A stretch of 58,182 bases of DNA from an uncultured virus (IMG/VR IMGVR_UViG_3300028888_000072) (IMGVR_UViG_3300028888_000072:62001-120182), one strand, 5' to 3'; shown: positions 1 to 58,182, numbered from the stretch's first letter. Translations and numbers: made by a program. The notes: generated from the sequence alone by a model not told the origin.

Positions 1-2
1 TC

Positions 3-437
3 ATAATTTGGATATTTTCTTTTAATAATACCAAACATAGATTTACGGGCAGACTCATGACCTGCACCCATAGTTCCATAACATGTCTCAATTTCTGTTT
101 GAGCCATTATAAAGCATATATCTATATTATTAGATAGACCTGCATGTACTAAGTAAGCTGGAATAAATTCATGCGATTTTGAAGTTTTAGTTTTTATATA
201 CTTTGAAACTTCATTAATCATTTCATCTTTCAAGCTATCTTTAAGAACATCATTTGATATAACACCAGTATCTATACTTATTATGTTTTCAACTTCCGGT
301 ATTTTATGAATGCGTTCATTTGAATTAATAGCTAATGTACTCCAAAATAACATTAGTACTACTATAAGAACAATTAAGTTCTTTAAATTAAATAATTTTT
401 TGATTCTCTTGAATCTCTTGTTGTTAGTTTGTTCCAT
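3..437 (-). CDS. Membrane-anchored glucosaminidase (GH73-like) peptidoglycan hydrolase, runs off the window edge
   Basis: Hand translation from ATG at 437: MEQTNNKRFKRIKKLFNLKNLIVLIVVLMLFWSTLAINS... (basic region plus TM helix), then NIDICFIMAQTEIETCYGTMGAG...KSMFGI, matching the GH73 AQxxxEtxyG...FGI pattern. Not in the ORF track because it is truncated. Confidence 0.7.
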   Translation of the reverse strand, partial: MEQTNNKRFKRIKKLFNLKNLIVLIVVLMLFWSTLAINSNERIHKIPEVENIISIDTGVISNDVLKDSLKDEMINEVSKYIKTKTSKSHEFIPAYLVHAGLSNNIDICFIMAQTEIETCYGTMGAGHESARKSMFGIIKRKYPNY

Positions 438-672
438 AATTATTGTTTTACATTTAAGTTTATCGCCTTATCATATAAATCTGTCACCTTTACATAACTC
501 GACTTAGCCAAAACTTTACACAACTTTCTGTGCAAATATCACTTCATTTGACTCTTGAAAATCTAGTTGCTATACTACCGCGCTTGGTAGTAATTTTTTA
601 TAAAAATAAAAATATCTATAAAATAATATAGAAAAAATTATATTTTTATTAAATTAAAGTAGTGTATTTGAT

Positions 673-1137
673 ATGAGCAAGATATACGAAAATAAAATAA
701 AGAATAATAAACCTAAGAAGAATAGTAGATATCATCAAGGGTACGTACCAGAATCTTTATGTCATAAATTATTTAGATCTGTGAAAGGAGAGCCTATTAT
801 ATATCGTTCTGGGTTAGAATTACAATTTATACAATTTTGTGAGAATAATCCTAAGATTAAAAAATGGGCTTCAGAACCTATTGCTATAAAATACACTTGT
901 AGATTAGATGAAAAAGAACATGACTATTATCCAGATTATGTTATTGAAACAAATGATAATAATAAGATAATAGTTGAGATTAAACCATATTGTCAGACTA
1001 TTAAACCAGGAGCAACAGATTCAAGATGGCTTAAAGAATCTTGGATTAAGAACTGTGACAAATGGAAAGCAGCTAATGATTTTGCTCATAAGAATAATGC
1101 AAAGTTTATAATCGTAACAGAAAAATTTTTTGAATAA
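673..1137 (+). CDS. Head completion nuclease (T4 gp4-like, TnsA-type PD-(D/E)xK fold)
   Basis: YRSGLELQF...NPKIKKWASEPIAIKY...YYPDY...VEIKP motifs typical of gp4. Confidence 0.85.
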   Translation: MSKIYENKIKNNKPKKNSRYHQGYVPESLCHKLFRSVKGEPIIYRSGLELQFIQFCENNPKIKKWASEPIAIKYTCRLDEKEHDYYPDYVIETNDNNKIIVEIKPYCQTIKPGATDSRWLKESWIKNCDKWKAANDFAHKNNAKFIIVTEKFFE

Positions 1138-1146
1138 TATTATAAT

Positions 1147-2088
1147 ATGAAAAATCTTAAAGATATTGTGTTCGAAAAACTAATTATCAATAAGAATATA
1201 AAAGTTGATAATAGTAAATCAAAATATCATCCACAAGATAAAGAAGAATTAAAAGAATTAGTTAATAAATTAATTGAAAAACGTGGAGTTGAAGCAAACC
1301 TTAATGATATTGATACATCAGAAATTACTGATATGAGCAGTTTATTTGCAAGAACAGAATTCAATGGAAACATATCAAACTGGGATGTTAGCAATGTTAA
1401 GAATATGAATATGATGTTTCACAATGATCAAAAATTCACTGGTGAAAATACTGATTTTTCAAATTGGAAATTGGATAGTCTTGAAAATGCAGGATTAATG
1501 TTTAGTGAATCTGGATTTAAAGGAGGAAATGGAATATCAAATTGGGATGTAAGTAATATTGTTAATATGCGTTATATGTTTCAAAAATGTGTTAACTTTA
1601 ATGATGATCTTTCAAAATGGGATGTAAGTAAAGTAACAGATATGCAAGGAATGTTTTCATATTGTAAAGATTTCAATAGTGATTTATCAAATTGGAACGT
1701 AAGTAAAGTAAAACATTTTGGAAGTATGTTTAGTTATTGTGAAAACTTTACAGGTGATGGTTTGAAAAAATGGAATACTATGTCTGCACATGGCATGGGA
1801 TTTATGTTTGCTCATACAAAGAAATTCAATGAAGATATATCAAATTGGATTACTAAAGATGTAGTTAATATGGAAAGCATGTTTGAAGATTCTATCTTTA
1901 ACCAAGATATATCAAAATGGAATGTAGAAAATGTTGGAGCAATAGATAATATATTTAAAAACAATAAACAAATATATCAGAATCTTTCTTCATGGTTCAT
2001 ACCTAAAGTTAGATCAAAAAACAATATGTTCATGGGTACTAAAATGACTTCAAAAAGAAGTTGGTGGCCAAGGAAATATAAACTATAA
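1147..2088 (+). CDS. DUF285/BspA-family repeat protein with putative capsid-targeting leader
   Basis: Tandem ~25-aa repeats FNxdlSxWDVSxVxxMxxMF; N-terminus MKNLKDIVFEKLIINK. Confidence 0.85.
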   Translation: MKNLKDIVFEKLIINKNIKVDNSKSKYHPQDKEELKELVNKLIEKRGVEANLNDIDTSEITDMSSLFARTEFNGNISNWDVSNVKNMNMMFHNDQKFTGENTDFSNWKLDSLENAGLMFSESGFKGGNGISNWDVSNIVNMRYMFQKCVNFNDDLSKWDVSKVTDMQGMFSYCKDFNSDLSNWNVSKVKHFGSMFSYCENFTGDGLKKWNTMSAHGMGFMFAHTKKFNEDISNWITKDVVNMESMFEDSIFNQDISKWNVENVGAIDNIFKNNKQIYQNLSSWFIPKVRSKNNMFMGTKMTSKRSWWPRKYKL

Positions 2089-2107
2089 AATAACTATATT
2101 ATAATAT

Positions 2108-2443
2108 ATGAAACAATTAAGTGATCATATTAAAGCATCAAACATTAATGAAAATGAAGTTGACGATTTCTTTAAGAAGCAAGATGAATTTAAAAGGAAG
2201 ATGATTGATGAATGGAAAAGTAATGATAAGCTTAAGCCATTCGATTCATATTTCAAATGGAAGAATAATGAAGGTTCAATACAAGATGTTTTGAATAATA
2301 TAATTGATATGCGTAAGGCTGCTAAAAAACTTCTTGAAGATCTTTATAAAAACGAAAAAGAAAATGATGAACTTATAATGATTGTTGATGCTATTGAAAT
2401 GGAACTTATAAATATAATGATGATCAAAAGAATTAAATGGTAA
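2108..2443 (+). CDS. Hypothetical protein, putative internal head protein
   Basis: Leader MKQLSDHIKASNINE; tightly packed in operon. Confidence 0.55.
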   Translation: MKQLSDHIKASNINENEVDDFFKKQDEFKRKMIDEWKSNDKLKPFDSYFKWKNNEGSIQDVLNNIIDMRKAAKKLLEDLYKNEKENDELIMIVDAIEMELINIMMIKRIKW

Positions 2444-2892
2444 TCATAACTCCTGAAACAAAAAATCAAGAATCGAAAAATAAGTCAGTGTTTTTAGCTG
2501 GTACAATTGATAATGGAGATTCATTAAATTGGCAAGATAAAACAATTATTGAATTAATTAATCTTGGATTTGATTGTGATATCTATAATCCACGTAGAGA
2601 ACATTGGAATTCTAATTCTACATTAGATGATTTAGTAAAACAAATCAAATGGGAGCAGGATCATTTAGATAAAGCAGATATGATTGCTATGGTTTTATTG
2701 GATGATTCAAAATCTCCTATAAGTTTACTTGAATTAGGATTATATGCAAAATCAAAAAAGATAGTAGTATTCTGTACTCCTAAATTTTATAGATATTATA
2801 ATGTAAAATTAACTTGTGATAAATATAATATTGAATTAATACAAGATTTGAATCCATTAATAGTAGCAAATAAAATAATATCTAAATTATGA
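2437..2892 (+). CDS. Nucleoside 2-deoxyribosyltransferase-like protein
   Basis: SVFLAGTI, WQ, NPRR, QIKWEQDHLDKAD and SPISLLELGL motifs. Confidence 0.85.
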   Translation: MVIITPETKNQESKNKSVFLAGTIDNGDSLNWQDKTIIELINLGFDCDIYNPRREHWNSNSTLDDLVKQIKWEQDHLDKADMIAMVLLDDSKSPISLLELGLYAKSKKIVVFCTPKFYRYYNVKLTCDKYNIELIQDLNPLIVANKIISKL

Positions 2893-3194
2893 AAGATATA
2901 AAAACATTAATAAACGAAGGTAAATATTGTCGCCTTTTTTCTGAAGTTCAAAATGAAGTAGGAAAGGTTGGCGAATATCATACATTCAATATTCAAGATG
3001 GACAAAAGAAATTTAAAAAAGGATTTATTTATATAAATTCATCAGATGATTTCTTTGGTATTCAAGCACTAAATTCTTCAAAAGAATATGAAGAATTTGT
3101 TGGTGTTGAAGAAGGTCTTTATTCTGAACTTGATGATTTGAAAATTGGTGATACAACTGAAATTGATAATTCTACAATTATAAGAATTTGGTAA
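2889..3194 (+). CDS. Hypothetical protein, putative internal head protein
   Basis: Leader MKDIKTLINEG. Confidence 0.6.
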   Translation: MKDIKTLINEGKYCRLFSEVQNEVGKVGEYHTFNIQDGQKKFKKGFIYINSSDDFFGIQALNSSKEYEEFVGVEEGLYSELDDLKIGDTTEIDNSTIIRIW

Positions 3195-3196
3195 AT

Positions 3197-3622
3197 ATGA
3201 AAAACTTAAAAGATATACTTAATGAATCATATTCAGATGGTGTATTAGATCAATCAATTAAAGCACCTGAAAAGAAAAAGGTTCAAAATGCAATATACAA
3301 ACAACTTGAAAAGACAGGTACAACAGGTAAATTTTACCATGATGATGCTTGGGAAGGTGTTGGTTTAGTTAAAAAAGATATTGAAGATGCATTTAAGACA
3401 ATAAAAAATGCACCACATGAATATGAAGTATCTATTTCTCCTGATAATGGCGGATATCGTAAATCAAAAGATGGTATGTCACAATGGAAACAATACAAAG
3501 TTGAAATCTATGTAAAGGGAGCAGAAGATCCATTTATGGTTGGAACACTTAATTGTCATGCTGCAGGAACAGTACAAGATCCATTTGATATGTACGATAT
3601 GTCTTGTTGTATAGGATATTAA
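3197..3622 (+). CDS. Hypothetical protein, putative internal head protein
   Basis: ATG at 3197 preferred over the track start; leader MKNLKDILNES. Confidence 0.6.
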   Translation: MKNLKDILNESYSDGVLDQSIKAPEKKKVQNAIYKQLEKTGTTGKFYHDDAWEGVGLVKKDIEDAFKTIKNAPHEYEVSISPDNGGYRKSKDGMSQWKQYKVEIYVKGAEDPFMVGTLNCHAAGTVQDPFDMYDMSCCIGY

Positions 3623-3682
3623 ATTAAAATAAGAATATATAGAGGTTAAATAAATGAATACCAAATATATTTTTAATAAATT

Positions 3683-3907
3683 TTGATTACAAAACCAAGA
3701 TCTGATTGCAATAAGCATACAATTAAAAGAGAACATTACGCCAGAAAAAATGGTGAATGGAAACCTAAGAAAAAATTCAATTCACAAGAAGAAGCAGATA
3801 ATTGGATTAAAACATATAAAATGTATAAATACACATCATATATTTGCAAGGTTTGTGGAAGCTGGCATGTAGGAATTAAAAAATATAATAAATATGAAAA
3901 CTATTAA
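3683..3907 (+). CDS. Small zinc-ribbon-type phage protein
   Basis: KKKFNSQEEA...YICKVCGSWHVG motif; TTG start uncertain. Confidence 0.55.
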   Translation: MITKPRSDCNKHTIKREHYARKNGEWKPKKKFNSQEEADNWIKTYKMYKYTSYICKVCGSWHVGIKKYNKYENY

Positions 3908-3978
3908 AAAGTTATTTAATTAATGTTAGTGAACAATGGGATTTAATTGATGCATTTAAAAAAATATGTTTATAAATA

Positions 3979-4221
3979 ATGAAAGACTTAAAAGATACTT
4001 TAATAAAGGAATCTCGTACATCTTCTGATAGCATTAAAAATTATGGGAGAACTTGGATAAGTGAATGGGGTTCTGAATTTTGTGGAAATGTTCTTACTCA
4101 TTTTATTGAAGGGGTTAAAGAAGGTATGGAAAAATATCCTAATGAAGATCCAAAATTTCAAAAAAGATGTATGGATTTTATAGAAAAAACATTAAAAGAT
4201 TTAAATAAAGAAATTTATTAA
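3979..4221 (+). CDS. Hypothetical protein, putative internal head protein
   Basis: Leader MKDLKDTLIKES. Confidence 0.6.
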   Translation: MKDLKDTLIKESRTSSDSIKNYGRTWISEWGSEFCGNVLTHFIEGVKEGMEKYPNEDPKFQKRCMDFIEKTLKDLNKEIY

Positions 4222-4222
4222 T

Positions 4223-4522
4223 ATGAAAGATATTAAAAATTTTATATTAGAATCAACTCAAGATGAAGACCTTCATGAAGAAGTTGGTTTAGCATTAAAA
4301 GAATTCGGTAATATAAGAAACGGATTTAAGATGTCAAAAGTTAATGACATTATAGATGCTATGTATAAGTTAGGTTTTGATTTTGATAATCAGAATCAAG
4401 ATGAAGATAAAATGATATTCTATGGAGAATACATGGATTCTAAATATACTGTTGAACTTTACGTGGAAGATAGAGTTGCAGGTAAAGTAAAATTAAAAAA
4501 TTTCAATGTATTTGAAGATTAA
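4223..4522 (+). CDS. Hypothetical protein, putative internal head protein
   Basis: Leader MKDIKNFILES. Confidence 0.6.
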   Translation: MKDIKNFILESTQDEDLHEEVGLALKEFGNIRNGFKMSKVNDIIDAMYKLGFDFDNQNQDEDKMIFYGEYMDSKYTVELYVEDRVAGKVKLKNFNVFED

Positions 4523-4525
4523 GAT

Positions 4526-4861
4526 ATGAAAAACATAAGTAGATTTATTTTTGAGAAATCAAAGTATTTTACATTAACTGATGATGAAAGAAATTCATTA
4601 GTAGAATGCATAGGATATATAACAGGTGACTTAGGAGATATTGATGACATTAAAAATTTTGAAACAGTCAAAAAAGAATTATCTGAAGATGAACTTAAGC
4701 AATTGAGTGATTTATATGATTGTCTTGATGATAAACAAACATATCCTAAGATTAATAGAAACATAATTAAAGATGATTTAGAACTTATTAAAAAAGTAAT
4801 TTATTTGATAGGAGAAAATGATCTTGATTATGATTTAAGTAATATATACGAAAAAATATAA
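4526..4861 (+). CDS. Hypothetical protein, putative internal head protein
   Basis: Leader MKNISRFIFEKS. Confidence 0.6.
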   Translation: MKNISRFIFEKSKYFTLTDDERNSLVECIGYITGDLGDIDDIKNFETVKKELSEDELKQLSDLYDCLDDKQTYPKINRNIIKDDLELIKKVIYLIGENDLDYDLSNIYEKI

Positions 4862-4881
4862 TAACTTATAAGTAAGAATAT

Positions 4882-5547
4882 ATGCCAATTATACATAAAC
4901 CAGAACAAACTACATTAGGTCATGTATTTAATTTAAAAGAATTAAGTAAAAAGATTTATACTGATGAAGAAATTAAATCTTTTAGACTAGATGAGTCTAT
5001 TAATAATCATCCATTAGCACGTAAGCCAACTGCTATACGTTCTAAATTGGCATATAAAGAGATATTGAGAAATCTTAGACCTGATAAGAAATATATCTTA
5101 CCAGGACAAGTTGTTTTATTTAATTATGCTCAACCAAAATTTAAGGAAGAACTTGAATATTATGATAATTATCCATTCTGTATAAGTTTTGGAATATTTA
5201 GAACAGATGATGGAAATATTCGTGAGTGCATGCTTAACTTACATTATTATCCACCATTTACAAGAGCAAAAATAATGGAACTTGTATTTACTCATTTTAG
5301 ACCATATTTTGAAAAGTATTTTAATGAAGCAAGTTCAAAACCAAATACTATTATGTCATATTCAATGCTAAAGCATTTATTAAAGACAAACCAAAAGATA
5401 GCATTTGGAACTAAGATGTATATACCAGTACTTAGAGGAATTACATATAATATTCCTGCAAGATTATTGCCAACTGCATTCTATACAGAAGGTAAGTTTA
5501 GTAAAGCGACCTTACAACAAATATGGCATTTCTGGAGACAATTTTAA
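4882..5547 (+). CDS. DNA end protector protein (T4 gp2-like)
   Basis: PGQVVLFNYAQPKFKEELEYYDNYP and LNLHYYPP resemble the gp2 F.Y.pK.k..L.YyD.fP...NlHYlpp pattern. Confidence 0.75.
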   Translation: MPIIHKPEQTTLGHVFNLKELSKKIYTDEEIKSFRLDESINNHPLARKPTAIRSKLAYKEILRNLRPDKKYILPGQVVLFNYAQPKFKEELEYYDNYPFCISFGIFRTDDGNIRECMLNLHYYPPFTRAKIMELVFTHFRPYFEKYFNEASSKPNTIMSYSMLKHLLKTNQKIAFGTKMYIPVLRGITYNIPARLLPTAFYTEGKFSKATLQQIWHFWRQF

Positions 5548-5610
5548 ATAAAAGAATATTAAATTTTATTTTTAAAATATAAAGATAAATAAAATTAAAA
5601 CATTAATATA

Positions 5611-6660
5611 ATGAAAAGATTAAGTAATGTAATAAATGAAGCTTGCGCTACATCTAATCAACAGCCAGGTAATGCATTAATTAAGACTGGTGTTACTAAT
5701 CATTACACACCAATTCAGAATATATTGACAAACATTAGAAATTTATATTGTGTTCATCTCGGTATAGTTGCTGATGAAGGCGAAGATGGTTGCTCAATTA
5801 AGTTGACTAGTTCAAGATTCATTAATGATATGAAGACTAATGAATTATTATATACATGTTTATATAATGATGTTAATTATCAGCAATCAAGTTTATATTC
5901 ATATATAATATCACAAGGTCTTCCAAAAGTAACTAAGATCAATATCGGTGGATATCTTATTGTTTATTTTTCACCAGATGATATGAAACAAGCTCAAGAT
6001 CCTATTAAGATGTACGCTGCATCATTCCCACAAGAAGCACAAGAATCTTTACTTAGTGAATTTGAAATGACTTCAATAATTAAAGAAGATGAAGAAGAGG
6101 AAGTGCAGGATATAACATTAAAGAAAGTTTTAGAACTTATTGGGTCTGACGATAAAGTTAAAGCTGCTAAAGAATTGGAATTATTGGTATCTAAACAAAT
6201 AAGTCTTCCTCGTGAATATTATTTCGCTGCTATTAAGTTTAAAAGTGGTAAAGAAGCAATAGCATTACGTTGGAAATTTACTAAAACTCTTCCTGGTGGT
6301 GAAACTACTGAAAATGTAAGATCAATCATGCATATCTTTGGAAAGGGTGATGAAGGAATCTGGGTGCAAGATTTTGCAAAAGATTCTATTGTACAATTAC
6401 CTGATGAAGTGAAGAAACTTATTGAATCTGTTCTTGATATGCTAGAAGCAAAAGAAACAGATGATCCTTCTATCTTCAAATTAGATGGTGAACGTAAAGA
6501 ACGTAAAGAAGATGAAGATGATAAAGACAATGAGGATGATAAAGATTCAGATGATAAAGACAAAAACAAAGATAATGATAAAGAAAATAAAAAAGATAAA
6601 GACAAACCTGAAGAAGATGAAGATGATTCTTCAAGAGGTGATGACTCAGACTTATTATAA
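5611..6660 (+). CDS. Putative virion/head protein with D/K-rich low-complexity tail
   Basis: Leader MKRLSNVINEA; internal IIKED site; charged C-terminus. Confidence 0.55.
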   Translation: MKRLSNVINEACATSNQQPGNALIKTGVTNHYTPIQNILTNIRNLYCVHLGIVADEGEDGCSIKLTSSRFINDMKTNELLYTCLYNDVNYQQSSLYSYIISQGLPKVTKINIGGYLIVYFSPDDMKQAQDPIKMYAASFPQEAQESLLSEFEMTSIIKEDEEEEVQDITLKKVLELIGSDDKVKAAKELELLVSKQISLPREYYFAAIKFKSGKEAIALRWKFTKTLPGGETTENVRSIMHIFGKGDEGIWVQDFAKDSIVQLPDEVKKLIESVLDMLEAKETDDPSIFKLDGERKERKEDEDDKDNEDDKDSDDKDKNKDNDKENKKDKDKPEEDEDDSSRGDDSDLL

Positions 6661-6681
6661 AAAAAATATTAAAATCAAATT

Positions 6682-6990
6682 ATGAAAGATATAATAGCAA
6701 AAATTAATGAATCATTAGATAATATAATTTGGCATACTGGAGATGATTTGCCAAAAGAATCAAAATTTAATGAACCAGGATCTAGAAAAGATAATAAAAT
6801 TACAATGTTATTTGTTATCCTAGATGGAAAAATAAATAGACGTCATCATTATACTTTAGATGTTTATAAAAATGTAGCAATTTGTGAATATTTTAATGAT
6901 GGTGAAATTAGTTTTAAAGGAAATAGGAAAAAACTTAAAGCTGAAGATAGATGGTGTTATTTAGATGATATTTTGAAAACATTAGCATAA
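6682..6990 (+). CDS. Hypothetical protein, putative internal head protein
   Basis: Leader MKDIIAKINES. Confidence 0.6.
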   Translation: MKDIIAKINESLDNIIWHTGDDLPKESKFNEPGSRKDNKITMLFVILDGKINRRHHYTLDVYKNVAICEYFNDGEISFKGNRKKLKAEDRWCYLDDILKTLA

Positions 6991-7014
6991 GATAATATAT
7001 ATAGAACGACATAT

Positions 7015-7212
7015 ATGAAATCATTAGAAGAATTTGTTTTAGAAAAAGAAAACGAAAATCAAGTATTCGTTGTTTATATGGGCGACGGTACTATGACAAA
7101 TTATTTTGATTCTGAAGATGATGCTAAAGCAGAGGTTGAAAAATTGAATAAAGAATGCGCAGATAATAAAGCAACATATAAGAAAGAACCAAAATCAAAT
7201 ATTGAAAAATAA
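7015..7212 (+). CDS. Hypothetical protein, putative internal head protein
   Basis: Leader MKSLEEFVLEK, close to the T4 internal protein leader MKTYQEFIAE. Confidence 0.6.
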   Translation: MKSLEEFVLEKENENQVFVVYMGDGTMTNYFDSEDDAKAEVEKLNKECADNKATYKKEPKSNIEK

Positions 7213-7234
7213 AATTTAATATGATTTATAGAAT

Positions 7235-7262
7235 AAAGGGTAGTTAAAGCTACCCTTTGTTT
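7235..7262 (+). terminator. Rho-independent terminator
   Basis: AAAGGGTAG-TTAAAG-CTACCCTTT followed by a T-rich run; ends the leader-bearing gene cluster. Confidence 0.8.
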
Positions 7263-7319
7263 GTAATATTTTTTGTAGTAATCTATATTTATTTATATAA
7301 TCATTAAATTTAATTAATA

Positions 7320-7715
7320 ATGAAATTAAAAGACTATAAAGAATTTTATAATTTTATTAACATTAACAGTCCATATTTAATAAATCTTTGGGAAGATATA
7401 TATAATCGACCTGACCCAAAGGTCGGAGATTTATACAGATTCCCAGATCATAATGTTCAGTATGTTCATTATTCAGTTATGCATACAATGCCAATGAAAG
7501 TTGGTAAATTTGTTAAAGTTGAATATGATTCTGAATTTAAAAATGGAGTTGCCTTTTACTATATATTTGATTGTGATGGGGAAATCGTTAAGATTCATTC
7601 AATAAATGATGTTTATGATGTATCTAAATTAACATTGGAAGATCAATTAGATTTATTTGGATTTTGGACAAAATGTACACCAGCTATAGAAAATAATAAA
7701 AACGAAGATATATGA
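7320..7715 (+). CDS. Hypothetical protein
   Basis: ORF after a promoter-like motif (CTATATT at 7283); ATGA overlap with the next gene. Confidence 0.65.
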   Translation: MKLKDYKEFYNFININSPYLINLWEDIYNRPDPKVGDLYRFPDHNVQYVHYSVMHTMPMKVGKFVKVEYDSEFKNGVAFYYIFDCDGEIVKIHSINDVYDVSKLTLEDQLDLFGFWTKCTPAIENNKNEDI

Positions 7716-8188
7716 AAGTTTATAAATTAAAACACAAAGAATATGATGGAGAATTAGTATTTGGATTACCATATCCATACAATGAATCACCTGGTGAAAT
7801 TTATATTAATGAGCTTTTTAAGAATATGAAACCATGGAATCATTGTATTCCATATTATAGAAATAGCCATTTTGCATTTGTTTCTATTGATGCTTTATGT
7901 ACATTTTTATTTGATACACTACCAATAGAAGATGAAGATACACTTTTAGATTTAGAAGATAAATTTTATGTAGAATCATTTGATCTTACTGTTTGGAGTG
8001 ATGGATTATCAAAATTCTTGTGTACATATTTTGATGATGAAATAGAAACAGCAATTGAAGAACAACAATATGATATGAAAACTGTAGAAGGCTTTACATA
8101 TAAGTATATTGTTCAAGATCCTGTTATAGAAGATGATATTAGTATGTGTAAAGAACGATATTATAAAAATGTAAAAACTTTTTATTAA
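7712..8188 (+). CDS. Hypothetical protein
   Basis: 158-aa ORF, translationally coupled. Confidence 0.65.
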   Translation: MKVYKLKHKEYDGELVFGLPYPYNESPGEIYINELFKNMKPWNHCIPYYRNSHFAFVSIDALCTFLFDTLPIEDEDTLLDLEDKFYVESFDLTVWSDGLSKFLCTYFDDEIETAIEEQQYDMKTVEGFTYKYIVQDPVIEDDISMCKERYYKNVKTFY

Positions 8189-8192
8189 TTTA

Positions 8193-8221
8193 TTGAACAT
8201 ATAAATGTTTTAAACTATTTT
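8193..8221 (+). promoter_or_regulatory. Putative early promoter TTGAA-N17-CTATTTT
   Basis: Member of the recurring intergenic motif. Confidence 0.55.
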
Positions 8222-8266
8222 AACATTATATTAATTGTAATATAATAACCTCTAAAAAATTTAAAA

Positions 8267-8755
8267 ATGGAATTTAATACAAATAATTTTGGTTTTAAAG
8301 AGTTAGTTAACACTTTCGAATATACAACAGCAACCCAGAATAGGGATGTATGTACGGAGGTAAGTATTAATGGTAGAAAATATGATAAGTACGGAACATT
8401 GCAGGCTGTAGCATTTGTTGGTAACTTATATAAAGTAGGTATTGAAGGAGAAGGATATTGGCCAAGAGAAAAAGGTCCAATTAAGACAAACAAAAATAAT
8501 AAGTATGTATTATTTGTTGGAATGTCTAAGCAGCATCCTTGTGATACAAAAATAAATAAGCAATTAGGATACGAAATTGCAATGGTTAATGCAATAGAAA
8601 ATCCTATTATGGTTATTGAAATTCGAGGTAAGTTTACATATCGCAGATTTAAGAATATTGTAGAGAATTATCTTGCAAATATGAACCTTGAATTTATTAA
8701 GACACGTCAGGAAATTATTGCTGAAGGAAAAAATCCTAAGAACTACAATCGTTAA
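8267..8755 (+). CDS. Conserved phage protein with GxSxxHPxDxxxNxxxGxxIAxxNA motif
   Basis: FVGMSKQHPCDTKINKQLGYEIAMVNA; has its own promoter and downstream hairpin. Confidence 0.6.
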   Translation: MEFNTNNFGFKELVNTFEYTTATQNRDVCTEVSINGRKYDKYGTLQAVAFVGNLYKVGIEGEGYWPREKGPIKTNKNNKYVLFVGMSKQHPCDTKINKQLGYEIAMVNAIENPIMVIEIRGKFTYRRFKNIVENYLANMNLEFIKTRQEIIAEGKNPKNYNR

Positions 8756-8776
8756 ATAATGGTTTGTTCTTGTAAA

Positions 8777-8823
8777 AAAATAGTTTACATATTTTGAAAA
8801 GTATTCAATATGTAAACTATTTT
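8777..8823. terminator. Inverted repeat (terminator) overlapping the next promoter
   Basis: AAAATAGTTTACATATT...AATATGTAAACTATTTT (17-bp arms); contains TTGAA (8794) and CTATTTT (8817). Confidence 0.6.
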
Positions 8824-8853
8824 GTTTTATAAATATATGATATTAAATAATTA

Positions 8854-9615
8854 ATGAAAATTTATAATGCATTTGGAATAACACCAACAAATTCATTTAC
8901 ATCAGCAGGATCTGATTATTATATTCCTAATTTGAAAACAGAAGAACAAATTAATCTTGCGTTAAAAGCATTTGAAAAATCTTACGGAAAATCTACTGAA
9001 CAGATAAACACAATTTATCAAGAATTTATTAAGCAATATGAAGTTAAAGAACAAGCTGCTAATTTAACTCATTTATTTTTAGCAACATATGATAAGCATT
9101 TAGAAGCAGCAAAAACTGGTTCAATTTATTCTGCAGTTAAATATTTTATAAATAATTTTGCAGTTTATGATAGAAAGAAAAAAGTAGTTGGAGTTGCTTT
9201 AAAACTTAACGATACATTATTTATTAATTCAGGAATTAAAGTAGCATTACCAACAGCATGGAATGATAAAGGACCTAATACTGAAAATTTACGTCAAATG
9301 TTAGAATTATTAGGTTTTGGAATTGCAGGATTATATGTAAATAAGTCAGGATGTGGAAATAGAGGATGGGATGTTCGTGCATGTTTGGTCGATGAAGATT
9401 ATGCAGGATTTGTTCACCTTTCACAATCTTATACAAAAGATTTATATACAGAAGGACAGAATATTGTTTATTGCGGAGATAAATTAGTTCAGATGATGCT
9501 TATTCCTATTATTCATACTGTTTATGAAAATTCTAAAGAAGACGAATATAATAAGATAATGGAAAATTCTCAAAGAGGAGACTCAGGATTTGGAAGTACA
9601 GATGTTAAACATTAA
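8854..9615 (+). CDS. dut: Trimeric dUTPase with large insertions
   Basis: Motifs I-V: SAGSDY, NKSG, ACLVDEDYAG, GDKLVQM, RGDSGFGSTD. Confidence 0.9.
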   Translation: MKIYNAFGITPTNSFTSAGSDYYIPNLKTEEQINLALKAFEKSYGKSTEQINTIYQEFIKQYEVKEQAANLTHLFLATYDKHLEAAKTGSIYSAVKYFINNFAVYDRKKKVVGVALKLNDTLFINSGIKVALPTAWNDKGPNTENLRQMLELLGFGIAGLYVNKSGCGNRGWDVRACLVDEDYAGFVHLSQSYTKDLYTEGQNIVYCGDKLVQMMLIPIIHTVYENSKEDEYNKIMENSQRGDSGFGSTDVKH

Positions 9616-9644
9616 TGTAATTTCATTATGTAATAATTATAATT

Positions 9645-9980
9645 ATGAATAAAAAGAAAATTTATATATCATTACCTATAGCATTTCAGGAAGATACTGT
9701 TTATGATAGAAATAATAAAGCTAAAGAATATCTTCAAAGAAAATATAGAAAATATGAATGGGTATCTCCAATAGATTCTAATCATATTGATAATGAAGCA
9801 TTAGGTAATCATCTTGAAATTGAACGTACTGCATACTATATGGGTAAAGATATTGAACAAGTTATATTATGTGATGCAATACTTATGTGTCCTGGTTGGG
9901 AAAATTCAAAGGGCTGTAAGGTTGAGAAATTTACAGCAGAAACATACGGTAAAGAAGTTTTATATATGAAGGGAGATTAA
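9645..9980 (+). CDS. DUF4406 family protein (deoxyribosyltransferase-like fold)
   Basis: KIYISLPI...YMGKDIEQVILCDAILMCPGWENSKGCKVE. Confidence 0.85.
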   Translation: MNKKKIYISLPIAFQEDTVYDRNNKAKEYLQRKYRKYEWVSPIDSNHIDNEALGNHLEIERTAYYMGKDIEQVILCDAILMCPGWENSKGCKVEKFTAETYGKEVLYMKGD

Positions 9981-10001
9981 TTCTCCCTTTTATTTTTTTT
10001 T
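9969..10001 (+). terminator. Rho-independent terminator
   Basis: AAGGGAGA-TTAAT-TCTCCCTT plus long T run. Confidence 0.8.
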
Positions 10002-10075
10002 AATAAAATATTTCATATATTATTTAATTTTTTTATTTCTTTACTATATTATATTTGTAATCAAATAAATAAATT

Positions 10076-10516
10076 ATGAAGATATTTCAAACAGGTAAAA
10101 CAATTCGTTTAAGAAACATTGAAGATTCATATTATGATTTGAATATTGGAGATGTTTTTTATAATTTTGTAAAAGATATTGCAACACCAAAATATGAAGT
10201 TGTTAATAAGAAATATATATTCCGTTCAGTAGATCCTGATGATATTGATGAGAACGGAAATGTGTATACTTATAATCCTGTTGAAGTTTCACGAGATGAT
10301 TTCAAAGATACTGGTTTATTCCTTGCTGTTACTTCTGATGATGGTGGTCAGGCAATTATTGTTCTTACAATTAAGAATCTTGAAACTGGAGAAATTTTTG
10401 AAGATATTTCAGAACATAATGGAGGAGACTATAACAGTGAATTTATTGAATGGTCTTCAAAAAATGAGTACGATGCATTTGATTTAGCAGATTGGTATTT
10501 CAAAACTAAATATTAA
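10076..10516 (+). CDS. Hypothetical protein (DLxxGDxxY family)
   Basis: YYDLNIGDVFYNF motif; promoter-like CTATATT at 10044. Confidence 0.65.
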   Translation: MKIFQTGKTIRLRNIEDSYYDLNIGDVFYNFVKDIATPKYEVVNKKYIFRSVDPDDIDENGNVYTYNPVEVSRDDFKDTGLFLAVTSDDGGQAIIVLTIKNLETGEIFEDISEHNGGDYNSEFIEWSSKNEYDAFDLADWYFKTKY

Positions 10517-10521
10517 ATAAT

Positions 10522-10929
10522 ATGAAACATCATTCATCAGCTAGTTTTGTTAATGATCATTTTGATTTTTATATTAAATGGGCAATATTGAAGCAGGCTC
10601 AGAATCAGAATTTGGTAGGTAATCCAATGGAAATTGATGAATATACAAAATTCAGTAATGCAACATTAGAAGAAGTTAAAAAATTATTTCCAGATATTTA
10701 TAAAGATATTGTTGAAAATGATAAGCCAGTATTTACATTTAGACAGATGAAACATACTTTTGAGGAAGGTTTTCATTTAAGTGGATATATGTGCCGAACA
10801 AATCAAATGAACCGATATGTATTTATGGATGAAGAAGACTATAAGGATTCAAAATATGAAAAGGACTGGGAAAATAGCTATAATGATTGTGAAGATAAAG
10901 ATACAGTAAACAAATATAATTGGATGTAA
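10522..10929 (+). CDS. Hypothetical protein
   Basis: Operon-packed ORF. Confidence 0.65.
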   Translation: MKHHSSASFVNDHFDFYIKWAILKQAQNQNLVGNPMEIDEYTKFSNATLEEVKKLFPDIYKDIVENDKPVFTFRQMKHTFEEGFHLSGYMCRTNQMNRYVFMDEEDYKDSKYEKDWENSYNDCEDKDTVNKYNWM

Positions 10930-11345
10930 TTATGAATGATATAGCAAAGTACAAACTTGAATTAATTTCAAAAGATGATGAGTATACAAGATGCCGTATT
11001 GGTGGTCTTAATATGGCTTATTATAAATGTAGTTGGAATAAAGATAAACTTGAAACATTTGGTGGCATCTGTGGATTGATTCGTTGTAAAGAATATCCTG
11101 GGTATTGTTTCTTGTGTATGACATATCATAAGCAGAAAGACGGAGAATTTGCAATGCCTAACTATATAATTGATTTTTCGCCTCTTTATAATAAAGAAGG
11201 ACAGATGATTCTGATTGAATATGATCATGATGATATCTGTACTTCTATTGAAAGAGGATATAAAGATTATGATACAAACAAATGGGTTGATTGTGAATTA
11301 GTATTTTGGAATAATGGATGTTTCGATGAATTTAAAAAAAGATAA
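10920..11345 (+). CDS. Hypothetical protein
   Basis: Operon-packed ORF; start may be the second Met. Confidence 0.6.
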   Translation: MDVIMNDIAKYKLELISKDDEYTRCRIGGLNMAYYKCSWNKDKLETFGGICGLIRCKEYPGYCFLCMTYHKQKDGEFAMPNYIIDFSPLYNKEGQMILIEYDHDDICTSIERGYKDYDTNKWVDCELVFWNNGCFDEFKKR

Positions 11346-11347
11346 TT

Positions 11348-11746
11348 ATGATAAAGATAAATAAGACATTTTTAGGATTAGTAACTTGTTATGATGAGCA
11401 GATGCTTTCATATTCAATTGGATATACTTGTATTATTGAAAGAAGCATATTTGCTCGTAATATGAAAACGAAATCTTTACATTTTAATTCAATTATTCAA
11501 GGCACAATTAGAGAAATTGTTTCTGAAAATAAAATGAAGTATTTTGTAAAAGATGTTAAAGATGAGTTTAGCAAAGAACGAGATAAATGGATTGATTTAG
11601 TAAAAACAAATAAAGCTGAAAGGGAAATAAGAGACAATATTATTGGAGTTTTGATCAATAGAGCAAAAGATTTTGGATTTAATCTTATTATGTTTAATTG
11701 GATGCCATCACAGACATGTCATACTCTTGAAGCAGCATTAAGTTGA
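11348..11746 (+). CDS. Hypothetical protein
   Basis: Operon-packed ORF. Confidence 0.6.
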   Translation: MIKINKTFLGLVTCYDEQMLSYSIGYTCIIERSIFARNMKTKSLHFNSIIQGTIREIVSENKMKYFVKDVKDEFSKERDKWIDLVKTNKAEREIRDNIIGVLINRAKDFGFNLIMFNWMPSQTCHTLEAALS

Positions 11747-11747
11747 T

Positions 11748-12389
11748 ATGAAACTAACAGGTAAGGCTCGCGAACAAGCAAGAATAATTATAAAGCATAT
11801 TGAATCACTTGGTGGCAAACTTCAAAAGGAATGCCCAGGTGGTTCAATATATTGTAGTCTTAATGCTATTCGTCAAGTACGAATTTCAGATCATATTGCA
11901 TTAAAAGGTGATATTGACCGTATTGATGTCATTATTCAACAAGAAAAAAATACTTTCAAATATGTTTGTATATATTATCGTAATATGGTGATATATGACA
12001 ATATTGGTAAAGTTAAACAATGGATAGAGAATCTTGAATTTACTGTTAAAATTGTTCTTATGAATATGGCTACAAATTCAATGATTAATAAGAGAGATTA
12101 TGAAGAAAAAATAGATAAGCTTAAGAAAGAAATTACACTTAAAGAAAATAAAGCGCTTGAATATAAAAAGAAAATAGAGGAATTAAATAATATTAAAAAG
12201 AATTATGATAATGTAATTCACGAAGCAAACGTTTCAAAACAAGTAAATAAAAAGCTACGTGAAAAAATAGATAATCTTACTAAGTATCATAATATGTGGC
12301 AAACAGTAAATTCTGAAAATAATAAATTGAAAAAACAATTAAAGCAATTTTATATTTATAGAAGTCATTTTAACGATGGTGAAGCATAA
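11748..12389 (+). CDS. Hypothetical protein with RISDH motif and C-terminal coiled coil
   Basis: SIY...VRISDH; heptad K/E-rich C-terminus. Confidence 0.65.
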   Translation: MKLTGKAREQARIIIKHIESLGGKLQKECPGGSIYCSLNAIRQVRISDHIALKGDIDRIDVIIQQEKNTFKYVCIYYRNMVIYDNIGKVKQWIENLEFTVKIVLMNMATNSMINKRDYEEKIDKLKKEITLKENKALEYKKKIEELNNIKKNYDNVIHEANVSKQVNKKLREKIDNLTKYHNMWQTVNSENNKLKKQLKQFYIYRSHFNDGEA

Positions 12390-12403
12390 TTTTATTTAAT
12401 AAA

Positions 12404-12432
12404 TTGAATTATTAATTTTTTTTAACTATTTA
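12404..12432 (+). promoter_or_regulatory. Putative promoter TTGAA-N17-CTATTTA
   Basis: Recurring motif upstream of the OmpA-like gene. Confidence 0.55.
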
Positions 12433-12492
12433 TAATTGATATTGATATATATTCGATATCATAAAATATATTAACTTAATTTTTATAAAAGA

Positions 12493-13509
12493 ATGAAGAA
12501 ATTTATTTTAACTTTGGTCATCGCATTTATGATGATCTTTACAGCGAATGCTCAGATCGCAACTGAGAAAAGTAATGCGTTAGATAATATTAATATTGGC
12601 GTTACTGCTGGTGTTTCAACACCTCTTGATTTTAATTCTATGTTTCCACTTAATACTAATGTAGGTATTAAAGTAGGTAAGAATTTTACTCCAGTATTTG
12701 GTATTCAAGCAGAAGGTATTGCATTTTTAAATGATAATCATTTTAGTGATATTAAAACTGCTATTAAGGCAACTAATGTTGGGGGTAATTTAGTATTTAA
12801 TTTATCAAATATTTTTGGTGGATATAATGGAACACCACGTGTATTTGAAATTAGTACAGTAACTGGTCTTGGTTGGATGTATACATGGAATACATCAAAC
12901 AATTTCCTTACTGCAAAGACTGGATTGGATCTTGCATTTAATCTTGGAAAGAAGAAAGCTCATTCAATTGTAATTACACCTGCAGTATATTGGAATCTTA
13001 ACAAATTTGGTGATATTAAGTTTGATAAACATGGATCACAGCTTGCAGTTAATATTTCATATATTTATCATTTCAAGACAAGTAATGGAACACATCATTT
13101 TAAGACATATGATGTTGGTGCAATGTTAGATGAAATTAGTCGTTTGAATGGCGCACTTTCAGAATGTGAGAGTCGTGAACCTAAGGTAATTGAAAAGACT
13201 GTTGCTATTGAAACTCCTGTGACACAGCAAACAGATACATATGTATTTTTTGCATATGACAGTTCTGAACTTGATGATCGTGCTAAAGACGAACTTAATA
13301 AGCTTGGTGAAAATGGAATTTATGATATCGTAGCATTTGCTTCTAATGAAGGTGGTACAGAATATAATATTGCACTTTCACAACGTCGTGCTGATGCAGT
13401 AAAGGAATATCTTGAGAAACGTGGATGCAAGATTAATTCTGCTGTAGGTAAGGGTGTAGCATTTGGTCTTACAACTGGTAGAGTTGCTATTGTAACTGCT
13501 GTACATTAA
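12493..13509 (+). CDS. OmpA-family outer membrane protein (Bacteroidales-type)
   Basis: Signal peptide ending ANA-Q, beta-barrel-like N-terminal half, OmpA C-terminal motif FFAYDSSEL...YNIALSQRRADAVKEYL. Confidence 0.9.
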   Translation: MKKFILTLVIAFMMIFTANAQIATEKSNALDNINIGVTAGVSTPLDFNSMFPLNTNVGIKVGKNFTPVFGIQAEGIAFLNDNHFSDIKTAIKATNVGGNLVFNLSNIFGGYNGTPRVFEISTVTGLGWMYTWNTSNNFLTAKTGLDLAFNLGKKKAHSIVITPAVYWNLNKFGDIKFDKHGSQLAVNISYIYHFKTSNGTHHFKTYDVGAMLDEISRLNGALSECESREPKVIEKTVAIETPVTQQTDTYVFFAYDSSELDDRAKDELNKLGENGIYDIVAFASNEGGTEYNIALSQRRADAVKEYLEKRGCKINSAVGKGVAFGLTTGRVAIVTAVH

Positions 13510-13531
13510 TTGTTAATTATTATTTATAAAT

Positions 13532-13560
13532 AAAGCAGATCATTAATGATCTGCTTTTTG
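13532..13560 (+). terminator. Rho-independent terminator
   Basis: AAAGCAGATCAT-TA-ATGATCTGCTTT plus T run. Confidence 0.8.
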
Positions 13561-13627
13561 TTGTTTTATATACTTCAAATTCAATATCTTTATTTATTTT
13601 TATTTATAATATATGATTTGAATTTAA

Positions 13628-16600
13628 ATGCCAGAACCAGAATTAACAGTAAAAAAACATTTAGAAAATATTGATAATAATACTAAATCATTAGGCAAAA
13701 CAATTAAGGTAAAAATGCCAAATAATAAAACTGAAGAAATTGATTTAATGCAATTATTACTTCAGGGTGTTGGAACTGCGCTTTTTGGAACATTTAAAAG
13801 AGATGAAGGTGGTCTCCAAAATTTATTTCAAAATACCGGTGTATCTTTATATAGTTTAGTAGAAAGTTCTGGAACATCTCTTAATAATATTAAAGAAAAA
13901 ATAGAAGATGTTTTACCAAATATTAAAACTGATGTTGCTGACATTAAACAAATTCTTTCAGATAATCTAATTAATAATTCTTCACAAAGTACACTTGATA
14001 TAGAAATAAAAGGAGGTAATATTGTTAAAGATTTAACTAAGTTTTCTGAAGTATTAGAGCGATATAATGGTACAGATCCATTAACTAATTTCTTAAATGC
14101 CATTAATGATTTAATCAAAATTGAAAAATTAGATTCTAGTTCACTTAATGAAAAGATTAAGACATTATATGATATTGTAAGTAATGATAAAGGAAAATCA
14201 TTTCAATCTCTTTTTAAAAAAATTAATGAATTAGCAGGATCTGTTAAAATTAATGAAAGTATAAAAAATATTTCTTATGCTATTAATGCTATTGTTTCAA
14301 TATTAAATATTAGTGAAATTAAAACAGATTCTTTATATAAGTTAGCTTTTTTAACTGATGACAGAGGACCTATTAGTATAATCATTAAAAATATAAGTAA
14401 ATTTTCTAAAATACCTAATGAAGTGCAAAAATCATTAGAAGCATTAGATGATTTATTTAAAGCTATCGTTACAGTAAGTAGCATTGGTTTTTTCCAACGT
14501 AAAAGAATGGCAAGTAATTTGCAATTCATTAATAATTATATTCTTAAGGAGTTACCTGCTGTATTTGATAATATAAAAACAGTAAGTGCATTAAGTAACG
14601 ATACAGTTAAATCAGTTGAAAACCTTGGAGAAATATTTAAATTGATTGTTGAAATTAGTGATTTGAAATTTAAGAAAAAAACAAGATTAATTGATAATCT
14701 TGATTTTATACAAAATGAATTATTAGAAAAAATAAAATCACTTATAATAAACTTATATGTATCAACAAATGAAATAACAAAAAATACAGATTCAATATTA
14801 GGTTCTTCACAAAATATTAAAAGTATATTAGATACATTTTTAGAAATTGCTAAAATAGATGATAAGGAAATAGATAACATTATATATTCAATAGAATACA
14901 TTAATGATGAAGTAATAGATTCTATTAAAAAATTATTAAAATCTATTGGCAACATAGATGTTAATGACAGTTTTGAAACAATTAAAAACATTAATTTTGT
15001 ATTTGAATCATTAAAAACAATATTCGACCAAATACCATCTTTTAAAAGTTTAATATTAAGTTCAATTAAACTATCTGCATTAAAAGGATTATTAGAATCT
15101 GAAGTAGTTAAAATTGTTGATATAATTATAAATTTACCAAGTATATCTTCTGTTAAGTTAGATATATTTTCTGAAGATTTACCTGAAATATTTTATGGAT
15201 TAAAATTAATTGATTCACAAATTAGTATAAAAGATTTTACAAAGATTCTAGCAAAATATGAATTCTTTAAACAGGAATTGACAATATTAGATGATATACT
15301 TAAGTATATTCGTACAATTGATGGTACAACAGAATTTGGAACAATAAAAGATAGTTTTATAAATGATATTGTAACTGGGTTATCTGAAATTGAAATTCAA
15401 TTGGATAAAATGGATTTTAAGCATGAATTAGAAAATTTTCAGGCTTTAATTGATGAGCTTACAATTATCAATAAAATTGTTGCAATTGATAAGATATTAG
15501 CTAAGAACATACAGAATATTGATTATGAATCTATAAAGGAATATATAGATAATGATCTTAAATTATTTGTTGAAATATTTACAACAAATCATGACATTGG
15601 AAAGAATATAACTAAATTAGTAAAATTAGATAAAAAGGATCTTGAAAATATAGATACATTAATTAGTGCATTTAAATCATTAAGTAAATTAACCAAAATA
15701 TCAATATCATCAAAATTAACTGAAGCTGGTATGAATGCTATGGAAAATGCAGTTGATAAGATGATAAAAATTGTTGATAAGATTAAAGAAGTTAAAAATT
15801 CTGATGTTGAAAAAGCTAAAGATTTCATTAAATCATTTATGATGATAATTGCTGCTTCTGGTGCAATAATGATTTTTGGCGCTTTATTAATGTCAAAAGT
15901 AAAAATTGCAGATTTAATATTATTTACTGTTTCATTAACATTTTTTGTAGGTTCTATATTATTTGCATTTAGGTTATTTGCTAAAGGAATTAAAAGTGAA
16001 TTAGAAGGAGCTAAAGATTGTTTAACATTAGTTGCTGGTGCAGGTTTAATAATGATATTAGGTTCATTAATTATTAATTTTATTGATCCTAACGATTTAT
16101 TGAAATTTACTATTACATTAGGTACTTTCTTATTTGCTATAGGTGCAGTATTTTTGTTAGTAGGAAAAGGATTTAGTAAGATTAGATCTGGTGCTGAACA
16201 TGCAATGATTATCGTTGTGGGATCTGCGTTAATTTTATTATTTGGCGCCATTGCATATCATTTCATTCCACTTAAAGATTTGACGGGATTTATATTTAAT
16301 TTAAGTTTCTTCATATTTGGAGTTAGTATGATATTATGGGCCGTATCAAAAGGATTAAAAAGTATTAAACGTTCATCTGAAGAATTTTTGATAATTGTTG
16401 CAGGCAGTGCATTAATAATGTTACTTGGTTCAATTGCATATCATTTTATTCCACTTAAAGATTTACTTGGATTTACAATAATGTTATCATTATTTATTGT
16501 TGGTGTAACATTACCATTTATATTCTTAAGTAAAAATAGTAAAAATGCATTTAAGGGTGCTGGAGAATTGGCTATACTTGTTTTAGTTTCTGCAGCTGTA

Positions 16601-19387
16601 TTATTATTAGGTGCTAAATTATTAAAACCTGAAGATTATTTAAATTTAATATTATTTGCAGTTGTTTTAACAGCATTTACATTTGCAATTGTATATGTTT
16701 ATAAGAAAGCATCTAAAGATGCACCACAGGCTATAATTGGTGCTATAGCAGTTGCATTATTAACAATTGTTGGTGGAGGTGTACTTTTATATGCTGGTAT
16801 GACTATTGCAAAAGATCCTGATATATTAATATATGCATTATTATTTGGCGCAGGATTATTAGCATATACATACCTTACAATACAGTTAGCTCAAATGGCA
16901 GCTAAAAATTCAAAAAATATTTGGACTGGTTTGGCAGCTATAGGGGGTGTATTATTAGTTACATACGCAGGTATAAAAGTTATTAATACATTATTAGAAA
17001 CATTTAATGGTGTAGATAAATGGACTCTGATTAAATCGTTAGTAAAAGGAGTTGCATCAATGTATGCAGTTATTATAGCTATAGGTGCTGGTGCTATTGG
17101 TTTAGGATTGGCTCTTACTGCAGAAACATTCGGTATAGGTGCTGCGGGTTTGGCTGCTGGTTTAGGTATTATTTGGTCAATAGCTGAAGTTACTGATGTT
17201 ACTATCGGTGTTATAGATCATATCTATAAAGTTATGCAAGGCATACCTGATGTTAAGAAAGTTGAAACAGATATGGTTGCAGCAATAGGAGTTATTGCTT
17301 CAGTACAAGATGCAATAATTGAATCATTCAGTTTAAAGAAATCTGCTAAAATTGCTATATGTTCTAAAGTATTTAAAGAAACTGCAATTATGCTTAGTGA
17401 AATTGGTAAAGCACTTAAAGACTGGGCTGATTTAAAGATCGTTTCACAATATGATTCAAAAGGAAATCCAACAGCATATCTTTCATTAGGTTCAAGTGAT
17501 TTTACACAAGCTGCAAATAATATTAAAGCTGTGTTACTTGCATTAGGTACAGCTATTGTTGAAACATATGATGCTGCACAAGGAAAAGGAATATTTGATG
17601 ATCCAACTGGATTAGGATTATTAGATACACCATTTGCAAGAGTTGTTAAAGCAATGAAATACACTGGTCCAATGCTTACTTCAATAGCACAAGGAATTAA
17701 GGAATGGGCAGATCTTAAAATTGTATCTAAATATGATAAAGATGGTAATCCTATTGAATACATGGCTTTAGGAGATGGTGATTTTACAAAAGCTGCAAAG
17801 AATATTAAAGATGTATTAGTCGCAATAGGTAATGCTATAGTTGAAGTTACTAAAGATCGTCCAGATTTATTTGGCGAAGGTATTTTTACAGATTCACCAG
17901 CAGTTAATGCTGCTAAAGCAATGAAATTAATGGGTGATGTATTAAGTACTACTGCACAAGCAGTTAGTTGTTATGCATCAGGAAGATTTCCAATATATGA
18001 TAAAGAAGGAAAAATTGTTGATTATAATATTGTAGGGGATGGTGATATTGTATCTGCAAAAGAAAAGATTAAAGCTGTTCTTACTGCTTTAGGTGAATCT
18101 ATAACAGATGTCGTTAAAGATCCTGCTAATAAAGATATATTCAGTGATGGTATGATAACTGATTCTCCTGCTATAGTTGCAGCTAAAGCTATGGAAGGAA
18201 TGGCTAATGCTATTGATAAAATGGTTGATATTATGACCAAGTTTAAAGATTTGAATTTGGAAGAAATCAATTTAGAAAGCGTTAAAGAAAAAATAGCAGG
18301 ATTACTTGGTGATACATTAGCAATCATGAGATTATTCATGGCTCCTAAAGGTGAAGCAAGAAAAGGATTATGGGGTTGGACAAAATCATTATTTTGTGGT
18401 ACACAATCTGTTGGTGATTATATAAATGAAAACATGGAAGATGTCACTAAAGCTACAGAAAATATTGGAAAACTCGTTGAAGCTGTTGTTGGTGTAATTA
18501 ATAAGATATCATCAATTGGAGAAATCATAATAAAGAATAATGAAAATCTTGCAATTATATATGATGCTTCATTTGGATCTAAACTTCAAAACTTATTTGG
18601 TGTAATTAGTTTAATTGATAAAGCAGTAAATGAAGTTAAAGTAGAAAATAAAGATGATCTGTTTGATTTATTTAGTTCATATACAGATATATTAGATACA
18701 TTAGTTAAATGTGTAAATGATTTTGATTCTGATTCTGTAACATATCTTGATTTACTTGAAAAAGGAATTATTAAATTATATTCTACAACATCAAAAATAG
18801 AAAACATTGCTGCATTTAAAGAATATGTAGCTGATGTTAAAAGTTTTGTTGAAGCTATTAATTCATTAGATATCAATAAACTTTCATCAATGAATAGCTT
18901 AACAGAATCATTAAATAAGTTGGCAAGTAAACTTGGTAATATGGATGATTTAGTTGATGTATTGGCTAATAAAGTTACAATGGTATTATTAGAATTGGTT
19001 AATCAATTGAATCATGCTGAAAGAGTTATTAAGAATGCTCATGAATTACAAAATAGACGTAAGAAACTTATTGAAGAATCTGTTCATAAAGTTAAGGAAA
19101 TAATGAAACAGAATATGATTGTTAAAGTTGGTAAGCTTGAAGAATCACAATTAGGAAAACCTTCAGTCGGTTCAACGAGTGGTGGTACTGAAAGTGGAAG
19201 TGGTTCATCTGAAGGAAGCACACCTGAATTAGAGTCTCCAGAAGAAACTCCAGTAAATAATAAAGATAAGAATGATGTAAGTAATATTTCTAAACCAACT
19301 AAAAACGAATCATATTTTGAAAAACCTCTTACTGCTGAAGAATTTAACCAAATGATGCGTGATCATATGAAAGGATGGACTGGATAA
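13628..19387 (+). CDS. Probable tail tape measure protein
   Basis: 1919 aa, mostly helical; central hydrophobic 61-aa repeats and C-terminal 94-aa repeats; lies just upstream of the gp3-like tail gene. Confidence 0.65.
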   Translation: MPEPELTVKKHLENIDNNTKSLGKTIKVKMPNNKTEEIDLMQLLLQGVGTALFGTFKRDEGGLQNLFQNTGVSLYSLVESSGTSLNNIKEKIEDVLPNIKTDVADIKQILSDNLINNSSQSTLDIEIKGGNIVKDLTKFSEVLERYNGTDPLTNFLNAINDLIKIEKLDSSSLNEKIKTLYDIVSNDKGKSFQSLFKKINELAGSVKINESIKNISYAINAIVSILNISEIKTDSLYKLAFLTDDRGPISIIIKNISKFSKIPNEVQKSLEALDDLFKAIVTVSSIGFFQRKRMASNLQFINNYILKELPAVFDNIKTVSALSNDTVKSVENLGEIFKLIVEISDLKFKKKTRLIDNLDFIQNELLEKIKSLIINLYVSTNEITKNTDSILGSSQNIKSILDTFLEIAKIDDKEIDNIIYSIEYINDEVIDSIKKLLKSIGNIDVNDSFETIKNINFVFESLKTIFDQIPSFKSLILSSIKLSALKGLLESEVVKIVDIIINLPSISSVKLDIFSEDLPEIFYGLKLIDSQISIKDFTKILAKYEFFKQELTILDDILKYIRTIDGTTEFGTIKDSFINDIVTGLSEIEIQLDKMDFKHELENFQALIDELTIINKIVAIDKILAKNIQNIDYESIKEYIDNDLKLFVEIFTTNHDIGKNITKLVKLDKKDLENIDTLISAFKSLSKLTKISISSKLTEAGMNAMENAVDKMIKIVDKIKEVKNSDVEKAKDFIKSFMMIIAASGAIMIFGALLMSKVKIADLILFTVSLTFFVGSILFAFRLFAKGIKSELEGAKDCLTLVAGAGLIMILGSLIINFIDPNDLLKFTITLGTFLFAIGAVFLLVGKGFSKIRSGAEHAMIIVVGSALILLFGAIAYHFIPLKDLTGFIFNLSFFIFGVSMILWAVSKGLKSIKRSSEEFLIIVAGSALIMLLGSIAYHFIPLKDLLGFTIMLSLFIVGVTLPFIFLSKNSKNAFKGAGELAILVLVSAAVLLLGAKLLKPEDYLNLILFAVVLTAFTFAIVYVYKKASKDAPQAIIGAIAVALLTIVGGGVLLYAGMTIAKDPDILIYALLFGAGLLAYTYLTIQLAQMAAKNSKNIWTGLAAIGGVLLVTYAGIKVINTLLETFNGVDKWTLIKSLVKGVASMYAVIIAIGAGAIGLGLALTAETFGIGAAGLAAGLGIIWSIAEVTDVTIGVIDHIYKVMQGIPDVKKVETDMVAAIGVIASVQDAIIESFSLKKSAKIAICSKVFKETAIMLSEIGKALKDWADLKIVSQYDSKGNPTAYLSLGSSDFTQAANNIKAVLLALGTAIVETYDAAQGKGIFDDPTGLGLLDTPFARVVKAMKYTGPMLTSIAQGIKEWADLKIVSKYDKDGNPIEYMALGDGDFTKAAKNIKDVLVAIGNAIVEVTKDRPDLFGEGIFTDSPAVNAAKAMKLMGDVLSTTAQAVSCYASGRFPIYDKEGKIVDYNIVGDGDIVSAKEKIKAVLTALGESITDVVKDPANKDIFSDGMITDSPAIVAAKAMEGMANAIDKMVDIMTKFKDLNLEEINLESVKEKIAGLLGDTLAIMRLFMAPKGEARKGLWGWTKSLFCGTQSVGDYINENMEDVTKATENIGKLVEAVVGVINKISSIGEIIIKNNENLAIIYDASFGSKLQNLFGVISLIDKAVNEVKVENKDDLFDLFSSYTDILDTLVKCVNDFDSDSVTYLDLLEKGIIKLYSTTSKIENIAAFKEYVADVKSFVEAINSLDINKLSSMNSLTESLNKLASKLGNMDDLVDVLANKVTMVLLELVNQLNHAERVIKNAHELQNRRKKLIEESVHKVKEIMKQNMIVKVGKLEESQLGKPSVGSTSGGTESGSGSSEGSTPELESPEETPVNNKDKNDVSNISKPTKNESYFEKPLTAEEFNQMMRDHMKGWTG

Positions 19388-19406
19388 AATTATTAATTGA
19401 TTAATT

Positions 19407-19586
19407 ATGAAATGTTTTAATTTATATTATAATGATTCAAAAATAAATAATAGGCCATTAACAAAGGATGAAGTAGAAACTATTATGAAAACAGATAAAG
19501 ATATTATTAAACATAATAATGTTACTGGTAAAAATGAAAAAATTCCTTTGAATAGAATTAAAATAATAAAAACAATTGTTATATAG
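19407..19586 (+). CDS. Small hypothetical protein (59 aa), not in ORF track
   Basis: MKCFNLYYNDSKINNRPLTKDEVE...IKTIVI; fills the gap and ends TAG TAA directly before the next ATG. Confidence 0.65.
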   Translation: MKCFNLYYNDSKINNRPLTKDEVETIMKTDKDIIKHNNVTGKNEKIPLNRIKIIKTIVI

Positions 19587-19589
19587 TAA

Positions 19590-20249
19590 ATGTTAGCATT
19601 AAAAGGTAGACACGATTCGTTTAGATTATTGTTTCCTAAACATTTTTTAGTTGATGAAATTGAAGAGAAATATTCTAAGATACTTAAAGAAAAACATAGT
19701 TATTTTCTTACTCCATTAGATTTCATTAATGAATCTATACAACGTGTAGAAGTATTAGGATTCACAAATGGAACTATACAGCAACAGCAATCATCTCGTG
19801 GAGATAAACCTGTATTTAATCAAAACAGGCAGAAAGAAAACGAATTTATGTTTCCATCAACAGATTATAATTATCGTTCAGAAGTTTCTCCAATAGCATT
19901 AACTGATAGGACGTTAAATGTTGAATTCAGACATACATTAGGTTATTTAAATTATTTTATGCTTTTTGAAAATTTCTGGTATTTATTTTCAAGAGATACG
20001 AAAACATCAGATATTCATGATTATTTCGCAATTGATATACTTAATGAAATTGGGTCTGTTTATTCAAGAATAATGATTTATCATCCATTAATTAATTCTA
20101 TGGATATGCTATCATTCGATTATACTCAACCTGTTGCTCAAGCAGGATCATTTAAGATAGAATTCAAATATTCTAATTTTGACTTTGAATTTATAAATTT
20201 AGATGAATATAATAAAGAACAGCATATTGAATTAATTAAACCAGAGTAA
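19590..20249 (+). CDS. Tail tube terminator / tail tube-like protein (T4 gp3-like)
   Basis: C-terminal IDILNE...YHPLINSMDMLSFDYTQ...FKIEFKYSNFDF resembles the gp3/gp19 family pattern; tail gene context. Confidence 0.55.
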   Translation: MLALKGRHDSFRLLFPKHFLVDEIEEKYSKILKEKHSYFLTPLDFINESIQRVEVLGFTNGTIQQQQSSRGDKPVFNQNRQKENEFMFPSTDYNYRSEVSPIALTDRTLNVEFRHTLGYLNYFMLFENFWYLFSRDTKTSDIHDYFAIDILNEIGSVYSRIMIYHPLINSMDMLSFDYTQPVAQAGSFKIEFKYSNFDFEFINLDEYNKEQHIELIKPE

Positions 20250-20274
20250 TAAATTAAATTTACATCGACTAGCT

Positions 20275-20360
20275 ATTTAGAAGCCGTCTAGAATCATTGA
20301 ATATTTTTATAATATAGTTTTATAAAATTAATATTTCATGATCTTAGACGGCTTCTAAAT
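20275..20360. repeat. Long inverted repeat (palindromic element A)
   Basis: Perfect 16-bp arms ATTTAGAAGCCGTCTA / TAGACGGCTTCTAAAT, with further internal pairing around an AT-rich core. Confidence 0.85.
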
Positions 20361-20461
20361 GTCTTTTTTAAAATTTTCAAATATATATAAATATTTTTAC
20401 ATTTAATATTTTTTACATTTATACTATTTTATTATAAAAATCTAAATATATACAAATACAT

Positions 20462-21757
20462 ATGAAGAAAAATATTAAATGGTGTGCAATTCAGCCGTTG
20501 ACTGGTGGAATGTATTTAGGTACAGAAAAAGCAGTTGGTTGCAAAGCTGAATTCATATTGACATACCCAGGATTTGGTGATCCTATTTATAATAAAAAGA
20601 CAGACACATTAGTAGGTGGTGGTAATGAATATCATCTTATGACTTATTTAAATAAAGTCAATCGTCGTCCTGAATATAAAGTTTTGAATCGTAAGCCATT
20701 TCAGAATGATAATGATATGAATCCTGAAATTATGAATCATGACGTTTGGACATTAAATCCTGATAAAGAATTGGATTATTCAAATATGGATTTATGCGTA
20801 GCAGTTCCAGTATGTTCAGGATTATCTACTGCAACAAGAGGTTCACAAGAAGCAAAGGATGCAAGAAACTGTAATATGGTTTGGATATCTAAATATGCAT
20901 TGAATGTTATTAAGCCAAATATTTATATCTTTGAAAATGCTCCAACTTTTATGGGGTCACGCGGAGATAGTATTAGAGTTAACTTAGAGAACCTTGCAAA
21001 AGAAACAGGTTATTCAATTGTTTATTATAGAACTGATACACAATATCATGATAATTGCCAGAAACGTAAACGTACATTCATTATATTCTTTAAAAAGGAT
21101 TATGCTCCTAAGATGGAATTTGAACGTATAGAAACAGATTATGATGAATACTTTAGTCGTATACCAAAAGATGCAACACAGCAAGTAGCATTAGATATAA
21201 ATATTGTAAATTGTGTTAACTTATTCTGTATTGAATATCTTAAAGATAAGTTTGGCAAAGACTGGAGAAATTGCATAACAAATATTTTTGATTACATTAT
21301 TAATCATAAGTTATTTGATGAAGTAATGGATTATATCAATAATAAGAGTTCAGCTTCAGATAAACAGAAGGAGACAATGACTAAGTTCTTTAATCATGTT
21401 AAGCTTAAGGTATCAATGAACATGGGATTCTATCATGCACTTCCATATATTCCTCGTGATGGTAAGTTACCTGCTGTTATGTTTAAGATGATGCAATCAG
21501 TATTGCACCCACATGAAGATAGATTACTTTCTGTTCGTGAATGCTTACATCTTATGGGTCATCCATTTGATTATGAATTGCAAGGTGATCTTTTGAGAGA
21601 ATATCCAAAGATTGGTCAGAATGTTCCAGTTCGTACTGCTTATTGGATTGTATCTGAAGCATTAAGAGCATTTGATAGAGATAATGATTTAGATGAAAAG
21701 AAAACAGTAAGATTCTTTGATAACATTAAGCAAACAGAAATTAAATACGAACATTAA
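20462..21757 (+). CDS. DNA (cytosine-5) methyltransferase, phage type
   Basis: Variant motif I QPLTGG, catalytic PVCSGLS, ENAP, QKRKRTF, RLLSVRECLHLMG, IGQNVP. Confidence 0.85.
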   Translation: MKKNIKWCAIQPLTGGMYLGTEKAVGCKAEFILTYPGFGDPIYNKKTDTLVGGGNEYHLMTYLNKVNRRPEYKVLNRKPFQNDNDMNPEIMNHDVWTLNPDKELDYSNMDLCVAVPVCSGLSTATRGSQEAKDARNCNMVWISKYALNVIKPNIYIFENAPTFMGSRGDSIRVNLENLAKETGYSIVYYRTDTQYHDNCQKRKRTFIIFFKKDYAPKMEFERIETDYDEYFSRIPKDATQQVALDINIVNCVNLFCIEYLKDKFGKDWRNCITNIFDYIINHKLFDEVMDYINNKSSASDKQKETMTKFFNHVKLKVSMNMGFYHALPYIPRDGKLPAVMFKMMQSVLHPHEDRLLSVRECLHLMGHPFDYELQGDLLREYPKIGQNVPVRTAYWIVSEALRAFDRDNDLDEKKTVRFFDNIKQTEIKYEH

Positions 21758-21762
21758 TAGGT

Positions 21763-21831
21763 GGGCTTTTTATTGTTGGATTGGCTTTATGAATATATGA
21801 AATTCATAGAGCTAATCCACCAATGCAGCCC
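21763..21831 (+). other. Long intergenic RNA hairpin
   Basis: 18-bp stem (21777-21794 / 21802-21819) with two G-U pairs, extended by ATTG/CAAT and GGGCT/AGCCC; no U-tract. Confidence 0.7.
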
Positions 21832-21873
21832 GATTACGAAGATGATTTTGAATATTAATTAAATTAAATAAGT

Positions 21874-23232
21874 ATGTTATTATCAAAAATTGGTTATTCA
21901 TATAACGATATAACAATCGTTCCGTCAATTATTTCAAGAGTTACATCAAGAACAGAATGTAACCCATTTGTTAAAGATAATTTTCTACCTATATTTGCTT
22001 CTCCTATGGCAAGTGTAGTTAGCGATAATAATTTAGATACATTTTTAGATAATGGTATAATACCAATATTGCCACGTAATATTGATTTTGAAACCCGTAA
22101 GAAATTTATGAATGAACAGACTTGGGTTGCATTATCCTTAAAGGAATTTGAAGAGTTGTTTATTAAATATGCAATTGATAGAAAAGGAGATTTTAGAACT
22201 CATTATTTTGTAGTAGTTGATATTGCAAATGGTCATATGAGGTCATTATATGAAAAATGTATTCATGCAAAAGAACTAGCTATAGAATATGAATATGTAT
22301 TAACTATTATGACAGGTAATATTGCTAATCCTAAAACATATGAATGGATTTGTAGAAATGCTAGATATAAGAACATAAAAAATGGAAAATCTGGTTTAGC
22401 TGTAGATTATATTCGTGTTGGCATCGGAGGTGGTCATGGCTGTATAACTACCAGTAATACATCTGCCCATTATCCACAAGCATCATTAATTAATGAATGT
22501 AAGCAAATTAAAGATAAACTTTTAAACGAAACAGATGATACACATCCTAGTTATCATAAACCAATTTTTAATTCTGAAGATTTTCCTAAGATAGTAGCTG
22601 ATGGTGGAATACGAAATTATGATCATGTTATTAAAGCATTGGCATTAGGAGCAGATTATGTAATGATAGGTAGTTTATTTGCACAATGTATTGAATCTGC
22701 TGGTGAAAAGACAATAAAACCATTAAACACAAAACTTCCATTAAGATTTACAATTGAACAATATAAAGATTTCAGTGTTGATACGAAAGGATATGTTAAA
22801 GGATATTATACCGATGACTTTATAAATAATAATATAAAGCCTTGGAAATGGAAATTAATGGATGCTGAAGATAATGTTAAAAATGGTAAATACACAAAAG
22901 ATAGTTCTGAATATAAATTAGCTGTTCTTGAATATGATAATAAATTAAACGAATTGAAAGAACAAAAAATGATTGGTCAGATAGATGTTAAATTTTTTGG
23001 AATGGCTTCTGCAGATGGTCAGAAATCTATATCTGGTGAAAAGACAAAAACAGCCGAAGGAATTACAAAATGGTTGCCGGTGAAATATACATTAGCAGGA
23101 TGGGTTGAGAATATGATATCTTATTTAAGGTCTGCAATGTCATATACAGATTGCAAGACGTTAAAAGAATTCATAGGTAAACCGGAATTGATTGTAAATA
23201 GTATATCTGAAATACAAGCAGTAAATAGATAG
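21874..23232 (+). CDS. IMP dehydrogenase / GMP reductase family protein
   Basis: YNDITIVP, PIFASPM, VDIANGH, GNIA, RVGIGGGHGCIT, IVADGGIR, ALALGADYVMIGS, FFGMAS, TAEG, LRSAMSY; no CBS domains. Confidence 0.9.
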   Translation: MLLSKIGYSYNDITIVPSIISRVTSRTECNPFVKDNFLPIFASPMASVVSDNNLDTFLDNGIIPILPRNIDFETRKKFMNEQTWVALSLKEFEELFIKYAIDRKGDFRTHYFVVVDIANGHMRSLYEKCIHAKELAIEYEYVLTIMTGNIANPKTYEWICRNARYKNIKNGKSGLAVDYIRVGIGGGHGCITTSNTSAHYPQASLINECKQIKDKLLNETDDTHPSYHKPIFNSEDFPKIVADGGIRNYDHVIKALALGADYVMIGSLFAQCIESAGEKTIKPLNTKLPLRFTIEQYKDFSVDTKGYVKGYYTDDFINNNIKPWKWKLMDAEDNVKNGKYTKDSSEYKLAVLEYDNKLNELKEQKMIGQIDVKFFGMASADGQKSISGEKTKTAEGITKWLPVKYTLAGWVENMISYLRSAMSYTDCKTLKEFIGKPELIVNSISEIQAVNR

Positions 23233-23255
23233 TAATTTAAGTTACTATCTATTTT
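23224..23255 (+). terminator. Rho-independent terminator
   Basis: AATAGATAGTAA-TTTAAG-TTACTATCTATT plus T run. Confidence 0.65.
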
Positions 23256-23281
23256 GAATTTTATTTGAAAAAATCTATATT
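23254..23281 (+). promoter_or_regulatory. Putative early promoter TTGAA-N16-CTATATT
   Basis: Exact match to the recurring motif. Confidence 0.65.
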
Positions 23282-23306
23282 TATATATAATTTAAAAAAT
23301 ATAAAT

Positions 23307-23861
23307 ATGTATAGTATAAGTTTTAATTATACTCCTGGACAATTAGTATATTTTATTTACAAGAATTATATTAAGAAAGGATATGTTCAGGAAGTATCTA
23401 TAAAAGTAGATTATATTGATCATGAAGGATGTTGTTCTCCTAATATTCAATATAAAGTTAATGAGCAATGGTATGATGAATCAAAATTGTGGGATAATAA
23501 GAAAGATGCACAATTTTGTTTAGATCATACATTATGCTATAATAAAGAACTTGATTTGACTTCAGATACTGCATTATGGGAAAACATTGATAATTCAAAT
23601 ATTAAAGTAAAAGTTTTAAGACTATTTGAAAGAACAAATAATAAGCATCCTTGGAAAAAAATGAAGGTTGCTGAAATTTTTTATATTAATAAAGAAGGTA
23701 AAGGAAGATTTAGATATGTTCCTAAAGAAGATATTACATTAGTTAATGAAGAAAATAAGTTTACAAAAGAAACAAAATATGGATTGATTAGGAGATTCGG
23801 TCAATATTATGTTGAAGACGATATTTATAATTTCGTATGTTATGATGGAATAAAATATTAA
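23307..23861 (+). CDS. Hypothetical protein
   Basis: ATG at 23307 preferred; the track's TTG start lies inside the promoter. Confidence 0.65.
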   Translation: MYSISFNYTPGQLVYFIYKNYIKKGYVQEVSIKVDYIDHEGCCSPNIQYKVNEQWYDESKLWDNKKDAQFCLDHTLCYNKELDLTSDTALWENIDNSNIKVKVLRLFERTNNKHPWKKMKVAEIFYINKEGKGRFRYVPKEDITLVNEENKFTKETKYGLIRRFGQYYVEDDIYNFVCYDGIKY

Positions 23862-23869
23862 TTAAGAAT

Positions 23870-24361
23870 ATGAGTGTATTTAAAGAAAAGATTAAGATTA
23901 TTTGGAACGTAATTAAAGCCAAGCAATATTTCTTTGCTTCATTACCATTTAGTGATATTGATGAAAATGTTTCAGCATCAAAAATTTGTTGTATTGTATC
24001 TGATGATAGCATGCCTATTTTTATGAGTACAGTATCTAAAATGGCTAATAAGATTCATAATGATGTTGAAAGTCAATATTCAATGGAAGGATCTATTATT
24101 AAAACACGAGATGAAGCTGTTCAATTATTAAAAGACGGAGTACAGATATTTGTATCATTATCTAGTAATCTTAAAGATGGATATTGTAATGTAGACCATG
24201 ATTTAGAATATTCTTATAAGTATCGTAAAGGAATTCTATATGAAGTAAATGATAAAAATAAAGAAAAAGAAATTTCTTGGTCTTATTTTAGTAGTGCATG
24301 GCATGATTTTGTTGAGAATAAAAAATATGTATTCTATAAGAAGTTTTATGTAAAGAAGTAA
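23870..24361 (+). CDS. Hypothetical protein
   Basis: Operon-packed ORF. Confidence 0.65.
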   Translation: MSVFKEKIKIIWNVIKAKQYFFASLPFSDIDENVSASKICCIVSDDSMPIFMSTVSKMANKIHNDVESQYSMEGSIIKTRDEAVQLLKDGVQIFVSLSSNLKDGYCNVDHDLEYSYKYRKGILYEVNDKNKEKEISWSYFSSAWHDFVENKKYVFYKKFYVKK

Positions 24362-24380
24362 CATTTAAAACCAAACAAAT

Positions 24381-24983
24381 ATGAACAGAGAAGAAATTAT
24401 TTCAAAGATTAAAGAATTGCATCAGTATTCAATAAACATTTCTAAGTATAATAGAATGATGAAAGAAATTCCAAAACATGAAAATGAAATTAAAGATTGG
24501 ATTATCCAGGATACTGAAAAGATTGAGCAAATTCAAAACGAAATCGCAGTTCCTTTGCATAAGATGTATAGGAAAGATATGATTGGCAAATATTTTTGTA
24601 ATGTATCAACATGGTATACAGATTATAATTATTTGATGCTTATGTATGTTACTGATACATTCATGGAGAAGAAATCACAGTATTGGAATTATGATGTAAT
24701 CTGTAAGCAGCTTGGAGAATTTCTTTATGTTCAGTTTTCAAAGAAGGGAGAAGTATTGGAAGTTGATTACACAAAGAAAACTGACAAATTTGATATGAAG
24801 GGTGGTTATCTTTCTTCTCATAATATTTATGGAATTCTTTCAGAAGGTTTGAATGGTTGGAAAGAAATTGATCATGATACATATATGAAATTAATTGAAA
24901 AATATACTCCAACTCCGTTAACACCAAAAATTAATTTGGAAACACTTCCAAATATGTGTACAGATTTTAAATTGGAAGAGTAA
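24381..24983 (+). CDS. Hypothetical protein
   Basis: 200-aa ORF. Confidence 0.65.
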   Translation: MNREEIISKIKELHQYSINISKYNRMMKEIPKHENEIKDWIIQDTEKIEQIQNEIAVPLHKMYRKDMIGKYFCNVSTWYTDYNYLMLMYVTDTFMEKKSQYWNYDVICKQLGEFLYVQFSKKGEVLEVDYTKKTDKFDMKGGYLSSHNIYGILSEGLNGWKEIDHDTYMKLIEKYTPTPLTPKINLETLPNMCTDFKLEE

Positions 24984-25024
24984 TAATAAAATATTAAATA
25001 TTATATAAATTTAGCTCAGAAGTA

Positions 25025-25052
25025 TTGAATATTTCTGGGCTTTTACTATATT
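25025..25052 (+). promoter_or_regulatory. Putative early promoter TTGAA-N16-CTATATT overlapping a terminator-like hairpin
   Basis: Exact motif; hairpin AGCTCAGAAGTAT...ATATTTCTGGGCT plus TTT overlaps it. Confidence 0.65.
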
Positions 25053-25086
25053 ATTTATATAATATAAAAAATTAAATATTATAAAT

Positions 25087-25308
25087 ATGAATAGATTAGA
25101 AGCATTTGAAGCACTTAAACAAGGAAAATATGTATATAATGTTAAATATCCAGACTGTATATATCATATTAATATTGTAACAAGACCAGGTGGAAAAATA
25201 ATCATACAGTATTTAAATAATAATATACATGAATTTTACCAACCAAAACATTATTGGTTACGTGGAAATAAAAATGATCAATTTGAAATATATAATTTTG
25301 TAAAATAA
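25087..25308 (+). CDS. Hypothetical protein, weak DUF2829-like N-terminus
   Basis: MNRLEAFEALKQGKYV. Confidence 0.55.
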   Translation: MNRLEAFEALKQGKYVYNVKYPDCIYHINIVTRPGGKIIIQYLNNNIHEFYQPKHYWLRGNKNDQFEIYNFVK

Positions 25309-25314
25309 AAAATT

Positions 25315-25680
25315 ATGTCACGTACTTATAAAAAGAATATTCGCTGCTTCTGTTGTTACGGAGATAATCGTAAATTCTATGAATATCGTCGTCGTCAATG
25401 TCGCCATCGTATTAATCATGAAGTTCGTAATCTTCTTTCAAATTATGGACCTGAAGGTCTTGATGAAATGTGGAAAGGCCCAGATATGACAGTTGAAGCA
25501 CAGTGGATGGAACCAACTGACGGTCATTGGGCTATTGATAAAGAGTATATTAAAAGAATGGATCGTGTATATAATAATGATCCTCATTATGATTCTAGAT
25601 ATCGTGATAGAAATTATTGGCATCGTAAATATGATAGATATTTTAAACCAAAGAATCGTAAACATTATAGAACAGTATGA
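25315..25680 (+). CDS. Basic Arg-rich hypothetical protein
   Basis: MSRTYKK...RRRQCRHR. Confidence 0.65.
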   Translation: MSRTYKKNIRCFCCYGDNRKFYEYRRRQCRHRINHEVRNLLSNYGPEGLDEMWKGPDMTVEAQWMEPTDGHWAIDKEYIKRMDRVYNNDPHYDSRYRDRNYWHRKYDRYFKPKNRKHYRTV

Positions 25681-25823
25681 AGACAAATCTTGAATTAGAA
25701 AAAATTCCAACTGCTGATATTTTGGAAGAGCTTATTCGTCGTGATAAGAATGGTGATAACAGTTTTCATTTAATGAGTGAATCTGTTACAAGTTATACAT
25801 TTAAATTTTGGAAATTTACATAA
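25677..25823 (+). CDS. Small hypothetical protein (48 aa), not in ORF track
   Basis: MKTNLELEKIPTADILEELIRRD...; ATGA overlap upstream and TAATG overlap downstream. Confidence 0.6.
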   Translation: MKTNLELEKIPTADILEELIRRDKNGDNSFHLMSESVTSYTFKFWKFT

Positions 25824-26026
25824 TGAGTCAATATAAATACAATATGGGTTATTATGCTAAGAATGGTAAATTTAAGTTTACTGTTTGGTTGAAAGAGGAA
25901 TGGCCTGAGATTTGGAAAGATTTTGATTTGGATAATAAAACTTTCAATGAGCAGCTTGCTGTTGCAAAGACTACATATTACATTAAACAGAAAGAAGGTA
26001 CACTTTATAAAGATTACGTTTTATGA
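25823..26026 (+). CDS. Hypothetical protein
   Basis: ATG at 25823 (TAATG coupling) preferred over the track start. Confidence 0.6.
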   Translation: MSQYKYNMGYYAKNGKFKFTVWLKEEWPEIWKDFDLDNKTFNEQLAVAKTTYYIKQKEGTLYKDYVL

Positions 26027-26388
26027 AAGTATTTATTTTAAGAGGAGTAATGGTAAATAGATTACTTGATAATGAGTTAGAAAAACTAATGAATGCAGGT
26101 ATTGAATTTGCCATAACGAATAATAACGGTCCTTTTGGAATTGATAATACTGAAGGATATTGTTTTAATACAAATTCTTTGGTATTTATGTGGCCAGAGT
26201 ATTATGTAGAAGATAATAACTATGCAAGTGTTGTTGCAGATGTTATCAAAGATTTATTTACTTATTGCCCAGAAGATAAAGCAGAATCGTATTTAAAAGA
26301 ATGGGAACATGTTAAAAATGTATTGAATCAGATGCTTGCATCTGAAACTCTTAAGTATGATCTTAGTGAAATGAATTTTATTAGTTAA
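26023..26388 (+). CDS. Hypothetical protein
   Basis: ATGA-coupled ORF. Confidence 0.65.
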   Translation: MKVFILRGVMVNRLLDNELEKLMNAGIEFAITNNNGPFGIDNTEGYCFNTNSLVFMWPEYYVEDNNYASVVADVIKDLFTYCPEDKAESYLKEWEHVKNVLNQMLASETLKYDLSEMNFIS

Positions 26389-26401
26389 TTAAAAATTAAA
26401 T

Positions 26402-26869
26402 ATGAAGCTTGAGAATTTAGAAACACTTAAAATTGGAGATACTATTTACAGTTTCTTTGGAAATACTTTTAAAATTTATAAAGTAATAAATATTAGTCTA
26501 TTTACACACGAAATTACTGTTTGTATTGAGAGTAATAACAATATTGAGAATGGTAAAGATTATTTCATTATTAATATTCCTATTGAAGACCGATATAATG
26601 ATATTAAGTATGGATACGAATTTACACTGATGGATCTTGATTTGAATACCGCATATCATAATTATTCTGAATATATCAACATACAGATTAAAAAACTGAA
26701 CGGTATGCGTGGGAACATGAAAGGTCTAAAGCGTAAATATATGCTTGATAATAAAATGATTCCTGAGAATGAAAAGACTTGGAAAGAACTTGGATATAAG
26801 TCTTATAGAGATTATCAGGAACATATGAATGATTTGTATGATGATTTAAGACACGGCTATATAGGATAA
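26402..26869 (+). CDS. Hypothetical protein (DLxxGDxxY family)
   Basis: ETLKIGDTIYSF motif. Confidence 0.65.
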   Translation: MKLENLETLKIGDTIYSFFGNTFKIYKVINISLFTHEITVCIESNNNIENGKDYFIINIPIEDRYNDIKYGYEFTLMDLDLNTAYHNYSEYINIQIKKLNGMRGNMKGLKRKYMLDNKMIPENEKTWKELGYKSYRDYQEHMNDLYDDLRHGYIG

Positions 26870-26871
26870 TT

Positions 26872-27285
26872 ATGAAAATTCAATTTTGGAATACTAATAA
26901 AGGATTTTTTCTAGCTAATGAAGGAACATATTATATTCAATTAATTGATGATAAAGCTACATTAGTTAGTAAAATTATTATTGAAATTAATAATGATGAA
27001 TATCCTAGGTATAAAGAATATTGTAAAGGTAAATTATTTGCAAAGATTATTAGAGTTGAAACTTATCCAAATTATGTTGGAAAAGGATATGCTACTAAAC
27101 TTATGAACTTTTTAATAAAGAAATTTAAATATTATAATATTCTTTTATTATGCAGTCCTTGTAAAAGAGAAGAAAATACAGATACACTTAAAACAGTATC
27201 TGATTTAGAAAAGTTTTATTCAAAATTTGGATTTATAAGAACTGAAGAACTTTTACCAACAATGATTTTAAAAGCTAACATTTAA
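26872..27285 (+). CDS. GNAT-family N-acetyltransferase
   Basis: VETYPNYVGKGYATKLM (acetyl-CoA motif A) and LEKFYSKFGF (motif B). Confidence 0.85.
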   Translation: MKIQFWNTNKGFFLANEGTYYIQLIDDKATLVSKIIIEINNDEYPRYKEYCKGKLFAKIIRVETYPNYVGKGYATKLMNFLIKKFKYYNILLLCSPCKREENTDTLKTVSDLEKFYSKFGFIRTEELLPTMILKANI

Positions 27286-27297
27286 ATTAATTAATAT

Positions 27298-27804
27298 ATG
27301 GAAGTAATAGTAGTAAAAAGAAAATATAATTATTGGGAAGATTCATATACAAAAATTCTTGGCGTATGTATGACTGATGAAAAAGCTGATGAGCTTATTG
27401 AAATTGATAAGCATAAAGATGATCATCCAGAAATGGATAAAGAATCATGGTTAGCTTGTGAACGTTATTTTGAACGTCAGAGAGAGAATCTTGAACATAA
27501 TGAAAAAAATGGTCCAAAGAAATCTGGTTTTTTGAATAGATTCAATTATGATGGTTTGAATAAGACAGCAAAACATGCATATGATGAATTAAAAAAGAAA
27601 TATGATGGTGCAAGATTCACTTATGGACTTTGGTGTGATATGGATGAATTGGAAAGATATTATCTTAATCAGATTATAGATAGAGATTTAAAGAATATAT
27701 CATTTGAAACATATCAAGAACTTGATGATTGGTATTCAAGCGGAGAACATTCAGAAGATCCTGAAGATATTTATTACAATAAAGAAGTATTTGAAGTAAT
27801 TTAA
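27298..27804 (+). CDS. Hypothetical protein
   Basis: Operon-packed ORF. Confidence 0.65.
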   Translation: MEVIVVKRKYNYWEDSYTKILGVCMTDEKADELIEIDKHKDDHPEMDKESWLACERYFERQRENLEHNEKNGPKKSGFLNRFNYDGLNKTAKHAYDELKKKYDGARFTYGLWCDMDELERYYLNQIIDRDLKNISFETYQELDDWYSSGEHSEDPEDIYYNKEVFEVI

Positions 27805-27810
27805 ATATTA

Positions 27811-27838
27811 TTGAAATTTTTAAATTATATACTATATT
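27811..27838 (+). promoter_or_regulatory. Putative early promoter TTGAA-N16-CTATATT
   Basis: Exact motif. Confidence 0.65.
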
Positions 27839-27863
27839 TATATATCAAACAAATAATATAAAT

Positions 27864-28220
27864 ATGAACAAAACATTTGCTGATATTCGAGTTGGAGATA
27901 TTCTTTATTGGGGTGCTATTGGTATGGATCATATTGCAACCACAATTGTTACTGATACACATCTTAATCTTGATGGTGAACATTTGCCTAATGTGTGCGA
28001 AGTGACCTTTGAGACTAATGATAGTTTCAAATTCGATATTTGTAATGCTCTTTTGAGAATACATAATTGCATTATATTTACTCATCAAATTAATGATAAT
28101 GAAATTTATATTGGTACAACTAAAGATGCAGTTGCTACACAAATATTAAAGACTCTTGATTCAAGAATTTCATTTTGGGCTAATCGAAAAGAAAGATTTA
28201 TAGAACAATATAATAAATAA
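27864..28220 (+). CDS. Hypothetical protein (DLxxGDxxY family)
   Basis: FADIRVGDILYWG motif. Confidence 0.65.
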   Translation: MNKTFADIRVGDILYWGAIGMDHIATTIVTDTHLNLDGEHLPNVCEVTFETNDSFKFDICNALLRIHNCIIFTHQINDNEIYIGTTKDAVATQILKTLDSRISFWANRKERFIEQYNK

Positions 28221-28221
28221 T

Positions 28222-28536
28222 ATGAAGACAATTAGATTGATTAACATTGAGAATTTTGAAGCAAGTACTGCTAAAGCATATGTCGAGTATTTGAAGGAAG
28301 CAGATGTATTTACTTATATTAGACTTAAGCCAGGTACTACTGCAGATAATACATTAACATTTTATTATCCTGATGAACATCTTAATAAGTCTACTATTCG
28401 TATTAAGAATGCAATTGTAGAAATCTTTGATGATTGGGATGAACAGAATCTTCAGAAGATTTTTGATAGGCTTGATGAACTTAAAGAATCTGAAACAATA
28501 ATTTGGGATAACAGTATTGGAAATTTTATAGATTAA
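28222..28536 (+). CDS. Hypothetical protein
   Basis: Operon-packed ORF. Confidence 0.65.
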   Translation: MKTIRLINIENFEASTAKAYVEYLKEADVFTYIRLKPGTTADNTLTFYYPDEHLNKSTIRIKNAIVEIFDDWDEQNLQKIFDRLDELKESETIIWDNSIGNFID

Positions 28537-28540
28537 AATT

Positions 28541-28672
28541 ATGGATATAAAAGAAGCAATAAAAGAAATGGAAAATTATGTGGAAGGAATCCTTGAATAT
28601 CCTGACCCATATCGTGATCCAGATATAGATGCATTAGATACATTAATAGAATTCGCAAAATCAAAACTTTAA
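28541..28672 (+). CDS. Small hypothetical protein (43 aa), not in ORF track
   Basis: MDIKEAIKEMENYVEGILEYPDPYRDPDIDALDTLIEFAKSKL. Confidence 0.55.
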   Translation: MDIKEAIKEMENYVEGILEYPDPYRDPDIDALDTLIEFAKSKL

Positions 28673-28677
28673 GAAAT

Positions 28678-28818
28678 ATGACAAATAAAGAAAAAATTGA
28701 TTTAATACGATATGCAATTAGTTTAGTTGGAGATGGTGGACCAGACCCATTAACAACAAAAGAAAGAATTATAATAAATGATTTTTTAAATGAATTAGAA
28801 AATAAATATTATGTATAA
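28678..28818 (+). CDS. Small hypothetical protein (46 aa), not in ORF track
   Basis: MTNKEKIDLIRYAISLVGDGGPDPLTTKERIII...; overlaps the rtcB start. Confidence 0.5.
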   Translation: MTNKEKIDLIRYAISLVGDGGPDPLTTKERIIINDFLNELENKYYV

Positions 28819-30142
28819 AATAATTGGTAAATACACATCAGCATTAGTTACTAATAACAATATTGAACAAGAAGCTGTTCAACAAATTCATAGTATTGTT
28901 AATTGTAAGGCTTATGAAGGTTGTAAAATCGTAATTCAACCAGATTCTCACTGTGGAAAGGGGTCAGTCATTGGTTTTTGTTCAACTTTTGGAAAATACA
29001 TTGATCCAAGAACAGTAGGGGTTGATATCGGTTGTGAAATTTCTATGCATCTTTATGATAGACCAATTCCTGAAGATAAGTATGCAGAATTGAATCATAA
29101 GATTCTTAAGGAATGTGGTTGGGGATTTAATTTGTCTCCTAAGAAGATGTATGAAGACAAAGAGCTTTATAAGTTTATGTCTACAGAATTTAGAAAGGCA
29201 AAGTCAAGACATCCAGAAATTTTTGCAGAACTTCCAGATACAGTAACCGAGAAGTGGGTATCTGATATGCTTAATCGTTTAGGAATGGATCCTAAGACAT
29301 GGTATTATTCAATTAATAGCTTTGGTGGAGGTAATCATTATTGTGAATATGATGTTAATGAAGAGAATAATCTTTATGGAATAACTGTTCACTGCGGTTC
29401 TCGTAATTTTGGTGTTAAGGTTTGTAAGTATTGGGAAAACAAGTCAAAAGGCGCAGCTCTTTCAAAATCTGAGATAAAAGAATATACAACAGAATTTAAG
29501 AAGAAGTATATTGAAGAGCATGGAAGAAAAAACATGGAAGGCTTTAAGGATGCTCTTAAAAAATATCTTGATACAAAAACAGAAGGTCATATTGAAGGAT
29601 TTTTAACAGGTGACAATATGCTTGGATATTTTTGTGATATGTACACTGCAAGAACATATGCACGATTCAATCATATTATTCTTCATCGTACAATTGATAA
29701 TATAGTTGCAAAGTATGGATGTAAGATGACTAAGGAAATCATATCCACACATAACTATATTGATTTTGATGAAGATATACCTATTATTCGTAAGGGTGCA
29801 ATTCGTTCATATGCTGGTGAGGAGATTCTTGTACCTTTTAATATGAGAGATGGTGTTGCAATCTGTGAGGGACTTTCAAATTCAGATTGGTTAAATTCTT
29901 GTGCACACGGAGCCGGCCGAAAGATGTCACGTTCTAAGGCAAAGCAGAATATTTCAATGAAAGAATTTGAAAAGACTATGGAGGGTATTTATTCAACTAC
30001 AGTTTGTAAGGCAACACTTGATGAGTCACCTATGGCTTACAAGGACACAACTGAGATTAAAGACTTGATTACAGAGACATGTAAGATTAAGTTTATGATG
30101 ATTCCTAAGATCAATATTAAAGCTGCAGATGGTGGAGATTGA
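28811..30142 (+). CDS. rtcB: RtcB family 3'-phosphate/2',3'-cyclic phosphate RNA ligase
   Basis: QPDSHCGKG, VGVDIGC, SFGGGNHY, VHCGSRN, HNY, RKGA, SCAHGAGR, LDESPMAYK. Confidence 0.95.
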   Translation: MYKIIGKYTSALVTNNNIEQEAVQQIHSIVNCKAYEGCKIVIQPDSHCGKGSVIGFCSTFGKYIDPRTVGVDIGCEISMHLYDRPIPEDKYAELNHKILKECGWGFNLSPKKMYEDKELYKFMSTEFRKAKSRHPEIFAELPDTVTEKWVSDMLNRLGMDPKTWYYSINSFGGGNHYCEYDVNEENNLYGITVHCGSRNFGVKVCKYWENKSKGAALSKSEIKEYTTEFKKKYIEEHGRKNMEGFKDALKKYLDTKTEGHIEGFLTGDNMLGYFCDMYTARTYARFNHIILHRTIDNIVAKYGCKMTKEIISTHNYIDFDEDIPIIRKGAIRSYAGEEILVPFNMRDGVAICEGLSNSDWLNSCAHGAGRKMSRSKAKQNISMKEFEKTMEGIYSTTVCKATLDESPMAYKDTTEIKDLITETCKIKFMMIPKINIKAADGGD

Positions 30143-30157
30143 TTTTCCGCCATCTTT
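30128..30157 (+). terminator. Rho-independent terminator
   Basis: AGATGGTGGAGA-TTGA-TTTTCCGCCATCT plus short T run. Confidence 0.6.
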
Positions 30158-30190
30158 AAATAATTATTAACATAAATCTATATTAAATAT

Positions 30191-30487
30191 ATGGGAATAT
30201 CTTTAAAACATATTTATTACGTTGATACACAATGCTATATAATTCGTGAGGGTTTTATAGTAGATATTGATTATGGAGATAATCATCATATTGGAATCTA
30301 TAATGAAAATAAACATATAATGGATTATGCTTTAGATAGTCATATATGTACAACATATTTTGAATGTCAAAATATTTTGAAACAAGTTATTAGAGAAAAA
30401 AGAAAGTCAAACTTTAAAGTTATTAATAAACTTAATAATGATAATGAAAATTTATTTGATAAATTAATGACATATGAAAATCGTTAA
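30191..30487 (+). CDS. Hypothetical protein
   Basis: Operon-packed ORF. Confidence 0.6.
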   Translation: MGISLKHIYYVDTQCYIIREGFIVDIDYGDNHHIGIYNENKHIMDYALDSHICTTYFECQNILKQVIREKRKSNFKVINKLNNDNENLFDKLMTYENR

Positions 30488-30779
30488 AATTATATATTCT
30501 TTAATATTAAGTTTATTTGGATGTTTTAAAGATACTAAATATGTTAAGCACCCGTATTATCCTTTACTTAATACAAATGAATATGGATATATTGTTCTAG
30601 AATATAGACGAACATGGAAAAATCCAGATCATTGGGAATATGTTTTAACATATCATAAAAGTGAATGGGAATATGAAATAAAAAAATCAATATCAATATG
30701 TGGTCACCCATTATATGAATTTGAAAACACAATTTATGAAGAAAGCACTGAAGGTTATTCAGATGTAGGTTGGGATTAA
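30474..30779 (+). CDS. Hypothetical protein with possible lipoprotein signal
   Basis: MKIVKIIYSLILSLFGC. Confidence 0.55.
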   Translation: MKIVKIIYSLILSLFGCFKDTKYVKHPYYPLLNTNEYGYIVLEYRRTWKNPDHWEYVLTYHKSEWEYEIKKSISICGHPLYEFENTIYEESTEGYSDVGWD

Positions 30780-30783
30780 GATT

Positions 30784-31119
30784 ATGGAACAGACAAAATA
30801 TTTTTTAGAAAAGAATGGTGAATATAAAGAAATTGTCTTAAATATAGATAATTGGTTTTATGTTCAAATGAATGCTTCTATTAGGTTTGCATTTATGAAG
30901 TATCATATGAAGTTACCTGAGAATGTTATCATTAAAGATTGTAAACATTGGATGTTCATTACAATTATTCGTCCTAATTTGAATTCTTTTGATGAGATAA
31001 TATCTTGGGAAAACAATCAATTATGTGTATTAGATGAACTGGATAATCATGCAGCAGCTAATTCCACAACTGAAGAAGATACTGAAGATTGGGTACAATA
31101 TAAATTTGAAATTATTTAA
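30784..31119 (+). CDS. Hypothetical protein
   Basis: Operon-packed ORF. Confidence 0.6.
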   Translation: MEQTKYFLEKNGEYKEIVLNIDNWFYVQMNASIRFAFMKYHMKLPENVIIKDCKHWMFITIIRPNLNSFDEIISWENNQLCVLDELDNHAAANSTTEEDTEDWVQYKFEII

Positions 31120-31122
31120 GAT

Positions 31123-31428
31123 ATGATATATTATATTTTTTTAGTATGCGTATATTTAGCAATGGGTAGGTTTCTTGGTTTTGAAATCTATAGAAACGAT
31201 TTTATTTATTTACTTATTGATAATAAACTTGTTAAATATGAAAGTAAGCATTATTTTGGTGAAGCAAAAGAATATGAACAAAATATAAGTCCTAAATGGT
31301 TCAGAAATATTTTACGAGTTGTTTCTATTCTTATTTGGCCAATATCATTCTTTATATATTTTTGGTGTTTGGTATTTTGGGTTTGCAGATATTTTACTAT
31401 TGCATTTATTAAATTCTTTACAGATTAA
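31123..31428 (+). CDS. Two-TM membrane protein (WP motif)
   Basis: Hydrophobic N- and C-termini; ILIWPI. Confidence 0.65.
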   Translation: MIYYIFLVCVYLAMGRFLGFEIYRNDFIYLLIDNKLVKYESKHYFGEAKEYEQNISPKWFRNILRVVSILIWPISFFIYFWCLVFWVCRYFTIAFIKFFTD

Positions 31429-31432
31429 AATT

Positions 31433-31460
31433 TTGAATATAATATAAATTTTACTATATT
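31433..31460 (+). promoter_or_regulatory. Putative early promoter TTGAA-N16-CTATATT driving the tRNA-like RNA
   Basis: Exact motif ending 13 nt before the acceptor stem. Confidence 0.7.
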
Positions 31461-31473
31461 TAATTATAACGAT

Positions 31474-31590
31474 GGAGTAGTGGCGCAATGGTAGACGCAC
31501 GGAGGCATCCGATTCGCGGTTCGAGTCCGCAAGTAGGTAGGCATACCGAAACAAAGGAAAAGAATGAAGGTTCGACCCCTTCCTGCTCCA
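31474..31590 (+). ncRNA. Atypical tRNA-like RNA with no anticodon loop and two T-arms
   Basis: Acceptor GGAGTAG/CTGCTCC plus A; D-arm GCG-CAATGGTAGA-CGC; CGGA-GGCA-TCCG; T-arm GCGG-TTCGAGT-CCGC; GGTA-GGCA-TACC; T-arm GAAGG-TTCGACC-CCTTC. Confidence 0.8.
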
Positions 31591-31599
31591 CAAAAATAA

Positions 31600-32019
31600 A
31601 TGAATATGAGTACAGAATACAAAATTATTTTTAGGGGTGCATCATATGAAACACGAGCTATAGAAGTATATCTTCCAAAGTATAAGCATTCACAATGGAT
31701 TGTTAGGCATCCCGTTAGTTCTAAATATCTTTTTGGATTTACATCAGATGAATTCTGGAGATCACATCCTGAATTGAAAAAAGAATTTGATAAAATATGT
31801 CATGATATTGCAATTAAGCATCTTAGTTTTGTTGTAGGATGGGATTTCAGAGAAGAAGGAATAAATGATTATAAATGGTGGAGTTATGCTGTTAAAGAAT
31901 GGAATGATGAAGGATATATTAAATTAACTGATGAGGAATTCAATATTGCATTAAAATCATTTTATAATAAATATACAAGAGAAAAAGGTAAACGTGTTTT
32001 TCAATTTATAGAACAATGA
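31600..32019 (+). CDS. Hypothetical protein
   Basis: Starts 9 nt after the tRNA-like RNA. Confidence 0.65.
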   Translation: MNMSTEYKIIFRGASYETRAIEVYLPKYKHSQWIVRHPVSSKYLFGFTSDEFWRSHPELKKEFDKICHDIAIKHLSFVVGWDFREEGINDYKWWSYAVKEWNDEGYIKLTDEEFNIALKSFYNKYTREKGKRVFQFIEQ

Positions 32020-32459
32020 ATTATACTGGTTTAACTTTCACAATAGTTTTTGCAACTTGTATTATTGTTGCACTTATACAATGTTATCAATGTGAGAAAC
32101 AACATGCAATTGAATATAATGCAAAAAGACCTGAAAATATACCAATTGAACTTAGGGCATATAAAGATACATTTGGAATAACTGATAAAGAATTTATAAG
32201 TGCACTCCCATATTGTTTAGAATATAAAGAAAAGAATAAAGAATATTGGAATTCTATACGAATGTTTCAAGAAACTAATCCATTAGATAAAAATGATAAG
32301 AATACATTATCTAGAATTGCTATTAAAGATAAGGAAGATTTAGAAAAATGGAAATCTAGATTAAAGACTTTAAAAGATATTCAAGATTTCAAAAATAAAC
32401 AGGAAGTTGTAATGAAACTGTGGGAAGAAAAAGAAACTAATAAAAATTGTATATATTAA
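32016..32459 (+). CDS. Hypothetical protein with N-terminal TM/signal segment
   Basis: GLTFTIVFATCIIVALI. Confidence 0.65.
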   Translation: MNYTGLTFTIVFATCIIVALIQCYQCEKQHAIEYNAKRPENIPIELRAYKDTFGITDKEFISALPYCLEYKEKNKEYWNSIRMFQETNPLDKNDKNTLSRIAIKDKEDLEKWKSRLKTLKDIQDFKNKQEVVMKLWEEKETNKNCIY

Positions 32460-33116
32460 ATGAAATATCCTAGAACATATCATTTACCATATTCTCCTGG
32501 GGCTACTAAAGATGATAAGAAGCTCCAGGATGGTTGGTTTAAAAACTATATAGGGCAGGAGATTGTTATAACTGCTAAGCTTGATGGTGAAAACATTCAT
32601 ATGAATCAAAAAGATTGTTATGCAAGATCTGATGGCGCTCCTACACGTTCTCCATGGTCACGAAATATATGGGACCCACAAGAAGGTCTTTATTGGAAAA
32701 TTAAACAGTTTATTGGAGAAGATGAAACTATTTATGGTGAAAATCTTTATGGTGAACATTCAATTCATTATAATAAGTTAACTGATTATTTTCATTTATT
32801 TGCTGTTAATGATAATGTTAATTGGTATTCATGGGATGATGTTAAAATGATGGCAGACATTATGAATATTCCTACTGTTCCTGAATTATGGAGAGGAAGA
32901 ATTTATAATGAAAATGAATTACAGAAATTAGTTGAAAAATATGTGCATGAATCTGAATGGTATGGAGATATACGTGAAGGAGTAGTAGTAAGAAGAACAG
33001 ATTCATTTAAGATTGAAGATTTTTCTAAATATGTTTGCAAGTGGGTACGCAAGGATCATGTGACTACAGATGAGCATTGGACAAAGAATTGGAAGAAAGC
33101 AGAATTAATTAAATGA
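32460..33116 (+). CDS. ATP-dependent RNA ligase (Rnl2-like adenylation domain, KYPRT family)
   Basis: KYPRTYHLPYSPG, motif I KLDGEN, IYGENLY, FHLFAV, REGVVVR, CKWVRKDHV. Confidence 0.9.
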   Translation: MKYPRTYHLPYSPGATKDDKKLQDGWFKNYIGQEIVITAKLDGENIHMNQKDCYARSDGAPTRSPWSRNIWDPQEGLYWKIKQFIGEDETIYGENLYGEHSIHYNKLTDYFHLFAVNDNVNWYSWDDVKMMADIMNIPTVPELWRGRIYNENELQKLVEKYVHESEWYGDIREGVVVRRTDSFKIEDFSKYVCKWVRKDHVTTDEHWTKNWKKAELIK

Positions 33117-33133
33117 ATAAGACGGATTAATTT

Positions 33134-33586
33134 ATGGCAGATAAAAATACAAAATTCAAAGATCTTAAAAAAGGAGACCACTTATATTGGGTTGGAATAG
33201 ATTATAAAAAATTTCAACCTATATTTTGTGAATATGAATTAGTTGATGATATGACATTTACTGGTCCAAATAAATATGAATATGAATGTCATATAATTCC
33301 CATAAATTATAATCCTGAAACTGATTATTGGTGCGGTTCTAAATGGGATGGTACTCCGCAAAGATTTTGGCCAGGTGTTTCTTGGAATGATGTAGGTAAA
33401 GATCATCAAATGACTACATGTTTAGAATATGCAGAAGAATTTTATAAGAAATATTTTGCTATTCCATTTCTGAATCTTGAAAATGAAATTAAAAAACTTC
33501 AAGAAAAAACAAATAAATTGATAAGATTAAAAACATATCATCAAGAACAATTTAAGAATTTTGATTTTTATAAAAAATATGATTAA
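33134..33586 (+). CDS. Hypothetical protein (DLxxGDxxY family)
   Basis: FKDLKKGDHLYWVG; C-terminal coiled coil. Confidence 0.65.
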   Translation: MADKNTKFKDLKKGDHLYWVGIDYKKFQPIFCEYELVDDMTFTGPNKYEYECHIIPINYNPETDYWCGSKWDGTPQRFWPGVSWNDVGKDHQMTTCLEYAEEFYKKYFAIPFLNLENEIKKLQEKTNKLIRLKTYHQEQFKNFDFYKKYD

Positions 33587-33920
33587 GCCTTTTAAAGAAG
33601 TTAATGATCATTGGGAATTTTTTAATTGGGATGAATGGGATTGTGTTCGTCGTAAAATAGGAGAAGACAAATTTGATGAAATTAAAGATGGCCTTTACGA
33701 TATTTTAGAACATGTTTATGGAGTTGGATTTGAAGAAGGATTTATTGATGCGAGACATTGCTGGTATAAATATATTAGCAAAGTTAGAAAAATGGTTATG
33801 AATTTTTTCAAAGGAGTAATGAAAGAAAATAAAGATTCTAGAAAAGACATAATGGATTTTGTATATAAGATTATTGAAATTGATGCACTTGATATAATAA
33901 TGAATAAAGATGAAGATTGA
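33579..33920 (+). CDS. Hypothetical protein
   Basis: ATG at 33579 preferred. Confidence 0.6.
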   Translation: MIKPFKEVNDHWEFFNWDEWDCVRRKIGEDKFDEIKDGLYDILEHVYGVGFEEGFIDARHCWYKYISKVRKMVMNFFKGVMKENKDSRKDIMDFVYKIIEIDALDIIMNKDED

Positions 33921-34404
33921 AGAAAGAATACAAAACATTAAGACATTATTAAAATATTGTCCAGTTGCAACTGATGAAGTAATGATTACTGATGAAGTTT
34001 GTAAAAAATTCTTTGGTAAATTTTTTTCAAGTCAACCTGAAAGATTTAAAAAACCTGAATTTGATGAATGTAGAGTTCAAATAGAATTAATAGATATACT
34101 TGATAAAGATGTTCGGACAAAACATTATACTGTAAGTTTACGATATTGCTATAATTGGGATAGAGAAGGGGAAGATTGGACTTTTTATTATTTTAATGAT
34201 CCAGAATGTTATTATAGAGAATGGCAGCATCCCGAATTAGAATATTCAGAAATTCCAGATAAAATTTGGGAAAGAATACAAAATATTCTTTATGATAAAG
34301 CAACAGAACATATTAACAAAGAATTAGAAGAAGCTAAATCTTCAGTTAAATATTGGGAAAATAAAAGGGAAGAATTTGATAATAAAATTAAATTAAATAA
34401 ATGA
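33910..34404 (+). CDS. Hypothetical protein
   Basis: Operon-packed ORF. Confidence 0.65.
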   Translation: MKIEERIQNIKTLLKYCPVATDEVMITDEVCKKFFGKFFSSQPERFKKPEFDECRVQIELIDILDKDVRTKHYTVSLRYCYNWDREGEDWTFYYFNDPECYYREWQHPELEYSEIPDKIWERIQNILYDKATEHINKELEEAKSSVKYWENKREEFDNKIKLNK

Positions 34405-34775
34405 AACAAGAAAAAGACACATTATTGACTCGTGAAGAGTTTAAGAAGCAAGTATTTGCAAGAACTGATGGGAAGTGTTGTGTCCCAGGATGTTCTTGTA
34501 AAGCTGTTGATGCGCATCATATAATGGATCGTAAACTTTGGAAAGATGGTGGTTATTATATTTCAAATGGTGCTGCTCTTTGTGAGAAACATCATCTTGA
34601 TGCTGAGCATGGAATTATAACACCAAAACAATGTTTAGATTATATGGGAATTAAACTTACTGATATTAAAGTTCCTGATACTATTAAAGAAAGATATAAA
34701 AATAAGATTATAAATTTTAAAGATTTTTATATTACATTAATGTTAGATTCATTAATTAATAAATGGGGAGAATAA
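34401..34775 (+). CDS. HNH endonuclease
   Basis: RTDGKCCVPGC...DAHHI...GG...SNGAALCEKHH. Confidence 0.85.
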   Translation: MKQEKDTLLTREEFKKQVFARTDGKCCVPGCSCKAVDAHHIMDRKLWKDGGYYISNGAALCEKHHLDAEHGIITPKQCLDYMGIKLTDIKVPDTIKERYKNKIINFKDFYITLMLDSLINKWGE

Positions 34776-34793
34776 TACTATATTAAATTAAAT

Positions 34794-35120
34794 ATGAAAA
34801 TAACAATTGATAATATACAGGAAGCTAAAAAGATTAATGATAAGATAAGTGTTTACTATTTAGAATCATTATGTATAGATTTAATGGAATTAAATAATGA
34901 ATTAGAAGATCAAAATTTAAATCATAAAAAATTATATATAGATATTCAAGATTATCATAATGAATATTCTCCAGAACGTACAGATCCATGTCCTGATTAT
35001 TATGGAATGTTTTCATTAAGATTCGAAAATGATGATTCTAGAATTGGAGATTTTATTGAAAGATTGGATGATTTAGATACTATAATTTTTACATTAATTG
35101 ATTTTTTTGAACATAGGTAA
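34794..35120 (+). CDS. Hypothetical protein
   Basis: Operon-packed ORF. Confidence 0.6.
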   Translation: MKITIDNIQEAKKINDKISVYYLESLCIDLMELNNELEDQNLNHKKLYIDIQDYHNEYSPERTDPCPDYYGMFSLRFENDDSRIGDFIERLDDLDTIIFTLIDFFEHR

Positions 35121-35122
35121 TT

Positions 35123-35446
35123 ATGACTAAAAAACAGTTAGAAGAGTTAGGTTGGCAGTTTGATGATTTCTGGGCTAATCGAGCATTGTTTTCAAAGAAA
35201 GATGGTGTATTAAATGGATTTGCAATATTTGAGCATAATGGCGAGTGGGGAATTATGGACCCTTATGCAAAAGGATTTGCATTAATATATTGTAATATGT
35301 CTGATGAAGAAATTAAACAATATATTGATTATGTAAATATTTATGAAGATTTAATGGAACACCCGAATAATCATACATTCTTTGAATATTTAAGTCTTGA
35401 AGAAAATCTTCATAAGTTTATTAAAAATATGAAATTTAGAGAATAA
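35123..35446 (+). CDS. Hypothetical protein
   Basis: Operon-packed ORF. Confidence 0.6.
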   Translation: MTKKQLEELGWQFDDFWANRALFSKKDGVLNGFAIFEHNGEWGIMDPYAKGFALIYCNMSDEEIKQYIDYVNIYEDLMEHPNNHTFFEYLSLEENLHKFIKNMKFRE

Positions 35447-35463
35447 ATAAGAATTGGAAGAAA

Positions 35464-35694
35464 ATGAATAAAGAATTAATTATTAAAGAAATATGGGAGA
35501 CAAACAATAAATCAATGATTATTGATTATATGGATAAATTTGCACATCAACAAGCAGGAATTGAACAAATGCAAGATGATTATGCACGAGTTAAAGAATG
35601 CTTAGAAATGAATAATATTATTCTCCCAAAAGATATATCTATTGAAGATTTACTTACATATAAATTTGATTTTAATGATGTTATTGTTGTTTAA
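35464..35694 (+). CDS. Hypothetical protein
   Basis: Operon-packed ORF. Confidence 0.6.
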   Translation: MNKELIIKEIWETNNKSMIIDYMDKFAHQQAGIEQMQDDYARVKECLEMNNIILPKDISIEDLLTYKFDFNDVIVV

Positions 35695-35708
35695 ATAAAT
35701 TAAATATT

Positions 35709-36044
35709 ATGAATAAAGAAATATTAAACAAAATACAAGATGAACAAGATTATCCTGTAAGAGTTACTTTTGATGTAGTTTGTGATTCTAATACAAGTAT
35801 GGGAGAAGGAGAATCTATTAAAGAACGTATATTGGATTACGTAAATCAATGTGCTGACGCAATGGATGACTCTATGCGTCATTGGGGAGATCATGAACAT
35901 TGTATTGAACCAGTAAGTATTAAATTATATACAGCAATAGAATCTGGTGAGGATGATGAAGGTATTGAATTAATTAATGATTTAGATCCTTATTGGAATA
36001 ATGAAGCAGAACAATATGATATTAATAAAATAGAATCAATATGA
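35709..36044 (+). CDS. Hypothetical protein
   Basis: Operon-packed ORF. Confidence 0.6.
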   Translation: MNKEILNKIQDEQDYPVRVTFDVVCDSNTSMGEGESIKERILDYVNQCADAMDDSMRHWGDHEHCIEPVSIKLYTAIESGEDDEGIELINDLDPYWNNEAEQYDINKIESI

Positions 36045-36316
36045 ACGGAGTTAAACTAATTGAACAAGAACGTAATCGTCAGATAACTGAAGAAGGTTAT
36101 GATTATGAACATGATAGACAAGAATCTTTAGAAGATTTACTTAGAGCAGCAGTATGCTATACTAAGGTAAATTATGAAGATATTACAATTGATGATTGGC
36201 CTAAGTCTTGGGATTACACATATTGGAAGCCAACAGTAACATTAAGAAATCTTCAAAAGGCTGGTGCTTTAATAGCAGCAGCAATTGATAAATATTTAGA
36301 CGAAAATCATTTTTAA
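36041..36316 (+). CDS. Conserved phage protein (ERxRQ...EHD...WP..W...WKP...LxKAGAL family)
   Basis: Recognisable widespread phage motif set; function unknown. Confidence 0.7.
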   Translation: MNGVKLIEQERNRQITEEGYDYEHDRQESLEDLLRAAVCYTKVNYEDITIDDWPKSWDYTYWKPTVTLRNLQKAGALIAAAIDKYLDENHF

Positions 36317-36317
36317 T

Positions 36318-36863
36318 ATGACAAAAGAAGAACTTTTAAAAGAAGTCTGGGAGTCTTGTACATTTGATGAAATCATTAATTCAGGATTAGAATATAATGC
36401 ATGTAGTTCATCCGATATTATTAATGCTGCATCAGAATATGATAATCCTGATAAAGAATATGATATTGAAGATATTGTTAAGGAATGTAATTTAGATGAT
36501 ATATGTAATGCACTTCAAATAGAATATGATCTTAACGATATAATTGATGAATTTGGATTAGATAATGTATTAAGTGTAATAGATAATGACGAAATACTTG
36601 AATATTTAAAAGACACTTATACATTAGAATCATATATTGATAGAGTAAAGGAAGAATATTACTTTGATATATATAATGATATTAAATCAGAATGGGATTG
36701 TGAATCTAAAGAAATATTGGAAGGAGTATTACCTGATACTGGGGATGACTGGAGAGAGTTCTTATGTGATTATTACATAAATTGTAGTTATTATGATAAT
36801 GAAAATTTTAATAGTGGATTGCAAAATATACTTGATAAAATAAGTAAATCATCTTATGCGTAA
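36318..36863 (+). CDS. Acidic hypothetical protein with short D-D/E-I repeats
   Basis: Periodic xDDI/xDEI motifs. Confidence 0.65.
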   Translation: MTKEELLKEVWESCTFDEIINSGLEYNACSSSDIINAASEYDNPDKEYDIEDIVKECNLDDICNALQIEYDLNDIIDEFGLDNVLSVIDNDEILEYLKDTYTLESYIDRVKEEYYFDIYNDIKSEWDCESKEILEGVLPDTGDDWREFLCDYYINCSYYDNENFNSGLQNILDKISKSSYA

Positions 36864-37140
36864 TTTTTTATTTTCAATTTTATTTACTATATTAATATTA
36901 ATAAGTTGTGATAAACCAAATAGTATAATATATAATGTAGATAATCCAAATTATAGAACTATTGTATTGGTTTATTATGGAAGATCAATTACTGAATATG
37001 TTTTATATTCAAATGATAGTATTTATTCATGTTCTTTTCAGGGTACAAACTTTTTATTAGAAAAAAATAATGAACATGAAATTTTATCTACAACTGCACC
37101 AATTAGAGTTCTTAACATTAAAAAAATAAATTATGAGTGA
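36856..37140 (+). CDS. Putative lipoprotein
   Basis: MRNFLFSILFTILILIS-C lipobox. Confidence 0.65.
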   Translation: MRNFLFSILFTILILISCDKPNSIIYNVDNPNYRTIVLVYYGRSITEYVLYSNDSIYSCSFQGTNFLLEKNNEHEILSTTAPIRVLNIKKINYE

Positions 37141-37612
37141 TAGAGAAAAATATATTGATAAGAAAATCAAGGAGCTTCAAGATAACTTGAAACTTTCTTT
37201 TAAAATGACGGAAGAAGTTATTGATATATCTTATCGTCAAGCAGTTAATGACATTCAGAATTTTGAAAAATCTAATAATGAATCAAAAAAGAATGTTCAA
37301 AAGAAACCATGGTCAGAACCATCAACAAAAATAAATACAATAGATTTTCAAGAAAAACTTGATGAATATTTAAAAAATAAAGATGATTTTGAAAAATTTT
37401 TGGCTGCAAAAAATAAGCTACAAGACGGACGTCAGAAACGTTTCGGACCTAAATCAGATACTAAAGCACTTAATGAAGTCATAAAGAATGCTAAATTGGA
37501 AATCTATAAAAATGTTATAGAACGAATGGAGGTTTCTCGTGATTTATATACAGTGTATGACTATTGCCGTAAGGAGGTAGAAAAAATAAATAATGATTTT
37601 GATGATATATGA
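37133..37612 (+). CDS. Hypothetical protein
   Basis: Operon-packed ORF. Confidence 0.6.
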   Translation: MSDREKYIDKKIKELQDNLKLSFKMTEEVIDISYRQAVNDIQNFEKSNNESKKNVQKKPWSEPSTKINTIDFQEKLDEYLKNKDDFEKFLAAKNKLQDGRQKRFGPKSDTKALNEVIKNAKLEIYKNVIERMEVSRDLYTVYDYCRKEVEKINNDFDDI

Positions 37613-37980
37613 ACATAATACAATATGATGATTGGAAATGCGCTACTGGAGAAGGATGGATTCCTTTGATTAATGAAGCTATAGATTTGGTTAATAAATT
37701 CAATGAAGAACATCCAAATCTTGAATTTCCTGCTCATATAGTAGATGTTAAAGAAAAATGGGGTATTCTTCAAATTGATTTAGATTTCTATTATAAAGAT
37801 CTCCAAGAACAAATACTTAGGATATGTTTACGTTCTAGAAATATTTGTGAATATTGTGGTACATCAGAAAATGTAAAGACTTTATCTGTACGTGGTTGGG
37901 CAAAAACTTTATGTCCTAAATGTAAAGAAGATGAAGAAAAAGAATTTGATAATTTTATTAATAAAATAAATAAAAATTAA
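37609..37980 (+). CDS. Conserved phage protein with C-terminal zinc finger
   Basis: GEGWIPLI...VKEKWG...ICEYCG...GWAKTLCPKC. Confidence 0.7.
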   Translation: MNIIQYDDWKCATGEGWIPLINEAIDLVNKFNEEHPNLEFPAHIVDVKEKWGILQIDLDFYYKDLQEQILRICLRSRNICEYCGTSENVKTLSVRGWAKTLCPKCKEDEEKEFDNFINKINKN

Positions 37981-37988
37981 TATATTAA

Positions 37989-38318
37989 ATGATGACAATA
38001 CTTGAAATAATTGGATTAATAATTTTACTTATCTTTGCTATAATAGGATATTTTGCTCTTGGTATAACATTTTCTATTGTTAATGATAATTCATTAGAAG
38101 AAGTATTCATAAATAAATATATGGATTATTTAATTAGGAAATATCCAGAAAAATATTATAAAGATGATATAGGATTATATTGGGTAAATGATTGCAGTTA
38201 TGGAGCACATGCAATGAGTAGTGATAAAAAGGTAAAAGAATTTACAAATATTATATATTATGTACTTTTTATACTTTGGCCTATTGATTTATTTTATAAG
38301 ATTATAAAAAATTTTTAA
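37989..38318 (+). CDS. Two-TM membrane protein (WP motif)
   Basis: Hydrophobic ends; FILWPI. Confidence 0.65.
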   Translation: MMTILEIIGLIILLIFAIIGYFALGITFSIVNDNSLEEVFINKYMDYLIRKYPEKYYKDDIGLYWVNDCSYGAHAMSSDKKVKEFTNIIYYVLFILWPIDLFYKIIKNF

Positions 38319-38430
38319 ACATAATATCTATGAATAAACAAAATGACGAATATTTCAATGAAGGAACAAACATTGAAAAATCAAATGAAAATAATCAAAG
38401 CAATACAGTAATATTAGAAAGTACTATATT

Positions 38431-38919
38431 ATGTGGGTAGCCAGAAATAGAGATGGAACATATCATTTATTTGATATTAAGCCAGTTTATGATGAATGGT
38501 ATGAAGGTTGGGGTGAACCTGGGTTTTATAGACAAGCAAATGACGAATTAACTGTGCAATATTTGAATACTCATTATAAAAAAGTTACGCCTCAACAACT
38601 TGGTTTTGAAATGGATTGGAGAGATGAACCAATTGAAGTTGAAACATTAATTAAGCTTAAACACCCAAATAAAGAGCGTAAAAAACGTACAGCAGTTGAC
38701 AGGCCATTAAACAAATATCTTGAACATCATGGAAGTCATTGCTGGTATTTTGATGGTTTTTATAATAATCACGCAGTAACAGAATGTATGGCACCATGGT
38801 CATTTATGTGCAAAGGAAATAAATTTGATTGTGGGAAACTTAAATATAAATGGCTCGCTTCTTTATCTGAAGAAAAACGAAATATATGGTTAGAAGAACA
38901 TGAAGGTTTGGTTAAATGA
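38431..38919 (+). CDS. Hypothetical protein
   Basis: MWVARNRDG...WRDEPIEV, a common phage N-terminal domain. Confidence 0.65.
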   Translation: MWVARNRDGTYHLFDIKPVYDEWYEGWGEPGFYRQANDELTVQYLNTHYKKVTPQQLGFEMDWRDEPIEVETLIKLKHPNKERKKRTAVDRPLNKYLEHHGSHCWYFDGFYNNHAVTECMAPWSFMCKGNKFDCGKLKYKWLASLSEEKRNIWLEEHEGLVK

Positions 38920-39280
38920 TTTGAAAGAAGGTGATATATTTTATCATATATTATTAGATAGAGTTTGTAAATGCAGACATCTTGGTGATGCGCATAATAT
39001 GAATTTTAGAATGTCGAGAATTAAATTTAAAATTCTTGATGATACATTATTTATAAGTAATCTATTAGGTAATGAACATGAAGCATTTGTAAACCAATAT
39101 GTATATGATAATTATGAAGAAGCACAAAATGCATGTATTGAAGAAATAAAAACAGAAATTAAAAATATTGAAAAATCTATATTGCATTATAAAACTACAA
39201 TTGCAAATTTAGAAACAACGAAACATTCATTAGAAGAAAAATTAAATAATTATGAACGAGAATATAATAAAGAAGATTGA
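38900..39280 (+). CDS. Hypothetical protein (DLxxGDxxY family)
   Basis: LNDLKEGDIFYHI; C-terminal coiled coil. Confidence 0.65.
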   Translation: MKVWLNDLKEGDIFYHILLDRVCKCRHLGDAHNMNFRMSRIKFKILDDTLFISNLLGNEHEAFVNQYVYDNYEEAQNACIEEIKTEIKNIEKSILHYKTTIANLETTKHSLEEKLNNYEREYNKED

Positions 39281-39563
39281 ACAGAATCAAAATCTTATTA
39301 AATTTTGTAATCGTATATTAAACTATAATTCTATACTTGAAAATGAAACTGCAAGAAGTATGTTTGTAGTTTCTTTAATAAGTGCAGATAGTTTAATTGA
39401 TGAACATTCATGTGATGAAACAATTGATGTTGCTAATTTTATTTTAAATCATATAGATTTATTTATGTTAGAAGATGGTATAAAAAAAGATCTTATATCA
39501 AAAATGAATTCTGCAATTAAGATAGCGAAACGTGATAAGAAACAATTTATTAACAAAAAATAA
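39252..39563 (+). CDS. Hypothetical protein
   Basis: Operon-packed ORF. Confidence 0.6.
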   Translation: MNENIIKKIEQNQNLIKFCNRILNYNSILENETARSMFVVSLISADSLIDEHSCDETIDVANFILNHIDLFMLEDGIKKDLISKMNSAIKIAKRDKKQFINKK

Positions 39564-39571
39564 TTAGTGAT

Positions 39572-40132
39572 ATGTTTGAAAAGAAATATTGGGAAAATCT
39601 ATTAAAAGATTTAGATTTAAATGATCTTAATGAATTAATTAAATTGATTAATAAGTTTAAGAAAGAAGCAGATAAACGTCCTGAATTTTTAAATGTATTA
39701 AAAGAATGGCAAAAGAAATATCCAGATGCTAAGATATTCTATTGTGGTGGAGCAGGAAAAGGCGCTTATGAATGTGAAGGTGAATGGCATACATATGATT
39801 GGACAGATTTGCATGATACAACATATAGAACATTATTTAAATTTAAAGAAGTATATGGACCTGGAGATGAGGAATATGAGAATGGTGGTAATGTTGAATT
39901 AATAGAAAAATTCGATAATATAGAAGAATTTAAAAATACTTGTCTTAATAGTTATTTGACATATAAAAATGAAGCAGATAGAAAACAGTTTGAAAAGGAA
40001 TTAAAAAATGCTAAACACGTGCCTCATTATACGTTGAAAGATGCTGAAGATCTTTATAATGGAGATACATTCTATGAATTCATTAATATTGAAACTGGAG
40101 AAACATATTGTTTATATTATAATGCATATTAA
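39572..40132 (+). CDS. Hypothetical protein
   Basis: 186-aa ORF. Confidence 0.65.
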   Translation: MFEKKYWENLLKDLDLNDLNELIKLINKFKKEADKRPEFLNVLKEWQKKYPDAKIFYCGGAGKGAYECEGEWHTYDWTDLHDTTYRTLFKFKEVYGPGDEEYENGGNVELIEKFDNIEEFKNTCLNSYLTYKNEADRKQFEKELKNAKHVPHYTLKDAEDLYNGDTFYEFINIETGETYCLYYNAY

Positions 40133-40423
40133 CTATGGTTAAAGAAATATCAACAGAAACATCTTTATTAGATGTTATTCAAAAAGAATATGAAGATAAT
40201 ATAACTTCAACAAAAAATACGAATATAACATATGAATGAAAATAATAATCATTGTGAAATTGATTTTAATGATGAAGAAGAATTTGTAGATTATCCTTAC
40301 ATTGGAATTGGTATTAAGCCTAAATTCAATAAAAACTTATCTGAAGATATATTAGAAAAAATTATTGGGTGTTAAATTTTTACTTATAATTGTCTATATT
40401 AATATTAATATATTTGACATATT

Positions 40424-42283
40424 ATGATTGTAAATAAAACAATAATTGAAAAGTACGTTAGACAGTGGACTAAAGAAAAAATTGGAGAAGATTTCAAGTT
40501 TAGAGTATATCAACTTGAAGCTATTGTTAATATTATAGATAACATAATTAATAATCAAAAACAGAATATTGTTGTTGAAGCACCTACTGGCTCAGGTAAA
40601 TCATTAATTAATATTATATCTGCTGGTGTTCTTAATGAATATTTTGATTTGACTTCATATATATTAGTTTCTGATTTGTTCTTATGGGAGCAGTATGATA
40701 AGTTTATCATAAAGCATCCTAAAATGAAATTTGCATCAATTAAAGGGCAAACAGGAAATTATAATTGTAAACTTAATAATGAAGATATCCGAAATGCTGA
40801 TTGTAGGATGTGCGGTTTGTCTTGGGCAGCTATGATGAATCCTGATACACAAAAACGTTTCGGATATGATTGTGCACGTAAATGTGAATATATTAAAGTA
40901 AGACAGAAAGCAATAAGATCTAATGTATGTCTTATGACATATCAATTATTCTTATTCACAATGAATAATCCTTCATTTAATGTAGATTCACATGGCCAGC
41001 CAATATTTAGTTCTCGTCATATTTTATTTTGTGATGAGTGCCATAATATACCTGGAATAGTACAAAATCAATATTCACCGACTATAAAATTATCTGATTT
41101 TGATAAGCTTGGTGAATTATGGGATTATGCACAAGGAAATGATCCTGACTTATTTAATACAGCATCTGACTTTCAATTATTACATGATTATACATCTAAA
41201 TCAGCAATGACAAGTGATCTTATGAGTTGTTGGAATGTATTCATAAATGATAAGACATTAAAGAAAGATGATGTAGCAGCAATGCATAAGTTTGAAAACA
41301 TAATGAAAAAGTTTTTAGACGTTGTTACTGATGCTGAACAATATGTATCTAATAAAAGAAAGACTAATCTTCCATTAACTAAAAATGATATTCAATTATA
41401 TAAGACGTGTTCTTGGTTTCATAATCAGGGATGTTTTTGGTCAGACTTTAATCATGCTATATCTGAAGCTGGAGAAGAATATCTATTAAAAGAAATAACA
41501 GAATCAAATGCAGATAAGATAATAACAATATCATTTAAATGTACAAAAGAAGATTATATAGTTTATAGATATCTTTTGTCACAAGCAGAATATAAAGTAA
41601 TGCTTTCTGCTACCGTTGGTGGAAAATGTGCATATGATGAGAATATGGGATTCAAATATACTGAAGAAAAAGAATCTACATATTCAGAAATACCATCAAC
41701 ATTTGATTTTGAAAAGTCACCTATTCATTTTTTGAATAAATTTAAGATGTCATTTAGGGAAAAAGAAAATTCATTCTTGCATCTTAAGAATGTTATATAT
41801 TCAATATGTAAGACAAAGTTTCCAGATCAAAAAGGAATGATACAGACAGGATCATATGCATTTGCTAAACAGTTATATCAAGAAGCACCATTAGACATTA
41901 AACAAAGAATGTTACTTTATAATGGTTCAAAAGAAAAGACCACTTGTATTAAAATACATGAATTTTCTGAAAATACAATATTAGTTGGGCCAACACTTAA
42001 TGAAGGTATTGACTTACCTGGAGATTTATGCAGGTTCATAATCATTATGAAAGTGCCTTATCCAAGTTTAGCAAACAAATTAGTAAAAGAAAAGATTAAG
42101 TTATTCCCATTATGGTATAATTCAACAACATCTAATGAAATCATACAAGGAATTGGACGTGGTGTTAGATTTGATGGTGATTGGTGTGTATCATATATAT
42201 TAGATGCTTGTTGGTGGAAACTTTATCTGGAGACTGAAGAACAATATCCTAATGAATTTAAAAAACGATTAAACATTATTTAA
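40424..42283 (+). CDS. DinG/XPD-family SF2 helicase with probable FeS cluster
   Basis: EAPTGSGKS, Cys cluster after NYNC, DECH, SAT, EGIDLPGD, KVPYP, QGIGRGVR. Confidence 0.9.
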   Translation: MIVNKTIIEKYVRQWTKEKIGEDFKFRVYQLEAIVNIIDNIINNQKQNIVVEAPTGSGKSLINIISAGVLNEYFDLTSYILVSDLFLWEQYDKFIIKHPKMKFASIKGQTGNYNCKLNNEDIRNADCRMCGLSWAAMMNPDTQKRFGYDCARKCEYIKVRQKAIRSNVCLMTYQLFLFTMNNPSFNVDSHGQPIFSSRHILFCDECHNIPGIVQNQYSPTIKLSDFDKLGELWDYAQGNDPDLFNTASDFQLLHDYTSKSAMTSDLMSCWNVFINDKTLKKDDVAAMHKFENIMKKFLDVVTDAEQYVSNKRKTNLPLTKNDIQLYKTCSWFHNQGCFWSDFNHAISEAGEEYLLKEITESNADKIITISFKCTKEDYIVYRYLLSQAEYKVMLSATVGGKCAYDENMGFKYTEEKESTYSEIPSTFDFEKSPIHFLNKFKMSFREKENSFLHLKNVIYSICKTKFPDQKGMIQTGSYAFAKQLYQEAPLDIKQRMLLYNGSKEKTTCIKIHEFSENTILVGPTLNEGIDLPGDLCRFIIIMKVPYPSLANKLVKEKIKLFPLWYNSTTSNEIIQGIGRGVRFDGDWCVSYILDACWWKLYLETEEQYPNEFKKRLNII

Positions 42284-42284
42284 T

Positions 42285-42866
42285 ATGTATAAGAAAATAA
42301 TTATATTTGTATTAGATTCCTTTAATTTATATAAAGGATATGATAGAGATAGATATATAGAATGCTATTCATATTATGATACTGAAGAAGCAATTAAAAA
42401 TAATGTATCGCATATAATAACATATGATATAGGACATTTATCTTTTGATTTAGAAGATCTTGGATATACTATTTTAATAGGATATAAAGGAGCATGCAAA
42501 AAATTTTATGTTGGTATGTCAACTGTAAATGGTAAGGAACTTCGTCATGGCCATAATCTTAGACGTCTATTGATTGGTGGTGCCTTAGATAATGATCTTC
42601 ATATTGACAGACAACATTTTTATTATGATAATGAAAAATCAATACAAGAGTTATTAGCAGATGAATTGACTAAACAGAAAATTGATATTATTTGTAAAGT
42701 TGCTGATGCTACAATAGGTGCACATATTGAAGGAACTAAAGCAATGACTCCAGAAGAATCTAAAAAATGGCACGAAACACATGCTTATTATGATAAAGAT
42801 GGACATTTGATTATTTCTCCAGATCCTGTTGAATATGATGGTATCAATAAATTAAGCCTAATATAA
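42285..42866 (+). CDS. Hypothetical protein
   Basis: Operon-packed ORF. Confidence 0.65.
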   Translation: MYKKIIIFVLDSFNLYKGYDRDRYIECYSYYDTEEAIKNNVSHIITYDIGHLSFDLEDLGYTILIGYKGACKKFYVGMSTVNGKELRHGHNLRRLLIGGALDNDLHIDRQHFYYDNEKSIQELLADELTKQKIDIICKVADATIGAHIEGTKAMTPEESKKWHETHAYYDKDGHLIISPDPVEYDGINKLSLI

Positions 42867-42870
42867 AGTT

Positions 42871-43458
42871 ATGAATACAATAAATACTGAAATAGATAAA
42901 CAATATGAACTTTATGTAAATGATACTAAAACTGTATTAAGATTTAATCAGTTATCATTTAACATAAAAGAATTAGATAAGAATACAGTAAATTCATATT
43001 TTTCATTTGGATTTACATATGATCAATTGAATGAAAATTCTCAGCATATAATAGCAGGCCTTAAAGCAAATCATATGTATAATGATGCAGGTTTACGGTA
43101 TATAAAAAAATCAGATTATACATCAGATGGAATTCTTTATGAATTTGATGAACAAGGAAATAAGATACAATGTATTGATTTAAGAGTAATGGCTCTTAAA
43201 GGAATTAATGATTTTGATTCATGTATAAGTCTTTATTGTGATTGGTATTTGATTAATCCTGATTCTTATACAGGAAATATGATATGCAGACTACAGGATG
43301 AATCAAAAGCGTTATATAATGCGCAGATGACTCAATATAATCAATTAAAGCAACAGTTAGAAAAGGATTTAGATATTGATCCTAATGAATCTGTGTTCTC
43401 AAATAATTTTAGAAAATCATTTAATAAAATAGATTGGTTTAAACCTTATAAAATTTAA
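42871..43458 (+). CDS. Hypothetical protein
   Basis: Operon-packed ORF. Confidence 0.65.
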   Translation: MNTINTEIDKQYELYVNDTKTVLRFNQLSFNIKELDKNTVNSYFSFGFTYDQLNENSQHIIAGLKANHMYNDAGLRYIKKSDYTSDGILYEFDEQGNKIQCIDLRVMALKGINDFDSCISLYCDWYLINPDSYTGNMICRLQDESKALYNAQMTQYNQLKQQLEKDLDIDPNESVFSNNFRKSFNKIDWFKPYKI

Positions 43459-43460
43459 CT

Positions 43461-43709
43461 ATGACATTAACAATAATAAAGATTGTATTAATTATATTAA
43501 CAGCACGAATCATATTCTTAAGTATAGGACATTTGATTATTGTTTTTTATAAAGAAGCTACAAAAATGGCTGTTGAATATATTAATAAAGATCCTGAAAA
43601 ATATGTAAAGGACGAACATATAGAAAGATTTTTTGATAATATGATATGGTTGGTAATATTTATAAATTTATTAATTGGTGCATTTACTGGTAAAATAATA
43701 ATTAGTTAA
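43461..43709 (+). CDS. Small two-TM membrane protein
   Basis: Two hydrophobic segments. Confidence 0.6.
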   Translation: MTLTIIKIVLIILTARIIFLSIGHLIIVFYKEATKMAVEYINKDPEKYVKDEHIERFFDNMIWLVIFINLLIGAFTGKIIIS

Positions 43710-43712
43710 AAT

Positions 43713-44192
43713 ATGAATTGGTTTAAAAGATTATTTAAAAAATGTGATCATAATTGGAAGTTTGTTGCAAATATTTATGGAGATCAAATAAATTATTGTA
43801 ATGGTAAACGATCTATATGGAAATGTAAAAAATGTGGAAAAATAGAATATAGAGATCATTTATATAATGATGAAAATCAATCATATAAATTATGTACAGA
43901 ATTAGATAAGCTTTATGATGAATGCTATAATAAAAGATATAAAGAATGGCAATTATTAAGAAGTGAAACATTGAATAAGATGCAAGCTGATATGAGAAAC
44001 TTAGCATTCAAGGGACAATGCTGGTATGACATAATTTTAGTTTGTGAAGAAATTCATAATGATAGAAATTATTATGAAAAATGGTTAGGAGAAAATAAAC
44101 TTAAATTTGAAAAAAAATTAATTGATAGTAAAGAATTAGCTACTGATATTAATCGTATTGAGTATCATATTCGTTGGAAATATAAATATTAA
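43713..44192 (+). CDS. Hypothetical protein with N-terminal CxH...CxxCG zinc motif
   Basis: CDHNWK...WKCKKCGK. Confidence 0.65.
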   Translation: MNWFKRLFKKCDHNWKFVANIYGDQINYCNGKRSIWKCKKCGKIEYRDHLYNDENQSYKLCTELDKLYDECYNKRYKEWQLLRSETLNKMQADMRNLAFKGQCWYDIILVCEEIHNDRNYYEKWLGENKLKFEKKLIDSKELATDINRIEYHIRWKYKY

Positions 44193-44195
44193 GAT

Positions 44196-44582
44196 ATGAG
44201 TAAAATAAAATTTACAACAGTTCAAGGAGTAAAGATCTATCCAATTGAGTATCTAATTAATGAAGAACTTACAGAATCCGACTTAAGTAATATATTTGAT
44301 ACTCCAAGTTTATTGTATTCTATTATCATTGGTATGTTTAGATATGCAGGTTATAAATCTAAACGAAATTCACAGATTATCAAAATGATTAAAGAAGACA
44401 ATAGATGGATGTATAAAAACTATTGGACTCATAAACAAGCAGTTGAATATGAAGATATGTTAACAAAAATATTTATGAATGTATATTGTGAAACTGAAAC
44501 AAGAGCCAGGTCAAAAGCACAATGGGAAATAATATGGCATGGATTAAATATTAAAGGAAATTTAATTGATTTAGAAAAATAA
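44196..44582 (+). CDS. Hypothetical protein
   Basis: Last gene of the + strand operon. Confidence 0.65.
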   Translation: MSKIKFTTVQGVKIYPIEYLINEELTESDLSNIFDTPSLLYSIIIGMFRYAGYKSKRNSQIIKMIKEDNRWMYKNYWTHKQAVEYEDMLTKIFMNVYCETETRARSKAQWEIIWHGLNIKGNLIDLEK

Positions 44583-44623
44583 TTAAATCTGTAAAATATT
44601 TTAAATAACAAAGAATAGTCGTA

Positions 44624-44738
44624 GAGGATACTAGATAGCTATAGAAAGCTTCTAGCATCCTCATTGATATTAAATAATATAATTTAATTAAAAATATAGT
44701 ATACCGCATCTAAAAGCTTAGAAATGATTCTAAGCTTT
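44624..44738. repeat. Paired hairpins (palindromic element B) between convergent genes
   Basis: GAGGATACTAGATAGCT...AGCTTCTAGCATCCTC (44624-44662) and AAAGCTTAGAA-ATGA-TTCTAAGCTTT (44713-44738). Confidence 0.75.
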
Positions 44739-44745
44739 ATATGAT

Positions 44746-47700
44746 TTAGTATTGTAATAATGCTATTACATATCCATTTCCGCCTTTAGAATATGCTTGT
44801 ATTTGTTCAGAATCAGAGTATCGTGTTTTATATCTATATGCCTTTTCATCATTATATTCTGTTGAAGTCCATAAATAATTTGATGATGTTACACCATTCA
44901 TTGTTATACTACCAAATTTATTATATATTGTTTTTAAACGATTACTAAAATCAGTAGAATTTCCATCCTGTATAATTTTTGAATATTCACCTAAAGCACC
45001 AAGATACCAATCACCAGCTTGAGTACCTAATGTATGATAACGAGCACAACAACATGCTGCAGATGCATAACCTTCTGCATATTCATTTACAATTGTAGAA
45101 TCTGTTTGCCAATTAGGTTGTCCAGTAACAGTTGCCAAAAGTTTAGTTGTATTACCCTTACCGTCAATATCTGTTAAAGCATATTGTCCAGCTTCTCCCA
45201 ATTGTTCATAGTTATAACCGTTTTCTCCAAATATTGATGGCAAATGGTTTGATGCACCACTATAAAATGTATTTGCACCAGTTAATGATTGTGTTTGTAA
45301 ATTATTAAGTGTTGATATATCAACAAATTTATTACCATAAGACATTACACCATTTGTACTATCTACATATGAAACTCCTGAATCTGGATTACTTCTACTC
45401 ATATATTTTAATGACATAAATCTAGCTTTTTCATTAGGTCCAAAAAAACCAGTTGATGTAATACAAAATCCAATAGGTGTCCATTCAGAATATTGATCTT
45501 TAACTTCATCAGTTACAATTTTATATCCTTCAGAATTTGCATACATATATTCCCCATAAATATATTTATCAATTTCACAATATTGATTAATTGCTAATAT
45601 ATTTGTTCTTGCAGTATTTGATAATGATTTACATGATTTAAATGAATTATTTCCAATTGATATAATATTATTATCAATATTTATATTTTCTAATGATACG
45701 CAATTCATAAATGCTTTATCATAAATTGTCGTTACTGTATTTGGTAAATTAATTGTTTGAAGTTTAACATGTTCTTTAAATTGATTTTGAGGAATACTTG
45801 TAAAACTACCTAATAATGTTAATGATGTTAAAGAATTAAAATTAAAATATATATTATCAAAACTTTTAACAGTATTTTTAATTGTTAAAGATGTTAAATT
45901 AGAATAATCATAATTAATTGCAATACTACCTATTGTTTCATTAATATCAAAATATGTAACACCATCTTCAACATATCCAAGTTTTGTTCCAGCAAAAGCA
46001 TTCTTTCCTAATGAAGTTAATGATGTAGGAATATTAATAGATTCTAATTTCCCACACCCTGTAAATGCATAATTACCAATAGTTGTAATTGAATTAGGTA
46101 ATGTTATTGATGTTAATCCTGTTGATGCAAATATACCATGAGTGCTGTCAAGATTACCAATTTCTGTAAGTGTATTAGGTAATCTAACATCTTCTAATGA
46201 TGAACAACCACCAAATCCTGCATTAGGACCAAATGATGTCATACTTGTTGTAGATAAATCAACTTTAGTTAATGCTGAACATCCCCCCATATTATTAATA
46301 GATAAAACTGTTGATGGTGCAATAAGTTCTTTTAAACTATAACAACCAGCTAAACTAGGTATTTCAACTAAACCTTCTGGGAATGTAACATATTCTAAAG
46401 CTCCTAATCCACTAAATAAACTAGATTGCATATGTCCTGTTGAATCTAATGCATCTGTACCAATTATAATATTCTTTAATGTCGTACGTGCATCTCCAGC
46501 AGTTAAATTCATTATATTAGTAACTAAATTACTATTAATTACTAAAGATTCTAAAGCAGTTCCATATAATGGAGTTGAACCAATTGATTCTAAAGAATTT
46601 GGAATTGTAATTGATTTAATTGATGTACAATTTTTAAATGCATTATCTCCAATATGTTTAACAGAATTTGGAATTATTATGTTTTCTAATGCAGTACAGC
46701 CATTAAATGCAGTATCTCCAATATATTCTAATGAATTAGGTAATTCAATTTCTACTGTAGATTCATTGTTAAACAAATTTCCATATATACGTTTAACTCC
46801 ATTTTTTATAGAATATGAAGTTAAAGAATCTTCTACATTTATTGGAACTAATCCTAAGTTTTCATCATTCAAATATCTAATACCATTTTCTACATATCCT
46901 AATGATGTACATCCATCAAATGCATCACCAATAAATGTTAATTTTTTAGGTAATTTAATTTCAGTTAATGTTGAAAAACTTGCAAATGTTCCATTATTAA
47001 TATGAGTTATTTGCGTATGAGATAAATCAATCTTAGTTATATTATTACCATTAAATGGTTGACTTGAAGTAATTACTTCAATTGTAGAAGGTATCACTAT
47101 TTCTTTAATACCCATATTTTGCATTCGTGGAATATATGTAAAACCTTCGGCAAATACTATTTTTTCTGTAGTTGTTGTACTAGCTATTGCACTTTCAAAA
47201 CTACTATCATTACTTATATTCCAATTAGAATTATTCAATATTAATTCTTTTAATTTAAGACCAGATATAGCTCCAGCACCTATACTAGTTACTAATTTTG
47301 GAATTTCTAAACGTCTTAATGATGAACAGTTAGATAAAGCTGCACTACTAATTGTTGTTAATGATTCAGGTAAAGAAACAGATTGTAAATTTGAACAATT
47401 TAAAAAGAAATTATCTGATAGTACAGTCATATCACTTGGTAAATGAGCATGTCTTATATGTTTATTATATAAGAATGGTGCTGAAGTATTATAATTTTTA
47501 AATTTAAACTTAACAATATGTTTACCTTCTGTTAAAACAGACGCAGGTGCAGGACTTGTAACATCATTCCATTTTTCACCATCTATAATGACATATTCTA
47601 ATAAATTTGTAAGATCATTAAAAGATGTCCATAATGTTGAATTATCTGTATCATCCTTTTCATATATACAAACTAATTCATTGTCATTATATTCAAAGTT

Positions 47701-47799
47701 TTCTCCGTTAATAGAAAAAACATTAGGTTGTGCAATTGAATCACCTTCATAAAAAGTTTGTAATTCACTTAAAGAGTTAAATTCTTTTAAATGTCTCAT
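44746..47799 (-). CDS. BspA-type (LRR_5) leucine-rich repeat protein with C-terminal CLec/DUF1566-like domain; probable virion adhesin
   Basis: Repeats IxLPxSLxxIGxxAFxxCxxL; C-terminus GDWYLGALGE...YLWTSTEY...YVIALL. Confidence 0.85.
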   Translation of the reverse strand: MRHLKEFNSLSELQTFYEGDSIAQPNVFSINGENFEYNDNELVCIYEKDDTDNSTLWTSFNDLTNLLEYVIIDGEKWNDVTSPAPASVLTEGKHIVKFKFKNYNTSAPFLYNKHIRHAHLPSDMTVLSDNFFLNCSNLQSVSLPESLTTISSAALSNCSSLRRLEIPKLVTSIGAGAISGLKLKELILNNSNWNISNDSSFESAIASTTTTEKIVFAEGFTYIPRMQNMGIKEIVIPSTIEVITSSQPFNGNNITKIDLSHTQITHINNGTFASFSTLTEIKLPKKLTFIGDAFDGCTSLGYVENGIRYLNDENLGLVPINVEDSLTSYSIKNGVKRIYGNLFNNESTVEIELPNSLEYIGDTAFNGCTALENIIIPNSVKHIGDNAFKNCTSIKSITIPNSLESIGSTPLYGTALESLVINSNLVTNIMNLTAGDARTTLKNIIIGTDALDSTGHMQSSLFSGLGALEYVTFPEGLVEIPSLAGCYSLKELIAPSTVLSINNMGGCSALTKVDLSTTSMTSFGPNAGFGGCSSLEDVRLPNTLTEIGNLDSTHGIFASTGLTSITLPNSITTIGNYAFTGCGKLESINIPTSLTSLGKNAFAGTKLGYVEDGVTYFDINETIGSIAINYDYSNLTSLTIKNTVKSFDNIYFNFNSLTSLTLLGSFTSIPQNQFKEHVKLQTINLPNTVTTIYDKAFMNCVSLENINIDNNIISIGNNSFKSCKSLSNTARTNILAINQYCEIDKYIYGEYMYANSEGYKIVTDEVKDQYSEWTPIGFCITSTGFFGPNEKARFMSLKYMSRSNPDSGVSYVDSTNGVMSYGNKFVDISTLNNLQTQSLTGANTFYSGASNHLPSIFGENGYNYEQLGEAGQYALTDIDGKGNTTKLLATVTGQPNWQTDSTIVNEYAEGYASAACCCARYHTLGTQAGDWYLGALGEYSKIIQDGNSTDFSNRLKTIYNKFGSITMNGVTSSNYLWTSTEYNDEKAYRYKTRYSDSEQIQAYSKGGNGYVIALLQY

Positions 47800-47945
47800 A
47801 TATATTTCTTAATAAATTTATAATTGATTTAATGTATTATATTTAAAAATAATTATATAATAAATGTTAATATTTTTTAATTAATATCTATATTAATATA
47901 TTATCCACAAACAATTATTATTTATAAAAATATTAATATATTAAC

Positions 47946-48623
47946 GTGGAAATTTTTGTAGGAATTGATCCATCTTTGAATAGTACAGGTATATGCATGT
48001 TATTTTATGAAGAAGATAAATTAGTTAAAGATATGTATTATATTATTAAGCCAAATAAGTTGACTAAAAAAGAACAGTCTATACAAGATACTTTAATTAA
48101 TTTTGATTATATCTTATATAAAAAAACAGATTTAGATATATATAAAGACAATAATGTGAATATTGGAAATTCCCATATTTACAATAATTTATTTTCTGAA
48201 TATTGGAAGACTATTAATATGATAAATATTGTTGACACTATTAAAGAATGCATATACGATAATATTCAAGGAAGAACATCTTATACATTATATATAGTAC
48301 AAGAAGGAATTAGTTATGGATCATCAATAAGAACGAAATCTGTGTTTGATTTGGCAGGTCTTAATTATATGATAAGAAGAGAATTTATAAAGAATGAAGA
48401 AATAAGATTCTTTATATCTCCCCCAACTCATATAAAAAAATTCGCGACAGGAATTGGAAACTGTAAAAAGGAAATGATTATTGAAATGTTTAAGATGATT
48501 CAACCAGAATTATCAAAATCATTACCTAAAGTAGACGATATCGCTGATGCTTATTTCATGGCTAAATATGCTAGACAAATATATCTTGATAATTTAGAAG
48601 AAAACAAAAAGGAGAACGATTAA
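47946..48623 (+). CDS. RuvC-like Holliday junction resolvase
   Basis: GIDPSLNSTG, VQEGISYGS, PPTHIKKFATGIGN, DDIADAY. Confidence 0.85.
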   Translation: MEIFVGIDPSLNSTGICMLFYEEDKLVKDMYYIIKPNKLTKKEQSIQDTLINFDYILYKKTDLDIYKDNNVNIGNSHIYNNLFSEYWKTINMINIVDTIKECIYDNIQGRTSYTLYIVQEGISYGSSIRTKSVFDLAGLNYMIRREFIKNEEIRFFISPPTHIKKFATGIGNCKKEMIIEMFKMIQPELSKSLPKVDDIADAYFMAKYARQIYLDNLEENKKEND

Positions 48624-48633
48624 GTTCTCCTTT
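48608..48633. terminator. Bidirectional terminator
   Basis: AAAGGAGAAC-GATTAA-GTTCTCCTTT between convergent genes. Confidence 0.75.
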
Positions 48634-48656
48634 ATTATTTCAAATTATATCAATTA

Positions 48657-49943
48657 TTAATCTTTCTTTTCTTCTTTCTTTTCAAGTATTGCAAGATCTT
48701 GAGCAACTTTATTCAAAAGAGCGATTCTTACAGGATCATTACGATATTGTTCTGCAAGCATTGCTATCTTCTTCTTACGAATTGCATATTGTGCTTCCTT
48801 ATTAGCTTCAAGTTGTTCTCTAATTGCATCTTCTTCTGGTTTAGCTTTCTTACAATCTTCATTGATTCTATTTTCAAACATTGATCTTAAATCAATTCCT
48901 GACAACTTAATTACTTCATTTAATGCTTCAACTACATAATCATAATTCTTTGTGAATGATCCAGAGTGAACTGAATTAAATACTGTCAAATTAACTTGAT
49001 CTTTACCTTCAATTATTGCACAAGTAGTTCCATTATTTGTGTTAAGAATCTTGCAAGTATCAATCATCATTATATTTTCACAATTTTCAAATACATCAGC
49101 TATGGCTGTAGATACTTTCATAAAATGAAGTTTTTCAGCTACAGGCATAACCTTTGATAAGTTATTGCAATATTCACGGAACTTTATATGATCTTCAAAT
49201 TTTTCTGTAATATTAGGAGCTGTGAATTCAAGATTTGATTCAGAAATTTCAAAATGATAAATTCCACGACCACCTTTATATTCATAGTAAATATTATCAC
49301 CATTTCTTCCAAAGCTTTCAAGTAAAGAGTTAATGTGATTGAATTTTTCATCTTCACATTCTTTAACCATTTCTACTTTACTTTCACCAATCTTGAAGAT
49401 GTTACCCATAGCCTTGAAATACTTATCCTTAGTTTCAGCATTTTCATATACATAACTAATTGGATTTACTACGTTGTAATTAACTGCTTGAGCTTCAGTA
49501 ACCTGTGTCTTATAAACTTCTTTACATATTGTACGGAATTCAGGTATATACTGAATGTTCTTTAATGCACCTGCCTTAATATAGCTAACTACTTCAGCTT
49601 CGTTCATTTCTAAAAGATTTTCAACCTGAGATACACCAATCTTATTGATATAGTTATATGTTGAATTATTTGCAGATATGCTTTCACATGCAGATGCCAA
49701 TTTCCATGATATGTTATTTTCTTTGATGAAGTTGTTAACAGATTCTAAAATATTGGTTAAACCTGTATCAAAGCCGTACTTTGAAGCTTCAGCGACAAAG
49801 TTGTTTACCAAAGAACATGAAACTGGATTACCATAGCAATATCCGCGGTATCCCTTAAGCATTTCCTTACCTGCCTCAGTTATTGCTTCATTCTTAGATA
49901 TAAGTTCGGCAAAGTTAAGGTTTGTCAATAATTTTTCGCTCAT
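48657..49943 (-). CDS. Probable virion head/core protein
   Basis: Many (I/L/V/M)xE(S/A) sites (ITEA, ILES, MNEA, VTEA, LLES, ISES); structural gene context. Confidence 0.45.
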   Translation of the reverse strand: MSEKLLTNLNFAELISKNEAITEAGKEMLKGYRGYCYGNPVSCSLVNNFVAEASKYGFDTGLTNILESVNNFIKENNISWKLASACESISANNSTYNYINKIGVSQVENLLEMNEAEVVSYIKAGALKNIQYIPEFRTICKEVYKTQVTEAQAVNYNVVNPISYVYENAETKDKYFKAMGNIFKIGESKVEMVKECEDEKFNHINSLLESFGRNGDNIYYEYKGGRGIYHFEISESNLEFTAPNITEKFEDHIKFREYCNNLSKVMPVAEKLHFMKVSTAIADVFENCENIMMIDTCKILNTNNGTTCAIIEGKDQVNLTVFNSVHSGSFTKNYDYVVEALNEVIKLSGIDLRSMFENRINEDCKKAKPEEDAIREQLEANKEAQYAIRKKKIAMLAEQYRNDPVRIALLNKVAQDLAILEKKEEKKD

Positions 49944-50075
49944 ACTTTATATATTTGTTATATTTTTATATCTTTAATTTATAACAAAATGATTTGTTAT
50001 ATTACTTTTATATCATTTATTATTTATTTAATAATAATTAAAATTCTATTTGATTAATAAAAATTATAATATTTA

Positions 50076-50363
50076 TCACATTTTCCAACCCATTGTTCCA
50101 CAAATACTCGCCATAACTAACTTAGATGTCAATAAAGATCCGAATGTTCCTTTTGGATCACATCCTAAAGCTTTACATATTGCAGCACCAAGTTTAGGTC
50201 CAATTGTTGTACCGAGAATAACTCCACCTATTGCGCCAAGTAATCCTTCTTCAATAGGAGTATTGTTTTCTTTAGCTTCATTAAGTTTTTGAATGATTTC
50301 TTCATATGCTAAAGATTCATTTATTGTTTCTTGTTTATTTTCTTGTTCTGAAATAGTTTTCAT
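50076..50363 (-). CDS. Glycine-zipper membrane protein with putative propeptide
   Basis: INES/LNEA/IEEG followed by GLLGAIGGVILGTTIGPKLGAAI. Confidence 0.65.
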   Translation of the reverse strand: MKTISEQENKQETINESLAYEEIIQKLNEAKENNTPIEEGLLGAIGGVILGTTIGPKLGAAICKALGCDPKGTFGSLLTSKLVMASICGTMGWKM

Positions 50364-50515
50364 ATTTCTAAAAAATCTATATATTCTCTTGCATGCATTT
50401 TTATGTATAAAAAATTATACATATCTTTTTCATCGTTAAATATTCTAGTTTCTAATATTTTACCGCCATCTATAATATTAAATCCTATTCTATCTGTTAA
50501 GAATTGGATTTTCAT
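50360..50515 (-). CDS. Small hypothetical protein (51 aa), not in ORF track
   Basis: MKIQFLTDRIGFNIIDGGKILETRIFNDEKD...; ATGA overlap with the next gene. Confidence 0.6.
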   Translation of the reverse strand: MKIQFLTDRIGFNIIDGGKILETRIFNDEKDMYNFLYIKMHAREYIDFLEI

Positions 50516-50518
50516 ATA

Positions 50519-50902
50519 TTAAGAAATCTTTTCAATTATATTGTCATATGTTTCTTTATTGATAATTGGTATGAAGCATCTATCTACAAATACACCAATT
50601 ATATAACAATCATTTGGAGTATTTTTCTTCATAAGATATTCTTTGAAATATCCATCATAAGTTTCAACAGTCTCTCCACTGTCTTTAGGTGTTGTAAGAT
50701 ATTTCTTTTGTACCCATCTTATTGCTTCATGATTTTCACTTACTAAAAACATTGGAAGTCTTGATGTAGGAGTTTTATTTGCATCCCATATTTCCATACG
50801 TTTTACTATCATAGATACAACGCTATCAGAACCATCTTTAAATTCTAATAATCCTGAATCTATTGATTTGCTTTCATTTATAATATCGTAGATACTTTTC
50901 AT
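50519..50902 (-). CDS. Hypothetical protein, putative internal head protein
   Basis: Leader MKSIYDIINES. Confidence 0.6.
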   Translation of the reverse strand: MKSIYDIINESKSIDSGLLEFKDGSDSVVSMIVKRMEIWDANKTPTSRLPMFLVSENHEAIRWVQKKYLTTPKDSGETVETYDGYFKEYLMKKNTPNDCYIIGVFVDRCFIPIINKETYDNIIEKIS

Positions 50903-50934
50903 TATAATTTAATTCAATAAATATATATAATAAT

Positions 50935-50965
50935 AAAAAAGATAGGTTAATTAATAACCTATCTT
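50935..50965 (-). terminator. Rho-independent terminator
   Basis: AAGATAGGTTA-ATTAA-TAACCTATCTT with T run on the minus strand. Confidence 0.75.
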
Positions 50966-50988
50966 CTATGAAATATATCTTAATAATA

Positions 50989-52626
50989 TTAATATTTCTT
51001 TCTTTTCAATCTTTGAGCCTGAAGTTTCATTTGTTCTTTAATCATTGATTTAGCATCATCATCAGTAAAATCAGGATCACCTGCAGCAGTTTCAAATATC
51101 TTTGCACATATTCCGAATGTACGGATTGATACTTCCATTTCAGCATCAGCATTTGAAAGTTCTACAAGATAATCATATGCCTTAATCTTTGATTTTGGTG
51201 AAAGATGCTCAGGATCAATCGCTGGCATAAGTTTCTTAATGATATCCAAAAGTTCTTCAGTGGTAAATTTGATATCCTGTACGAATGATCGTCCTCTTAA
51301 TGCAGTATCAAGCGAACCTGCCTGATAGTTTGTAATAACGATAATTCCACCGTTATAATAGAAACGTTTTTCCATAGGTGTTCCTTCGTCATCCTTAAGA
51401 GGACCACTTACGCCATAACTTACTAAACGTCCTTCATCATCAGAAGTAGAATCCAATGCAGCTTTAAGAATATTAATACAGTCTTCTGAAGCACCAGGGC
51501 CAACTAATCCATCAGCATCATCAATTAATACGATGTTTCCTTTATCTTTATATTCATGTAAAGTAAGATATAATACTCTTGCAGTACATTTGCCTTTTAT
51601 TGTAATAAGATTATGTCCTTCATTATATCCAGCAGCTTTAAGTTGTTTCTTTACATTATATGTCTTACCAACACCAGGAGCACCGCATAATATAACTGAT
51701 GGGTTAATTCCTTTGATAACCATTTTAACATATTTGTTCATTTTCTTGAACACCATTTCAGGATCATCACGTTCCTCTTCAAATTGCTTTTGAGCTTTTT
51801 CTAATTCTTTATCAATTTCCATTGAAACTGATAAATTATGTTTTAATGCTAATCTAAGTTCTTGTAAAGTATTAGCACCGCCACGAATAGCTTTATCAAT
51901 ATCTTTAATATCTTCTACAGCTTGTTTCCAAGCGTTTTTTGCTTCTGGAGAATCATTCTTATGCGCACGCTTATGCTCAAGATCCTTAATTTTTCGATTC
52001 TTGTAATCTCTTACGTCGTCTTCCATTTCTTGTATTGTTTGTTGATTATTAAATATAGTATTTGCTATGTTTAATTCAAATACATCATTAATAATATTTG
52101 AAGAAAGATTTTCAAAAATACGGTATGTTAATGTTCCTCTATATATTAAACCTTCTTTAATCTTTTCATCTTTAAATATTTTTCTTCCTAAATCTAAAGC
52201 TTCACGTTCAGAAAGATTATAATCACCAGTATTTACAACAGTCCAAATGATAGGTAAGAAATATACTATAGAACTACCCATTGTATAAATCGTAAGATTT
52301 GCTTTTGCTTTACCTGTCCAAAGTATATCCATGTCTTTAAAGAAATCTATAGAAAATACGTTTGAATCATCTCCAGACTGTTTAAAGTTAATTTGGAATA
52401 ATGATGCATTTTCTGGATTCTTTTTTGGAACAATCATATATTGCTTAGACATATATTCAGAATCAGATTGTTTAACTTTAACATATCCAATTAATGGAAT
52501 AAGTCCTTCAATATGTTTCTTTAATACTGCATCTATTTTCTCAAATGCATTATCTATATCTTTATTATTGAAACTTTCTGTAACAAGTTTCTGTCTTCTT
52601 TCTAAAAAATTTAAAAAGGTAGTCAT
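50989..52626 (-). CDS. AAA+ ATPase with N-terminal extension
   Basis: Walker A GAPGVGKT, Walker B VLIDDAD, NILKAALD, sensor IIVITN, ALRGRS. Confidence 0.85.
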   Translation of the reverse strand: MTTFLNFLERRQKLVTESFNNKDIDNAFEKIDAVLKKHIEGLIPLIGYVKVKQSDSEYMSKQYMIVPKKNPENASLFQINFKQSGDDSNVFSIDFFKDMDILWTGKAKANLTIYTMGSSIVYFLPIIWTVVNTGDYNLSEREALDLGRKIFKDEKIKEGLIYRGTLTYRIFENLSSNIINDVFELNIANTIFNNQQTIQEMEDDVRDYKNRKIKDLEHKRAHKNDSPEAKNAWKQAVEDIKDIDKAIRGGANTLQELRLALKHNLSVSMEIDKELEKAQKQFEEERDDPEMVFKKMNKYVKMVIKGINPSVILCGAPGVGKTYNVKKQLKAAGYNEGHNLITIKGKCTARVLYLTLHEYKDKGNIVLIDDADGLVGPGASEDCINILKAALDSTSDDEGRLVSYGVSGPLKDDEGTPMEKRFYYNGGIIVITNYQAGSLDTALRGRSFVQDIKFTTEELLDIIKKLMPAIDPEHLSPKSKIKAYDYLVELSNADAEMEVSIRTFGICAKIFETAAGDPDFTDDDAKSMIKEQMKLQAQRLKRKKY

Positions 52627-52633
52627 ATTTTAA

Positions 52634-54319
52634 TTATATAAAATAAATTTCTATATCGTTAATCATTATTGAATCTTTTTTATTCTTAATTGATCCTTCT
52701 TTCTCAGGATAATATTTAAATCCACCATGAAGCATTGGCACTTCAAGTTTAGAATCTAATGAAATATTTCCATATTCATCTAATCCTGGCAAATCAGATT
52801 TATCATATATGTGTTTAACAGGAATATAATAGTAAACACCATTATTATGTTTTAATTCGTATTTAATATATGAATTTTCATAATATGCTTTTTCTGCTGC
52901 TTCAGATATAATATTAATGTCTAATCCTTTTATATCAGAACAGTTATTCATTATATTAGATATCAGTTCAGCCTTTGAAATAAATTGTGTACTATCTTTA
53001 AGATTAATGAAATAATCTAATAATGTATTGCGAATTGAATCTCTTACAGTATCTTTAACATATACGTTATCTATTTTTACATAACATAAGAATGCATATT
53101 TTCTAATAACGGGATCTTTAAAGTTAATTGTTATTCCAGCAAAAGTCTTTTTAGAATTTTCCAATGTATTAATAATCATATCTTTTTGCTCTTTATTCAG
53201 AACCATATCTTTTGCATCATACTTAAGATAATCTTTATTTGACTTCAGACGTTCTTTGATATTAGTTAACGCAACAACATTAACCGTCATATTATTTGAT
53301 TCTGACCAACAAGATATATATCCTATAAATGAAAAACGTTTAAAGAATAGTCTGAAATTGTCTTCAGATGCCAATACTAATGAACGAGAATTTGTTCCTA
53401 CCATATTTCTAATAAAATCAATAGTATCAGAATCAGTTCCACCTGATACACAAGTAGACATTGTTAATTTCATATAATCATTTATGTTAATACTGTTTCC
53501 TAAACTATCTTTACCATATTCTGAAAATATAAAATCTGTAGCAGTATTTTCTGAAATGTTTCCAGATTCACCAGTGTGCTTTAAATAATCAACTGTTACA
53601 GAATCACCTTCTTCCATAATCTTTCCATAAACACCATTACCAAATATTATATCAAAAGTATTGTCATAACCTATTGATAACATATATTCGTGACCATCTT
53701 CAGTCATATCATAAAGATTGCCAACTTCTTCCCATGTTTCACCATTTACTTTTACTTCTATATATGATCTATCAAATAATTGTAATGAAGTTATATGTAT
53801 TGCTTCTAATGATGTTCCTTTAGCACTATACACATATCTTTCATATTCTCCTTGGACAATTTTAAATTGGTGAGTTACTAATGGTTTTGAAACATCAAAT
53901 ACATAAGTATCAGTTGGAAGTATTATTGAATATTCTACACCAGTATTCTTATTTCTTACTGTGCAATGATTATGAATAAATACTTTCGTAGATTTTGAAT
54001 CTAAACCATTATTAATCTCAAGTTTGCCAAGCAATAATCCTGAAGCAGCTGAACCATAATATGCTTCATAACCAGAAACTTTTGCTAATGAATATACAGA
54101 TTGCTTTCTACTTGCTTTAAATATATTTTGTTCTGTTAAAGCATCTTCTATATAAAACATAGCATTCTGCATAACACCCTTGATACCATTGAATATAATA
54201 CCAAATAATTGATTATTTGAATATTGCATTCCAATAGCATTTAATGCTTTTGATAAATATTGATTAATCGTATTATCAAATTTTTCAAAAGAAGTATCTA
54301 TTGTCTTAAATAATTTCAT
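52634..54319 (-). CDS. Baseplate wedge protein (T4 gp6-like)
   Basis: ASRKQSVYSLAKVSGY, IIFGNGVYGK, VDYLKHTGESGN, SGGTDSDTIDFIR; adjacent to gp25-like gene. Confidence 0.85.
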   Translation of the reverse strand: MKLFKTIDTSFEKFDNTINQYLSKALNAIGMQYSNNQLFGIIFNGIKGVMQNAMFYIEDALTEQNIFKASRKQSVYSLAKVSGYEAYYGSAASGLLLGKLEINNGLDSKSTKVFIHNHCTVRNKNTGVEYSIILPTDTYVFDVSKPLVTHQFKIVQGEYERYVYSAKGTSLEAIHITSLQLFDRSYIEVKVNGETWEEVGNLYDMTEDGHEYMLSIGYDNTFDIIFGNGVYGKIMEEGDSVTVDYLKHTGESGNISENTATDFIFSEYGKDSLGNSININDYMKLTMSTCVSGGTDSDTIDFIRNMVGTNSRSLVLASEDNFRLFFKRFSFIGYISCWSESNNMTVNVVALTNIKERLKSNKDYLKYDAKDMVLNKEQKDMIINTLENSKKTFAGITINFKDPVIRKYAFLCYVKIDNVYVKDTVRDSIRNTLLDYFINLKDSTQFISKAELISNIMNNCSDIKGLDINIISEAAEKAYYENSYIKYELKHNNGVYYYIPVKHIYDKSDLPGLDEYGNISLDSKLEVPMLHGGFKYYPEKEGSIKNKKDSIMINDIEIYFI

Positions 54320-54336
54320 ATTATATTATCTTTATA

Positions 54337-54678
54337 TTATCTAAATTCATAGTTACGAATTACTTCGTTATTGTTATTGTCATATACATGTATTCTTATT
54401 TTATATATAAGACGATATTGGCCAAAATCTGTTGTAACTTCTACATCGGTCTTTAATTGTGAAAGATATAATGTAGATGCAATTTTATCTCTAATATATT
54501 GTCTTAATTGATCTTCTTCTGGAGATATTCTCCATAGAAACTGTTCAAAATTTGTACCGTATGTAGGATATCCTAATAATTCAGTTGTATCTGTATTAAA
54601 TAATATATCCAATTCCTGAACAGCTTCATCCATTAAGTTTCTAATAATTACTCTTCCGTCTAATGCTAAATCTATCAT
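54337..54678 (-). CDS. Baseplate wedge / sheath initiator (T4 gp25/GPW-like)
   Basis: QELDILFNT...ELLGYPTYGTNFEQFLW. Confidence 0.8.
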   Translation of the reverse strand: MIDLALDGRVIIRNLMDEAVQELDILFNTDTTELLGYPTYGTNFEQFLWRISPEEDQLRQYIRDKIASTLYLSQLKTDVEVTTDFGQYRLIYKIRIHVYDNNNNEVIRNYEFR

Positions 54679-54687
54679 AATATATAA

Positions 54688-56805
54688 TTATTTAATTTCC
54701 CAGTTTCCAGATGATATATAATCATCATCTTGATTAACAATATTATAATATCCTGATGTTTTTGAAATAATAGCAGTATTAATATTGAATATTACATATA
54801 TATCATTTCTTCCAGTTTCAACATATTGTGTTCCATCTATATTGATTTTAAATGTTTCAACTTTTGTCATATATTCAGATAGGTTAATTCCAATATTTTG
54901 AGATATGCCTTTAACTAACTTAATATTCTGAAGTTCTTTAACTTTATAGAATATAGGCTTATATATTATCTTCTGAATATTGCTTTCAGTAGGCTTAATA
55001 GCATTTGTTGAATCGTTCTTATTGACTCTGCATTTAATGTTATTAATAAAGTTTATATTGTTTTCTTGTAATCTTATTTCTTTCATATCATCAGAATTAC
55101 CTAAATTATAATTTATTTGAGATAGACTATGTAATCTATATATGTTATTATCATTAATTAAATATTTACGCCATTCATTACTTATAATAATAGGATTACT
55201 TACGAGTTCAATTCCAAGTATCCTATCATAGAATAATATTCTCGCTACTAATTGCTCAGGAAATTGCTTATATTGTTGAAATATTCCATTTAATGCAAAT
55301 GAGAAATCATCTAAATCATCTAAGTTAATTCTAACGTTTTTGTCATATATAATATTATTGAACCATATTGAAGATGATATCTGTACTTTAAATCCTAAGA
55401 AATTACTTGGTGTTCCCATTTCATCTTCATATTCTTTCAATATTGATTCTTTCATTAATGATTTCCATTTCTCCAATATTTCATCATCACTTGAATATGC
55501 AGTATTTGTAATCTCTATAACCTGTTGCTTTATTTGGTCATTAATTGAATTTACACTATCAATAGTTTCTAACTGTTTTTGTATATCTTCATTAATGAAC
55601 ATATTATATATATCTGTATCAATACTATTATAATATACATATGCTTCTTTAACTGGTGTTGTTGTAGAATCGTTTTTATATAAATTATAAAAGTATGATT
55701 CATTAGGATATTTAAAGAATGTAATAATTGAAATTATTCCGCCATCAAAACCTAAACATGAATTTAATTCAAATTTGATATTATTTGTAAATGATGATGT
55801 TACTGAATTTAAATTATCATTAATTCTATAAAGTTGTAATTCATCATCAATTTTACTAAAAGGATATATTATCAAATTTATAGGATATGTAAGATAATTA
55901 TTTTCAATAGATAACTTATTTTTTAAATAAAGCTTTACAAATATCTTATCATCATTCGATAAATCTTCATCATAGTTTAATGCGTTTTCAGCAGCATATT
56001 CTTCAACTATTCTGTATGGTTGTATTAATAAATTCATTGGTACTATTTGAGCACCATCATAATCTTCAGACTGAATAAGATCATCAGAATTACTCATTAT
56101 AGAATTAATAAACCTTTCATTTTTTGTTGAAGCAACAATATCCATATCTTCTTTATAAAAAGTCATATATTCTCCATCGTCATTAATCTTAAATAAGTCA
56201 TTAAGATTTGGATAATATATTTCTATAAATTCAGAATATACTTCATTATTTACTTTTATTTCTGTTTCTGTTTTTGGTTCATAATCTTTTATCTGTTTGC
56301 ATAAATAATGAAAATGAATATTGTTTATATAATTAGTTATATCTATAATAGCATCCATATTCTTTTTAGACATTGGATGATATATTCTTATCTTATCACA
56401 TTTAATTTTCTTAGAAACTAATCTATTATTTTTCTTTTCATATATTTCATAAACAGCATCTCCATATTCATCTCCATTATATAATGATAAGTTATCATTC
56501 AAATTGAAACTTGAATTAAACTTTATATATGTATTTGAATATGATATTATATCTGATGATGTATCAGGAAATACTATTGATTCTCCATGATGATCATTAT
56601 TTTCTTTTAATTCCTTTATATATTCATTAAAGAAAGACTTTTCAATTATGTAAATATCAGTATCATTTGCTATATTGTTTATAATTGAAAAATTTCTTAA
56701 CATAACAAATTCTGCATAATACTGTATATTTCCTAAGTCAGTATCTGCATCATAATGTTCTATTAAAAACCTATGTTCTCCTATATTAACTACATTTCTT
56801 TTCAT
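54688..56805 (-). CDS. Hypothetical protein, probably virion structural
   Basis: 705 aa; first gene of the gp25/gp6 operon. Confidence 0.55.
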   Translation of the reverse strand: MKRNVVNIGEHRFLIEHYDADTDLGNIQYYAEFVMLRNFSIINNIANDTDIYIIEKSFFNEYIKELKENNDHHGESIVFPDTSSDIISYSNTYIKFNSSFNLNDNLSLYNGDEYGDAVYEIYEKKNNRLVSKKIKCDKIRIYHPMSKKNMDAIIDITNYINNIHFHYLCKQIKDYEPKTETEIKVNNEVYSEFIEIYYPNLNDLFKINDDGEYMTFYKEDMDIVASTKNERFINSIMSNSDDLIQSEDYDGAQIVPMNLLIQPYRIVEEYAAENALNYDEDLSNDDKIFVKLYLKNKLSIENNYLTYPINLIIYPFSKIDDELQLYRINDNLNSVTSSFTNNIKFELNSCLGFDGGIISIITFFKYPNESYFYNLYKNDSTTTPVKEAYVYYNSIDTDIYNMFINEDIQKQLETIDSVNSINDQIKQQVIEITNTAYSSDDEILEKWKSLMKESILKEYEDEMGTPSNFLGFKVQISSSIWFNNIIYDKNVRINLDDLDDFSFALNGIFQQYKQFPEQLVARILFYDRILGIELVSNPIIISNEWRKYLINDNNIYRLHSLSQINYNLGNSDDMKEIRLQENNINFINNIKCRVNKNDSTNAIKPTESNIQKIIYKPIFYKVKELQNIKLVKGISQNIGINLSEYMTKVETFKINIDGTQYVETGRNDIYVIFNINTAIISKTSGYYNIVNQDDDYISSGNWEIK

Positions 56806-56839
56806 ACTTATATACTATATATAAAAATATAAATTCTTT

Positions 56840-56867
56840 TTGAATTTTTAATATTAAATACTATATT
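56840..56867 (+). promoter_or_regulatory. Putative early promoter TTGAA-N16-CTATATT
   Basis: Exact motif in a divergent intergenic region. Confidence 0.65.
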
Positions 56868-56894
56868 AAATTATAATTTAAATAATATATAAAA

Positions 56895-57164
56895 ATGAAT
56901 CTTTACAATTGGTATAAATTTCATAAAGGAGAATTTGGAGAAGATATTACTGAGTATAAAGGATATCGGATTGAAATTTATTATGATTATACAAATAATA
57001 AATATTCTGCTGATGCTTTTGATTTAGTTGCTCAAGAATATGTATTTTATCCTTGCATTACAGATAACACAGATATTGAAAATGTAATCGAAACTGCAAT
57101 TGCTCGTATTGATAAGAAAATTGAACTTAATGATAGATTTAATGATATTTTAATTTACGAATAA
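56895..57164 (+). CDS. Hypothetical protein
   Basis: First ORF after the promoter. Confidence 0.6.
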   Translation: MNLYNWYKFHKGEFGEDITEYKGYRIEIYYDYTNNKYSADAFDLVAQEYVFYPCITDNTDIENVIETAIARIDKKIELNDRFNDILIYE

Positions 57165-57167
57165 TAG

Positions 57168-57437
57168 ATGAGACCAAGGATTAATTCATTTGGAAAGATT
57201 ACGTATACTGAACTTAATAAGTATCTTACTGATAATGCAGTATATAGTTTCATTATTGAAATCAAAAAAGATACTTATGTTTATTCATATAACATTATGT
57301 ATCGTTTCAATAAGAAAGATCCAGAGATGCTATATATAGAGGTATCACAAACATCTAAATTAGTAATTGGTGCTTGGACAAACTGGGGTAAGAAATTCAA
57401 TAATATAGATGAACTTAAAACATATACGAAAAGATGA
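57168..57437 (+). CDS. Hypothetical protein
   Basis: Operon-packed ORF. Confidence 0.6.
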   Translation: MRPRINSFGKITYTELNKYLTDNAVYSFIIEIKKDTYVYSYNIMYRFNKKDPEMLYIEVSQTSKLVIGAWTNWGKKFNNIDELKTYTKR

Positions 57438-57793
57438 AATATCCATTTAATTTTAAAGGAATGAATCCTGAGGATCTTTGTGAAGGTAAATTTATTAAAC
57501 TTCAGACTTTTTGGAGAGACAGTAATTCAGATGACCCATATTGGCATTACAAAAATTCTTATACTGATGGCCCTTTTAAAGTACTTGAAGTAAATAAGAA
57601 GGGAGATAACAAATGGCAGATTAAACTTATTGATACTAAAGAATATTATGGTATTCATGGCAAAAAACCTATATATCTTAAGAAACGTATTACTGTAAAC
57701 GAAAATGGAGTTTCCAATGTAATTTCATGTTCATCACAAAAGAAGTTCTTTAGTAGAGTAGTTATTTATGGTAATGTAAATCTTTTTGAATAA
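57434..57793 (+). CDS. Hypothetical protein
   Basis: ATGA-coupled ORF. Confidence 0.6.
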   Translation: MKYPFNFKGMNPEDLCEGKFIKLQTFWRDSNSDDPYWHYKNSYTDGPFKVLEVNKKGDNKWQIKLIDTKEYYGIHGKKPIYLKKRITVNENGVSNVISCSSQKKFFSRVVIYGNVNLFE

Positions 57794-57805
57794 TCTTTTT
57801 GAATA

Positions 57806-58120
57806 ATGGAAAAAAGTAAATTTAATATTATTTCTGTTGATACTGCTCGTACATTGACTCTTAAGAAGATAATGGCAGACATGGAGAATGATCCAATGTT
57901 TAAAGATTTTTATGCTGAATATATTGCAAATATAAACAAGAAGATTTATGAATCAATCAGAGATGGTTATGTTAGTTTCATTTTAGAAGGTGAACGTGGT
58001 GAGCTTCCTGGAAAGGTTGAAGCATTATTATTGTTACAGGGATATCAGATAATCCGAAGAGATGAGAATAGTTTTTATGTAAATTTTGTAGACATTAATA
58101 ATACATATCATAATTTGTAA
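57806..58120 (+). CDS. Hypothetical protein
   Basis: Operon-packed ORF. Confidence 0.6.
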   Translation: MEKSKFNIISVDTARTLTLKKIMADMENDPMFKDFYAEYIANINKKIYESIRDGYVSFILEGERGELPGKVEALLLLQGYQIIRRDENSFYVNFVDINNTYHNL

Positions 58121-58182
58121 ATATAAATACAATGTTAATAAGTAGAAAACCATATTGTAATAATTGTAAAAATCGTGGTTCA

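What the first reader, a model, noticed from the sequence alone, without database searches (positions are those of the whole stretch)
31474..31590. Anticodon-less, double-T-arm tRNA mimic with its own promoter
Seen: a GC-rich 117-nt island in AT-rich DNA folds as a tRNA. It has a 7-bp acceptor (GGAGTAG 31474-80 / CTGCTCC 31583-89, one U-G pair, discriminator A), U8, and a Leu/Ser-like D-arm containing GG. The anticodon arm is replaced by a 4-bp stem with a GNRA tetraloop (CGGA-GGCA-TCCG). Next come a first T-arm (GCGG-TTCGAGT-CCGC), a second GGCA-capped hairpin (GGTA-GGCA-TACC), an A-rich linker, and a second canonical T-arm (GAAGG-TTCGACC-CCTTC). The two modules have different stem sequences yet both pair fully, which argues for selection on structure rather than decay. 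CCA is not encoded (ACAA). A perfect early-promoter motif ends 13 nt upstream. Inference: a non-decoding tRNA mimic that might titrate elbow-binding host factors (anticodon nucleases, tRNA-targeting toxins, RNase P, synthetases) while offering no cleavable anticodon.
Basis: partly seen in the sequence, partly recalled or inferred. Interest (0 to 1): 0.85.

Follow-up and report, generated by a model that had tools for sequence, protein, structure and literature searches.

The report
Anticodon-less two-elbow tRNA mimic of phages
This is a real, conserved phage gene for a 117-base RNA with the ends and elbow of a leucine tRNA, no anticodon and a second tRNA-like elbow nested inside it, so it cannot decode and most likely acts as a tRNA look-alike.

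Summary
Window 31474-31590 (+) has a 7-bp acceptor stem, a tRNA-Leu-like D-arm, a 4-bp GGCA-capped stub in place of the anticodon arm, a first T-arm, a second GGCA hairpin, an A-rich linker, a second T-arm and discriminator A. One detail is wrong: GGCA is not a GNRA loop.

It is not a decayed or chimeric tRNA. I found 50 full-length homologues (39 distinct) in phage and metagenome contigs with the same layout. All five core helices pair in at least 94% of cells, and 17 of 25 predicted pairs show compensatory changes. The linker is a second D-loop-like element; GG is kept in 39 of 39 distinct sequences. A short helix may close T-arm 1, hairpin 2 and this loop into a nested, YrlA-like permuted tRNA domain. 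Rfam matches only tRNA, at 31-40 bits, with about 60 nt in place of the anticodon arm. ARAGORN calls nothing.

Distant members lie inside phage tRNA arrays. The window's clade sits among RtcB, RNA-ligase and phosphoesterase genes. Four close relatives of this phage lack the element.

The function is inferred: a non-decoding tRNA mimic, either a decoy or an anticodon-independent LeuRS substrate. It is a new variant of a known kind, and I found it in no paper and in no Rfam 15 family.

The parts
31433..31462 (+). Promoter-like motif (TTGAAT, 16 nt, TATATT; contains TTTACTATAT at 31450-59). It ends about 12-14 nt before the RNA.
   Evidence: Sigma-70-type scan scores it 9 of 12. The same composite motif occurs at 25025, 27811 and 56840. 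The upstream sequence is conserved in L327, L337, L339 and L309 but not in L334, L336, L330, L359 or L314.
31474..31590 (+). The RNA gene: 117 nt, from acceptor 5' end to discriminator A.
   Evidence: RF00005 scores 33 bits over the full model. CM R1 homologues score 45-155 bits.
31474..31480 (+). Acceptor stem, 5' strand. It pairs with 31583-31589.
   Evidence: 98.5% of cells are paired, and 6 of 7 pairs have changes on both sides.
31483..31498 (+). D-arm: a 3-bp stem and a loop CAAUGGUAGA with GG. It is tRNA-Leu-like.
   Evidence: helix 2: 95.3% of cells paired. It resembles the D-arms of co-resident phage tRNA-Leu genes.
31500..31511 (+). Hairpin 1: a 4-bp stem capped by GGCA, in the position of the anticodon arm.
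   Evidence: 100% of cells are paired, and 3 of 4 pairs have changes on both sides. The loop is GGCA in 38 of 39 distinct sequences, and the metagenome pattern did not ask for it.
31512..31515 (+). Possible junction helix, 5' strand (AUUC). It pairs with GAAU at 31562-31565.
   Evidence: The outer two pairs form in 39 of 39 and 37 of 39 distinct sequences. The inner two form only in the window's clade. Overall 66% of cells are paired.
31516..31530 (+). T-arm 1: GCGG, UUCGAGU, CCGC.
   Evidence: 100% of cells are paired, and 2 of 4 pairs have changes on both sides. The loop sequence was required by the search patterns.
31536..31547 (+). Hairpin 2: a 4-bp stem capped by GGCA.
   Evidence: 94.4% of cells are paired, and 3 of 4 pairs have changes on both sides. 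AGGCAU was required by the search patterns.
31548..31561 (+). Linker acting as a second D-loop-like element (GG at 31556-57). It is degenerate in this copy.
   Evidence: GG is present in 39 of 39 distinct sequences. Close relatives carry CAAUGGUAGA here, and distant ones a small hairpin with a UGG loop (helices 6-7).
31562..31565 (+). Possible junction helix, 3' strand (GAAU).
31566..31582 (+). T-arm 2: GAAGG, UUCGACC, CCUUC. It stacks on the acceptor stem.
   Evidence: 99% of cells are paired, and 3 of 5 pairs have changes on both sides.
31583..31591 (+). Acceptor 3' strand, discriminator A (31590) and C74 (31591).
   Evidence: The discriminator is A in 38 of 39 distinct sequences. The base after it is C in all 50 loci listed.
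28811..30142 (+). RtcB RNA ligase gene, a neighbour.
   Evidence: PF01139, E 1.5e-48. It lies upstream of the element in 5 loci of the window's clade.
32460..33116 (+). RNA ligase gene (nucleotidyltransferase domain), a neighbour.
   Evidence: PF09414, E 1.1e-23. A ligase cluster lies downstream of the element in 10 loci.
34401..34775 (+). HNH-like small protein. It matches the N-terminal part of a PHROG whose C-terminal part is the ligase.
   Evidence: phrog_24030 positions 3-90, E 1.5e-24. It is a neighbour of the element in 5 loci (cluster 4).

Best explanation
Window 31474-31590 is a functional phage gene for a tRNA-Leu-derived, non-decoding RNA.

Shown by the data:
- The outer frame has a 7-bp acceptor stem, discriminator A followed by C, U8, a Leu-type D-arm and T-arm 2.
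- The anticodon arm is replaced by a 4-5 bp stub capped by GGCA.
- The position of the long variable arm holds a nested module of T-arm 1, a GGCA-capped hairpin and a second D-loop-like GG element.

Inferred:
- The outer frame is the part of a tRNA that RNase P, 3' processing with CCA addition, and acceptor- or elbow-binding proteins recognise.
- The nested module probably forms a second tRNA elbow. Its domain order matches that of YrlA.
- The RNA is cut out and matured like a tRNA. It cannot read a codon.
- It acts by occupying proteins that recognise tRNA by acceptor end and elbow. The most likely role is as a decoy in phage-host conflict over tRNAs.
- The two nearly invariant GGCA loops are a second, sequence-specific contact.
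For: Family:
- CM R1 finds the same architecture full-length in 9 of 9 viral loci.
- It finds it in 1 of 23 genome-contig pattern hits.
- It gives 50 hits at E <= 2e-9 over 71 sources, 39 of them distinct.

Structure:
- RNAalifold predicts 25 pairs, 17 with compensatory changes.
- 92.7% of cells are paired, against 72.4% in shuffles and 32-45% when partners are slid. The covariation score is 0.53 against 0.17, reached by 0 of 500 shuffles.

Features conserved although no search pattern asked for them:
- Hairpin-1 loop GGCA, 38 of 39.
- GG in the linker, 39 of 39.
- Discriminator A, 38 of 39.
- C after the discriminator in all 50 loci.
- U8, A14 and G18G19 are invariant in the 9-sequence alignment.

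tRNA-like handling:
- 17 distinct-element loci carry same-strand tRNAs within about 2.5-3 kb. Several elements sit inside arrays of 8-16 tRNAs.
- Rfam matches only RF00005, at 31.6-40 bits.

Conflict context:
- RtcB, an RNA ligase, an HNH-like gene or a metallophosphoesterase flank the element in the window's clade.

Not an assembly artefact:
- The identical 117-nt sequence lies on 4 contigs with different flanks.
- Contigs from RNA libraries X16 and X17 span 31467-31594 with 0-1 differences. This shows presence only and does not prove transcription.
Against: - No binding partner was identified, and no tool tests decoy action.
- Four close relatives of this phage (RtcB 74-92% identical; contigs estimated 8-68% complete) have no copy. 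The element is dispensable.
- The RNA-repair linkage is clade-specific. RtcB was found in 0 of 5 other element-bearing contigs and PF09414 in 2 of 5, including two contigs rated 100% complete.
- Folding energy is not exceptional.
- The T-loops and hairpin-2 loop look invariant partly because the search patterns required them.
- The junction helix is only partly supported.
- In the window copy the second D-loop-like element is degenerate.
Confidence: 0.5

Rival explanations
1. The RNA is an anticodon-independent LeuRS substrate. It would be charged with leucine and serve as a non-ribosomal aminoacyl donor, or as a trap for LeuRS or EF-Tu.
For: - The family keeps the elements reported as critical for bacterial leucylation: A73, U8-A14, G18-U55, G19-C56 and an oriented variable arm.
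- The anticodon arm, reported as dispensable for aminoacylation, is reduced to a stub (PMC2377443, passages read; conservation).
- The D-arm resembles co-resident phage tRNA-Leu genes. tRNA-Leu is the best D-arm match in 4 of 7 loci that hold a tRNA-Leu.
Against: - The acceptor stems differ from those of the phages' own tRNA-Leu genes.
- A73 and these tertiary pairs are common to many tRNAs.
- The D-arm comparison is crude. In the other 3 of the 7 loci that hold a tRNA-Leu, another tRNA or tRNA-like gene matches better.
- Nothing here tests charging.
- The nested module may clash with the enzyme's reading of the variable arm.
Confidence: 0.2
2. The tRNA frame is only a processing and stability scaffold. 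The working part is the nested module with its two GGCA loops, or the element serves to punctuate and define the 5' end of the downstream mRNA.
For: - Single phages carry several RNAs with the same acceptor, D-arm and T-arm but different interiors, 79-123 nt long (L353, L326, L318, L281).
- In the window's clade an ORF starts 8-30 nt after the element in most of the 14 loci.
- Both GGCA loops are nearly invariant while their stems covary.
Against: - One paralogue is simply a frame with a tetraloop stub and no nested module. This points to the frame itself as functional.
- In tRNA arrays there is no downstream ORF to regulate.
Confidence: 0.15
3. The RNA is a Y-RNA-like cofactor of RNA repair or decay that works with the neighbouring RtcB or RNA ligase.
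For: - RtcB lies upstream in 5 loci and an RNA ligase downstream in 10 loci of the window's clade. In L334 RtcB is directly followed by the element, and in L327 the ligase follows directly.
- The inner order T-arm, capped stem, D-loop is that of YrlA (PMC4201824, passages read).
Against: - No YrlA match in Rfam at E <= 10.
- No Pfam TROVE (Ro) match among the 71 window ORFs scanned.
- The 5' and 3' ends form an acceptor stem, not a Ro-binding stem.
- RtcB was found in 0 of 5 element-bearing contigs outside the clade.
- Relatives L002 and L003 keep RtcB and the ligase without the element.
Confidence: 0.1
4. The RNA is a decoding tRNA after unusual processing, such as excision of the inner part and re-ligation by RtcB.
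For: - RtcB is a neighbour.
- About 44 extra nt lie where introns usually sit.
Against: - No sub-sequence yields a 5-bp stem with a 7-nt loop.
- Joining at the two GGCA loops gives strands that do not pair (read from the sequence).
- No joints appeared in 4 RNA-library runs, although contigs are poor evidence for this.
- T-loop 1 varies at the position that would be purine 37 (A, G or U).
- Many members lie in phages without RtcB.
Confidence: 0.03
5. The element is a decayed tRNA, a fusion of two tRNA fragments, or an assembly chimera without function.
For: - It is absent from four close relatives.
- The MFE is not exceptional.
Against: 39 distinct homologues keep every helix through compensatory changes. 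Identical copies lie on independent contigs.
Confidence: 0.02

Closest known systems
Class II tRNA-Leu
   Same: 7-bp acceptor stem, A73, U8, a 3-bp D-stem with a UGGUAGA-type loop, a canonical T-arm, an extra arm between the anticodon position and the T-arm, a place in phage tRNA arrays, and a 3' end with C but no full CCA, like neighbouring tRNAs.
   Different: There is no 7-nt anticodon loop, only a 4-5 bp stub with a tetraloop. The variable-arm position holds a branched module with a second T-arm. The length is 115-121 nt. ARAGORN does not call it.
YrlA bacterial Y RNA (tRNA-like domain)
   Same: It is a non-decoding tRNA mimic with T-arm, capped acceptor-like stem and D-arm in that order (PMC4201824). 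That paper cites a rationale for RtcA-RtcB operon organisation; the placement of Y RNAs in Ro-RtcB operons is recalled, from no call.
   Different: In YrlA the ends form a Ro-binding stem. Here they form an open acceptor stem with a discriminator. No Ro gene was found, and Rfam gives no YrlA hit.
tmRNA tRNA-like domain
   Same: It has an acceptor stem plus T-arm and lacks an anticodon. tmRNA is processed and charged like a tRNA (recalled).
   Different: There is no G3-U70 pair, no tag reading frame and no pseudoknots. ARAGORN finds no tmRNA, and the D-arm is complete.
Anticodon-arm-deleted tRNA-Leu tested in vitro
   Same: Deleting the whole anticodon stem-loop cost A. aeolicus LeuRS only a 2.5-fold loss of affinity. 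A73 and the D/T tertiary core were critical (PMC2377443). The family keeps those elements.
   Different: Those are laboratory constructs. This is a natural gene family with an added nested module, and charging is untested.
Double T-loop motif of T-box stem I, RNase P and the L1 stalk
   Same: Two T-loops occur in one RNA that deals with tRNA elbows (PMC3664808; search listing and abstract start only).
   Different: That motif is made of two interdigitated pentanucleotide T-loops that dock a tRNA elbow. Here there are two full T-arms, each with a possible GG partner, which more likely form two elbows. This was not testable here.

Membership tests
tRNA (Rfam RF00005) | Score at or above the Rfam gathering threshold over the full model | tested here: met
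   33.0 bits against 29 in a 351-nt search. Homologues score 31.6 and 40 bits. The hit was not listed in the whole-window gathering run.
tRNA (Rfam RF00005) | Anticodon arm: a 5-bp stem with a 7-nt loop carrying an anticodon | tested here: not met
   61 nt replace the 17-nt arm. The stub loop is 4 nt in 39 of 39 distinct sequences. ARAGORN gives no call.
tRNA (Rfam RF00005) | Acceptor stem, D-arm and T-arm with G18G19 and a UUCRA T-loop | tested here: met
tRNA (Rfam RF00005) | Processing by RNase P, CCA addition and aminoacylation | not testable with these tools
   The only evidence is context in tRNA arrays and an invariant C after the discriminator.
tmRNA | tRNA-like ends with G3-U70, plus a tag reading frame and pseudoknots | tested here: not met
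   ARAGORN finds no tmRNA. Pair 3-70 is A-U. 117 nt leaves no room for a tag frame.
YrlA / bacterial Y RNA | 5' and 3' ends form the Ro-binding stem, and the gene lies next to a Ro (TROVE) gene | tested here: not met
   The ends form an acceptor stem. No TROVE domain was found in the 71 window ORFs. No YrlA hit at E <= 10.
YrlA / bacterial Y RNA | Internal order of T-arm, capped acceptor-like stem, D-arm | tested here: inconclusive
   The order matches. The closing helix is only partly supported, at 66% of cells paired.
Substrate of bacterial LeuRS | A73, U8-A14, G18-U55, G19-C56 and an oriented variable arm (PMC2377443) | tested here: inconclusive
   The sequence elements are present and conserved. 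The orientation of the branched arm and actual charging cannot be tested.

The most novel reading that the evidence does not exclude
The RNA is a natural anticodon-less aminoacyl carrier. Host LeuRS would charge it without reading an anticodon. The phage would then have either a leucine donor that the ribosome cannot use, or a trap for LeuRS or EF-Tu. The nested second elbow and the two GGCA loops would recruit a further partner. It would also be the best-conserved member of a wider set of phage RNAs that place different inserts in one shared tRNA frame.
Probability: 0.2. Interest if true: 0.9.

Novelty: new variant of a known kind. Interest (0 to 1): 0.72.

Why it matters
Phage tRNA genes are usually read as codon-usage helpers or as replacements for tRNAs cut by host defences. 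This family shows selection on a tRNA shape that cannot decode at all.

- It has a duplicated elbow and two invariant loops.
- It recurs in jumbo phages from ruminant guts and in other metagenome contigs.
- It gives a concrete, small and easily synthesised RNA for testing three questions. Do phages use tRNA decoys against tRNA-directed immunity? Can an anticodon-less RNA be charged in nature? Do phages use the tRNA frame as a modular scaffold?
- tRNA finders miss it, so phage annotations under-count this class.

Tried and rejected
- Folding energy as evidence: z = -0.93, not informative.
- blastn of 30500-32500 against 50,697 GenBank phage records gave no match.
- Whole-genome search of the window's own contig: not held.
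- Synteny with relatives L002-L005 shows no copy of the element. The slot between the orthologue of 30784-31119 and the ligase holds other small ORFs. CM R1 finds nothing in their whole contigs.
They became useful only after CM filtering.
- The AGUAG repeat at RNA positions 3-7 and 59-63 suggested an alternative acceptor pairing. It is not conserved in homologues, so I dropped it.
- Cutting at both GGCA loops and re-joining does not produce a paired anticodon-like stem (read from the sequence).
- The 139-aa ORF at 31600-32019 as a ligase paralogue: BLASTP E 0.064, so rejected. It has no relatives in viral contigs and no usable hit in the protein atlas.
- RNA-repair dependence of the whole family: RtcB in 0 of 5 and PF09414 in 2 of 5 other contigs.
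- Read laying used contigs only, so it gives no ends, strand or level. The lack of cover over 31100-31440 in the RNA libraries, and of the element in X6, proves nothing. No joints were seen.
- D-arm isotype ranking is crude and mixed: tRNA-Leu is best in 4 of 7 loci.
- MAFFT misaligned hairpin 1 by one column, so I used CM-based alignments, which lean towards the model structure.
- Paper searches found no description of a two-T-arm phage tRNA-like RNA. The supplements of PMC10690425, which list 10,006 candidate viral RNAs, were not read and might contain this motif.

Full report
**What is in the window.**
- It has a 7-bp acceptor stem with one U-G pair, then U8.
- The D-arm has a 3-bp stem and the loop CAAUGGUAGA.
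- A 4-bp hairpin capped by GGCA (31500-11) comes next.
- A T-arm (31516-30) and a second GGCA-capped hairpin (31536-47) follow.
- Then come an A-rich 18-nt linker and a second T-arm (31566-82).
- It ends with the acceptor 3' strand and discriminator A, followed by CAA.

The element is 55% GC, against 22-31% across the window. ARAGORN finds no tRNA or tmRNA in the window. Rfam's gathering run on the whole window lists nothing. A sensitive run on 351 nt gives RF00005 tRNA at 33.0 bits (gathering 29, E 2.5e-5). That hit has 61 nt where the 17-nt anticodon arm belongs.

Two points in the finding need correction. GGCA is not GNRA. The fold is also not thermodynamically unusual: z = -0.93, and 40 of 200 shuffles fold as well. 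The conserved fold costs -33.3 to -33.8 kcal/mol against an MFE of -34.7.

**Where the window comes from.** It is part of a 254.6-kb viral contig. The DNA is AT-rich with densely packed small ORFs. It carries baseplate, helicase and methylase genes. DNA runs holding this stretch are labelled sheep, goat and bovine gut metagenomes, and 20 holder runs (14 of them DNA) come from 11 studies.

**Homologues.**
- Four close relatives of the phage (RtcB 74-92% identical) have no copy at the syntenic place or anywhere on their contigs.
- Two loose pattern scans returned mostly chance hits. A covariance model of the window sequence (R1) picked three real relatives at about 49 bits.
- A tighter pattern found 9 viral loci, and all 9 match R1 full-length at 49-155 bits.
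- The same pattern over one genome for each of 185,579 species gave 23 hits. Only one is real. It lies on a 47.5-kb contig of a MAG labelled Saprospirales, among tRNA genes.
- A metagenome scan used a pattern that did not ask for hairpin 1, the D-arm or the acceptor stem. It gave 64 loci, and 43 of them hold a full-length member at E <= 2e-9.
- Others among those 64 loci are divergent GC-rich members (L329, L317), a cut copy (L361), or different RNAs.
- Alignment A5 holds 50 rows, 39 of them distinct.

**Structure.**
- RNAalifold on A5 recovers acceptor stem, D-stem, hairpin 1, T-arm 1, hairpin 2 and T-arm 2. It predicts 25 pairs, and 17 have compensatory double changes.
- On the named structure, 92.7% of cells pair, against 72.4% in shuffles and 32-45% when partners are slid. 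The covariation score is 0.53 against 0.17, reached by 0 of 500 shuffles.
- By helix, the share of cells paired is: acceptor 98.5%, hairpin 1 100%, T-arm 1 100%, hairpin 2 94.4%, T-arm 2 99%.
- A5 was fitted to the model, which favours its structure. Even so, the stems differ wholesale between clades.

**Ascertainment.** The T-loops and the AGGCAU of hairpin 2 were required by my patterns, so their invariance is not evidence. Several features were not required and are still conserved:
- Hairpin-1 loop GGCA, 38 of 39 distinct sequences. The exception is GACA in L319. GC-rich outliers outside A5 also differ.
- GG in the linker, 39 of 39.
- Discriminator A, 38 of 39.
- C after the discriminator in all 50 loci.

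**The linker is a second D-loop.** In close relatives (L359, L310, L330, L366) the linker contains AAUGGUAG (CAAUGGUAGA in L359 and L310), the core of the D-loop motif of the D-arm. In distant clades it is a small hairpin with a UGG loop whose stem covaries. The window copy has drifted to CAAAGGAAAAGAAU but keeps GG. Two T-loops therefore have two possible GG partners, which means two elbows.

**A possible junction helix.** The 4 nt before T-arm 1 can pair with the 4 nt before T-arm 2 (AUUC with GAAU in the window).
- The outer two pairs form in 39 of 39 and 37 of 39 distinct sequences, one of them with compensatory changes.
- The inner two pairs form only in the window's clade. Other clades may use a shifted register (my reading).
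- If real, this helix closes T-arm 1, hairpin 2 and D-loop 2 into a module sitting where a class II tRNA has its long variable arm.
- The domain order of that module is T-arm, capped stem, D. This is the order described for the tRNA-like domain of YrlA (PMC4201824, passages).

**Context.**
- In distant clades the element lies inside phage tRNA arrays on the tRNA strand. 17 distinct-element loci have same-strand tRNAs in their flanks.
- In the 14 loci of the window's clade there are no tRNAs nearby (for five of these loci: L309, L334, L359, L366, and earlier L279). Instead the neighbours are RNA-repair genes.
- RtcB lies upstream in 5 of those loci. An RNA ligase cluster lies downstream in 10. 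A metallophosphoesterase follows directly in 2. An HNH-like small protein neighbours the element in 5.
- This linkage is clade-specific. Outside the clade, RtcB was found in 0 of 5 and PF09414 in 2 of 5 element-bearing contigs, far from the element. Two of those contigs are rated 100% complete.
- L002 and L003 keep RtcB and the ligase without the element.

**Promoter.** TTGAAT-N16-TATATT lies at 31433-60. The composite TTGAA...ACTATATT occurs four times on the + strand. By the coordinates, the sites at 25025, 27811 and 56840 lie between called ORFs. The motif is conserved upstream of the element in L327, L337, L339 and L309. Other clade members have different upstream sequence. An ORF starts 10 nt after the element, so co-transcription followed by processing is likely.

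**Relation to tRNA-Leu and paralogues.**
- The D-arm resembles those of tRNA-Leu genes in the same arrays. It does not resemble tRNA-Ser or tRNA-Tyr.
- A crude ranking puts tRNA-Leu first in 4 of 7 loci that hold one.
- The acceptor stems differ from those of the phages' own tRNA-Leu.
- Several phages carry further RNAs of 79-123 nt with the same acceptor stem, D-arm and T-arm as the element but different interiors. One has a 5-bp stub with a GUUA tetraloop and no nested module. The shared frame is therefore reused.

**Expression.** Contigs from RNA libraries X16 and X17 (two studies) span 31467-31594 with 0-1 differences. They run on into flanks that match relatives such as L309. Other contigs carry variant family members. 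These are contigs from libraries that may contain DNA. They show presence, not a transcript, its ends or its level. No joints were seen.

**Mechanism.** Shown: a conserved, structured, tRNA-framed RNA without an anticodon and with a duplicated T-arm and GG element. Everything that follows is inferred.
- Maturation like a tRNA is inferred from array membership, the acceptor stem with A73-C74, and the Rfam match.
- The RNA most likely acts as a tRNA look-alike that engages proteins recognising the acceptor end and elbow. I favour a decoy role in tRNA-directed conflict, given the repair-gene context in this clade and the accessory distribution.
- The main rival is charging by LeuRS. For A. aeolicus LeuRS, the anticodon arm was dispensable for aminoacylation, while A73 and the D/T core were critical (PMC2377443, passages). 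The family keeps those elements.
- Two further rivals remain open: a scaffold for the inner module, and a Y-RNA-like repair cofactor.
- A spliced decoding tRNA and a pseudogene are unlikely.

**Novelty.** Rfam 15 has no family for this RNA other than a weak tRNA hit. Three paper searches found no description. The supplementary lists of PMC10690425 were not read. tRNA mimics are a known kind of RNA. This nested two-elbow, anticodon-less architecture appears to be a new variant.

Noticed in passing
L353 (1249-1371, 2704-2782, 4333-4427), L326:2204-2287, L318:974-1083, L281:2713-2807: These are RNAs of 79-123 nt with the same acceptor stem, D-arm and T-arm as the element in the same phage, but different interiors. 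One is a plain frame with a 5-bp stub and a GUUA tetraloop. ARAGORN labels some of them as tRNAs with 2- or 4-nt anticodons.
   Followed up: partly
L040:113-233, L128:136-225, L110:117-221, L311/L333/L367, L347/L369, L362: Other, unrelated-looking RNAs also have an acceptor stem and two T-arms within about 90-130 nt. Two-T-arm tRNA-like RNAs may therefore form a wider class.
   Followed up: partly
L321, L346, L370, L332/L348 (around the pattern match): An ordinary tRNA is followed directly by a conserved CAGGCAUUG...GGUAA... segment and another T-arm with an acceptor-like 3' strand.
   Followed up: no
L036:1501-1602 (contig G003, relative of the window's phage): A 102-nt RF00005 hit (34.8 bits) has 39 nt where the 13 central positions of the anticodon arm belong. 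It lies right after a tRNA-Glu and ARAGORN does not call it.
   Followed up: no
L009, L010, L026 (contigs G001, G002): Relatives carry a tRNA with anticodon CTA, which ARAGORN labels Pyl. This is a possible amber suppressor and hints at TAG recoding in this phage group.
   Followed up: no
window 25025, 27811, 31433, 56840 (+): A recurrent composite motif, TTGAA then about 13-14 nt then ACTATATT. The element's own site (31433) lies in the gap before the RNA, and by ORF coordinates the other three lie in gaps between ORFs. It is a candidate phage promoter.
   Followed up: partly
window 32460-33116 and 34401-34775: These two ORFs match the C-terminal (ligase) and N-terminal (HNH-like) parts of one PHROG, phrog_24030. 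A protein that is fused elsewhere is therefore split here.
   Followed up: partly
window 13628-19387 (+): A 1919-aa ORF has no Pfam or PHROG match.
   Followed up: no
L036:1609-1700: A partial match (19.7 bits, E 0.082) to the 5' part of the Rfam DUF2693 RNA lies just downstream of the tRNA-like gene.
   Followed up: no
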